This document shows positions 1 to 64,000 of a stretch of DNA of 64,000 nt, piece after piece. Numbering within the stretch: the first letter of the stretch is position 1; every line of letters begins with the position of its first letter. The position numbers and the translations under genes are program-made. Under the pieces are notes generated by a model that did no database searches, had not been told where the DNA came from, and saw nothing but the letters and a program-made list of their open reading frames with translations. Source of the stretch: Blastocystis sp. Blastoise (Eukaryota; Protista; Bigyra: Opalinata); assembly GCA_039096225.1 (NCBI GenBank), contig JBBPEB010000007.1, positions 1 through 64,000 on the forward strand, given 5' to 3'.

Positions 1-243
1 ATATAATATATATTTTATTTATTATGTATTTTGTTCTCTTGGTGTATTAATAGCTTTGTTGCTTTCGTATATATATATATATATATTTATACATAATCTT
101 TTTTTATTCTAATATTTCCCTTTTTTTTTTCTTTCACATTGGTATTCCTTTCTTGTAACTTTTATTGTGTTTTTCTATAATTTTATATATATATATATAT
201 TATTTTCTATTCATATATACTTATAATTACTTTTGTTTATCGT

Positions 244-306
244 ATTTAAGCTCCATAATGGATGGATATATATATATATATACAGGTTCAAATCCTGGCT
301 TAAATA
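244..306 (+). ncRNA. tRNA-like element with (TA)n in place of anticodon arm (type A)
   Basis: Acceptor stem ATTTAAG/CTTAAAT, D-like stem CCAT/ATGG with AATGG loop, T-arm CAGG-TTCAAAT-CCTG (B box), followed by TTTT. Confidence 0.65.
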
Positions 307-414
307 TTTTATTTTATTATATTCTTTTTATAATTAATTTTTATATTATAATTATATTATATATATATATATAGAAGATGAATTCAATATATTAAAATAT
401 ATTATTATTTTAAT

Positions 415-484
415 ATTTAATTTCTATAAATGGATAGAATATATAAATATTATATATATATCAGGTTCGATTCCTGACTTAAAT
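415..484 (+). ncRNA. tRNA-like element with TA-rich anticodon region (type B)
   Basis: ATTTAA/TTAAAT stem (one mismatch), CTAT/ATAG D-like stem, TCAGG-TTCGATT-CCTGA T-arm with canonical B box. Confidence 0.6.
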
Positions 485-2174
485 TATTCTATTCTTTTAA
501 TTTATAATTATTATTCTATATATATAGAATTCAAATGTTTATCTAATCAATTATGTAATATATATAGTTATCTTCAATTATTTAATCATCAAGAAATCTC
601 TTTGTATTTACAAAAATTAAAAGATTTTCAAATAGTAATATAGTCTTCTAATTAATATTTCTTTCTTTTCTATCTTTATTTTCAATTCTCATGACAAATA
701 TCATCTTAATATGTTTATATCAACACTTCAGCACCAGTAATTAAAACATTTTTATATAAAATATGTTAATTTATTATCTTTTTTCAATTATAAATATTCA
801 TTATAACATATTAAACTTATATAAGCATACTACATAACTATTTTGATACACAATTCATCCATTCTTAAAAAATATTTTAGTCTATTTTTCAACTTTTAGT
901 CATACTAGTGTATACTATAGACTATTATTCAATGAATAGTATCAATTTTAATTCAAAAGAATAATATATGTTATTTAAAAATAATAAAATAAGAATAAAA
1001 AGAAAAATTACAATAAGAACTTTATCTTTCTTTTCAAACTTCTTCTTTTTATTTATTTATTATTTAGATACTCCTAATATTCATTATTTATTCATTTTTA
1101 TACTCATTATCATCTCTAGTCATCATATATATTTTTTATTTTATACTTTACTAAAACATTATCTTCTCATTCTTATTAATTATTTTCTTAAAGTTATTAT
1201 TATGTTTAATTCTTATTAATAATCACTTTATAAATTCATTTAACATGTTTTTATAAAGTATTTTAAACAAATCTTGTCAAAGACTCTCCTTCAACTATCT
1301 TCAAACTGTTCATGACTCAACTTTTTAATGATTTTAGTACTCTATTATTAATAGACTGTGACACTTTTCTTTAAAATATTCTTTTATACACACAATTCTT
1401 AACATTATTAAACTATTTTGTTTTTAAAACAAGTTATTATCATACACACATGCTTATTAGTCTATAATAACTTCATAAAAGTTATTTTTGTTTATTTAAG
1501 TCAACATGAGTGAATTCATAGTTTTTTACAAAATGTCTTTAAACTAAACTTTTATTTATTTAAATAGTATCTATATGTTAATTTACATTAATTGTATTTA
1601 TATTATATTATAAAAACTATTTTATGATATAAAAAATTAAATTTTAAAATAAAAAATAAAAATGATATACAATCAATTTTTCTTTTTTTATTATGTTTTT
1701 TTTATTAATATTATATATTATATATATATCCAATACACACACAACCTATATAATAATAATATATAATAAAATAAATAATATATACCTTATTAAAGGGTTA
1801 AACACCCTCTAGTTGAAAGAATAGTTTAGAAATTTTTGAATTTTTGTTATATTTTTTTTTACCTATTTTAATCATTTCTATACCTAATACTTACAAAGAA
1901 GACTCAATACTTCATTAAACACACTCAACTCATCCTATATATACTTTCTATATAAAAATAACTATATAATATAAAATATTTATACATAATCACCACAATT
2001 GTCTAATATAATATATACCTTAAAAAGTATTCCAATGATACTAAGACAACATAAATGATCCAAAATCATCGTAGAACATAGTTTATCATCATAAGTACCA
2101 AAACCAACACTACAAAGACAATGGGAAAAAGTGATGTTATGAATTTTCATTCATAAACATCACTTTCAACTTAA

Positions 2175-2234
2175 TTAAAATCTTCCCATTCTTACCTTAA
2201 ACCTTTTCAAACGTAGTAATTCAAACAGATCCAT
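2175..2234 (-). CDS. Candidate micropeptide MDLFELLRLKRFKVRMGRF (19 aa)
   Basis: Conserved with copy 2; only synonymous or conservative substitutions. Confidence 0.3.
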   Translation of the reverse strand: MDLFELLRLKRFKVRMGRF

Positions 2235-2429
2235 GAATAGCACCACATTTCAACAAACCACAAGTATCCTAACACTATAAATAGCTACACATTCAAACTC
2301 AAGACAAGAATGGCGTCTATTTATTATTTAATATAAATAATATTTCATTATAAAAATAAAAATAAATATATAGAATTCATTAAATAAATAAAAATAAAAG
2401 AATTACCATTATAATTTAAAAAAAAAACA

Positions 2430-3080
2430 AAAAAAGTAAAGTAAAATATTAAAGCCTCTCAAAAAGGTCAACCACTTTTTTACCCTAATAACATTTTGGT
2501 TGACTTTTTTATTTTAATTCATTCTATTGGCTTATTTCATCCTACAATCGTAGAATCGTAGACTCTACGATTCTAGGATTGTAGACAGCCAATCAAATTC
2601 ATTATCCTACAATCCTACAATCGTAGAATCGTAGACTCTACGATTGTAGACTACCAATCAAATTCATTATCTTATATTCTACAATCGTAGAATCGTAGAC
2701 TCTACGATTCTATGATTGTAGAAATGAAAAACTCTATTTTTATTGGATAAATCTTTTTTTATCCAATTATTTTCTTCTTTTTTCAATTCTACAATACCCA
2801 ATTATTTTATTTTATTTTTTTAACCAATTAAATTAATTATTTTCACCCTAATAAAATTTTGAGAACACTTCTTTTAAAACATTACCACTTTATTCTATCA
2901 TTTTTTTACCCTAATACTATTTTGGTTCACTTTTTTACCCTAATACTATTTTATTTCACTTTTTTTTAAACTTATTCTATTGGTTTATTTAATCCTACAA
3001 TCATACAATCCTAGACTCTACGATTCTACGATTCTAGACTACCAATTAAATCAATAATATCTTTTTTTATCCAATTATAT
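2430..3080. promoter_or_regulatory. CCAAT-box / ACCCTAATA telo-box / 8-bp palindromic repeat array (copy 1)
   Basis: 10 CCAAT/ATTGG sites between 2526 and 3075, four ACCCTAATA motifs, palindromic CTACAATCGTAGAATCGTAGACTCTACGATT arrays. Confidence 0.55.
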
Positions 3081-3140
3081 TTATAATATAATATATTTTT
3101 ATAACATAAATTAACATATTCTCAATATATATTTTTTTTT

Positions 3141-3177
3141 CCCTAACCCTAACCTAACCCTAACCCTAACCTAACCT
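3141..3177 (+). repeat. Interstitial telomere-like repeat (CCCTAA/CCTAA)
   Basis: CCCTAACCCTAACCTAACCCTAACCCTAACCTAACC directly after T9. Confidence 0.85.
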
Positions 3178-3529
3178 TTCTTATTTTTTCTTATATAGGC
3201 TCTATAGTGCAGTTAGTACCTGGATATTCTTCTATTCATTCTTTAAAAGGTATATATATATATATATATATATAATTACTATTATTCAACTATATAATTA
3301 TTTCTATTTTATAGAATTTTTTTCTCTTCTTAGATGATACTATTTATTTATATCTCTCTTTAGTCATTATTATATGTTTTTGGATTGTTCTTGGTCGTAT
3401 GGGCTACATTTTATTCTATATATATTATTTTTTTATATATATTTGTTTGTTTATATAATTATATATATATATATTGTTTTATATAATATATACTTCTATT
3501 GAACTTTATTATTACCCTTTTTTGGTTGT

Positions 3530-3550
3530 ATTTAAGCTCCATAATGGATG

Positions 3551-3594
<44 letters not shown>

Positions 3595-3615
3595 GGTTCA
3601 ACTCCTGACTTAAAT
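3530..3615 (+). ncRNA. tRNA-like element with (TA)n anticodon region (type A)
   Basis: ATTTAAG/CTTAAAT, CTCCAT/ATGGAG, long (TA)n, TCAGG-TTCAACT-CCTGA. Confidence 0.65.
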
Positions 3616-3755
3616 CTTATATTTTATTATAATTCTATTATTATGTTTTATTTATAGTCTTTTTATAATTAATTTTTGTATTGTAATTCTATTATATATA
3701 TATATATATATAGAAGATGAATTCAATATATTAAATTAATTCAAAATGTATTATT

Positions 3756-3828
3756 ATTTAAGTTCTATAAATGGATAGAATATATATATATATATATATA
3801 TATTTCAGGTTCAATTCCTGACTTAAAT
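3756..3828 (+). ncRNA. tRNA-like element with (TA)n anticodon region (type B)
   Basis: ATTTAAG/CTTAAAT, TTCTAT/ATAGAA, (TA)n, TCAGG-TTCAATT-CCTGA. Confidence 0.65.
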
Positions 3829-5525
3829 TATTATTCTATATATAGATTTCAAGTATCTATCAGCTCAAAATAATCAACTATATTTTATTATTAATATATA
3901 TATAGACATACTCAGTTAGTTTATCATCAAAGGTCTCATTGTTTTTATAAAAGAAAAAAATTAAATAATATTCAAATAATAAATAGTCTTCTAATTAATA
4001 TTTCTTTCTTTTCTATCTTTATTTTCAATTCTCATGACAAATATCATCTTAATATGTTTATATCAACACTTCAGCACCAGTAATTAAAACATTATTATAT
4101 AAAATAAACTAATTTATTATCTTTTTTCAATTATAAATATTCATTATAACATATTAAACTACTGTAAACATACTACATAACTATTTTGATACACAATTCA
4201 TCCATTCTTAAAAAATATTTTAGTCTATTTTTCAACTTTTAGTCATACTAGTGTATACTATAGACTATTATTCAATGAATAGTATCAATTTTAATTCAAA
4301 AGAATAATATATGTTATTTAAAATTAATAAAATGAGAATAAAAAGAAAAATTACAATAAGAACTTTATCTCTCATTTCAAACTTCTTGTTTTTATTTATT
4401 TATTATTTAGATACTCTTAATATTCATTATTTATTCATTTTTATATCTATTAAGATCTCTAGTCATCATATATATTTTTTATTTTATACTTTACTAAAAC
4501 ATTATCTTCTCATTCTTATTAATTATTTTCTTAAAGTTATTATTATGTTAAATTATTATTAATAATCACTTTATAAACTCATTTAACATGCTTTTATAAA
4601 ATATTTAAAACAAATCTTGTCAAAGACTCTCCTTCAACTATCTTCAAACTGTCTATAATTCAACTTTTTAATGACTTTAGTACTCTATTATTAATATTCT
4701 GTGACACTTTTCTTCAAAATATTCTTTTATACACACAATTCTTAGCATTATTAAACTATTTTGTTTTTAAAACAAGTTTTTATTACACCTATATGTTTAT
4801 TAGTCTATAATAACTTCATAAAAGTCATTTTTGTTTATTCAAGTCAACATGAGTGAATTCATAGTTTTTTACAAAATGTCTTTAAACTAAACTTTTATTT
4901 ATTTAAATAGTATCTATATGTTAATTTACATTGATTGTATTTATATTATACTATAATTATCATTTAAACATATTAAAAAATTAATTTTTTAAAATAAAAA
5001 ATAAAAAACATATTCAATTATTTCTTCTTTTTTTATTATGATATTTTTACTTTAATTATACACAAAATACATATTAAGCACACACACAACCTATATAATA
5101 ATAATATATAATAAAATAAATAATATATACAATTATAATTCATCAAAGAGCCTCTAGTTGAAAACAAAGTAGAAACATTTTGTAATTTTTAAGTAGTTTT
5201 TGTTTTCTATTTTGAATCGTTTCAACGATAAATATTGCTTAAATAATTTATATTTCATATTATATACATTCATAACCACCTATATAAACTTTATAAATAA
5301 AAAAATATATATAATATAAAATATTTCTAGACAATTAAGTTAATTGTCTATTTTTTACATACCTTGAAAAATTATAAGTTGACACTAACAGCACCCATTC
5401 ATCAAGATATCATCACACAACACCACTAACAACGAAAACAGCCAAAAGGAAGACCTAAAAAACGACACAATATACTGATGTCTAAACTTATCGTTCAAAG
5501 ACATCAGTATCATCGATACAGCATC

Positions 5526-5636
5526 TTACCTATTATAACAGTATAAAATAATATAAAATATAATAATATACCTAATTGGAAATCTTCCCATTCTTACCTT
5601 AAACTTCTTAAAACGCAAAATTTCAAGCAGATCCAT
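5526..5636 (-). CDS. Candidate micropeptide MDLLEILRFKKFKVRMGRFPIR (22 aa; putative intron 5530-5571)
   Basis: Homolog of 2175-2234. A GTATAT...ATAATAG 42-nt intron-like segment lies just before the stop. Confidence 0.3.
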   Translation of the reverse strand: MDLLEILRFKKFKVRMGRFPIRYIIIFYIILYCYNR

Positions 5637-5824
5637 GAATAGCACCACATTCTCACCTTTTACAAGAATCCATACACTATATCAAACCAACAATCCAACA
5701 CACATACCAACAATGGCGTCTGTTTACTTTTTTATATACATAATACTAACTTATAAATATAAAAATAATTATATAAAAATCAAAAACTTTAATAAAAATA
5801 ATTCATAAACTTTAAAAAGAAATA

Positions 5825-6472
5825 AAAAAAGTAAAGTAAAATATTAAAGCCTCTCAAAAAGGTCAACCACTTTTTTACCCTAATAACATTTTGGTTGACT
5901 TTTTTATTTTAATTCATTCTATTGGCTTATTTCATCCTACAATTCTACAATTCTAGATTCTGGAATTCTAGAATTGTAAACTACCAATCATTTTCATTAT
6001 CCTACAATTCTACAATTCCAGAATCTAGAATTCTAGAATCCTACACTACCAATCAAATTCATTATCTTATATTTTATACTCTACAATTCTACAATCCTAG
6101 ATTCTAGAATTCTAGAATTCTAGACTACCAATTATATTTAATATATCTTTTATTATCCAATTATTTTATTTTTCTATAATTCTACAATACCCAATTAATT
6201 TATTCTATTCATTTTAACCAATTAAATTAATTATTTTCACCCTAATAAAATTTTTAAAACACTTCTTTTAAAATATTACCACTTTTTTCAACCAATTTTT
6301 AACCCTAATACTATTTTGGTTCACTTTTTTACCCTAATACAATTTTATTTCACTTTTTTTTTAATTCATTTTATTGGTTTATTTCATTCTACAATTCTAC
6401 AATCCTAGATTCTAGAATTCTAGAATTCTAGACTACCAATTAAATCAATTATATCTTTTATTATCCAATTAT
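5825..6472. promoter_or_regulatory. CCAAT-box / telo-box / palindromic repeat array (copy 2)
   Basis: 11 CCAAT/ATTGG sites, ACCCTAATA motifs, CTACAATT/CTAGAATT 8-bp units. Confidence 0.55.
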
Positions 6473-6534
6473 ATAACAAATATATAATATTATTATAACA
6501 TTTTATAACATACTCTCAGTATATATTTTTTTTT

Positions 6535-6564
6535 CCCTAACCCTAACCTAAACCCTAACCTAAC
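6535..6564 (+). repeat. Interstitial telomere-like repeat
   Basis: CCCTAACCCTAACCTAAACCCTAACCTAAC directly after T9. Confidence 0.85.
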
Positions 6565-7600
6565 TCTAGAAGTCATAAATAATCATAAATATACATTATA
6601 TGTACAGATTATCAATTTTCAAAAATAATCATGGGAATTTATCAAATAACACTTTATAAGTCATAAATAATCATAAATGTGTCATTATATATAAAATTCT
6701 CAACTTTCATGAACAGTCACATATTATGTCACAAAACACCTATAAGTCATATGTACATATAACCCTAACTGTTTGAGTCAAATATATCTTAGTTTTTAAA
6801 AGAGACATTAAGATATCTTACATAGCACTCTATACCTCATATATATTAATCAGTATTTTGTTATCCATGAAAATATCTTAATTTCAAAAATAATCACGGG
6901 AATATATTAAATTATACTCTAAAAGTCGTAAATAACCATAAATATATCATCTTATGTACAGATTATTAATTTTCAAAAATAATCATGGAAATTTATCAAA
7001 TAAGACTCTATAAGTCATAAATAATCATAAAATTAGCATGATCCATAAAATGCTTGACTCTCATAAAATACCACTTAAATATGTTAAAGAAAACCTATAT
7101 GACTTATAATATACATAAGTCTATGGTTTTGTATGAAAATATAATAATTTTCTAAATAATTAATGAAATATCCCATATAACACTCTATACATCATATATA
7201 TACATAACTCTATCATTTTTATTAATAGATCTTACTTTCAAAAATAATCACGATTATCTATCAAATTTTACTTTGGATAACATAAATAATCATAAATGTA
7301 TCATTATATTTAAAATCATCAACTTTCAAAAATAATCACGGGAATTTATTCAATTTTACTCTAGAACTCTTCAATAATTATAAATATATCATTTTATATA
7401 TATATATATAATCAAGTTTAGAACATAATCACGATTATTCATCAAATTACACTCAAAAAGTCATAAATTTCATAAATACTTCATTATATATAAAAATGAT
7501 TACTTATTAATTTTTTTGTTATGAATGACTTATCAAGTCTCCTATATACTCCTAGGTACTCATTATTATCTATATGACTTACATACACCTATACTAGAAC
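6565..7600. repeat. Degenerate ~88-bp satellite with ~354-bp (4-monomer) higher-order repeat
   Basis: AAGTCATAAATAATCATAAAT-type monomer starts at ~6570, 6658, 6744, 6832, 6924, 7012, 7100, 7188, 7277, 7365, 7458. Several monomers four apart are the most alike. Confidence 0.75.
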
Positions 7601-7699
7601 AAAACATTACACTTATTTGTCATATTAGACTCTTAGCTACTATTTATTCTACCTAATTTTGTTTTATATATAAATTAAGCTTCTTTAGTCAATATTCAC

Positions 7700-9950
7700 G
7701 ATTATTTATAAATATTATAGTAATAAATCGAATTATTCATAAATTCTATATTTTCTATTGATTATCATCTAACTTTATTATTCTTTACACAAAAAAATCA
7801 AATATATCAATTCTAAAAACAATAGTATTTGCTACAAAAAAATTAATTTTTATAATTATTTGTAATTATATGTATATATATACATATATTCATTATTATT
7901 CTATCTTATCAACATTAATTAACATAATTCTAATGAATATCATAAATATTTTATAAAGCATTCATTACTAATTGAATTATTCAATATAAATAATATATTT
8001 CCATACAATCAGAAATAAATTTATAATATATCATTTTAATTCTTTTTTTTAATTTATATATTTATACATTTTAAAAACTAATATAATTTCTTAACATATA
8101 TTATAAATAATTTTATATATATATAACAAACTATAAATTTTAATAGCATCTTTTCTATTATTCAAATAGATATATTTACATATATAATAAATTCATATAT
8201 ATATATGATTATCTTCATTCATTATTATATATATGTATAAATAAAAAGTAATATTATTTATAAGAATATTTCTAATACTAAACAATTTCTATTCAATATT
8301 TTTTCATCAATTGATTAATTCATATAAAATATTATTTTAATTTATTATTCAATTATTTAAATAGAATTTTATATTAATATTTAATAAAAATTATATTTTT
8401 AAATCATTTTCATTATTTTAATTTTTTAATTTAAATATCATTCATAAATCAATATTTATTTTCATTTAAAAATTACATATATATTTATTAATTAAAAATT
8501 TTTCTTATTAATTAATAAATATATTTGTTTCTAATATTTTTTATATTAATTTAATAGTATTATTCATTATATTATTTATTATAAAGCAATAATTATTATT
8601 AAATATAATTCATCATATTAAATGTAAAATAACTTTATAATATAAAATATTATCATAAATTAATTTGGAAATAATCATTTTTAATAAAAATATATTTATA
8701 TTATATATTCAAAAACTATTTCATTTATATTTTATTAATATATTTATTCAATATATATATATATAAATATAATTTATATTTAAAAAATATTTCTATTATC
8801 ACATTTAAATGAATTCTTTTATATTAATATAACTTATTCATAATTTAATCCATTTTTATAAATAAATAATTAAATAATTAAACTACATAAAAATTATAAA
8901 AAATTCATTTAATCTTAATAAAAATCAAATATCTTATTCAAAGAATAATTTATTATCAAATATATTTTGAATTCCATATTATTAATAGAATATCAAATGA
9001 ATAAATAAAATATAAAAAATAATTTATAAATAAATGAATGTAAATATTATTTTAAAAATATTTAATTCATTATTTAAATAAATAATTTAATACATAATTC
9101 TTATCTTTTATTTATTAATGCTTCAATATCATTAAAATCATTAACATTATAATAAATATCATATTAATTAAATAATTATATTTATAAATATAAATATAAA
9201 TTCATTTAATAAAAATAAATCATTGACATTAAAATATATAAAAAATATTTTATAAAACAATTTATATATATTTTATAATAATAAAATAAATTAAAATATA
9301 ATATTTGAATCTATTATAATTCTATATCAACACATATGTATTTTCTACGTATTATCATTTAATATAAATTTTTATTTAAATTTATAACACTACAATGTTT
9401 TATATATTTTAAGAATTAGTTAAAATACTTTATTAATAAAAAAACATTTATCACTCTAAGAATAATTTCTTTTAATATTATATATATATTTCTAATTAAA
9501 AATAATCTATTTTAAAACTATACATAATAAAAATAATAATAATATATATCTATAAAAATAAATATTATTTTTTTTATTAATATTTATTTATATAATAAAA
9601 ATTTTAAAAGAATGGTTTTGATTATCTATATATGATAAATAATTCTTTAATATTACTAATTTATGGATTATCATTAATAATATATATAAAACTTATATGT
9701 ATATATAACACATAATTAAAAATGAATTTATGACACTAAAATCTATTCCAAAACAAGAATTACAAAAAATGTTTTCTTTTAAAATTTTATTTTTTTTTCA
9801 TATATTAATTTTATTTATATCTAAAAAATAGCAAATTAAAATTTTTGAATTATTTCTATTTAACTTCTTTTACAATTCTAAATATTTCATAGAATTATTT
9901 ATTTACTATTCATAATTTAAAAGAAAAATTAGTTTGTTTTTATTTCCTTA
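7700..9950. other. Ultra-AT-rich, gene-free, non-tandem tract
   Basis: Sampled 60-nt lines in 8.3-9.3 kb contain only 2-5 G+C. No ORF in the track and no exon-like segments. Confidence 0.7.
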
Positions 9951-11969
9951 TAAGTGATCACTATACAACATTAATATAATTTTTTAATTATTTTACTTTA
10001 TATAGATTCTTTGACATATAGAACATTTTCACTAATAGATATTTTTTTGTTTTCTTTTTTTAAATGACCTTTAGTCTGATTACTATCATCCTCTAGAAAA
10101 ACACAAATAGAAATAAAAAATCACATTGTGACTGTAGAGTCAACACCAAATAACGTATATGACACCACTATCAGACCCAATATTTTTTTAAGAAGCAATT
10201 TCAGAAATTTATTTGGTTCTAACCCTAAGCAAATAAAAATTCACGAAAAATAAAACATATATATTATTTAATTAACATAATATGGGTATTAATGATATAT
10301 AAAAGGGTTTAATAAGTCATTTCATATTTAATTAATATCCTTTTTAATCCCAAAACAACTCATTTTCATTTAATAGTATTATAAACAGAAAAATAATAAA
10401 CTAACAAAAAAGAATACATAAATAATTAATAAACTAACATAGATTTTTTATTATATGTTTAGTATTCATGCAGAGTGTTGTTTTTTGACCATTTTTAAAG
10501 ACTATAGAAATGTAATTATAGAAATATTGATAATTTAATAATAATAAATTATACACCTTATAAAAGCACATCAAACATCATCTTATCTTCAATTATATGA
10601 TTATTTTAAAAGACTATATACAGTTTAAAATAAAAAGGAATAAAACAATTATAAATAATATATATTAAACGCACACATCAATTAATGATTACACTTCAAG
10701 GACCACCAGCTAAAAAAAGCCAACTATAACTATTATATAAAAATATTTAAAGCATACATTTCAAAGTAAGTCATTCCTGATCAGTAGAGCACCAAAAACA
10801 AAGTTATAACTGTAGAGAGTAGATAAATAGAGAAATAAGAATATATCTTCATCCAAGAGAAAAAATTGTGTTCGTCTCCTATTTATTTAAGTCATAAATG
10901 ATAACTATATAATAAATTATATAAAAAAATAGTGATACATACCATTATAAATCAAAAAAAAAACAATCGTAAAAAATCAATAATAAAATAATTTATGTGA
11001 AAAACTTTTATGTCAAATAATAATCCAACCTCTAACCCTAAAATATGTATAAATTTTTTATATATACGAAAACTCTAAAAATTCTACCCTATGATGATTT
11101 CTCCTTATTTCCTTAAGATACTGAATACTAAAAAGTCAGCATAGTTCAAATATCACTGTATATTCATAATATAATAATTATGATATTTATATTTATGTTA
11201 TGACAAGTGATATTAGGTTATTGAAAGAATAACAACCAATAATAAATGAAATAAAATCTATATTGTGTTTAATCGAGATACTATAATGATTATATAGTAT
11301 TTCATTACAATAATTATATCATTTAAAATAAGAAAATATTTAATCTGATATACTTTCACAAACTGATTTACTAATTCTTTAAAAATATTTTTTATTTATA
11401 AAAATATAACTCTTCTTATTTTTACATACTCATAGAAATAAATGTGTAAAGAACTAAGTTTTAAATAAATCAATTTAAAGAGTATTAATAGAAATAAAAG
11501 TGTAAAAAAATATTATTATTATAAACAAAACTATATATATAGAAAACTCATAATAATTTATCTAGAAACATTAATAATAAACTAATTTATATTCTTATGA
11601 TATTTATTACAAGAAGAAATAAAAATAATGTTATAAACGAATATATATATTTTGTTTAGTAAATAATAAGAAAGAGTAATAACATGGAATAGTAATTATA
11701 TATATGTTGTAAAGATATAAAAGAACTTATTAAAGAATATATATATAGCATAGACTATTTTTCCTTTAGAAATATATGTTTATTGCTCCTATTGATTATA
11801 TCATTATTATTTATTTTTATCATTAAATTCATTCTTATCTATTATAGTATAATTCAGTGAATAATTTAATAAAATACTTAGACTATAAAAAAAATAAGTT
11901 TATAGATATAATATATATAATAATAATATATAATAGAAGATATAATTAAACAAAAACATTCAAAATAAT

Positions 11970-12639
11970 ACTCTTCGAATTCGAAAGAACTAAAGTTAAC
12001 AACATACAAAGAGAATAACCAAAAGATCAAAGGAAGAAATAGTATCATTCTATTTATCTTTGTATGTATTAATATCTAAATATATACATCAATAACAATA
12101 TAATATATATATAATAATTCTAATAATAATAATATAAATATATATATACTTGTCTATAATCTTATTTCCAATATTATTTCGACTTTTCAATACTTTCAAT
12201 TGTTCAATATATGTAGATAATAATAAAAACTTTATATATAAATAAATAATTAGTTTCTAAAGGAGATATGAAACCAGAATATATTCTTCTAAATTCTATA
12301 TTAGTTTTAATTCATTTTATATTATTTAATAGTTCTTTAATAGAATCCAGTATTTATTGTTTAGTTATAATAATAAATTTATTCACATTAGAAAGAGGAA
12401 TAGACCCACATTTTATATACCTGAGATTAGTTCTAGAGGAAGAAGAGTAGGTTTAGTAGATTCATTCTTAATAGTAAATAATTGTTCATATATAGTTACA
12501 CATATATTTTTAATTGATTTCAATAAATCTTAAGAGTAATTCTTTTTTTATACAGAAAATTAATACATATTAATTATTTTAATAATATTTCTTAAGAAAA
12601 TTGAGTTGCTAATTATAATGATTGAATAAGATCAGAAAA

Positions 12640-12684
<45 letters not shown>

Positions 12685-15600
12685 TTGTTTTTTTAGTAAT
12701 AATAGAATAATTTGAAGAAGCTAACCAACAATTATTCATATAAATATTTTCATTTAAATCATATAATAATGTAGTTATAGTAAATTTTGATTGTGATATA
12801 GGAGAAAGAGAAGTAAAATACATGTAAATAAATGGATTCTAGAATATATATATATAATATAATAAACATAAAATAATAACAATAATAACTTATATATACT
12901 TCTTTAAGTTTTTCTAAGAATTATTCAGCACACAGATATAGATAATCTTTTTTTCCTTCATTCCCATAGAAAAAGGAAAGGAAACCTTTTGAATTTGAAG
13001 AAATTAAAAACTATTTTATTCTTTATTTAAATAATATAATAATAAATTATATAGTTGTATATATCAATCAATATTTTCTTTATTATTATTTTTTTTATCT
13101 TCTTAAATTTATCATCTACATTATAACATATTCTTAAATAACTATTTATATGTATAATTTAATTAATTCCTAATAAATCAAATATATATTGATAATAAAA
13201 CATAAATATATCGAAAAGGATGATATAGTTCAGATAATAATGTTTGCATAGAGATAACTATAGAGTTACATAATTCTGAAGGTATATATAATTTATTAAA
13301 ATTATTAGGAAACCATTTTATAGTAGTCAATATCTTCATTATAGAAGAATCAGATCTATATATGTAATAGATAAATAATACTGAATAAAAACAATAAATA
13401 TATATACTTAATAATATTGAAGTTATCTAGAATATAATTAATAATAGTATTTCATAATGTTATATTCATAGGAGTCACCTTAGAAAGAAAGAATTCTTTA
13501 GAAACAGTAAATAAGAAAGTCGATAATTTAAGAGAAGACAAATTTATTAACTAATAGGAACTATATATATAACTATATATATACAATTTAGAATTAATAA
13601 CATTATTATATCCATAAAGATATTTCTATTGTATAAAATCATCGGATATATAATATATCTGTAGAACAAAAAGAAACACAGATATTTTCTTGGGTATAAG
13701 AAAAAAGGTAATTAATTAATTACTGTTCTATACTATATATATATATAATATTATAATTATAAATATATATATAAATGTACTTTTTCAATATGATCTGGAC
13801 TTCTTTCAATAATATATATTTATAAAAAAAATATTGTTTATTATCACTGAAAGATTCTACAGTTTTAAGTATGTTCTGGAACACAGATGAATCTTGTGCA
13901 ATGAAACTAATATAGAATCAACATGGCAAGGTGAATAACAGGAATATATAGAGTCTATTAGAGAGGAAGAGAGGGAGATGTCTAGAATAGAAATCGATAC
14001 TTATATATATATATAAATAGATACACAACGAATAGAAAAAAGAGTAATATATGTAATAATAAAATAGATGAAGTAAAAGATAATTATATCAATAATTATA
14101 ATCATAATATGTTTATATACTTATAATTATAAACTTGTTATTGTTTTTCTAATCCTTCTGTATTTATACAGAAAAAAGTATTAATAGTAAACCAAAACAA
14201 TATATTATTTTCATAGGACATAAAAGGTCAGTAGACTTAATTCCCATGGAAATCTGAATGGTTTACGTTTATATATAATAAATATGATAAAGTATTCATT
14301 CTTGAGTAAATTGAAAAATATAAGAAGATATAGAATTATATTCTATTCCTATATATATAAATGATATCAGTTAACAAAGAAAAAAAAACAATAAAAGTAA
14401 TAGCAATAAATAATTATAATAATATAATATACATATACATATATATGTTGAAAACACTACATATTCTGGAGAGACATAAAAAATATATATAACTATACGA
14501 AGATGGTGAAGAGGAGGAGTGAACGAAATGAAAATGGATCTAGAATATAGTATTAGTAGCATTTATATATATATAAAGATTTATATAGAATAACAGCAAT
14601 TATATATGGAGAATATATAGATACTAACTATAATAACATTACTAATAATATAAATAAATTAATAATAAATAAATTAATAACAAATAAATAAAAAATATAA
14701 CATAAATAAAAATTACTAATATATATATATATATATATAAACTATTTTCTTATAGATACCTCTAGTAATCTATAGAGTGAGTCACATAATATGTATTCCT
14801 GTTTATTAGTCTTTTTATATGACTGTAGAATATAAATGAATAACAAATAATACAAATAAATAAATAACAAATAATATAAATAAATTTAGCAAATAATATA
14901 AATAACTAAATATATATATACTATAATAATTCAAGTTACAAGACTACTAATCTCTCTTTTATACTTCTCTGTTATTCTTTATATAATAATAATACGATCT
15001 GAACCTATATATAAATAAATATAAATCTATTCATATATATTAAATAAAAACAATATATATATATATATATGTATATAAATTCTTCTTAATAATAATAAAA
15101 ATATTTCAATATACCATAATATTTAATTAAAATTGTTTTAAACATTATTTTCTAATTAAAATTTCCTATATAGGCAATAAATAAGATTAAAAATACAATA
15201 ACAAAAAATATATATAAAAAAAGTATTGAAATAATAAATAAATTTTATAAATATATAATAAAATATTGAATTACCAAACTAACAGTAGATATAATGTAAA
15301 ACAACTATTTTCAATATATTTATATCTAGTATAATTAAATTAATATAATAAACATATGAATTAAATAAAAAAACAAAATAAAATAAATATATATATGTAT
15401 ATAAATATTTACCTATAAGAATTTTTGAAGATTTTGTTTGTTTTATAATTTAGAACATTCAAGACACCAGAATGACATCAAAGTATTAATTTCGATATTC
15501 TATACTAAAATAAATAAATAATATAAAACAATAAATATATACAAAAAGAAATGATCTCCCATTTTCTCATTTTTTTTGATTTTTTTTTTAATTTATTTTG

Positions 15601-15890
15601 ATTTAGAACTGTTTGTATACCTTGTGAGATTGTTCTGAATCACTCCAATTATGATTAACCTATATATAAATAATAATAATTATCAACATTTACAATACTT
15701 TGTCGAACATATTTCTTCCTGTTTCATCACACCTAGATCATAGTCTAATAACGTCAGGTATTGCCAATAAACTATAAATATAAATAAATAAAAATATAAT
15801 TATAATTAAGTTTTCGAGTATCAAATAAAAATACATTATTACAACTATACAGGTGGCAAACACTTTCTTTAATAATTAGTAAAAAAATTA
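11970..15890 (-). pseudogene. Multi-exon pseudogene, probably RGS-domain protein
   Basis: GTATAT...TAG introns flank exons reading e.g. SYENNILFWFTINTF...EKQ*QVYNY and IYIIERSPDHIE (RGS-like ENxLFW and YIxxxSP motifs). Many in-frame stops and frameshifts; limits approximate. Confidence 0.4.
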
Positions 15891-16449
15891 AATAATTATA
15901 TTAATTATTCATTCAGAATATATATTATAAAAAGTAATCTTTATTTCAAAAGAAAAATAATAGAAAAATTTCCTTTATTTTTTATATTTTTTTTCTTTTT
16001 AGAAAAACAAAATATATTTTTGGATCTAGTTGAATTACATACCCATTTTGGGAATATATTAGATCGATTTTATTTTTTTTTTCGGTTATTTTGGTACCCA
16101 AAACTGGATCTAATAAAAAAATTTGAATGAAATTTTATTATATATATTATAACAATTTACAATTCACTTCTATTTCATATATCATCATATGTTTATCATC
16201 AATTTTATCTATCTAATATATTAGTATTATAGTAATTTACATTATTTAATATTATTCAATAACTATATTTGATAATTATTCTATTCAAATATTATCATCA
16301 ATTCATTCAAATATATATTTTTATTTTATTATATAACTAAATATCATATTAATCAAATAAGAATGATTCTATTTGTATAATAATATCATTAATATTGTTT
16401 TTTATAAAATTCAATATAGTATGAATAATAAATAGTAATCATTTTCATC

Positions 16450-18641
16450 ATTCTTTATATTTTTATTATTATTTGAATTATTATTGGCAGTAGTATTAAC
16501 ATCAATAATATCATTAATATTACTAATGTCTTTATTAATATCTATTTAAAAATTATTATTATTATGATTATAAGATTGATTCCCTATTTCTGAATGAAAC
16601 ATAATATAATAGGATAATGAAGAATATTTAGTAGCTCTTCAACAAATAAAAATACCTGTAGAAGAAAGAAATGAAGGAGAAATAGGATAAGTAATAGCCT
16701 CATTATTATTTATATTAGTATTATTATTATTATTATTATTATTATAATAAAAATTAGTTTTGATTGTTAGCCTTGAATTCAAAAATATAGTAATAATAGT
16801 AGTAGTAACTAATAATAGTGATGGGAATTCAGTAATGATTGAATTGGAGATAAACAAATAGTATGACTTCGTTCAGTCTTATAATAAGAATGTATAGTAG
16901 AAGAAGTAGTAATAATAGTAGTTGCTGTTGTAATAGAAGTAATAAGAGGATCAGTCGTTGTATAGTAGTAATTGATTTAGATGAGAATGTAGGAACAGAC
17001 ATACTATTAGAGTTAGTTAAATGATTCATATCAGAACTATTATTATGATAAGAAGAAAGAGATTCTGAAGTCATAGAGAGAGAGGTTATATTGTGTAGAT
17101 TAGATAAAGAATGGATAGTATATGATGTAGGAGGAAGACTATTACTAACAGTAATATGTATAGGATTAAGAAGAGTAGAAATAGTAATAGTAGTAGCATT
17201 AGGAATATAAATATTATTATTAGTAGCAATTATAAAATTATTATTTATATTAGTATTATTTGGAATTATAAAATTATTATTTATATTATTATTATTAGTA
17301 GTAATAACAGTATTATTCAGAGAAGAAATATTATTAATAGTAGAAATAAATACCATATTATTAGTGTATGCCATATTATTTTCATTAGTATTATTATTAT
17401 TCCTAATATTATTAGTATTATAAATCATATTATTAGTTTCAGTTTTCATAATCTTATGTTCTCCTTTTATGTGAATTAAGGATTGATTCTTCTCATTATA
17501 TGAGATATTATTATCATTCTTTGCAGAATTATTAATAGTATAATTCTGATCTTCTGTTGATATCGATAATGGTATATATATATTAAAAGAATGTTCTGTC
17601 GAATCTAATATATCATTTGATTGAATATTAGTATTATTATCTTCATTATTATCATTATTTGAATAATGTATATCTATAGAAGGATTAGATGAATATAAAT
17701 ATATATTATATAAAATATATTTAGAAGAAGGAAGAAGAGCAATAGGAATAGTATAATGAGTAGTTTCAGACTGATTATGTATATATGTAGATAGGCTATC
17801 TTATATAGTAGAATGTAAATTATGAATAGAAGAAGAAGAAGAAGAAAGAATGACTAAGAAGACGTAATGATGAATGTTTTGTTTTAGAAGATTCTGTTGT
17901 TTCTGTTAATGGTATATTAGTATCATATACTGTAGATATACTATTTGAATGAAATCGATAATTTTGAGGTATTCTATTTATACTATTCTTCAGTTTAAAT
18001 AATTATTTATCTTGAGGAATCATAGGACTTAATGTATTCTTATTTATATATTCATTTTATGAATCATTATAATGGTTTGTAGCTATTTTATTAGTTAATA
18101 TAAAGTTATTTGAATTATTATTATTTATTTGAATTATTATTAGTATTCACAAAAATATTACTACTTATAAGATTTGACTTATCTTCTTCATTTGCTGAAG
18201 TTAAATATGTAGAAAGGATAGAATACGTTTTTTGATGTAGATATATATATATATATCAGAAAATATATTATTTTCTCGAATAGAAGAATATGATTAAATA
18301 TAATCATTTGATATAGGTATAGTTGAAGATGATGAATTTTTTGTTGAATAATTAGAAGAATCTGTAAATGAATGAGATGAAGAAGAAGGAATAGTAGATG
18401 GAGATCTATGTATAGTTGTAATAGGAGAAATATTTGTATTATTAATAGAAGGAGAAGGAAAGATAGAAGGAGACATTGAACGAAGTGGAATAGGTGAATG
18501 AGATTTCAGAGTTGAAAGCACAGAAAGACTTTTTCGATTCATAAATAATCGCGTAAATAATGTGTTATTCCCATGAGAAATAGAAGCTCGATTTAGTTTA
18601 TTTTTTTATTGTGAGGATCGCATAGAAGAAGGAGATACAAT

Positions 18642-18681
<40 letters not shown>

Positions 18682-20135
18682 ACAAAATAGTAATACTTAT
18701 TTTTTAAGAATTTCTTCAAATTCAGTATGGATTTGTTTCATCACATTATATACTTTATATCACAGACTATTCTATAACTATAATATTATTCTTTTAAAAA
18801 GAATCTCAAAAATTATTTTTAAAAGAAGAATATAAGTAACTACATTAATAGGAGAATAAAATAATGATATTCAAGATGCATTAATTTTTTATGACTATAT
18901 TAAATATATATAAATAATATATAACTATAATAAGAATAAATATAGTAATTATAACTATAATAAGAATATATATATATATACCTATAGAATAGTTCTTCTT
19001 CCATTTATAATCGATATTTCAATATATATATAAGTTTAGTATATTTAATAATGTTTATATCTTTCTTTTAACACTTCTAAACCATATACAACAATTTATT
19101 TCTTTATTCTTAGATAATATTATATATTTTATATAAATCGATATATTTACACCTATATATTCATTAATAAGATATTTTTTAACATAAAAATAATTCAAAT
19201 ATTATTTATTATTAAAATCAACAATTCAAATATAATATCTAATTCATTTATTCAAAAAATAATTCCTTTTTAAATAATAAAGACCAAATATAGTATATAT
19301 TGAATATAAATATGGATAACATTCAAATAGCTATTTAATGATTAATATTTGAATTGTTTTCTCTCTCTATATATATATATTCTTATAAATTTTTATTGTT
19401 AGAAATATATATATATATATACATTATCAAGGTAGTAAGTATATTAAATAGATCAAATGAACCTACAAATGAATAAGATGAATCATCCTCTATATAATAT
19501 TTATGTATTATATATATATATATTATTATTATTATATATAATAGATACATATTATACAAATAATATATATAATATATATTATATAATATATTTATATACA
19601 TCAAGTTATTGAAAACCTTTATGAGTATAATCCTTCTGAAAATGGGAGATATGAATTGTTATAAGAGTAAGAATAATGATTTAAAGGCAAGAAGATGAAA
19701 AGGAGGGACTTTTAGAAGATAATAATTATATAAATCTATATAGATATATAATATTTGTTGATTAATAACTTTTATAAAAAAAATTCAATTTAAAAGTTTA
19801 GAGATAAAGATATAGATTCAAAATAATAGTTGAATAACTATATATTTATATAGATTTGATAAAAATAGAATAATAAACATAGAGATAACAAAGAGATTGT
19901 TAAATGTCATGAATATTCTATATAACAAAGAAGAGAGAAATATACAAAATATTTTACATTATTATATATAATACATATATACAAAACTATCATCTTTATA
20001 AAATGGTATTAATGAGAATATCACTTGTTTTTCTTCATTTATTTCTATAGTATAAATATATATATAATGGAAAATATATTCACCAATTGTTCTCTATAAT
20101 AATAATAATAATAATAATCTCTCTCTTCCATGACA
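16450..20135 (-). pseudogene. Pseudogene with RhoGAP-like exons and Asn/Ser-rich low-complexity tail
   Basis: Exons read NIHDI*QSL and LLKVPPFHLLAFKSLFLLL*Q (RhoGAP-like). The N/S-rich ORFs 16829-17449 and 18294-18542 are fragments interrupted by stops. Confidence 0.3.
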
Positions 20136-21191
20136 CTTTTTTATTGAACAGCAATTGTCATAAAAAAGTGACACCTTTGTTATTTTTTAACAATGTAAAA
20201 TATTTTTTATTCAACTGTATTAAGTCTGATTTAAATGTCTTTGTGTGATAGTCACAACAAGTACCACAAAATATTGGCAATACACCTATATTATTTTTTA
20301 TATATCTCATCAAATTTATCTTTTTTATTATTTATTCAAATTTTCTATATTATTCTATTATTCATTTATATTTATACTCTTCATCATAATAAAACTATTT
20401 TTATAATCATTCCTTTTTTATATTAGTTATAAATAATATTAAAAGGTTCATTTAAATACTTTATATAAATTTTATACTATTCATGAATTCTATACTATTC
20501 TCAACTTTTTCTTGTTTATAAACTATTTTTTCATTATATTTAAAAACTTTATTTAATTTTATTATTAATATTTAATTACATTTGTTCATTTATTTAAATA
20601 ATATTCATTCTATATATTTATTTTACTTATTTTTATATTTATTTTTTTTCAACAATGATATAATTAATTGTCTATTATTTAAATTAATATTAATATATAT
20701 AGTATTTTTATTATAATTGTTTATAAAAAATATCAAATTTTTAATAAATTAAAGAATAAAAACATTTTTCATTTTATATTATAGATAACTATTTATTATT
20801 TTGAACTTTCAATAAGTATTGTTTTTAATTATTTAAATAAACGATAATGTATTGATGTTTATTATTATCATAGAATTCCTATCCTTTATATAGTTTATTG
20901 TTTTTATTCTTATGATTTATATATTATACTTTGGTATATATCTATAAAATAAATTTATTAATAAAAATTATTTTTATTAAAAAACTATTTATTTATTATT
21001 GAAAATATTATATACTAATTATTATTAATAAACTTTTAATTGTATAAATATAGTTAGAAAACAATTAGCAAAACTATATTTTATGTTTTTTTAAATAATA
21101 TATATATTGAAAAAAACTTTTCTCAATAAAGAAAAGAAAACAATATATATAAAGAGAGAAATAAAAAAGAAATAGTAATTTATTATTCTTT

Positions 21192-22756
21192 TTATGCTCT
21201 TCCCCATACTTCATAATCTTCTACTGTAAACTTATTAGTAGAATTAGAGTTATTAGTATTGACAAATAATGATGATTTTTGAGGAGTATTCACTTCAGAA
21301 TAAGAATGTGCATTACAATAAGAATTAGTATTACTATGACATTGATCAGATATATAGATATCACAAAAATATGGACCATAAGAAGAATAACAATATATAC
21401 CACAACTTCTATCACTGTTTGTATAATCATATTTAGTAGGAGGAATACCATGTTCATTACTTAATGTAAATAGAAATTCTTTAGAATAAGGTTTCCAACC
21501 TATGTAAAACATATAGAATAATAATAGAGAATAAATATACTTCCTGAACCAGATTCCCAACTTTGATCTGTATATCCTCCAAATATATTAATATGATTAT
21601 TATGACCTATATGTTTGATTATAGTTACTGTTTCTCCTTTATAGTCACAATATTTATGAAATTTATTTGCTTTATATTTATGTTCGCTTGCTCTATATAT
21701 ATACAATGATATAATATAATAAATTAATAAATACCTAAATAATAATTTCCATTTCTTTTCTTTACCAAGCCAATTTACTAAAGATAATTCAGTAGTTTGA
21801 TCTACTATATATGAATGTGGAAATGGAACATTAATGTTCCATCCATTCTTTACACTATTTCTTCCTTTATCACCAAATAAACTATACATTTCATTCTCTA
21901 ATAATTCTCTATTTATATTCTTTGTTTCTTCTTCAGAAATATATATACAATTATATTGAATATATTCATAAATATGATCAATATATGTATAATCCTTCTT
22001 CAAATACATTTCATTATTCTTTTCGTCAAAATATACGTATCCATCATCATATTCATTTACTATATTATTCCATAATTCATTCTTCTTCCAATAATCTCTT
22101 AATATATCATCTTTCTTATCATTTATATAAAGAATAACATCATCATCTTCTTCATATTGTTTCACACCATGATCTCTTCTATAATGGGTTTTCATTAATT
22201 CTTCAGGAATAGGTAATTCACAATATTCAAATAAATCTAATAATTCAATTTGATCTCCAAATTTCAATTTATCAATATTCACTTTTTTATTCATTAAAGA
22301 ATCAATTAATAAAGGAAAAAGTGTTTCATCACCACGATAATCTAAAAACATATTACCATCATTAGTTCTTTGATTTTCTTGGGAATATTCATACAGAAGA
22401 CTACCTACTAGACTATTTGTTATTCTTTTAGGAAGAGAATAAACTGGACCGCTACTTGTAAATCGAATATAATCAATTCCATTATCATTATTATTCATAG
22501 TAGCATCATATTCATTCAGAAAAGAAGATTCTTGGATAATTATTTTTGGATCATCGCCATTCTTATCATTCATTCCTTCACAATTTCTTGTTAATCGATT
22601 CACTAATGCATTTATAGATTCACCTGAATGAATACAAAAACTTATTGACTTACTTAAAATACCAATCAAATCACTAATCAGTCTTTCAAAATGAATTACA
22701 TCCTTCTGAATATCACCAATCTTATTCGCATCAAATTCTACCTTCTCTTTCACCAT
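21192..22756 (-). CDS. BTB-like + TLDc domain protein (3 exons; introns 21693-21734, 21500-21540)
   Basis: WKLLFRASEH...FHKYCD...IFGGYT...FLFTL...YGPYF...VEDYEVW TLDc motifs. N-terminal DGNMFLDYRGD is BTB/T1-like. Splices in frame. Confidence 0.85.
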
Positions 22757-24575
22757 TCTAAACTATAAAAGGAATAAAAGAAAAATGAAAACTTTTTAAA
22801 AACTATTTTTCTATCCTATATAGAGAAACAAGTCTCTCTTATTCAAAATTCTAGTTAAAAACTCATTTGTGAAATATATTCTTTTATAGCGTAAAAATTT
22901 ATAATAATCGTAAATATTTATGAAAAACTAGGTTTTCACCAATTCACGATTATTTTTGATTTATTGATTTTTATTTTAAAATAAATACAGATTATTTACA
23001 ATTTTTTATTCATTTTTTATATTTCTTTATTATTCATTTAAATTGCATTTATAATGAAAACTATTTTATTTTGTTATTTATAAATCATGTAATCTACAAG
23101 AATAACATTAAAATAGATCAAAATAAACAAATAATTGTCATTCTTTATTCCATTAGCTAAGGTAGCAAGTCGATTCTATATTAGTATTTAATCAGAATGT
23201 TCTGAATATTAATAATTTTCATTAATTACTTTTGAGTTTCTACTTTTATTCACATTTTAGTTTCAAATCTTCTTCATAGGATCTATTTAAACTTCAATTC
23301 ATATTTTATGTTATTTAAATAATCATAATTCACATGAATCACTGATCTAAATCATAATTATGATGTTTCTTTAGCTAATCATTCCAATTCTATTCTCGAT
23401 TTAATATTTTTATATATTTATTACATTCATAATATAATTCTCTACCCATTCAAATCACTTTATTTCTTTCAATTTCAATATCCTTCTAGTTAATTTAAAA
23501 ATCATTATTTTTTTCTATTTTTATTCTTTAAAAAAATTAATCCTAATATATCTTATACTCCTTATAATTATCATGTAAATGAGTATATTATCTCCATCCA
23601 AACAGTTATTATCACTTTTATTTTTGTATACTATTCAACAACAAATTATTATCTAAGATACTTAACTTATATATATTCACTATATTCATCTATAGACCAA
23701 ATATGATTAGCTCACAGTACAGAACGTTTCTTATTCATTATCTTATTTAAACAATATCAATTATATAATAAATAATGAAATTATGATATAATAGCATATA
23801 AAATGATTTCAAGTATAACAATTCATATATATACATTTAATAACTGTAATTTTTAAATATATTTATATTTATAATGAATCATAAAAACATATTTTTTTCA
23901 ATATTTATAAACATGTATAATTCTATTGGATGGTATACTATACTATTAATCTATTTATATCAAAGTCTCTATATGATATTTAATTATACATATATTAAAA
24001 ACTATTTGGTATTTTATATAATAAGCATGAAAAGAGATTCTTATATAAACAACACATTTCCTCTATTCTTCTACAGCTTTCTTTGAAACTACTTTTATAA
24101 ACTGTTAAACAAACATTATATAACTACATAAGAAACCCTAAAACAAATATTTTTTTATATATTTTGAATTTGTAATTCTTTTAAAAAAGTAGATCCAAAA
24201 CAGTCTTTTTTCTTTTTAATACTTCATATATAGTAGTAAACTCTTATTAAACATTTTTACCAAAAATTATTTCAAGTTATTTTTGTATAAGAATAAATCT
24301 TTAGAAGCATTTATAGTTCTAAATGAATACCTAATAAGCACAATAAAACAATGAATTCATAGCAAACAATAATATTATTTTAAAAACATCAAATACTGAA
24401 AACAACAGCTAACATATATACTGATTATTTTTATTCCATTATTTTCAAATAAAATAATAAATTTATATATATATAATTAATAGAAATTTAAATAAATATT
24501 TTTTTTTAAATAAGAAAATAAATAGATTATATATAAAGCAACAAAAAAAAACAAATATAAAATAATTTACTTAAT

Positions 24576-26793
24576 TTAATCGAATTTATAATACACATGA
24601 TTTTCTTGAATAAACATAGAATCAATCAATTGTTGTTTATATGAATTAATGTGTTCATCTGGAATATATTCATCTATACAAAACATTATAGATATATATA
24701 TCTGTAAATATACTGATATGAATTATAAATTCTTTCAATTTAGGAATTCTTCTTGTAGTTATAAATTGATCAATTTTGATAGGTGTTCCTCATTATAAAT
24801 ATCTATAAAAAAAATATAATTTAAAATATTTATATATATGTATACATATTTCTAAACTTTTTAAACTTTTCGTCTTATTTTCATTTATACAATCAAATAA
24901 TGTTTCTATTTCATATTCATTTATTGTTTTATCTACATATTATATAATACATATTAGTTACATATATATACCTTCTGTACATTTAATTGTATCCATAAGT
25001 GAATTAGCATCATGTTTACATCGAAGAATAGAAGTATTAGGATCATAAATATACTCATAAGAAGAACCACCTATAGAATTAATAACATTAATGAATAATA
25101 GTGTATTATTTGGATTGAAATACAAGTTAATTGAATACTAGTTGATAATGGAAAGTTGTTATGATTCATATATGTGCATAATTTTTGGATAAAACCATTC
25201 CACCAATCATTGTCTCTAAATGTTCCTATTAATATATATAATATTGAATAAAATATTATATAATAAAGAAAGAATACACAAAAATTCATAATTTATAATA
25301 TATATCTTATTATTACTATAAATATATACGAAACTTGATCAATTTCAACTTAGGAAAACTATCTGTAGTATATAGTTCACAAAAGTGTTCATCAGGTATA
25401 TCATCAGGGTCTATAATAATACAAATATTAAAATAAGATCAGATATATCATGTTTTCTATTGAAACGTTTTGTTTGTAGAATATATATATACATAAAGAG
25501 AATTCAGTTATATTATGGAAACAACCTTTAAGAATCAATCTATTTATATCTGTCATATTTCCTTTATAATTTTATTTAAATTAATTAAAAAATTATTATT
25601 GAACATAATCATCATATATATATATATAATTACCATAAATAAAAACAATAGAAGCGATAGGAATCAGTATATTCATTATGTTTTCTAATATTGTGAAATA
25701 CTCAGAGAATGAGTCTTCCTTGATATACCGTACTATACATTATCATATATTTATAATATAATATACAATTAATCGTTAATTTTTTAATAACTTTAATCTT
25801 ATTATCATTAAAAACACTTGATATCCATGTTAAATATTCAAAACTTATATTTTCTTCAACTATAGACGTTATAAAAAACATAATAATATATAATAAAGAA
25901 TATACATGAAATATTTAATTCATTCAAATGTTCTAATACACTACTCTTTAAAAATCCTTCCAAAGAATTTCTTATATCATCTTCCATATTATCTATACAT
26001 GAATATTAATACTATATATTAAATGAATACCATTGAATGTAATATCTAAACGATCAATATTATGTTTATAATTTTCAAAATAATCCAATTTTTTGACATT
26101 TATAGAATCAGAAGTATCAACTTTATATGAATAAAAATAATATATAGCATATAAAATAATATTCTTTTAATAAATATATATATTTTATACTATAAATTTT
26201 ATCAAAAAAAATAAGATTTTTCTCCAATAATTCTTTTAAATGTGGTAAACAATAAATCAATCCATCTATATAAAAACAAAGAAATACAATTGTATAGAGA
26301 GTGTAATACTATCAAATATATATACTACAAAGTAATGGATTAATTTCATCAATATGAATTGAATGACTATAGACTAGGTTATCTAAAAGAGTAGCTATTT
26401 TCTTGTTATTGTTGATATCAATTCTATTTATTCTAATAGTATCAATTATTGACATTAAATCCATAGGAAAAAGGAATTCAAAATTACTAGTAGCTAGAAT
26501 TAAAATAATAGTTATGTATTATATATGAAATAACTTATTGTAACATTGTAATTGATAATATGTAATTTAGGGAAGCATTCTTTTTTTATTGAAGACAATC
26601 TGAAAGATTCTATATATCATATATACTTTATACAATATATATCTATACCATCATCATATATAATTTCAGTAACATTTGGAAATACGTGAGTTGTCATTAT
26701 TTTCATAAACAATTTATTATTAATTTTATCAACTAATTCTTTAACTATATTAAATATAGGGACTGGAAGAAAAATGGGCTTTTGATTCCACAT
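24576..26793 (-). pseudogene. 5'-truncated LRR-like repeat protein gene, 15 exons, all introns phase 1, one frameshift at ~24763
   Basis: Exons spliced by eye give FPNVTEI, FPKLHII, LEHLNELNI, FPKLKLI, LKSLEI, IPKLKEF repeats. A 1-nt loss in a T run occurs in exon 14. The ATG at 26793 lies inside the TIR element. Confidence 0.75.
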
Positions 26794-28455
26794 TTTTCCA
26801 CATTTTCCACCAAAAAAGACAATTTTGGAAAAAATAAAATTTACATACAAAATACAATTTTTATTGTAAATAGTTCATCATTTTTGAAGTTTCCATAATA
26901 AAAATGTGATAAAATCAAAAATATTTAGTGGTTTATTTCACTCACTACTAATAATTTTTCAAATTTTAAAAAATGATTTACCCTTAGAAACATTAAGAAT
27001 TCATAATAATATGTTTTTATGAATTTATATCAAATAATTTTAGAGAAAAACATATTTACATTCTAAAATAACAATCGACCAAAAAACATTATATATATAT
27101 ATATAAAACCATAATAATTATATTTTCCCCAATTTTTCAATTTATTTGGCAACATAACAAAGCTAATCTTCATTTTTTTTTTTAAATTTCTTTTATTTTT
27201 ATATATAAGAAAGGAATAAAGTTAATAATATATTGTTTGTTATGAACATACTATTGCTTATATGAATGGAATAGTCTTCATCTTTTATCAGCATATTGAT
27301 TGACCTTTTTTTGTATTTCCAGAAAGAATAATTTCACTCTTATTCACATATCCTAGTTATATAAAGAGAGAAATGAATGAAAAGAATATTTTTATGAGAC
27401 TTTTACAGTTGTGAATTGAAGTCAAACCATTAGCAATGATATCACAACAGTCGAAAAAATAAATAAGATATGTAGAGACATATTTGAATACAACTTATTG
27501 ATGAAATATCAACTTTAGGTACTTAATATCTTTTTCAATTGCTTTTATTAAATATTTACAAAACAATATTATGTATTATTTGAATACAATAATTGAAAAT
27601 AATAACTTCATATTTTGTATTATCTAATAAAACACAAATAACTATTTTTTCCTCCATTGTTTATGTATTTAAAAAGTGTTTTTTAGTGGGTATTATAAAC
27701 ATTATAATTTAATAATATTGTAAGTTATTGACAGTATATATCATAATACAAATAATATTGTGTAAAATGTTGTGTTATCATATGTGGACAACACTCAAGA
27801 CACGATTAAAGAACTCTTTTAAGTGCTTAATTTTTTCATATTATTTGTATTAAATATTTCATATTAAATTTATTTATATGTACTAATAGTTCATGATAAA
27901 CAGGCTTTTGCTTGCTTAAATAAAAACTACTACAAATGAAAAATAAGTACAAGTAATCAAAACAAAAAAAGGGAAATTGAATACTTTTTTAAAGCCTATT
28001 TTTGTGATTTGTTAATTTGTAACCATTTTCTGTATATGTTTATGGTAGGCTTAATAAATAGAGTCAATAGAAATGTTTTGTTTGTGAAATCAGTGACAAT
28101 GTTATACAAAATGGGCTTAAATTATATCTTTCTATACATGATATGTTTCATGTAATCATTTTGGATTTAATAGTTGTGTCACTAATATATATATATATAT
28201 AATAATGGTATAATTTCTCAACAATATTTTTCATTTATTTCTTAATTTGAATGCAAAAGAATATGCATTAACATCATGAGACAAAACATATACAATTTTA
28301 TATATCATTATAGCAAAATTCAAACTAATACTAAAAGAAAAAGACCAAAATCAAAAAAAATGACAAATCCACTTTTTTGCATGAAAAGCCTTTTCTCCAC
28401 CAAAAAACAACAAAAATTGATAGAAAGTATACCTACTTTTCTTCCAGTCCCTATA
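26755..28455. mobile_element. Non-autonomous DNA transposon, 15-bp TIRs GGGACTGGAAGAAAA flanked by TATA
   Basis: TATA-GGGACTGGAAGAAAA (26755-26773) ... TTTTCTTCCAGTCCC-TATA (28437-28455). TCCAC/CCACCAAAAAA subterminal motifs at both ends. No intact ORF. Confidence 0.75.
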
Positions 28456-28938
28456 AAGATCTCACGATAATATTCAATTTATTTTAACAAGTATCAAATC
28501 TTCAATGAAAATAACAAAAAAATAAGTTACAAATATTTCATATTTATATGACAAATATCGTCTGTTTCTTATTTAGAGTATACCATAAAGTAAAATTAAT
28601 GAACGTCATTGAATATAAACGAGAAAGAACCATTTAGAATTTTCAACAGTGTTTTAGAGAAATTAATAACAAAAAACAATAATTGTTTTCCAATCCAAAA
28701 TTCTTTTCCATCTTATATTTTTTTATACCGATTTAATTTTTTTTCTAAACTGAGTTCGAATATGGTCTTAAAAGAAAACAATAATAATCCACCAGTATGT
28801 TTTACTTTTCTACCCAACAGTATGTATTCCTCAAAAAAAAATGTGTAACTCTCAACGTCATAAAAAACGAATTTTGGAATATACTTCTTAATAGTTGTTG
28901 AGTTTTAAAAAGTAGAAACAACAATTTTTTTTCTTTTT

Positions 28939-29898
28939 TCTACAAATCATTATAAGTTCTTGATATTGAGCACTTATTTTCTATTAGATATTTTTGATAA
29001 CAGCTTAATAGTTTTAATTCATATTTTTTATGCCATAAATAGGATTCATGAATGGGTACAAAAATATATGAATGATTTGTTTCTTTCATCTATAAATTAT
29101 GTTCAAGTAAAATAAAATAATTAAAAAAATAGCATACTAAATAACTTGACAATAAGATATCACAAAAATATCCTTCACTTTCTGTAGCAAAATATTTTGA
29201 ATTATATAATAAATCTGATTGTATTTGATCACTTTTATATTGCTCATTCCCAGATATATGTATTGTTAAAACTATATATAGAAGCTATTATATGTTATTA
29301 CTATTTGTTATCTATTAAATAAATTATTATTATTATTTATATACATATATATATATAAAGAATATACTACTTGGTGTAACATCTATAACCTCAACAAATT
29401 CACTTCTAAAATTGGCATTATCCATTATATAATTATCTATAAAATATCTTCCTATTACAGCATCATCAACAAGATGATTTGTTAGTGTATATTTTGTTGC
29501 AATAAATACATCCTAAAGTAATAAAAAATATATATAAATATAAATCATAATATCTATATACAATTGCACGTATAATATAATACTCAGAATTTTCATAAGC
29601 TTCATTTAATAAATCAACATAATTATAATTATTAGTAATAGTTTTATTATAAAAGAATGTATCTTGAACATTTGATCGCGTACTTACTAAAATAACTTCT
29701 TGTTTTAATTCTTTCTTATATATAGAATTTAATACTTTTATTAATATATCTTCTATATTAAGACTTAATAGTATATCTCCATTTAAATAGCCATAAAACC
29801 ATGATTCATAATTTGTTTCTAATGTATTAATAATTGATTTTAATATTGGAACATTAAATTCATTTGTTTTATCTATATAGAATTATATTATAGTAATC

Positions 29899-29947
<49 letters not shown>

Positions 29948-30094
29948 TCAGTGCTATACTTAATGTTTCTACTTGTACATTCATCTATTATTTGTTGACT
30001 ATCAGTGAATACAACAAATCTTATATTTGTATATCTTTGAATGATAAGAATACTATTAAGGAAATAACTTTGAATAAAAATTCGTGATTCTTGT

Positions 30095-30178
<84 letters not shown>

Positions 30179-30930
30179 TACTGTAACTACTAATGTAGTA
30201 CCAAAAACAGCCAAATATCTTTTCTTATTAATACTCTCTTTATTATAATACTTTTTAAATGCTTCTATTTCTGTAGAATTTAATGATGTATCACATATAG
30301 AAGATTTAACATCAACCCCACATTTTCTAATTAAACCTATATAATAAATAATCAATATATATATATATACCAAGTTCTTTAATATAAGATTTCCTATCAA
30401 TTAAATATTTTTCTTTTGTATAATTTTCTCTTTTATTAATATCGATATTTATAATATTATAAATATATTTTCTTTCAGGAAATTTAATTGATTTACTATT
30501 CTATTTAAATGAAATTATAAACATCGAGATAATTTACGTAAATGTTAACTGGAATCAGTTTGCTTCTTGATTTATAATCCAAAGTTCTCACAAAAAAGAT
30601 TATAAAAATTGAACAAGCAGTACAAACTGAAAGATAGAATATATTCTTGAATTGATTATACAGCATTTGAGACAAAATGCCTATATTGTATTGATTTTCA
30701 TATTTTATTTATAAAATCATAAGTGATAGAGATGAATAAACCAAATTAATAAAATAAATTCTACTCACTAACATACAATGATTATTAATAACTTTATTTG
30801 AGTATTCTTTTAGTTTTCCCCTCTAGATAATCAAGTATAACAATCGTTTTTAAACACACTTGATAACAATATGTGTTTGTTAAGGGTATATAATAGAAAT
30901 CTTCGAAAAAACGTTTCTAAACGTTCATTT
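28939..30930 (-). pseudogene. Glycosyltransferase-like (GT-A type) gene, 5' half disrupted
   Basis: 3' exons are open and read PILKSI...FYGYLNGDILL...VSTRSNV...AIDVFI...VIGRYFIDNY...IDVTPS. 5' exons contain several stops. Confidence 0.5.
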
Positions 30931-31002
30931 TTTAGCTTCTAATTTTTCTTAAAAGGAATGAGCCTAAAGTTACTTAATACAGAGACTCTTCCCTAGAAAG
31001 TT

Positions 31003-31100
31003 TTTGTCTTACGCTTTGAATCGCCAAAAGTACACATTAAACTGGAACTATTGAAATATAGTACCCCAATAAAGTCTTTATGGCGAACCCAAGAATAAGA
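31003..31100 (-). ncRNA. Candidate structured RNA / conserved intergenic element, family member 1
   Basis: TTGGGTTCGCCATA...GGGGTA...TGGCGATTCAAA; motif order and folding shared with 42530-42625. Confidence 0.35.
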
Positions 31101-31263
31101 ATAACTTCCGTTTACCTTGTTTATTTTTAATAAAAAAATAACCGCAATAAAAAGAAAACTTTTACTTAAAAATAATAATTTTTCAAAATGAAACAACTTC
31201 CTCATGAATCAAATAGAAATGAATATACATTCTTTCTTATTTTGATATTATAAAAGAAAGATA

Positions 31264-33954
31264 ATGCCTGCAGTTGATGAACCTTATGTTTATGTCAGTA
31301 AAGATCCAGAAATAGATGCTGCTGAAGTTCTTACTGAAGAGAATTTAATGGAACGAAGTGAGTATTCTTGTGCTTACTGTGGTTTATCCGATGTAAATTG
31401 CTGTATTCAATGTGAAGATTGTGGAAAATGGTTTTGTAATAGAAAAGATACTTCAAATGGATCACATATTTTTATTCATCTATTCCTTTCAAAACATATT
31501 CATGTTTTTTGCCATCCTGAGAACAGATATAGCTCGATCCTATCATTAAAATGTGAAAATTGTGATAACAATAATATATTTGATTTAGGTTATATCATTA
31601 ATGATTTTGATAAGATATTTTTTATTTGTGGTTCAAAATGTTATAATGATATACTAAAAGAAGCTCCTGAAGTTGTGTCAAATAATTATTATTCTATGAT
31701 TTCTGAAAAGCAAATTCGTCATGAGTTCTTTGAATCCGTTAATGAACTTATTGGTGGCGTAGATTATAAAAATATTAAATATGAAATTATTGAAGGTTTA
31801 GAAAAATTATGGAAAAATAATCCATTAGCTACTATTGAAGATGTAAAAATTATTCGAAAATCAAATCATAATGTGAAACCTGTAAAGATTACATATGAGA
31901 ATGGTGAAGAATATAGATCTGTATATAATGATTTAATTCGTTTAGAGAATCAAGAAGAAATCCAGCAAACATCTGGAAAACGATTTCCTGTACATGTTGA
32001 ATGGTCTATAGAACAAAATTTATTATTAATGAAATTTAATATGAATGATTGTTCTATTGATTATCCTTTGGCACAAGGAGGTCTTGTAAAATTTAAACCT
32101 AAACCTCAAGTACCTAATTTATTATATGCATCCTTATTAGATATAGATATAGATAATGAGCTTGATGGTAAATATATTATTGATGGATATGTAAGATCAA
32201 CACGAAAAAAAGATGTTGTTATTGTTGTTACTAATGTTAATAATATTCCTGAAGATATTGTGAATACAACTGATTTTGTTATGAGAATTATTCCTACTTC
32301 TGTAACTTATGGTTCTATGATATCTGTTCTTGATGCTATGTGCTCATCTCCTTCTAAAGATAATGAAATTAATAATACACTTAAAAATATGAAAAATAAA
32401 CGTGAATATTTCAAACAGAAAAACACAGAACGTACGTTTACAATCTTACCTGAATTAAAGTCAATTATTTTAGGTAAGAAAACAATGAATTATCCTATAC
32501 CTAATTATTCTAATAATGAAAATGATGAAGATGCTCTTCCTTATAGGTTAAATCAATCTCAACATTTTGCACTTCAACAATCTGAAAAATTTCCTTTAGT
32601 ATTAATACAAGGGCCACCAGGTACAGGGAAAACTTATACTAGTGCAGCTATTATTGATAATTTATTAAAGAAAAATATTTCAAAGAAAATATTTGTATGT
32701 GCTCCTTCAAATACAGCTGTAAATAATTTAACTAATATCTTAACAAAGAATCATGTTAAGTGTTTACGTGTTGTTTGTAGAGGTTTAGAAACAGAAGAGA
32801 ATTATTTAGAAAATACTCCTTGTCTTCATGATTTAGTAAAACAGGCTGTTTTTAGTAGTGGAGATGAAATACTTATGGATTTATATATAAAAATATTGAA
32901 TCATATTCAATTATCTGCAGAAGAAAATAAGAAAATTGCTTCTTTTAAATATCCTCTTGAAGAAAAAATAGTAAATTCTTATGATGTTATTTGTTGTACT
33001 TGTTGTTCTGCATATTTAAAATGTTTTCAAAGATGTAATTTTGATACAGTATTAATAGATGAAGCAGCTCAATCTGTAGAACCATTATCTCTTATTCCTT
33101 GTCGATATAATTGTAAAAAGTTAATTTTAGTAGGTGATGATAATCAATTAGCACCTATTATTAAATCAAAAGAAGCTGCTCTTTTTGGTTATACAAGATC
33201 TTTATTTAATCGATTAAGAATAGCAGGTACAAAACCTCTTTGTTTATTAAAACAATATAGAATGCATCCTTATATATCTTATTTTTCAAATCATATGTTT
33301 TATGAAGGTAAACTTATTGATGATGACTGTACAAAACAAATGGATGTTGTTTTTAAATGGCCAAATAATCAACTTCCTTTCTTTATTTGGAATACAGAAA
33401 ATCAATTTGAAGAAGAAATTCCACCAAATCGTCTTTCTTATATTAATCGAAAAGAAGCAGAACGTATATTTGAATTATTAAATTTAATGTATTCTAATGG
33501 TATAAAACCAGAAGATATTGGTGTTATTACTTTTTATAATGGTCAACGTACCTATGTAGAAAATTTAATTAATACATTTGAATTAAATTCTGAATATCGA
33601 AATTATTTAAATCAAATAACAATTAATTCTGTAGATGGATTTCAAGGTCAAGAAAAAGAATATATTATTATTTCTTGTGTTCGATCAAATCAAGAAATAG
33701 GAATTGGATTCTTATCAAGTTCTAGAAGATTAAATGTAGCATTAACACGTGCTAAGAAGGGTTTAATTGTACTTGGAAATGTTGAAGTATTAAATAAACA
33801 TTTAATATGGAATCAATTTGTACAATTTCATTCACAAACTCATTGTATATATAATGGTGAATTAAATAACTTACAAGTATATACGAAATATTTAAAACAA
33901 ATTAAATGTACACCTGAAAAACTAGAACAACATCTTCGAATGGAAAGAAATTAA
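31264..33954 (+). CDS. UPF1: UPF1-like SF1B RNA helicase, single exon, divergent
   Basis: CH zinc domain (CAYCG...CGKWFCN...GSHIFIHL), [55 protein letters not shown]. Confidence 0.93.
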   Translation: MPAVDEPYVYVSKDPEIDAAEVLTEENLMERSEYSCAYCGLSDVNCCIQCEDCGKWFCNRKDTSNGSHIFIHLFLSKHIHVFCHPENRYSSILSLKCENCDNNNIFDLGYIINDFDKIFFICGSKCYNDILKEAPEVVSNNYYSMISEKQIRHEFFESVNELIGGVDYKNIKYEIIEGLEKLWKNNPLATIEDVKIIRKSNHNVKPVKITYENGEEYRSVYNDLIRLENQEEIQQTSGKRFPVHVEWSIEQNLLLMKFNMNDCSIDYPLAQGGLVKFKPKPQVPNLLYASLLDIDIDNELDGKYIIDGYVRSTRKKDVVIVVTNVNNIPEDIVNTTDFVMRIIPTSVTYGSMISVLDAMCSSPSKDNEINNTLKNMKNKREYFKQKNTERTFTILPELKSIILGKKTMNYPIPNYSNNENDEDALPYRLNQSQHFALQQSEKFPLVLIQGPPGTGKTYTSAAIIDNLLKKNISKKIFVCAPSNTAVNNLTNILTKNHVKCLRVVCRGLETEENYLENTPCLHDLVKQAVFSSGDEILMDLYIKILNHIQLSAEENKKIASFKYPLEEKIVNSYDVICCTCCSAYLKCFQRCNFDTVLIDEAAQSVEPLSLIPCRYNCKKLILVGDDNQLAPIIKSKEAALFGYTRSLFNRLRIAGTKPLCLLKQYRMHPYISYFSNHMFYEGKLIDDDCTKQMDVVFKWPNNQLPFFIWNTENQFEEEIPPNRLSYINRKEAERIFELLNLMYSNGIKPEDIGVITFYNGQRTYVENLINTFELNSEYRNYLNQITINSVDGFQGQEKEYIIISCVRSNQEIGIGFLSSSRRLNVALTRAKKGLIVLGNVEVLNKHLIWNQFVQFHSQTHCIYNGELNNLQVYTKYLKQIKCTPEKLEQHLRMERN

Positions 33955-34556
33955 TTCATATTATATATATATATTTTTTTATGATTATTTTTTTTTTTAA
34001 TTTATATTAATTAATCTGTTTTAATATATATTTCCTATTCTTTATTGTTTTATATTTATTTATATTCATATTTATATTATATTTTTTATCCTAATAATAT
34101 ATTTTGTATATTTTTTTTTCTTTTTGTTATTCTCTATGTATATATTTTTATTTTTCATAAAATAATATATATGCTTATATAAATAAATTGATTTCTACCC
34201 AAAAGCTTCTTATTCTCTACTATTATATATGTTTATTTGCAGAATAGAAACTATTTTTGTGTATATTCCACTTTATATATATTTGTTATCTATATTATTT
34301 ATTTCAATTCATTTTTGTTTTGTTATTCTTTTAATTATTCAATAAAGTTTTATTTATTATATAAAATTTTATTCAATATATAAAATTTTATTCAATATAT
34401 AAAGTTTTATTCATTATATAAAGTTTTATTCAATATATAAAATATTATTCATTATATAGCCACATCTATTAACATACAACTAATTCTTTCATTTATTTAA
34501 ACAATTAAAAACATATATAAGTATAAAAATTAACTACATAATTATAAAAATATATT

Positions 34557-35461
34557 TTATTCTGTTTTTCCTGTAGACTCTTCTTTTTTTTCATTTTCGT
34601 TATTTTCTTTCTTCTGTTTTTTTGACTCATATGTATCTATATAAATATATATAATACATTCCTTTTAAAAGTAATTAAATACCTTTTTCTTTATTAGATT
34701 CTTTTATATCATGCTTTCGTTTATTCTATATATAAATATATTTATTATATTATATATATATTGAAAAGAAATTATAGATATAGAATCTTTTATAATACAT
34801 TTTTAAGTTCTCTTCGTTTGATCATTTTATCTCTTAATTCTTTTCTTTCAGAATCACTATAATCATTATTATTATTATAATAAAATATAAATAATAATCT
34901 TATTGAAAATAAAAGAACAATGATAAAAGAATTATCATACCTTCCATTTAATATAATAACATCATCTTCATTAAAGGGCTTACCACAATTTAAACATTTC
35001 TCTGATGTAATTTCTTTAATAGCATGTTGAGACATCACACAACCACAACTTTTTATTATACAAAACTTTGAGTGATTCCCAACTTCTTCTTTTGTTATAG
35101 GACAAATAATTCCTTTATTATTTACACTTGCTCTCCAATAATTATTCGAATCTTCAATACCTTTAGATTTTTTTATAGGAGCATAAGTAAAATGAACAGG
35201 AAACACATCTTTCAATTTACGTATATGACTGAATTCCTCAGGTAAGGATTTATCGATTAATGCATTAATTATAGCTTCCTTATTATATAAATAACCCAAT
35301 TCACAAGCAACAATAGGCTCTGATAATTCTTCACCACTTAATGCACAATAGGTCCATTTTGCAGCTTGAATTTCTTCGGGTGTATAATGAGCTTTTTCTT
35401 TTTTTGTACTCCATCTACTATATTTTCTTTCTAATGCTTTGGTACCACCATCACAACCCAT
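34557..35461 (-). CDS. RTF2: Replication termination factor 2 (Rtf2 RING-finger), 4 exons
   Basis: MGCDGG start, CALSGEEL...VACELGYLYNKEAI, ICPIT, CGCV...CLNCGKPF...DVIILNG. Confidence 0.9.
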
Positions 35462-35775
35462 TTTTGATGTGTTTATTGAATATGTTAAATAATAAAACCA
35501 AATTATTGTTATTACGAATATTATAGAATAATTTTGAAAATATTGCAAATAATACAAATTAATTAAGGAAATCGATATTTATACTAAGTTGTCGGCAAAA
35601 AAAATCAGTCATATTCTGAATTTGACTTTATTTATAGGAAATTCAATTTTTATTTTTCTTATTTTTCACAAAAAGTAATTGATAATCTATAGAATAAAAA
35701 ATAAAATTGATTTATAAACAAAATTTTATTCCAAGTGATTCTAATTGATTTATTTTATTTAGGCGATTATTGAGA

Positions 35776-38823
<3,048 letters not shown>

Positions 38824-39479
38824 CTTTTTTAAATATATTTTGAATACTCTTGTAAATCATACTTTTATATTATTATTTTCTCTTTTACACTTCTAGTACT
38901 TGTAGTTTATGAATATGTACTGGTTTCACTGTTATTATTGATTTGTTTCTAATATTTTCTCGTTATCTCTGATTTATAAAAATGAGAGCACTAATATTAT
39001 TATCTAAAAATATCGCAAAAACAATCAAGGAAACATAATTAGGATCATCCACACATTTAAAGCGTGGGTTTCGTGGCTTTTATCATTAGGATCAATAAAC
39101 ATCCATCAAAAAAAATAATAGTTGCTTTAGTATACAACAAAATGACAACGAAGAAATGTTTTCTTGTTACCAAAAAAATTTATAATTTTTCAGTTGACAA
39201 CTGAATTCTCCAACGGAACTTTTTTATCTTAAAAAATATTTAATTTTTGGTATATATTCGATAAGTACATATATATTCAAATAGAATATAATTACCTTCA
39301 ACTCTCATTCAAATTCTTTATTTATATAGACTGCTTTCTCGTTTATATATTTTAAATCATCATTATAAACAGTCTTTGTTTATTGCAAAACATATTTTAA
39401 ATAGATCTATCCTATCATCCGTTGTATGTACATTATATATTTATAACTATTTCTTGAATAATAGAGTCTTATACGAAGA

Positions 39480-41522
39480 ATGAGTTCTCAAACAACCTTA
39501 GATACATGTTGTATATATTAAAAATTTTTTTTTGTTTCTAGTACAATAGACTATTTCATTATATATGTTTTATTTTAGTAGCTGATGAAAAAGCAACAAA
39601 AACAGAGTCTCCAATCGAGTGTTCTGATCATTCTGTTGAAAAGAAAGAAGTTGAGATGAATGTTAAAACAGAAATCAAAGAAGAAAGTAAACCCTCTGTT
39701 AAGGAAGAACAAAAAACTGAAGAGAAATCTGAAACTGAAATCAAACAAGAAAAAAGTATATATAGCATTATTATTATTTGTATTAATTGTATCTAAATGT
39801 TATTGACTATTATATATATATATATAGAACCTTATTATATTGGATGTCATACAAGTATAGCTGGAGGTTTATATAATGCAGCGAAAGAAGCGTCGTATTT
39901 AGGTGCTAATGCATTTGCACTCTTCTTAAAGTATATAGAATTATTTATATGAATAATCATAATATTATTATTTTAATTATAGTTGTGTTATTATATTTTT
40001 TATTTTTATAATTATAGTTGTGTTATTTTGTATTTTAATGTTATATTATAGTTGTATTATTATAGTTTTATTGTTATAATTATATTATTATTGTTATAAA
40101 TATATTGTTATTATTAGTTCTATAATTATACTTAATATTAAAACTATATATAGATCTCAAAAACAATGGGTAATGAAAGATATAGAAGAAGCAGATATTA
40201 AAGCATTCCAAAAAGAATGTCAAAAGAAAAGTATATTCTGTTTTTTATTCCATTATTATTACTCTTTTAATTATTATATAATTATATTAGTTTTGTGTAT
40301 TTATGTATTAGAGAATTTATTATATATTATGTAGAATATTTTTTTTATTAATTATATATATACATATATGTATATAGATATTCCTATGGAGGCCATTCTT
40401 CCTCACGCTAGTTACCTGTCGAATCTCGGTCAACCCGATAACGAGAAGAGAATGAAGAGTCAAGAAGCCTTTCTTGGGGAGGTGAAACGGGCAGAAGATC
40501 TTGGATTATTATATATTAATATTCATCCGGGTATGTTTATTGTTATTATGTTTATGTTTATGTTATTTATGTTTATTATTATTATTATTCTATTTTATAA
40601 TATATCTCAAGTCAATCAAATATTGAATAATATACATATTGTTTCTACTCTCTTTTATATACATGTTAATATATATATATATAGGATCTTCTACAGGTAA
40701 ATGTGATAGTGATGTCAGTATAAATCACATCGCCAACTGTATTAACGAAATACTTAAACAGACACATTCTGTTACTATCGTATATATATATTTATATTTA
40801 TTATTATTCTATTTATAATTATATATATATAATACTAATAATATATATAATAGGTTTTAGAGAATACAGCTGGAGCCGGAGGTACTATTGGAGTCAGTTT
40901 CAAACAAATTAATAGCATTATTAAAAAAGTTACAGATAAGACAAGAATAGGTGTTTGTATTGACACGTGTCATGCACATGCTTCAGGAATGAATTTAGCA
41001 AAGCCAGGATGTCTCTCTTCTCTTCTTGATTCCTTTGATAAAGAAATAGGTATTCATTATTTAAAAGGAATGCATCTTAATGACTCTATGGGTATATAAT
41101 GGTTATATATTTTTTATTTTATATATTTATTTAATTATATATATTTCATTTATTATATATATTTATTTTATTATTTTTTTTATTTTATTATATTTATTTT
41201 TTTATTTTATTATATTTATTTTATTATATATATTTCATTTATATACATATTTTATTATATATAATTATGTATATAATTTCTTCTCTTTACCCTCTACTGT
41301 TATTTCTTAGATATTTGCGGGAATAAAAAGGACCGTCATGCTCCCCTCGGTAACGGTACAATCGGTTTAGAAACATTCCGCGCCATTGTGAATGATGATC
41401 GTTGTCGCGGTATTCCTCTTATTCTAGAAACGCCTGGATCTAGAACGAATAAAACAAACACATATAATGATCAAAATTGGGCATATGAAATCGAATTATT
41501 AAGACAATTACAAGTATATAGT

Positions 41523-41553
<31 letters not shown>

Positions 41554-42051
41554 ATGTTTATTATGTTTATTATTATTATTATTATTATTATTTATTATAT
41601 TTATTATGTTTATTATTATGTTTATTATTATGTTTATTATTATGTTTATTATTATTATTATTATTATATTAATAAATAAATATATATAGGGAAAAGAAAC
41701 TGTACCATCAGATATAACGACAACTGTAAAGAACATTCTTAAGAATCGTGACGAGCCAGTGGTCAGTGATGATGAAGATCTTTTCGATAATAAGCCAATG
41801 AAAAAAGCACGTAAAACTGTAAAGAAACCTGCTATATCAAAGAAAGTAACGAAAAAAGAAGCTGAGAATGATGATAAAGAAGAAGAAGAAGAAGAAGAAG
41901 AAGAAGAAGAAGAAAAGCCAAAGAAAACGATCAAAAGAAAAGCAGCTCCTAGTATATATATAAAACATACTCTATTTGATACATGTACTATTTTATTATA
42001 TATTTGTAGAAAAAACTGCTAAAAAAACCAAGAACAGCAAGTCAAAAAAGT

Positions 42052-42089
<38 letters not shown>

Positions 42090-42119
42090 TCAATATCTCT
42101 CCAATCAGATGATGAATAA
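39480..42119 (+). CDS. APN1: AP endonuclease family 2 (endonuclease IV/Apn1) with charged low-complexity termini, multi-exon
   Basis: IGCHTSIAGG, PHASYLSNLG, IHPGS, VLENTAG, CIDTCHAHASG, MHLNDS, DRHAPLG, PLILETP. Confidence 0.92.
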
Positions 42120-42487
42120 ACTATTTATTCATATTCTATTCTTCTAATTTAATTATAATTTTCATTTCCTTTTCATTTAAAAATATATATATTTTTCATG
42201 TATCTACATATGTATCCACATCATTTATATTATATTTATTTCTGATTAACAATAAAAATTTAATTTATGATCTTCTTAAATAACATAATCAATTAAAATA
42301 TTTGCTTTTGTCACTTCACTCTATTTAATATGCATTTAACTCGTACCAATATACACATTTACCAAATTTTCTTTATTAAACTGCTTATTTCACTTCATAA
42401 TGAAATAAACCTTTCATTCTACAAAGCAATAAATACATTGTGATGGAACAAAAATATCATTATAATGAAATAATAGATAAAAATACA

Positions 42488-42680
42488 AAAAGTGCCTGAA
42501 AATGGCTGAGAATTCATTTTTGTGTGAAGAACAACTGTCATTTTGGCATCGCCATCCTCTTCCCATAGAAAGAACCCTACCTCGGAAGAGATTCACTGTA
42601 CGGCTTGAACCCAAAAAACATAAAACTGGCTCTTTTCCATAATCTGTATCCCAAGAGAGTTTTCATGACGAATACTTGAA
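42488..42680 (-). ncRNA. Candidate structured RNA, family member 2 (~40% GC island)
   Basis: TTGGGTTCAAGCCGTA...GAGGTA...TGGCGATGCCAAA, CTCTTCC/GGAAGAG stem, complementary termini, ends in a T-run. Confidence 0.45.
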
Positions 42681-42771
42681 AAACTTCCAGTAAATCAGGT
42701 TTTATTTTTCTGTGTTTACATTTGTTATTCGTTATTGTTGTGGTTTTCTTGTTAATTCAAATATATTATTC

Positions 42772-44132
42772 ATGGAAACCATTTTGAAACTATTTGTCGC
42801 AATTATAAGGTATTTAATTAATAATTAATAGACAATTAATGCAATTAATAGTAATGTGATTATTTATATTGTATTATTTGTTGTTTTAACATTGATTTAT
42901 TGGAGGCAGATATATTTTCCTAAAAGAAAATACACAAATAAGAATAGAAAAGGACTTACAATAGGTGTTTTCCATCCTTATGCCAATGCAGGCGGTGGTG
43001 GCGAAAAGGTTTTATGGGTTGTGTTGAAAGCATTAGAAGAATTATCAAAGTATATATATATTTATTTATTTATTCTTGTTATTTAAATTATTCATTTTAG
43101 GAATTATCCAATAAATGTGTTGTTGTATACTGGAGATAAAGAATCTTTATTAGAAATGCTTGAGAAAACAAATTCAATTTTTCATATTGATATTGATACA
43201 AATATTTTACCCATTAAAGTGATATATCTACAAAAACGTGATCTCATTGAACCCTCAAGGTATATATATACATAGATATACTGAGCAATTGAACCTTTGT
43301 ATTATTACGTATTCTTTATTAAAAGAATTATTTTGGTTTTATAATAGTATTATAATATTTGTTTAATAATAACATTCTATATTTTTTTTATGAAAATGAT
43401 ATGACTATGTATTCTATAATAATATTATTAATATAATAATTCTGAATAAACTATATTGTTTTCATTAGTATAATACTACTATATATATATAGATACCCTC
43501 ATTTTACTATACTATGTCAATCCTTAGGATCAATAGTTTTAGGATTTGAAGCTCTTTCTCTTGCTGTTCCTGATATATTCCTTGATACTATCGGTATATA
43601 GATATATATAAAGTATATTATGTTGTATTAGAAAAAATAATATTATTAAATTATATCTATATATATAATTCTATTGTTATAACTAGAAAATAAGAATGAA
43701 ATAATAATTATTATTATTACTATATATATATATATATAGGTTTAGGGTTTACTTACCCTCTAGCCAAGTATATATGTTGTTGTAAAGTGATAACCTATAC
43801 TCATTATCCAATTATATCGACAGATATGCTGGAAAGAGTACAAAATAGAGAATCAGCTGTGAATAATAATATTGCTATTTCAAATAGTCCATTCTTATCT
43901 ACTATGAAACTCATGTATATTATTATTATTATTATATATAAGATCAATTTTATTTATATTTCCCTATAAATGATTTCTCTATTTATTATCTATACTAATA
44001 TAGTTATTATTATATGTTTGCTTCCCTTTATAAAATGGCGGGAAGATGTGCAGATCTAGTATTTGCTAATAGCACATTTACATATAATAATCTTATTACA
44101 CTGTGGAATATGCCCAATAGTATATATATATA

Positions 44133-44213
<81 letters not shown>

Positions 44214-45248
44214 GAAACCATACGATTATATCCTCCCTGTGATGTAGACCCATTTGAGTCTTTTTCTGTGGATTCCCGTGAGAATATTATTCTTTCTATA
44301 GGTCAATTCCGTCCTGAAAAAGATCATAAGAAACAATTACTTGCCTTCAGAAGATTCCTAGATAATAGTATATCTATATATAACTCTTTTTATAATTCTT
44401 TCATGATATTATTATATTATAATTCTTTATTTATTTGAATACATTATGATATATATACTATAGAATTATTCATTAGTTTATTCTATTTTATTCTATATTT
44501 ACATATATATATTTATTTATATTTATTATATATCTATATATATATAGATGATGAATATAGTGATATGAGATTAGTATTAATTGGTGGCGCTCGAAATAAA
44601 GAGGATAAAGAGAGAGTGGAGCAACTAAAACAATTAGTTAATGAATTAGATATGAATAACAAAGTCATCTTTGAAGTCAATGTATAGTATTATAGGTTTA
44701 TTATATGTTTATTATATATTTATTATATATTTATTATATGTTTATTATATGTTTATTATATACTTATTATTATGTTTATTATGTTTATTATATCTATTAT
44801 TAACATTATTAATTATATTTATTATATATTTATTATTATATAGGCTCCTTTCGACACTCTACTTCGCTATATGCAGACATCTCTTATAGGTATACATACT
44901 ATGAGAAAAGAACACTTTGGTATCTCTATTGTCGAAATGATGGCTTCAGGATTGATTATGATTGGTCATAATTCTGGAGGTCCAAAAGATGATATTATTG
45001 TTCCTGCATATCCCCCTCATTTCTTAACGGTATCTCCTATTGCTAAATCTCCAAGTGAAACACAAATCGAAGCATGCGGATTCTTAGCGGAAACCGTTAA
45101 TGAATATAGTGACACTATTGAATACATAGTGACGCATCCTAACATTCGAAACACAATCATTAAGAATGCTCGAAATAAAGTGAATTCTTTTTCAACAGAA
45201 GAATTTATTAAACAATTTAATCTTATTTTTGAAAATTATCTCAAATAA
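42772..45248 (+). CDS. ALG11: Alpha-1,2-mannosyltransferase ALG11, multi-exon
   Basis: [67 protein letters not shown]. Confidence 0.95.
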
Positions 45249-45787
45249 ATATATATAATATATATATAATATATTCTTTTTTTTTAACCAAATAAATATA
45301 TTCCTTATGTCTATTTTACTTTTATTTATATATTAATGTTTTATTTTTAATTATCTATTACATATATATATACATTTATTTATTTAGTTTTATTTCCTAT
45401 TTTATTGTTCATGAGTAATCTTTATATATATATGAATTATTTTGTTAATTTTATCATTATTATTTACGCAATAGACCATTTACATAAAATAATTATATAT
45501 ATTTCATTAATATTGAAATATCCTCATCTATTCATGTATCAATATACACAATTATGATTCTATATAATAATAGAATAGTTTCTCAATATCAAAAAACATT
45601 TCATATATCATCTTTCAATATAATATAATACTTATTTCTTATAGCTATTGGAATTAATTAGCAAAACAATAACAATTCAATTCAGTTATAATTATAATAT
45701 AAGAAATAATTAATATTAAATATATATAGTTTGAAATAAGTATATACATATTATAGTTGAAATAAAATAATCTATATAATTTTCATT

Positions 45788-46656
45788 TTATATTTCTTCT
45801 TCTCTTTCCATGACTTCAGGAGCAAAAGAAACAAGATAAATAGTACCTAATGATTTAGGATTATCTCCATTATTATAAGCAGTGACTTCACAATTAAAAC
45901 CCGAAGAAACTAAAATACCATGAATAATACCAGCACAATAAGCACAACAATTCAATTCACCTAAATCCTATATAAATAATATATTTAATATATAATATAT
46001 AAAATAATATATTTAATATAATAATAAAAAACAAAAATATAATAATAAAAAACAAAAATATAATAATAAAAAACAAAAATATAATAATAAAAAACAAAAA
46101 TATTATAATAAAACAAAAAAATATAATAATACAATAATATACTTTAGGGACACTTATATATTTATTAAATAAAGGATTTTTATCGGTTATAAAGAAATCA
46201 TTTTTATTTTCAGAACTTGTATCTAAAGAATCAGCATTTTTTCCAAATAAATATTGCCAACAAACAGTAGAAACAAATTGAAGAGCATCTGATATTCTAT
46301 TCAATCGTGTTGAAGTCTTGTTTCGTAAAGAAATTAATTCAACAACTTTATAACCTACATTAAATCCACATTGATTTAATCTATATATATTGAAATAGAA
46401 AAAAAGTCATTTTTATGTATATTCACGTTTGAAATTAATAAAAAATATAATAATATTGAATTATCAACATGAAATTTTTAAAAAAATACTTTTGTTCTAA
46501 ACCTTGAACTCCTGATGTTCTTCTACGTTGATAGCTCACTAGAGCACTGAATAAATATCCAAATGTACTATCGTTAATTGTAAAGTTATTTGATGTTAAA
46601 GGCTTTGATAAAATGGAATCATCTCCTCTTTTAGAAAAATGTATTTGTGAATCCAT
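45788..46656 (-). CDS. TRAPPC5: TRAPP subunit 5 (Trs31), 3 exons
   Basis: FGYLFSALVSY, WQYLFGKNADSL, YISVPK, LNCCAYCAGIIHGIL...FAPEVMERE. Confidence 0.9.
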
Positions 46657-47993
46657 AATTATACGTATTAAAAGATGTTTAAGAAAGAATAAAAAGATAC
46701 ACTTTTTATATTAAATTGAATTTTCAAGATTATTGTGAGTTACAAAGGTCTAAAATCAAAATAACGTTGTTTATTGTCGAAATTCATTTTTTATTTTTAT
46801 TCAATGATGCATTTCTATATTTCTCTGTTTTTAGAGATTTCTAATATTTTGCCATTCATTTACAGCCATACAATAAGCAAATATTTTTATTATAAGAACG
46901 TATTATAATATCATTAGGTTGTATGTTCTCGAGTATCTTTATTAATAATGTTTTTATTGTTTAGAAGAGTTCTTCATATCCATCAATACATACTATTCGG
47001 AACAAAAATCAAAAGAAAAGAAAACGCTTTAATGTTTTATATATAAAACAAAAATAAATAAAAAACAAATACTAGATATAGAAGAGCTTTATAAAGATGA
47101 TAAATAATTAATAACAGAAATACTATTTGCTTTCCAACAACAAAATATAAGTCAAGAAAAGAAAAAAAAACAAATAACAATTTTAAAAAAACTTTATAAA
47201 ATAATAGTAAATAAACAATATTTTAACAATATATTCGTTAAATTTTTTAAATTAAATAATTAAGAAAATATATATATATTTAAAAAATGTAAATATAGTA
47301 TATACATAGTATATAAAACTATACTTATTCTTTAAATAATAATTAATTTTGGCATAATGAAAAAAGAAATAACAATGATAATATATTATAAACAGAACAA
47401 ATTTTAAAAAAAGAATGTAATATGAACAACATAATGGATAAGAATTACTTTATAAATAAAAGATAATATATCAATATATATACATTTACGATAATAAAAA
47501 CGAAATATTATTAAAATGAAAAAAAAAATAATAAAATAATTTTAAAAAAAATAATGAATGCGAATTAAGAATGTAAATAAAAAAAAAAGAAAAAAGAAAT
47601 CAATAATATAAGAAATTATTGATATATAGAGAGAAATAGAACAATGAAAAACTGAATATAATAAAATATTTAACAAAAAAAAAGTAAATATATATATATA
47701 TATATAGTTGAAGAATGAATTCAAATGAATATTATGGAAAAACAATGAACTCGAAAAAAAACTAGTAATAAATATAAATAGAAAACAACAGGAAATAAGA
47801 CAGTAAGAGAAAGGATAGTAATAAATTACAGAGATAGACAGTATTTAGTTGAAAATAATAAAGTATGTTACAAAAGGAATCATATATAGATATATAGATA
47901 TATATATTTGAATATATATATAATATATTTTAAAAAATGAATATATATAATAATATATATAGAATATATAAATCATATAAATAAGATATATAT

Positions 47994-50155
47994 TTATTGT
48001 CTAATAAAAACTTCTATATCTTCTACTTTAAAGAATGATTTCGATTGTTTAGGTTCTAGATCTATATATAGACTTGATTTATAAATAGGATGTTGTTCAT
48101 AGACAGGATCTTGATCATCAAACATAATATGACTATAACTATTACTATTACAATCATCACTGATACAAATACCACAATTAAAACAAGGACCCCAATTCCT
48201 ATTATACCGAAGAGCATCATATTTCTGATTATTCTTATATTGAGAAGGAACAATATGATGAGGATTCTGTAACGTAAATAAAAACGCATTCTTATCATAT
48301 ATACTAGTCCAATCTATAGTGATATTATATAGTTTATATTATAGTATTATAGTATTATATTATATTATATTATATTATATTATATTATATTATATTATTT
48401 ATGTTATTTTATTATATAATAATTATTATATAATAATTATTATATAAAAATAAATAAAATATATAAATAATATAAATAATATAACACAACTATCATCATT
48501 CAATCTTAACAAATAAACTTATTATATACCTTTATCTTCAGTGGATTTCCATCCCACTTGTGAATAGCCTCCAAATATACAGGGTATTTTATTACTATAG
48601 CATTTCACTATAAGAATCGTTTCTCCCTTATTATCACAACGGCGATGGAATTCTTTCGATTTATAACCATCGAATCGACCACTATATAAATTATATAACA
48701 TATATTATATAGAATATATAATATAAGCTATATATAACACATTAAAAATATCAATCATTATATAATATTATAAACTACAAAATATATATACGAATAAACA
48801 AGTTTCCATTGTTTGTCCATTCCTGTCCATTCTAATAGTTTCTGTGAATAATAATTAGTTAATAATAAACTTGAAGGAAAAGAGAATTCAGGATGAGGTA
48901 ATACTACACATTGAAGTGTTTGATTCATTGTATCTTGTACGTTATGTACAATTGTCATTGTTTCTTGCATCTTCATATCTTGTTGTTGTAATAAAACTAC
49001 AGCACTATTTTTAATAGTTCCTAAAGACTGATTAACACCTTCATTCTTCTTCTGTATAGCATCTTCTTGAGATTTTAATAATAACTTTGTCTTTTGAGAT
49101 AAATCTGCTATAATATTCTTAATGGATTCCTGATGACTATCCATTCGTTGTTTATGATCTAAAAGAAGGGTTTCTGTTCTCTTTTGAATAGCATTCACTG
49201 TCTGTAATAAACCATCTTTCTGATTCGTCATTATAGACATTTGAGTATTTAATATATTCTCACTATTCGTTTGAAACATAGAAATCGATTCTGTTAACTT
49301 ATCTTTCTCAACTTTTAATGTATTCTCTTCTTGCTTATTCATAGTATCAATAGTACCTTGAAATACTTCAAAAGCTTCTTCTAATATTTGATATTGAGTA
49401 TTCGATTTTTCTTCTTGATCATTCAATCGTTTTGTTGTTGTTGCTTCTACTGTATCCATTGTCTCCACTACAATCTGCTGTATATTCTCCATTTTCTGTT
49501 CTTGATCTTTTAACATAGCTTCAAATTTTGGACGAACACCATATAAAACTTTAGTAACAATATCATTCTGTTTTTGAAATTTATTTTCTTGTTCAATTAA
49601 ACGTTTATCAGTTTTTGAATCTAATGTCTCCGTTTGATTCTTTACATAAGCAATATCTTCTTTTAATTCAATAATATCTTTCTGAATATAATCCATCTGA
49701 TTCTTAATAATATCTAAACATTGCATAAACATATTTTCATGACGTTCATCCACTCTCTTTTGACTTTCAATATAACCAAGTTGAATATCAATTTCTGGAG
49801 GTATAGGAACTCTAAAATATGTCAAATCAGCTTTCAATTCTTCTAATTGTTCTTTTGTTTTTCTATCTAAATTCACATACTTTCCTTCTAAGTACATTAA
49901 TGCAGAACCCATATTAATTTCAGAATAATCAATAAAAACACAACCAGAATCAGTACGTTTTGTCGGATCCATATAATATTCATAAAATAAAGTATTTGGA
50001 TATAATGATAAAGTAGTCACAGGAACATGGAATCGGCCTGTTTGACATTGACCTACAAAAGTAGCTTCACCTGGAATAGCATCTATATGTTCAGAATGAC
50101 TTTGCTGGCTATGAGGAGAACCATCAGTTACACGACTTCTTCTTGAAGAAAACAT
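47994..50155 (-). CDS. BTB-like + coiled-coil + TLDc protein (introns 48682-48791, 48314-48529)
   Basis: TTLSLYPNTLF...GCVFIDY (BTB/T1), long heptad-rich region, WKLVYSGRFDG...FHRRCDNKG...IFGGYS...FLFTLQNPH...VEDIEVF. Confidence 0.85.
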
Positions 50156-50333
50156 AAGATTAGAATGCAATAAAAGTATTTATTCCTAACAACCACGAAT
50201 GAAATGTTTATATTTTTTCTCTTGGAATTCGTTTCACAGAAAAATAAAAAATTTAAACGTTATTTACGATTTTATTTTGGGGAATCTATTTTTTATAGAT
50301 AATCTTTATTAATATTGTGTTTATATCAAACAT

Positions 50334-52169
<1,836 letters not shown>

Positions 52170-52717
52170 TTCTCATTTATTTTATTAAATGAATTATTTA
52201 TTTTATTTCTTATTATTATTGACCTAAATTTATTTTTTTCTTTAAATAATTATATTCTATTATTTTCTGCATATTTTCACTTATTTCTAATAGACTCAAT
52301 ATATATATATTTGTTTTTTTATTTGCCATTTCCTTAAAATATACAATTATATTTAATTATTTATATATATGTTAAAAACAACATTGTTTTAGTAATCACT
52401 TAACAGTTATATCTTTTTATTTATTTGAAATCTTAAAATGAATTCATGTTTTCGTCAATTGTATCAATTCTTTTTTTATATTTTTCAATTGACACAAATT
52501 CAAAACGCTTTGTTTGAATATTTCCTTTAACTTTTTGTGAATTATAAGTTGAAAATTTTTATTAACTCATGAAAAATTAACTAAATAAGAAAATTTATTG
52601 CTTGCTGTCAGACAAATAACTCATTTTCTATAATTTTCTCTAATCCAAGTATATTATTTATAAAAAAATAACATATATTAAAAAAAAATTAATTTTCTAC
52701 CAAAATAACAAAAAGAT

Positions 52718-52791
52718 TGCTCACAACCGGGATCGAACCGGCGACCCCCGCGTTATTAGCACGGTGCTCTGACCGACTGAGCTATGCGAGC
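52718..52791 (-). tRNA. tRNA-Ile(AAT)
   Basis: GCTCGCATAGCTCAGTCGGTCAGAGCACCGTGCT-AAT-AACGCGG...GGTTCGATCCCGGTTGTGAGCA, full cloverleaf. Confidence 0.97.
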
Positions 52792-52976
52792 TTGAATCCT
52801 TATTTTATTTGTCATTATTTATGGTATACTCCATTAATACACTACTGTAATAATTATTTATAATTTTTTATATACTTTCAAATGTCGATATATTATAATT
52901 ATCTCTTTTTTATATTAAAACAAACGCAACAAAATGATTCATCTTCGTCATATATATATATGTTAATACAATAAAA

Positions 52977-54435
52977 TTAATTTTTCTTTCCTAATTTTTT
53001 ATTCTTATTAAAAGAAGCGAGAACGGCGTCCATTGTTGTTGCTCTAAAGCCTCCTTTCTCTAATGCATAGACACCCTCAATAGTAGACCCCCCAGGACTA
53101 CATACTTGATCTCGAAGAACATCTATAAGAAACAGAAGTAATAGCAAGATAACATTAAGAAGTTTTTAAGAATATAAATTGACATTTTAAAATATATATT
53201 ATAGTTAAAATATATATAGAACAATAATAAAATATTGAATAGATATGGAAATGAAGATTGTAAAGTATATTCATATAGAAAATACTTAATTTGATTTATT
53301 TAGATGTTATATATATATATATATAAGACATAAACACTCAAATATACAGGATATATAAAGAGTACAAATAATAAAAAAAAAAGAATAATAATAATAATAT
53401 ATATATATATATACCAGGGTGTTGTTTAGTTTGTAAAACCATTTCAGCACTACCCTTTAACATTTGAGAGGCTAATTGAATCGCCATTTCCCGCGGTAAT
53501 CCAGTAAAAACACCAGCATCCGCAAGAGCATCTATAAACATAAATGCAAAAGCTGGTCCACAACCTGTTAATGTAGTAAATGCTATATATATATATAGAT
53601 TATTTATTACTATTCTATATTATTAGAGTAAATGAAATAGCAATTATTATATAATATATATATATATTTAATTGATCTTATAGACATAAAAATAATGTTA
53701 TGAATACTATTATATGTATATTTATAATAAAAAATGATTCACAATCATAATAAGACTATTCAATATATAACCAAATAAAAGCAATAAACAGTATAATGTA
53801 TTATATAATGATGGTTAACATAAAAACAAGTATTATAATGACTATAATGTACCATCAAGAGAAGATTCAGAGACTGTGAATACTTTTCCTAAAGAAGAAA
53901 ACAGCTGAATAACATGATCTACATGACTTTGTAAAGTAGATTTATGAGCAGATAAACCGAAAATTCCTTCTTTAACAAGACAGGGTGTATTTGGATTCAA
54001 ACGAATAATACCTGCACCTTTTGGAGAAATCTATAGATTTTACGATTCATATATCTTTATCAAAAATTACAGAATCATATAGTGTATCAAGAGTAACTCC
54101 TGCTGCTATTGAAATAAATAATTTGTTAGAAGAGAACGATTCTTCTGATGATAACGGAGATTCAATCATTTGAAGCAATATATGAGGCTTAACGCAAAGA
54201 ACAATGATAGAACAATTATCAACTAATGACTCAATTGAATGAAATTCTTCAATATTCATAGATTTGTAATCATCTCTGTACTTCTCACTTATATGATAAG
54301 CACCAATTTCTTCACTTTTATATGTGTTTGTAGAAACAAATCCCTTGACAATGGCTTTATGGACAATAAATAATATAGATATGAATTCATACCTGTAGCC
54401 ATATTACCGCATCCAATAAATCCGATAGCTTTCAT
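52977..54435 (-). CDS. PYCR: Pyrroline-5-carboxylate reductase, multi-exon
   Basis: [37 protein letters not shown]...[24 protein letters not shown]. Confidence 0.95.
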
Positions 54436-54759
54436 TCTTTAATACTAAATAATTAAAAGAAATCTGTGTTCCTTTGATTTTTTTTAATTAATGTTTAAAT
54501 ATGCATATTTTGTCATTGTTTTTCTGAAATGTTTTATTAAACATAAAATATGTGTCAAATAATGATATTCTTTTATATCAAATATGAAAGATTGAGATGT
54601 CACAAAAAAATATATTCTTGTTTAAATACTGTTTATTATTTACAACATTTATTGTCTAAATCATAGAAATAATTCTATCATATTTATAATTTCAAAAAAA
54701 AAAAATCAGATTTTTAAACCAAAAAATGAGAAGCGTAAATTTTTCATATTGTAATTTCT

Positions 54760-57700
54760 TTATATTTCTTTCTTTGTATTCCTTTCTTCATTCACTAACT
54801 TATAATATCGCTCTCTTGTAATATCTGCAAGTGAATTCGTTGTATATTTCCTTTTGCTTCCAGTATTTGTATTGATAGTTTGCATGGTTTGCATGCTTTC
54901 TAAAGGTGTATAGCCTAGTCCATGTCTATTTATAAAATGATATATTGATTAGTATTCATTGAATAATAAATTATGAATAAATAATAGTATTAATGTATAA
55001 GAATAATATTAATAATAAGAATAATAGTATTAATATATAATAATAAAATAATATATAACAATAAGAATAATAGTTAAATATATGATAATAAGAATAATAG
55101 TATTAATATATAATAATAGTATTAATATATAATATATAACAATAAGAATAATATATAATAATAAGAATAATTATTATTATAATCATTATAATCATTATAA
55201 TATACCTATTCATTTCAACAACTGGATTAATTGAATATTCAGGTATGTGAACAGAGTTATTTTGTATTTCTTTCGATTTCGATTTCCATCCCATTTTATT
55301 TAATATTATTTCACCTGGTGAAGGATCCATCTTCTTATTTCTATATACATAGAATTCTATATAAATGATATTAAAATCATACGATATGACTGTAGAAGAA
55401 GGCAAAATATCTTCTAGTATTTGAGTTCTAAAGAAATAGAATAATTATAATCTGTTAGCATCATAAATGTATATATACATATATAGTATCTAAAACAATT
55501 TTCTTAATATAATTAGATAAAATAATACTTATATTTCTTTTGTTTTCCTTCTTCTAAATAGGCCTCTGAGAGAGTGTCCCAGAACTTATTATTTGGCTGA
55601 AATGAGCTGACATATACTGATTTAGCTTCTAGAAAAAATATATTATAATTATTGATAAATTTGAATTATATTGTGACTACAATAATAGTAGCATTCATAT
55701 AAGTATATAGAATTCAAATATTTCTAAAATAACTATCATTTATACCTGATATATCTGTTTCTATTGGACTATTTAAAGACACTATAAACTGACACTATAT
55801 ATAAATATATAATAACAATATATATAGATATATTATAATATATATATATATATAGATATAATAACAATATATATATATATATACATTTCCAATATCTAGA
55901 ATATCTCCATGATTTAATTTTGTTGGATTTCTATATATATATATAATTATTATTCACATAAAATATATATATATGTATATAATTATTATTCACATAAAAT
56001 ACATATATATATATACATGCACAGTTGTTTGTTAATATATATATTGTTATATGATGAGAGAGGTGTTAATAAATAATATTCATCATAAACATTAGTGTTT
56101 CGTTGAAAGATCACATACACGTGATCATCATGTGGATAGATAAACATAGAAGATCGAAAGAACAGAGCTCTTGTCAAATCGACTTCTTTTGAAAGAACTA
56201 GAGATATTGAATGGAGAGGAACTGAAGGAGACTCAGGCAAAGAAAGCAAAGAACTCACAGATAGTTTCTCTAGTTTCTCCTTTTCTTCTAGATATCCACA
56301 CAGATCGCTTTGTGTTTCATTTAAAGAACACTGTTTCGAAATAATTAAATGTTTTTTTGATATTTTTGAATCATACAAAATGATTGTGTTACCACTTTCT
56401 GAACCAATTGAAACTTCACTTGTATCTTTATTTATATAAACATTTTTATTGTATTATTAAATACATGTATCACATAAATTATAAATATATTGAATATGAT
56501 ATTGAATAATAATAAATATATATACCATCAAATAAATCAAAGATCTCACCTTTTTTAATATTTCTACTTTGAAGGCAAGTGAGAATACATCTTTGATGAT
56601 TAATATGAATATTATTTTGTGTCATTATTGATTTATTATACAAATATAAAGGATTATAGCCAAGAATAGTATGTCGAGAAGCCTGTAAATAATCATGAAG
56701 AAAAACATAATCTAGAATATATACATATATATAGAATCCTTATTATAGTATATAGAATAATATATTATTTTTAATTATAATGGCATTTGGAATATATATA
56801 TATATATAGAATTCATTCTATATTATAAATGAATATATATACCTGAATCAAAGTCCATAATAAATGATGTTTCTGGAATACAATAAACACCTTGTTTATA
56901 TTCTTGAATTATAGAGAATAAGGAGGAATAACAAGAAAGATCCATATATTTATTATATAGATCAATAAACTTATCATCTAGATATATATGTATATTATTT
57001 ATCATTATATTTATTATATTTATCATATTTATCATATTTATCATATTTATTATATTTATCATATTTATCATATTTATCATATTTATCATTATATTTATCA
57101 TATTTATCATTATATTTATCATATTTATCATATTTATCATATTTATCATATTTATCATATTTATTATATAATAAATTATTGTTATCAAAAATAATAATGA
57201 GATATAGAATCAAGTATACAGCATTCATACCTTCATCAATAAGACCAGGAGGAACACAATCATGTAGAAATAACACACTATCATCATATATCTTCCATTT
57301 TGATAATAAATCGAATAATTCACAAATTTCCTCATGACCCGATTTTCTTGCAGTAACCTAAATACATATATTTTACATAATTCTTATATATGTATATATA
57401 TACTTCTGGAGTCTCATCATAAGAGTTCTTTTCGGTAATTGACGAACCATATAAAAGAAGTAATCCAATAATATCTATTTTACCTTCATAACATGCTATA
57501 TGTAATGCATTACAATTGAATATATCCTAAAAGATCAAATTAAATCATAACACACAAATAAAAGAAAAACATATTGTTATACACTATCATTGGGATCGCT
57601 TCCAAGGAAAACCAGTATTTTTGCAAGCAAACATTTATTGTGTGATATTGCACTGAGTAGCAACGTTCTATTCTAAAATATTATATTCTCATGACACTCA

Positions 57701-57884
57701 TAAATCATTTATTTACTTTATTAGCAGGATCTTTCAACTTTAGAGGGTATGGACATGGATAAAAAATATAATTTAAATAAGAATAAGGATCATCTGTTTC
57801 CAGATTTAGTATTGAGTGATATCTATTGATAGTTTCATCAATATTAAATAGTGGATCATCAAAATCTATTTCTTTTATACTCAT
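54760..57884 (-). CDS. Ankyrin repeats + FHA + G-patch protein (AGGF1-like C-terminal half), multi-exon
   Basis: NALHIACYEG ankyrin; IGSESGNTIILYDSKISKKH...LNHGDILDIG FHA; GEIILNKMGW...RHGLGY G-patch; terminal TRERY. Confidence 0.7.
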
Positions 57885-58082
57885 TTATACTCTATTTTAA
57901 AGTTTTTTGAAAGAATAAAAATAAATTTATTTATTCATGTAACTAAAATAAAATTGAAATGTTATTTGTTAAAATTAAATATGATGTTCAACCCATCTAA
58001 CAACTTGAAATAAATAAATATAATAAACAATACTCACTTATTAAAAATATATAGTAAAAATTTTAAAATAAAACGAAAAATA

Positions 58083-58155
58083 TGGTCAATCCGGGGGTCG
58101 AACCCGGGACCTTTCGCGTGTAAAGCGAACGTGATAACCACTACACTAACCGGCC
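58083..58155 (-). tRNA. tRNA-Val(TAC)
   Basis: GGCCGGTTAGTGTAGTGGTTATCACGTTCGCTT-TAC-ACGCGAA...GGTTCGACCCCCGGATTGACCA. Confidence 0.97.
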
Positions 58156-58962
58156 ATATGATTATTTCTGTATTCCCATCTATCTGAGAAAGTAAGGCTT
58201 CTTCTTTGTATCTACTAGAAATACTTATTTCAAGAACTATATATTTAGTAGACTACATAAAATATATCAATATTCACTTGGTTTATGTTATTGAAATAGA
58301 TTCATCTCAAATATAAAATTCATCTATAATTTGTACAAGAAATAGTACTTATATATACTGTTACATTTCTCTTTTCAATACTATTTTATTCTTTTGGATT
58401 AATTGATAAAAACCACATATATAATACAATAGATACTCTATTTTACATAATAGCAAATAATATAAAGCTAAATGTTATATTAAAAATTATATATATATAA
58501 TAATATTTTCAATAATAAAACATAGATAGAAGGTAATCAATGATTGAATTGATCAGTATATAGTAGATAAATGTAACATTTTAATAGCAGTTATTCATAT
58601 TCTATGAATAATGGTATCCTGTTCAGAATAATCATTAATGTATACTATTCTATGTCAAATAATAATATGATTAATTCTTGAATAAAACAATAATATTGTT
58701 TAATAGAAATAGAATAATGGTAATAGAAAAGAATAATTTATAAGTATGTTTTGAAGGTATTCAACAATACCAAGAATGTGATTTTACACATGTTTTTCTG
58801 TTTAAAAGTCTTTAACTCATTAATGAATAATAAACGAAACAGCAATAATCATTTAATATATATATATAACATAGAATAAGAAATAAATAGAGAACAATAA
58901 AAATAGAGAGAACTTATGAAATGAATGTATGATTTTATAATAAAGACACTAATGGAAAGCAA

Positions 58963-61304
<2,342 letters not shown>

Positions 61305-61709
61305 TATAAAAAGTTATAGACAAAATTATTTAAAAAAGAAAAAAAATTTTGATCCTGGGAAAATCATATGAATTGATTAAAAAATGAGAATAATCTTAAT
61401 TTAGTATTGAATTGGTTTTATTTTTGTTATTGTTGGAATGATACAGTAATATAGCATAGAATTACTTTGATAATTATGAATGATGTTTATAAAACAAAAA
61501 TCAATATAAATTTAAAGAAATAGTAATGAAGAATAATGATAGAGTTGACATAATCAACAAGAAATAGAGGATTACTAGAATACAAATATATGAAATGATG
61601 ATGAATAGCAAAAATAAAGTTATATGTAAAGAAGAAGAAAAGAAAAGGAAAAAAAAAGGAAAAAAAAACAATAAAGAAAACACAGATACAAGTTGATCGA
61701 TATATTTCA

Positions 61710-62377
61710 TTAGCATTCAATAGAATGAGTTTCATTTTGATTTTTATTTTGATCTTCTTCATCTTCTTCATTTTCTTCAATAGTTTCATTCATATCATTA
61801 TTATTAGTATCTGGTTTAGACAATAAAGACAATGGAGGGTATGTTTGAGGATCTACGGGTAAAAACACAAAACGTTCTTCTTCACAACAATTCGCTTTAG
61901 GAGTAATTCGAATTAATGTATGTAAGGGAATTGGAAGGTAAAAGGAATATTAAGGATATTATTGTATATAGAGAATAGATAGAAATATATATGTATATTG
62001 GATATAATAAAAAAGTATAATGGAATATATTTATAGATATATATATAAAGTATACTAAATATGATATATACATGTACATAGAGGAATAGAGAGAATATAT
62101 ATATTTAAATGGATATATAAGGTATTTCTTCTTTTGGTTTATCAATAAAATAAGCAAGAAGACAACGTAAGGTAGCTTGATGAGATACCACAATAGTAGG
62201 CTTTGTTGTTCTCTCTAATTCAAATATAACTGGCTCTAATCTCTCAATTAAATCATTATAACTCTCTCCTTGAGGATATCTGAAATTGAGTTTATCTTTC
62301 TTTCGTTGAGAGGATAAATCTGGATATTTAACTCCCATCTATATATTATATGTATTATAAATAATAATAAAAATAAT

Positions 62378-62413
<36 letters not shown>

Positions 62414-64000
62414 TTCAGCATAAGTAAGATCTTCACATATACCAGCATCAATTTCATTTAATGCACTCCATTTAACACGGGAATAACACTCTATTTGTTC
62501 TGCTGTTTGAATAGTACGTCGTAATTTACTGGTCCAAACAGCTAATTTATTAGGATCACATTCCTCTAAGGTAGATATATATCTATATATATATATATAT
62601 ATTATTATTCAAAGATATTATATATTTATCTCTTGTTTACAATAAGAATATATGTAACTATTATAATGTTACTCTATATAAATACTTGGCAAGTTCTCTT
62701 GCATATTGTTGGCCATAGAGAGACAGCATACTATCTCCTCCTATTCTATCTTCCAGATTATAGGTAGTTTGACCGTGACGTGTTATATAGATAGGATGAG
62801 GGGCAGGATGAAGATTCTATATATATATATATATATTACGGTTTATATATATATTTAGACAATAAAATTATATATATATCTAAATAATTCATAAAGAATA
62901 AAAAATAAAATAGCAGTAATACACATAAATATATATATATATATATATTCATACAATAACAAGAGAGATAATATTAGTAGCTAAATAACCACGGATATTA
63001 TTGAGAATAAATCGTTTTCGTTTTTGTTCGCTCATATCATATATACAATAACTACGGTTAACTTCTTCATTATTATCTAAGGATTGATATCTATATATAT
63101 ATATTATTGAATATAATCAATAAGAAATATAAAGAAATAAAATGATATATATAATAATAAATATATATATAATATATATTAATAAATATATAAATAATAA
63201 AATATAATAGAATAATAATATAAAAATAAACATAAGAACACAATATATACACATCATAATAATATTGTGCTTTCTTTTCGAATTTCTGTAAGGCTTCTTC
63301 TTCATCTAAACCTAAATATTCAACGGAATCCAATTTCTCCTCACGGAATTTCGTACGACGCAATTCAGGATCATTCAGTTGCATTTCAATCCATAAAGGA
63401 GCATGACAATTTGGCTATTTATTATATTATTATATATTTATTATCATTATTAAAAATATTTATTAAAATAATACTTATTAAAATAATACTTATTATCATT
63501 ATTATTATAATTATAATTATCATTAAAAATATTTTTACATATAAAACAGTATAAAAATAAAATATATACTTCATCTAGAATTCGTTGTTCTATTCGATCA
63601 CGATCTACTTTACGAACACTAGAATTATCAAGAATAGCTACTTGACCTCCAGTATTCAAATATCTGAATATATCATTCAACGTACAATCTTCAATTGCTT
63701 CACGTATCTTTAAAGCTTCTTCATTTTTATAATCAAAAAATTCTGCAGGAACAACAGCATATTGAGGAAATTTAGTTTTACGAGTCTCATTAACAGTAAA
63801 TACTTGACATCGATATCCTTTCCAATTCAAAAATCGTCTAATTTTCTGAGCAATGAATGTTTTACCACAACCAATGACTCCACACATACAAATAACTAAT
63901 TTTACACCATCATCTAGAGATATAACTCCACCTAATCCAGGAACACCATATCGTGTACCAGTTTCTTCTTCAAGTGTTCGAGATCGTCGACGACGAGTTG
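61710..64000 (-). CDS. PFKFB: 6-phosphofructo-2-kinase/fructose-2,6-bisphosphatase (5' end outside window)
   Basis: MCGVIGCGKT, GGQVAILD, ITRHGQT, RIGGDS, VWTSKLRRT, LNEIDAG, RYPQGESYNDL..RLEPVIFELER. Confidence 0.93.

Follow-up and report, generated by a model that had tools for sequence, protein, structure and literature searches.

A 20–23 kb subtelomeric block in Blastocystis sp. Blastoise with a single exact border on telomere repeats and likeness to yeast Y' elements

The first 6,564 nt of the window (64,000 nt from the start of contig C29) hold two tandem units that we found to be parts of a larger repeated entity, a DNA block of 20–23 kb. We lean towards reading this block as a Y'-like subtelomeric duplicon that was copied between chromosome ends by recombination involving telomeres and interstitial telomere tracts, and was then eroded and healed. 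This reading follows from the lack of a reverse transcriptase in the block ranges and from the retention of introns, and the block was probably spread by DNA recombination rather than as a small retroelement. Its anatomy, size, junctions, orientation, healing sites, and retained introns were read directly from the assembly.

The two units (positions 1–3176 and 3178–6564) follow the module order given in the sequence-only reading, namely, a pair of tRNA-like elements, a near-identical core, a diverged segment, an array, and a T9 run leading into telomere repeats. Spacing between the direct repeats is 3343–3402 nt. Global alignment of 165–3140 with 3443–6534 showed that the conserved core of approximately 0.95 kb (640–1600 and 3985–4945) is 94–99% identical without gaps, that the diverged segment at 1870–2410 is only 49–66% identical to unit 2, and that the array regions are 76–93% identical. 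No convincing reading frame was found in the cores, where stop-free stretches are short and of low complexity on both strands, and no frame in the units exceeds 84 aa; a coding role of the units was rejected. As proposed, both units close with T9 (3132–3140 and 6526–6534, forward strand) followed by a short CCCTAA tract: 36 nt at 3141–3176, the apparent join between unit 1 and the healed unit 2, and 29 nt at 6535–6563, probably what remains of the arm's original telomere. The latter is followed by an 88-bp satellite in tandem (6565–7492), which is ordinary telomere-adjacent sequence.

Parts of the earlier description did not hold. The contig start coincides with window base 1 and carries no telomere, and unit 1 is cut there rather than complete. 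Positions 1–164 (forward strand) belong to the 3' tail of a gene, a hydrophobic C-terminal exon; this gene lies ahead of type-A units. Positions 1–3165 align at 95–97% to eight other copies, beginning at base ~1335 of these copies, so the homology of unit 1 extends at least 1335 nt past window base 1; that upstream stretch of 1335 nt is 92–100% identical across the eight blocks. Nor does the unit of 3.3 kb form an element on its own. The near-identical relatives of unit 1 are the centromere-side 3.2 kb of 20–23 kb blocks that extend to true telomeres of 0.4–2 kb.

The extent of the block was determined from the distance between T9 and the telomere-capped end, which is 19.5–25.7 kb on six contigs (C13, C14, C17, C25, C26, and C31); on C20, for which no telomere is listed, the distance from T9 to the contig end is in the same range. 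Blocks in tandem occur in C26 (spacing 20.85 kb) and C13 (spacing 23.4 kb). The centromere-side end of the block is constant and consists of a gene, the two tRNA-like elements, the 0.95 kb core, the diverged segment, the array, T9, and CCCTAACCCTAA. True telomeres of 0.4–2.2 kb were found at 12 contig ends. The block also contains the 88-bp satellite and a stretch, here called X, both of which are present at ordinary ends that lack the T9 unit. The satellite adjoins true terminal telomeres at the starts of C4 and C14 and at the ends of C13, C16, and C17, and the border between telomere and TCACGGG-satellite is common to ends with and without blocks. Copies of X are 100% identical. The start of X coincides exactly with telomere repeats at the termini of C17, C25, and C26 and with a 12-nt tract in the interior of C26; at other sites, X is found 3.1–3.7 kb inside the telomere or tract. 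The telomere-side border of the block is variable, with five or more forms seen: X, satellite in either of two phases, an intron, and the hairpin region. Alignments between subfamilies gave a mosaic of identity, which is typical of recombining subtelomeres.

The family extends beyond the two copies in the window, with at least 19 copies in the genome. A genome-wide search with the pattern T8CCCTAACCCTAAC found the expected centromere-side junction of T8–9 and CCCTAACCCTAA 17 times (reversed-pattern control: 0), and two further copies (type C) carry a variant junction, which gives 17–19 copies with the border on 14 contigs. The first two telomere repeats after T9 are invariant, and the tract after the junction ranges from 12 nt to about 1.1 kb (the longest being C14:25727–26831). 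Each of the 19 copies has a different centromere-side flank. Three of these flanks are different breakpoints in one satellite (C29, C32, and C31); others are a Helitron, an AT tract, part of the coding sequence of a different repeat, and stretch X of the block itself. Five junctions have no recipient telomere repeats past the invariant two and adjoin unique or satellite sequence that ends in GG. Confinement to chromosome ends was largely borne out, since 17 of the 19 copies lie 0–82 kb from a contig end and face it, but two or three copies are misplaced (C28, mid-contig; C22, inverted; C10, 74 kb from the contig end). That copies are chained on former telomeres was corroborated by tandem units and blocks split by telomere tracts. 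Genome-wide, telomere repeats follow T9 in every copy, and therefore no candidate for an ancestral source locus emerged.

Telomere-side truncations capped by telomere repeats, which had been anticipated, were found at 3177/3178 in the window and at the end of C3. Positions 3178–3500 (forward strand) contain 3' exons and introns of a gene with one repeat per exon, and the cut falls within an intron. Two other loci, C20 and C14:1363k, carry this sequence together with its upstream continuation, which runs through the intron and comprises five or more additional short exons bounded by GT..AG introns. Unit 2 is thus a block whose break lies within an intron of a multi-exon gene, where the addition of a telomere healed it. 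At the end of C3, the true telomere begins at a CCTAAA match equivalent to window position ~5455, just beside the site that corresponds to the unit 2 hairpin at 5472–5510. GT..AG introns are retained in both unit 2 and the genes of the block.

The pair of elements that open each unit had been described as tRNA mimics. All four are present, but only three fold as such, with an acceptor stem, a D arm, a (UA)n hairpin, and a T arm (fold z from -2.5 to -4.75). In unit 1, the (UA)n hairpin of the element at 243–307 (z -2.7) replaces the anticodon arm, and the element at 413–487 (z -0.5) has the T-arm pattern and no closed acceptor stem; in unit 2, the elements at 3530–3616 and 3757–3835 have z values of -4.75 and -2.5, respectively. 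All are on the forward strand. ARAGORN called only the element at 3530–3616, as tRNA-??? with no assignable anticodon, and no Rfam tRNA match to these elements was found even at E ≤ 1. Instead of the 7-nt anticodon loop of a tRNA gene, the anticodon arm is a (TA)n hairpin of 14–38 nt. The T-arm/acceptor pattern of 243–307 has 32 exact matches in the genome, with 26 in the block family. A widely dispersed tRNA-like family was rejected because the scattered matches are (TA)n, and the specific T-arm pattern occurs only in the block family and at a few paralogous loci.

In the diverged segment, structure is kept where sequence is not, as had been noticed: hairpins at equivalent positions (2128–2166, z -5.6; 5472–5510, z -4.6) have unrelated arms. 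A micro-ORF of 13 codons on the reverse strand, which starts with ATG and ends at a GTAAG donor-like site (2196–2234 in unit 1; 5598–5636 in unit 2, from the alignment of copies), is present in nearly every aligned copy that spans this stretch. Its presence was as claimed, but special conservation was not, for its flanks are conserved equally well or better: types A and B differ at 7 of its 39 nt, whereas the next 18 nt are identical.

The arrays of CCAAT boxes, palindromes, and telo-boxes were confirmed in both units, where CCAAT and ACCCTAAT occur far above shuffled expectation. Array 1 (2440–3131, forward strand) has 10 CCAAT boxes versus 1.3 in shuffles and a palindrome z of -9.2; array 2 (5835–6525, forward strand) has 11 versus 1.6 and a palindrome z of -4.3. 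Each array has four ACCCTAAT telo-boxes versus 0.02 expected, every one oriented like the telomere tract. The palindromes of about 40 nt differ in sequence between units 1 and 2, and Rfam microRNA-like matches on them were sub-threshold and judged to be chance. Array architecture is constant across subfamilies A, B, and C, and palindrome sequence differs among the three, which pure homology-driven copying leaves unexplained. The array may serve as a promoter, as an origin, or as a platform for protein binding. A T-run with a ACCCTAAT telo-box recurs four times in the array; the T9/CCCTAA border resembles a further copy of it and probably began as a telo-box of that kind.

We infer the mechanism of recombination from its end products in a single assembly. 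The original end of the C29 arm would have consisted of telomere, 88-bp satellite, AT-rich tract, and genes, and the Y'-like block would have extended this arm twice. In each extension, the interstitial CCCTAA tract beside T9, belonging to a different chromosome end or to a circle that had popped out, would pair with a G-rich 3' end, either that of a telomere or that of a break that finishes in GG. Break-induced replication or crossing-over would then extend or join the recipient, which would acquire the entire distal block and retain its own telomere as an internal tract of variable length; integration of a circle would be an alternative route to break-induced replication. Subsequently, the new end would erode or break, and telomerase would heal it at a short G-rich match. 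Repetition of this cycle would generate a chain of copies truncated on the telomere side, with short telomere tracts between them. In the window, unit 2 would represent a block truncated to 3.4 kb within an intron, and unit 1 the next block added atop it, with its distal part absent from the assembly.

Among other explanations, it is possible, if rather unlikely, that the block is a DNA element made autonomous by a tyrosine recombinase of its own, with a circle that integrates site-specifically into telomere repeats, T9-CCCTAACCCTAA as attachment site, and the palindromes as recombinase-binding sites. The precise border with two invariant repeats, the head-to-tail blocks in C26 with only two repeats between T9 and X, and palindromes that vary by subfamily in sequence and not in structure are all in agreement with such an element. 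Yet, none of the 12 Phage_integrase (PF00589) matches at E ≤ 1 falls in known block ranges, in a six-frame search that an intron-rich gene could escape, and no recombinase-like frame was found in the first 1.36 kb of X or the 1.3 kb adjoining the unit. The parts of the block that were read lie to either side of approximately 14 kb in the middle, which could encode an enzyme. The inconstant telomere-side border also argues against this element, as do the presence of satellite and X at ordinary ends and the five junctions without further recipient repeats on sequence ending in GG; a Crypton-like element would have two constant borders, and here the border is constant on the centromere side only. 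We consider it slightly less likely again that the block is a self-propagating, telomere-integrating element with its own recombinase, T9-CCCTAACCCTAA as attachment site, and the array as control region for recombination or replication. If the recombinase reading were true, the block would represent a novel type of telomere-targeted DNA element, and a self-propagating block would be a cellular counterpart of telomere-integrating viruses. Helitrons as carriers were rejected: searches for Helitron Rep/helicase and PIF1 gave 51 Helitron matches, and all 51 copies lie outside the blocks.

The non-autonomous retroelement of about 3.3 kb suggested earlier, in which an RNA ending in U9-(CCCUAA)n would pair with the G-overhang and be reverse transcribed in trans, is disfavored and now appears very improbable. 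It would account for the C-strand repeats that mark a constant 3' end, for 5' truncations of differing extent, and for the short telomere tracts that interrupt the chains. A fixed 3' end on telomere repeats with variable 5' truncation is equally predicted by recombination plus healing. Against the retroelement, the embedded genes keep their introns, the copied entity is 20–23 kb and includes ordinary satellite and X, unit 2 starts, on its 5' side, where a longer DNA copy was broken within an intron, and poly(A) is absent. Moreover, none of the 21 RVT_1 matches lies in block ranges, and no reverse transcriptase was thus found in the element or in a partner with the same terminus; these matches are long-ORF elements clustered in contig interiors. 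It is likewise hardly credible that long reads were wrongly joined through telomere repeats during assembly to give the chain with which C29 begins and long internal tracts such as the one at C14:25.7 kb. C29, C8, and C32 do begin inside a unit without telomere, directly after the (TA)n-rich tRNA-like elements, and one C26 copy decays into a long C/G homopolymer, but the border recurs across 14 contigs with unique sequences as flanks, and tracts of down to 12 nt are too short for mistaken bridging by an assembler.

Similar to the Y' elements of Saccharomyces cerevisiae, the block favored here as a duplicon is repeated between core subtelomere and telomere, is carried by only some ends, singly or in tandem, and is bordered on its centromere-proximal side, and separated from neighboring copies, by interstitial telomere tracts that vary in length. 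In yeast, TTAGGG-type protein-binding boxes (in boundary regions bearing Tbf1 sites) adjoin the internal tract. Unlike Y', the Blastocystis block is 3–4 times longer, holds ordinary telomere-adjacent satellite, has a single exact site (T9) as its border, carries CCAAT boxes and long palindromes in its array as well as a tRNA-like pair, and has no helicase gene in its inspected parts. In yeast, interstitial tracts occur proximal to and between Y' copies, and copy gain requires break-induced replication, with circles possible (PMC13177704). The likeness is one of functional class, and a sequence relation to Y' is not expected. Subtelomeric duplicons of the human type are large blocks shared between ends, with copies made mosaic by exchange between ends and internal (TTAGGG)n islands that mark old ends at the boundaries of blocks; interstitial tracts are reviewed in PMC6410037. 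The Blastocystis blocks are also shared between ends, mosaic, and bordered by telomere-oriented tracts. They differ in forming a single dominant block family with one exact border and in being very recent (100% identical), with one internal tract still 1.1 kb long. Comparisons with MoTeR and Penelope-like elements draw partly on general background. A fixed 3' end with C-strand repeats, 5' truncation, and chains split by telomere repeats have been reported for MoTeR (PMC7367193) and endonuclease-lacking Penelope-like elements (PMC8557442). Like MoTeR/FoTeR, Athena-type Penelope-like elements, and HeT-A/TART, the block forms head-to-tail chains at ends, with a fixed end facing the centromere, the other end variably truncated, and telomere repeats between copies (PMC7367193; PMC12857005; PMC8557442). 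Unlike these elements, it has no reverse transcriptase in block ranges and no poly(A), keeps introns, and spans 20–23 kb including ordinary subtelomere.

These copies provide an unusually clean record of chromosome-end turnover, with one block family, one exact border, and 19 different recipients, and the record includes 100% identical copies and, 25 kb into a contig, a buried telomere of full length. In annotation, it should be considered that the terminal ~25 kb of these chromosomes contain genes that are multi-copy and mobile between ends. Recombination-based end extension and healing by telomerase become directly testable in a stramenopile gut protist.

The two tandem copies at the start of contig C29 (unit 1, window 1-3176; unit 2, 3178-6564) were confirmed as real by repeat comparison of the window, but the proposal that the repeated entity is the 3.3 kb unit itself, as a non-autonomous telomere-targeted element, was not borne out. 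The start of C29 falls within unit 1 and carries no telomere. Unit 1 is 95–97% identical to eight copies in contigs C13, C14, C17, C25, C26, and C31, and the homology of these copies extends at least 1335 nt past window base 1, with flanks that are 92–100% identical among them. In these contigs, the distance from the T9 border (the T-run before the CCCTAA tract) to the telomere-bearing contig end is 19.5–25.7 kb. A genome search with X, the 1358 nt following the terminal telomere of C17, found copies of 100% identity that start exactly where telomere repeats stop, namely the terminal repeats of C17, C25, and C26 and an internal 12-nt tract of C26. Further matches lie 3.1–3.7 kb inside a telomere or internal tract in C13 (twice), C14, C31, C3, and C26 (twice), and, in C10 and C19, ~4.6–4.9 kb from the contig end. 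Together, the distances from T9 to the telomere and the positions of X indicate that the repeated entity is a 20–23 kb block of chromosome-end DNA, whose centromere-side end carries the unit. Tandem blocks have a T9 spacing of 20.85 kb in C26 and 23.4 kb in C13. C8 and C32 likewise begin within a unit copy; both starts lie just past tRNA-like elements rich in (TA)n and look like breaks in the assembly.

All conclusions are based on a single assembly (33.34 Mb in 34 contigs; C29, 1,427,927 b), and the G+C content of window 1-64000 is ~20%. True telomeres, 0.4–2.2 kb of CCCTAA repeats on the left or TTAGGG repeats on the right, are present at 12 contig ends (C3e, C4s, C13e, C14s, C16e, C17s, C17e, C19e, C25e, C26s, C26e, and C31e; s, start; e, end). 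The 88-bp satellite at window 6565-7492 also adjoins true telomeres at C4s, C14s, C13e, C16e, and C17e, and a telomere/TCACGGG border is common to three of these five. On its telomere side, the block consists of this genome's ordinary subtelomere. Window 17626-26564 matches C26:16868-25809, C19:964285-973234, and C17:876792-880684 at 88–94% identity, all near ends without a T9 unit; sharing between chromosome ends thus extends to ordinary arms, over more than 26 kb. Well inside the window are ordinary genes, namely, an intronless UPF1 helicase gene (31264-33954, plus strand) and, on the minus strand, genes for an Rtf2 RING-finger protein (34790-35557), tRNA-Ile(AAT) (52718-52791), and tRNA-Val(TAC) (58082-58156). 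RT elements with open frames of 2,400–2,790 aa occur as tandem pairs ~8.6 kb apart, one cluster per contig on several contigs (C10:55-64k, C13:624-633k, C14:664-682k, C29:412-421k, and C15:725-747k), and these paired clusters might be centromere markers. The main text on the genome of Blastocystis sp. Rus-B mentions neither telomeres, subtelomeres, nor Helitrons (PMC12129017).

For the junctions, T8CCCTAACCCTAAC has 17 matches genome-wide, each terminating a family copy, and the reversed control has none. The T9-CCCTAA right junction expected of all copies is shared by these 17 but not by the two third-subfamily copies (C20 and C28), which have the variant end ...CATTT/CCCTAA. The first two telomere repeats are invariant at the junctions, and are followed by zero further repeats up to ~1.1 kb. 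The centromere-side flanks are different in all 19 copies. Homologous satellite arms are broken at three different points (C29 at window 6565, and C32 and C31 at the equivalents of 6657 and 6773). Other flanks include the canonical TCACGGG border, an AT tract, X, an intron, a sequence that precedes an intact Helitron Rep/helicase gene by 279 nt (C8), and a coding fragment of another repeat (C10). Five minimal junctions continue with CC, which implies that the recipient G strand ended in GG. The near-identical blocks of C14s, C17, C25, and C26 have four different recipients, so several of the joins are recent. Confinement of the copies to chromosome ends holds for the 17 of 19 that are oriented to fit the nearest contig end, the exceptions being C28 (mid-contig) and C22 (inverted). 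A CCCTAA tract of ~1.1 kb, the length of a working telomere, lies 25.7 kb inside C14 (C14:25727-26831; locus L006, 4536-5640), with a block on one side and ordinary satellite on the other. At C26:1273512-1274430 (loci L009, L027, and L030), a partial unit copy decays to a long C/G homopolymer directly after (CCCTAA)10, probably a base-calling or assembly fault.

The sequence-only reading also expected variable left truncation, and this was found: unit 2 is cut inside an intron, and in C3 a copy has been cut at a CCTAAA match corresponding to window ~5455 and is capped there by the contig's true telomere. Sequence from window 3178 onward continues upstream in C20 (L004) and at C14:1363k (L019, oriented 1040-1500) into the rest of the intron and then at least five short exons. 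This gene, whose 3' end (window 3178-3500) opens unit 2, has one ~20-aa Ser/Asp/Val-rich repeat per exon, GT..AG introns of 55–65 nt, and a hydrophobic tail; a C23 paralogue (L028) has an identical build. In the window, telomere repeats adjoin the cut intron, which identifies the left end of unit 2 as a healed break.

Alignment of window 165-3140 with 3443-6534 revealed a gap-free 0.95 kb core (640-1600 vs. 3985-4945) with 94–99% identity, a diverged stretch (1870-2410) with 49–66%, and arrays with 76–93%. Equivalent sites of both units carry hairpins, the arms of which are unrelated in sequence. Each array contains 10–11 CCAAT boxes (1.3–1.6 expected) and four co-oriented ACCCTAAT boxes (0.02 expected). 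Palindromes of ~40 nt occur in both arrays, with a different sequence in each unit. The units end on the right in T9 plus a CCCTAA tract (3132-3176 and 6526-6563), and this border is similar to the T-run and ACCCTAAT boxes of the array; we infer that it began as one such T-run and box. Neither unit has a frame longer than 84 aa or anything coding-like on either strand.

Three of the four tRNA-like elements fold with an acceptor stem, D arm, (UA)n hairpin, and T arm. None of the four matches the Rfam tRNA model, and ARAGORN calls one, without an anticodon. Their T-arm/acceptor pattern has 32 exact matches genome-wide, with 26 as pairs in the unit family and six single. Four of these six lie ~1.5 kb downstream of paralogues (C5, C8, C18, and C25; 71% identical) of the gene preceding type-A units, the sequence class of unit 1; the linkage of gene and tRNA-like element thus predates the block. 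Seven near-matches to the T arm end in CTTAAGT (C1:323205, C2:789692, C5:261927, C5:302678, C16:272959, C22:261413, and C25:972085) and may be genuine tRNA genes of the parent type for the (TA)n-armed mimics.

Other mobile elements are found beside the family. The Helitron gene in C8 (1581 aa, Helitron_like_N plus PIF1; L033, C8:1-10000, 2940-7685, plus strand) is separated from a T9 junction by 279 nt. Helitron_like_N has 51 hits in the genome, and since most are in stop-free frames of 1,470–1,680 aa, this family looks young and is possibly active. One unit copy is split by ~28 kb at the equivalent of window 4111-4120 (C14:1333989-1335197 and C14:1363098-1364032; L016 and L019). This insert ends in inverted repeats of at least 497 nt (98%), which have a counterpart at C16:967762-968258 (L067), 1 kb from a Phage_integrase hit. 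At the split there is a 10-nt overlap that resembles the target-site duplication of a large transposon.

A spread of the units through RNA, as by a retroelement, does not fit the copies, which retain introns and belong to a 20–23 kb block that includes ordinary satellite and X. None of the 21 RVT_1 hits is in any block; they belong to elements with long ORFs and lie in contig interiors. The main rival, a block that carries a gene for one recombinase and attaches itself to telomeres, appears unlikely, if not negligibly so. The telomere-side border is not constant, and none of the 12 hits of a six-frame Phage_integrase search is in the block ranges, although an intron-rich gene could escape such a search. 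The block parts read for this, the first 1.36 kb of X and the 1.3 kb beside the unit, contain no recombinase-like frame.

The end products are consistent with those expected from recombination at telomere tracts. A telomeric or broken 3' end would pair with an internal tract beside T9 and be extended to the donor's end; alternatively, the DNA between two co-oriented tracts would be excised as a circle and recombine into a telomere. The new end would then erode and be healed by telomerase. Recombination of this kind leaves the array itself unexplained, as its architecture is kept across subfamilies A, B, and C while the palindromes differ. The array may act as a boundary that binds protein, as an origin, or as a promoter for the putative minus-strand start at 2234/5636. 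A similar route has been proposed for the spread of yeast Y' elements, whose interstitial tracts lie proximal to the copies and between them (PMC13177704), and the Blastocystis blocks also have interstitial telomere tracts in these positions, centromere-proximal to and between copies.

Follow-up and report, generated by a model that had tools for sequence, protein, structure and literature searches.

The window, by which we mean the whole stretch of 64,000 nucleotides of Blastocystis DNA that was analysed, begins with two tandem copies of a subtelomeric block, each of which harbours a pair of tRNA-shaped units referred to as A and B. The features of relevance in the window are the following.

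1-3140, + strand: block copy 1, carrying A1 and B1, its left end cut by the contig start; the block copies are direct repeats with a spacing of approximately 3343-3402 nt
244-305, + strand: cloverleaf A1; acceptor 244-250 with 299-305, D hairpin 251-267, (TA)n arm approximately 268-281, T arm 282-298
415-484, + strand: cloverleaf B1; acceptor 415-421 with 478-484, D hairpin 422-439 (TTCTAT/ATAGAA), TA arm 440-460, T arm 461-477
3141-3176, + strand: interstitial tract of telomere type (CCCTAA/CCTAA) between block copies 1 and 2
3177-6534, + strand: block copy 2, carrying A2 and B2; its first base falls 22 nt into an intron of a predicted repeated-exon gene on the + strand
3530-3615, + strand: cloverleaf A2, without stem mismatches; (TA)n arm of 38 nt at 3554-3591, T arm 3592-3608
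3756-3828, + strand: cloverleaf B2, without stem mismatches; (TA)n arm of 24 nt at 3781-3804, T arm 3805-3821
6535-6564, + strand: second tract of telomere type, degenerate and interstitial, recognised by reading the sequence where block copy 2 ends on its inner side
52718-52791 and 58083-58155: two real tRNAs, the only Rfam matches at gathering score

Structure and non-decoding status of the four units

The four units are real and unable to decode. They were recovered with R1, a covariance model of 67 positions built from 14 other members of a cloverleaf family in the same genome with the A and B copies excluded. In the 64-kb window R1 matched exactly these four units at full length (1-67 of 67), A1 at 48.7 bits (E 2.8e-11), B1 at 49.7 bits, A2 at 48.7 bits and B2 at 53.4 bits (E 1.2e-12), and the next match reached 13.6 bits. 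The two real tRNAs of the window were absent among the 7 matches of R1 at E up to 10. Since a model made without any A or B copy recovers exactly these four, they belong to a genome-wide family. The T-arm pattern CAGGTTCRANTCCTG was found 4 times in the window (283, 462, 3593 and 3806) against 0.01 expected. An earlier reading of the sequence alone (the sequence-only reading) had placed tRNA-like cloverleaves at these four positions, and it did so correctly.

The acceptor helix of 7 bp is ATTTAAG/CTTAAAT in three of the four copies and, as that reading had also noted for the second copy, is disturbed in B1, where ATTTAAT creates a T7.C66 mismatch. The compensatory change that it had described in the D stem (CCAT/ATGG versus CTAT/ATAG) is real and forms part of a longer helix (CTCCAT/ATGGAG versus TTCTAT/ATAGAA); this helix being 6 bp and not 4, two compensatory pairs separate the A and B types. 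The D helix abuts acceptor position 7 directly, and the linker nucleotides 8, 9 and 26 are lacking. Between the D and T arms, A1, B1, A2 and B2 have 14, 21, 38 and 24 nt of (TA)n or near-(TA)n, respectively, that of B1 being an interrupted palindromic TA, so that the self-complementary (TA)n of differing length proposed for the anticodon and variable region is indeed present. The B box claimed for the T arm, GGTTCRANTCC, is found in 4/4 units and is invariant by pattern among them. A 5-bp T stem, a 7-bp acceptor and a GTTCRANYC-type loop of tRNA type are all present in the units, with only 4 paired T-stem positions in A1 (mismatch A49.G65) and in the solo copies of the same clade described below. 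The minimum-energy fold is the cloverleaf for A1 (z -2.04), A2 (z -5.47) and B2 (z -2.05); in that of B1 (z -0.89) the acceptor helix is lost.

A 5-bp anticodon stem with a 7-nt anticodon loop is lacking and its place is taken by (TA)n, of 12-52 nt when all relatives with such an arm are included. No unit matched the Rfam tRNA model (RF00005) at the gathering score, the window's only Rfam matches being the two real tRNAs, and the relatives of the units gave no match to Rfam tRNA at E up to 1. The sub-threshold score and the missing anticodon loop both agree with the proposal of a non-decoding tRNA mimic. It is extremely improbable that the units are instead genuine tRNA genes (interrupted by an unusual intron, or serving as exotic decoders), tRNA pseudogenes of recent origin, or organelle tRNAs copied into the nucleus. 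One copy, A2, was called 'tRNA-???' by ARAGORN, the T arm and the GG of the D loop are canonical, and real tRNAs from metagenomes score 20-29 bits with R1, indicating that the general shape is tRNA-like. These points are opposed by the Rfam results, by the joint absence of the 7-nt anticodon loop and the linker nucleotides, and by the real nuclear tRNAs of the same genome, which are GC-rich and canonical. Nor was a plausible parent found among the 12 real tRNAs compared (10 organelle and 2 nuclear), none of which showed a specific likeness to the units. The resemblance to tRNA-Arg put forward by the sequence-only reading found no support, as under the single pattern tried no GC-ended tRNA in this genome joins the AATGG D loop to this T arm.

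A genome-wide family and its (TA)n clade

The family comprises at least 250 non-decoding cloverleaves of approximately 61-100 nt, which reside in repeats of the AT-rich genome of this gut protist. At least 248 matches to the T-arm pattern were counted in the genome, and the 150 R1 matches scored in the genome all reached 74.7-87.5 bits. The common plan consists of a 7-bp acceptor, a D hairpin without linker, one long perfect hairpin replacing both the anticodon arm and the variable loop, and a canonical 5-bp T arm with GGTTCRANTCC in its loop. In 32 distinct family sequences, 94% of the cells were paired versus 25-48% in slid controls, and changes on both sides were observed in 13 of 21 pairs, including 5 of 7 in the acceptor and 6 of 6 in the arm. 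Since the covarying acceptor and arm helices lie outside the promoter boxes (A and B), the constraint acts on RNA. The earlier claim of selection on RNA shape is hence supported across the family; the bulk of the covariation lies in the wider family rather than in the four window copies, which represent two paralogues in each of two block copies and therefore one A-versus-B comparison, not four independent cases. Metagenome scans for relatives outside this genome returned nothing, or only genuine tRNA clusters in the score range given above.

The (TA)n arm occurs only together with the CTTAAAT acceptor, that is in one clade (ATTTAAG/CTTAAAT) of about 33 copies, in which the long hairpin of the family has turned into a slipping (TA)n microsatellite. 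The hairpin is an ordinary one in some close relatives, among them L062, which shares the D arm and T loop of A1, and L035 and L042, which share the ATTTAAG strand. Arm length varies between identical or near-identical cores. As (UA)n is self-complementary and forms a hairpin at any length, arm length is free to drift by slippage, and its variation would be neutral. Pairing is kept in 95.6% of the clade's 270 stem cells, and for the two compensatory pairs of the D stem the copy on C28 (locus L025) displays U.G intermediates. One copy, in L025, has a G-to-T change in its B box. Mismatches recur at four positions in the clade, and defects are found in the versions that have been copied most widely, namely T7.C66 in B1 and, in A1 and the solo copies, A49.G65 together with a broken outer D pair.

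Two carriers in repeated DNA

The first carrier of the clade is the subtelomeric block, a duplicated unit of approximately 3.35 kb in which each copy contains a tandem A+B pair. A tandem duplication would have made the A+B pair, and a later duplication of the block carrying it would have given the four units of the window. Over 1.8 kb, block copy 1 shares 96% identity with blocks on C13, C14, C17, C25, C26 and C31, and the block is common to at least 8 chromosome ends. The A+B pairs always point inward, away from the telomere, and at C17, C25, C26, C31 and C13 their distance to the true telomere arrays is 17-20 kb. The 31-mer of the tract at 3141-3176 also makes up the terminal arrays at contig ends. 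Block copy 2 becomes homologous to L011 and L017 from 3176-3177 onward; upstream of this point these loci run into 72-nt exons flanked by GT..AG. A gene predicted at the start of block copy 2 would have its last exons at 3199-3249 and 3315-3337 and its stop codon at 3335-3337, 192 nt upstream of A2.

Yeast Y' elements are tandem, uniformly oriented subtelomeric blocks with short interstitial telomere tracts on many chromosome ends, and the blocks described here are alike in all these respects. They differ in that a helicase gene is absent from the block and in that copy 2 begins in an intron of a repeated-exon gene, resembling a healed break. A telomere-targeted retroelement as the source of the arrangement of block followed by (CCCTAA)n is disfavoured, since the block keeps its introns and copy 2 starts within one, which fits a healed break and subsequent recombination. 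Strings resembling TGTTTGTT beside the units were considered as a possible Blastocystis downstream gene element; this poly(A)-linked reading was dropped because both the downstream motif and stop-less genes are reported to be absent from tortoise strains of Blastocystis (PMC12129017).

The second carrier is a Mutator-like, non-autonomous DNA transposon of 7.2 kb, present in about 5 dispersed copies far from telomeres, inside which the solo copies of the clade are found. It has terminal inverted repeats (TIRs) of approximately 96 bp and 9-bp target-site duplications (AAATTTTTG on C8 and GGAAAAAAC on C25), and accordingly shows both the long TIRs and the 9-bp duplication that characterise Mutator-like elements (MULEs). 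A related autonomous element with its own MULE transposase may exist: of the 28 MULE-domain matches in the genome, four (one each on C14 and C25, two on C26) directly adjoin DNA that shares 69-70% identity with the inside of the 7.2-kb element. Neither a convincing long open reading frame nor a Pfam match was found in the carriers. The sequence-only reading had not recognised the larger repeats that carry the units, the lack of independence of the four copies, or the hundreds of members elsewhere. What is new here is the restriction of the (TA)n arm to one clade, the drift of its length, the subtelomeric A+B pairs and the solo copies in a Mutator-like transposon.

A somewhat unlikely but serious alternative to handling by tRNA-processing enzymes is that the units are decaying passengers; the family would perhaps be functional elsewhere, with the (TA)n clade eroding and its copies persisting only through duplication and homogenisation of the block and the transposon. 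An arm overrun by a microsatellite, its length unconstrained between 12 and 52 nt, would be expected under such decay, as would the four recurrent mismatch positions, the one B-box mutation and the acceptor helix that B1 loses on folding. Nine type-1 block copies could be compared directly. Their cores vary in 0 of 95 columns, which differs from all flanks taken together (Fisher p = 1e-4), but purifying selection specific to the cores fails against the local background: the entire segment 200-600 is invariant, including the spacer and about 100 nt downstream, so that no core-specific selection can be inferred from these copies, and such equal invariance is expected from recent gene conversion. 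Decay is harder to reconcile with the older comparison of A with B, in which the flanks have fallen to approximately 33-65% identity and the cores are still approximately 85-95% identical, and in which the D-stem differences are compensatory with a U.G intermediate present. The high proportion of paired stem cells in the clade and the intact stems of A2 and B2 likewise speak against it.

The placement of the pairs also raises the thought of an element that acts as DNA. TFIIIC would then be recruited by the B box, alone or together with the A-box-like segment, and the inward pairs would serve, in the manner of yeast ETC sites and tDNA insulators, as chromatin boundaries or roadblocks that separate the telomere-proximal block from the genes further in; hardly any RNA, or none, would be made. 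The invariant B box, the constant direction of the pairs away from the telomere, their distance of 17-20 kb from the arrays at five contig ends, and the known role of ETC sites as boundaries (PMC3395662) are all in keeping with this. We nevertheless find it quite improbable, because TFIIIC binding leaves the covariation of the family's acceptor stem and arm unexplained, the same module sits within dispersed transposons distant from telomeres, and most pairs are deep within the repeated block rather than at its edge.

A putative processing module and its relation to known mimics

The best overall explanation, to which we assign a probability of roughly 55%, is that the units are tRNA-shaped RNA modules handled by tRNA-processing enzymes. 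A unit would be transcribed either from its own internal Pol III promoter, composed of the A-box-like segment and the B box, or within a longer transcript. The minihelix of acceptor and T arm, together with the elbow between D loop and T loop, would be recognised by tRNA-processing enzymes, of which RNase P would make the 5' cut and RNase Z the 3' cut. Such cleavage would free a small tRNA-like RNA and at the same time set the ends of the flanking RNA. Signals around the units are suggestive of processing or of Pol III transcription. The base preceding position 1 is a pyrimidine in all subfamilies examined and U in most. Of 27 distinct copies, 14 have a T4 run that begins no more than 15 nt after the unit, compared with a background of 18%, and for most A-type copies the distance is at most 6 nt; in one solo copy the run is found only at +18, and T4 runs are missing after the most abundant subfamily and after B2. 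Together with the B box, these features may mark transcription units or cleavage sites. The explanation by processing enzymes has against it the imperfection of the widely copied versions, the weakness of (UA)n helices, the unfolded acceptor of B1, the missing T4 runs and the invariance among the nine block copies, which is not specific to the cores.

Among tRNA-like RNAs, a close parallel is offered by mascRNA and menRNA, which form tRNA-like 3' ends of MALAT1 and NEAT1 in vertebrates and whose minihelix and elbow are recognised by RNase P and RNase Z (PMC8457004). Like these, the units are small non-decoding cloverleaves in which the minihelix of acceptor and T arm and the elbow are kept and the anticodon arm is reduced or non-functional. 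The units are, however, unrelated to them in sequence (the window has no Rfam match besides its two real tRNAs), are present in hundreds of copies in repeats as opposed to one per lncRNA, and are known from the sequence of a stramenopile protist, in which their cleavage is putative. The mascRNA type also has an upstream triple helix (ENE) with an A-rich tract; the sequence upstream of A-type copies is 63-69% pyrimidine. With tRNA-derived SINEs they share a multicopy, tRNA-shaped nature, an intact B box and an A-box-like segment, but they lack target-site duplications and a 3' tail of their own, have long shared flanks of hundreds to thousands of bases on both sides, and owe their spread to a TIR DNA transposon and to segmental duplications that contain them rather than to retroposition. 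The TMERs of murid herpesvirus 68 are viral tRNA-like units transcribed by Pol III that are not aminoacylated, and the units resemble them as non-aminoacylated tRNA-like modules with a possible internal Pol III promoter and RNase Z site. A downstream cistron of the TMER kind is, however, unlikely given the T4 run within 6 nt of most A-type copies, and the units show no sign of viral origin. ETC sites and tDNA insulators are similar in B-box consensus and subtelomeric position (PMC3395662) and differ in requiring no RNA fold, whereas the acceptor and arm helices of the family covary. A full-text literature search returned no paper describing such units, and the genome paper on tortoise strains of Blastocystis mentions neither tRNA nor telomeres (PMC12129017).

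The units of the window add a variant and a genomic context to the cloverleaf family. The (TA)n clade constitutes a natural experiment on tRNA shape, in which the acceptor, D and T helices are held and the fourth arm may be any self-pairing repeat. A wider proposal, which we consider unlikely, is that in a stramenopile small RNAs or transcript ends are produced through RNase P and RNase Z from hundreds of non-decoding cloverleaves that are mobile, the clade being a subtelomeric and transposon-borne branch of such a module outside the vertebrates; if the only requirement on the third arm were to be a hairpin, a (UA)n microsatellite could serve at any length. To our knowledge, non-decoding tRNA mimics that borrow processing enzymes are well documented mainly for two vertebrate lncRNAs and some viruses. 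If the proposal is true, the trick of mimicry would be older, or would arise more often, than has been believed, and mobile DNA would be able to spread such mimics.

Structure and duplication of the four units

The T-arm pattern of the tRNA-shaped units occurs four times in the window against 0.01 expected:

A1, 244-305, + strand: type A unit of block copy 1
B1, 415-484, + strand: type B unit of block copy 1
A2, 3530-3615, + strand: type A unit of block copy 2
B2, 3756-3828, + strand: type B unit of block copy 2

As the sequence-only reading had claimed, the acceptor of each unit is 7 bp long and is accompanied by a D hairpin, a (TA)n stretch and a T arm of 5 bp whose loop reads GGTTCRANTCC. 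Six base pairs make up the D helix, which begins straight after acceptor position 7; type A has the strands CTCCAT/ATGGAG, type B TTCTAT/ATAGAA. The compensatory change proposed for this stem is therefore present, but it involves two pairs where one had been reported. A copy on contig C28 (locus L025) combines the 5' strand of B with the 3' strand of A, giving two U.G wobbles. The minimum-energy fold is the cloverleaf for three of the four units, the exception being B1 with its T7.C66 mismatch. None of the four reached the Rfam tRNA threshold in the window search; the two genuine tRNAs of the window, GC-rich and canonical, scored 58.6 and 63.5 bits against the same model.

The four units are not independent cases. 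Positions 1-3140 and 3177-6534 each hold a copy of the same block, in which the A unit is followed by the B unit about 110-140 nt later. The two types come from an old tandem duplication; cores of A and B are about 85-95% identical while their aligned flanks reach only about 33-65%.

A genome-wide cloverleaf family and its (TA)n clade

Genome-wide, the same T arm is found in at least 248 places, accompanied by acceptor and D stems rich in AT, and family members carry a perfect 3-9-bp hairpin (4-7-nt loop) where an anticodon arm would be. A covariance model, R1, was built from 14 members with at least seven different acceptor stems and no A or B copies. Run on the window, it picked out the four units and no others, each over its full length and at 48.7-53.4 bits; the best match after them scored 13.6 bits, and the real tRNAs were absent from its seven window matches at E up to 10. 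The 150 candidates scored across the genome all lay at 74.7-87.5 bits. In a set of 32 distinct sequences, pairing held in 94% of stem cells, against 25-48% when partners were slid by 1-3 columns. Both sides had changed in 13 of 21 pairs (5/7 acceptor pairs and 6/6 arm pairs included), in an alignment that was fitted to R1 and so favours structure, and in which the arm pairs are trivially met in (TA)n rows. The acceptor covariation is the informative part and argues for constraint acting on a putative RNA, because the covarying acceptor positions fall outside the Pol III boxes. A pure TFIIIC site would leave this covariation unexplained.

Wherever the T arm directly follows (TA)4 or more, the cloverleaf has the CTTAAAT acceptor strand; since the (TA)n arm occurs only with this strand, the microsatellite arm is the marker of a single lineage with about 33 copies and did not arise repeatedly. 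Arm length ranges from 12 to 52 nt among 15 distinct variants, in which 95.6% of 270 non-arm stem cells are paired. Mismatches fall at four positions of the clade:

Pair 7-66: mismatch in B1
Outer D pair: mismatch in A1-like copies
Pair 49-65: mismatch in A1 and the solo copies (single type-A units in a transposon)
B box: one G-to-T change, in L025

Some related copies have an ordinary hairpin. L062 (C7:41034) shares its D arm and T loop with A1; its hairpin, 6 bp long, is non-TA, and its pair 49-65 is U.G. The copies on C16 and C34 (L035, L042) have the ATTTAAG strand in common with the clade and a 7-bp hairpin. On the simplest history, an AU-rich hairpin would have seeded the (TA)n, which has been slipping since.

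Subtelomeric blocks and a transposon carrier

The source assembly comprises 33.34 Mb in 34 contigs at about 20% G+C, the window being the first 64 kb of C29. C9 and C12 hold an organelle genome that includes nad5, nad9 and nad11; their tRNA sets are the same, mirrored in order and equal in score, which suggests an inverted duplication or redundant assembly. The tortoise Blastocystis genome paper (PMC12129017) mentions no tRNA, telomeres or subtelomeres.

Pairs of A and B are located on C13 (2), C14 (3 places), C17, C20, C25, C26 (2), C28, C29 (2) and C31, and all those near a contig end are oriented away from it. Probing with the 31-nt CCCTAA/CCTAA tract of the window located true telomere arrays on C17, C25, C26, C31 and C13, 17-20 kb further out than the nearest pair. 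An interstitial telomere-repeat array of about 0.9 kb (C14:25817-26672) lies 26 kb in from the left contig end, and an A+B pair is found 2.8 kb closer to that end. In the window, interstitial CCCTAA/CCTAA tracts at 3141-3176 (36 nt) and 6535-6564 bound the duplicated blocks, and a satellite of about 88-bp period (6594-7420) is situated directly inside the second. The 36-nt tract is immediately followed by block copy 2, which starts 22 nt into an intron of a predicted + strand gene. This junction has the look of a chromosome break that telomerase healed and that another block capped afterwards. The gene, modelled from GT..AG-flanked open exons, has 72-nt phase-1 exons and 60-75-nt introns; it is seen at 3199-3337, and in L011 and L017, where it precedes the A unit, it continues upstream. 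Its predicted product consists of Ser/Val/Asp-rich units of about 24 aa (GSSVVVDS...GLE). Exons of a similar kind are present in L058, and the gene may represent a subtelomeric repeat-protein family.

Compared with eight paralogous blocks, positions 200-600 show 3 variable columns in 400 nt, against about 6-24 per 100 nt deeper in the block. This valley spans both cloverleaves, the spacer and about 100 nt downstream. The main rival explanation for the clade is erosion, by which the (TA)n copies would be decaying: the commonest copies bear mismatches, and the invariance among nine block copies extends over the whole 200-600 segment and not over the cores alone.

Solo type-A copies, whose arms contain some G, sit one per element inside a 7.2-kb transposon present in about five copies:

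C8:131723-138885 and C25:766806-774050 (L046, L052, L054, L057): 7.2-kb element, non-autonomous

It has 96-bp terminal inverted repeats starting GGGTAATCG, 9-bp target-site duplications and a 3' half made of a long TATATTATA-type satellite. The genome holds 28 MULE transposase-domain matches, four of which adjoin DNA 69-70% identical to the element interior. About 1.1 kb of this interior is 70% identical to DNA just upstream of A1/B1 pairs, and the subtelomeric module and the transposon cargo are therefore of common ancestry.

A putative processed RNA

Our reading, from indirect pointers, is that the units would be transcribed and the product then trimmed by tRNA enzymes. RNase P, RNase Z and the CCA-adding enzyme recognise the acceptor/T-arm minihelix and the elbow formed by D-loop GG and T-loop TTC. 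In every subfamily seen, position 1 is preceded by a pyrimidine, mostly U. Of 27 distinct copies, 14 have a T4 run that starts at most 15 nt downstream, against 18% in the background; in most A-type copies the start lies within 6 nt (at +18 in one solo copy). No such run follows B2 or the most abundant subfamily. Upstream pyrimidine content is strong (80%) in one other subfamily only and mild here (63-69%). For the A-type copies we lean slightly towards a Pol III promoter of their own. A few kb from two cloverleaves that belong to other subfamilies, four 5S rRNA genes stand in tandem (L060 7267-9721, C8:42266-44720; 85.9 bits each, period about 780 nt).

Identity as a tRNA was ruled out, as was identity as a SINE, since the units lack borders of their own. 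A literature search found no published description of such elements. mascRNA (PMC8457004) is the cited comparison for the reading of minihelix and elbow by tRNA enzymes. Without homology to the mascRNA family, and with another copy number and mobile carriers, the units are not members of it; in our reading they would nonetheless work in the manner of mascRNA-type tRNA mimics.
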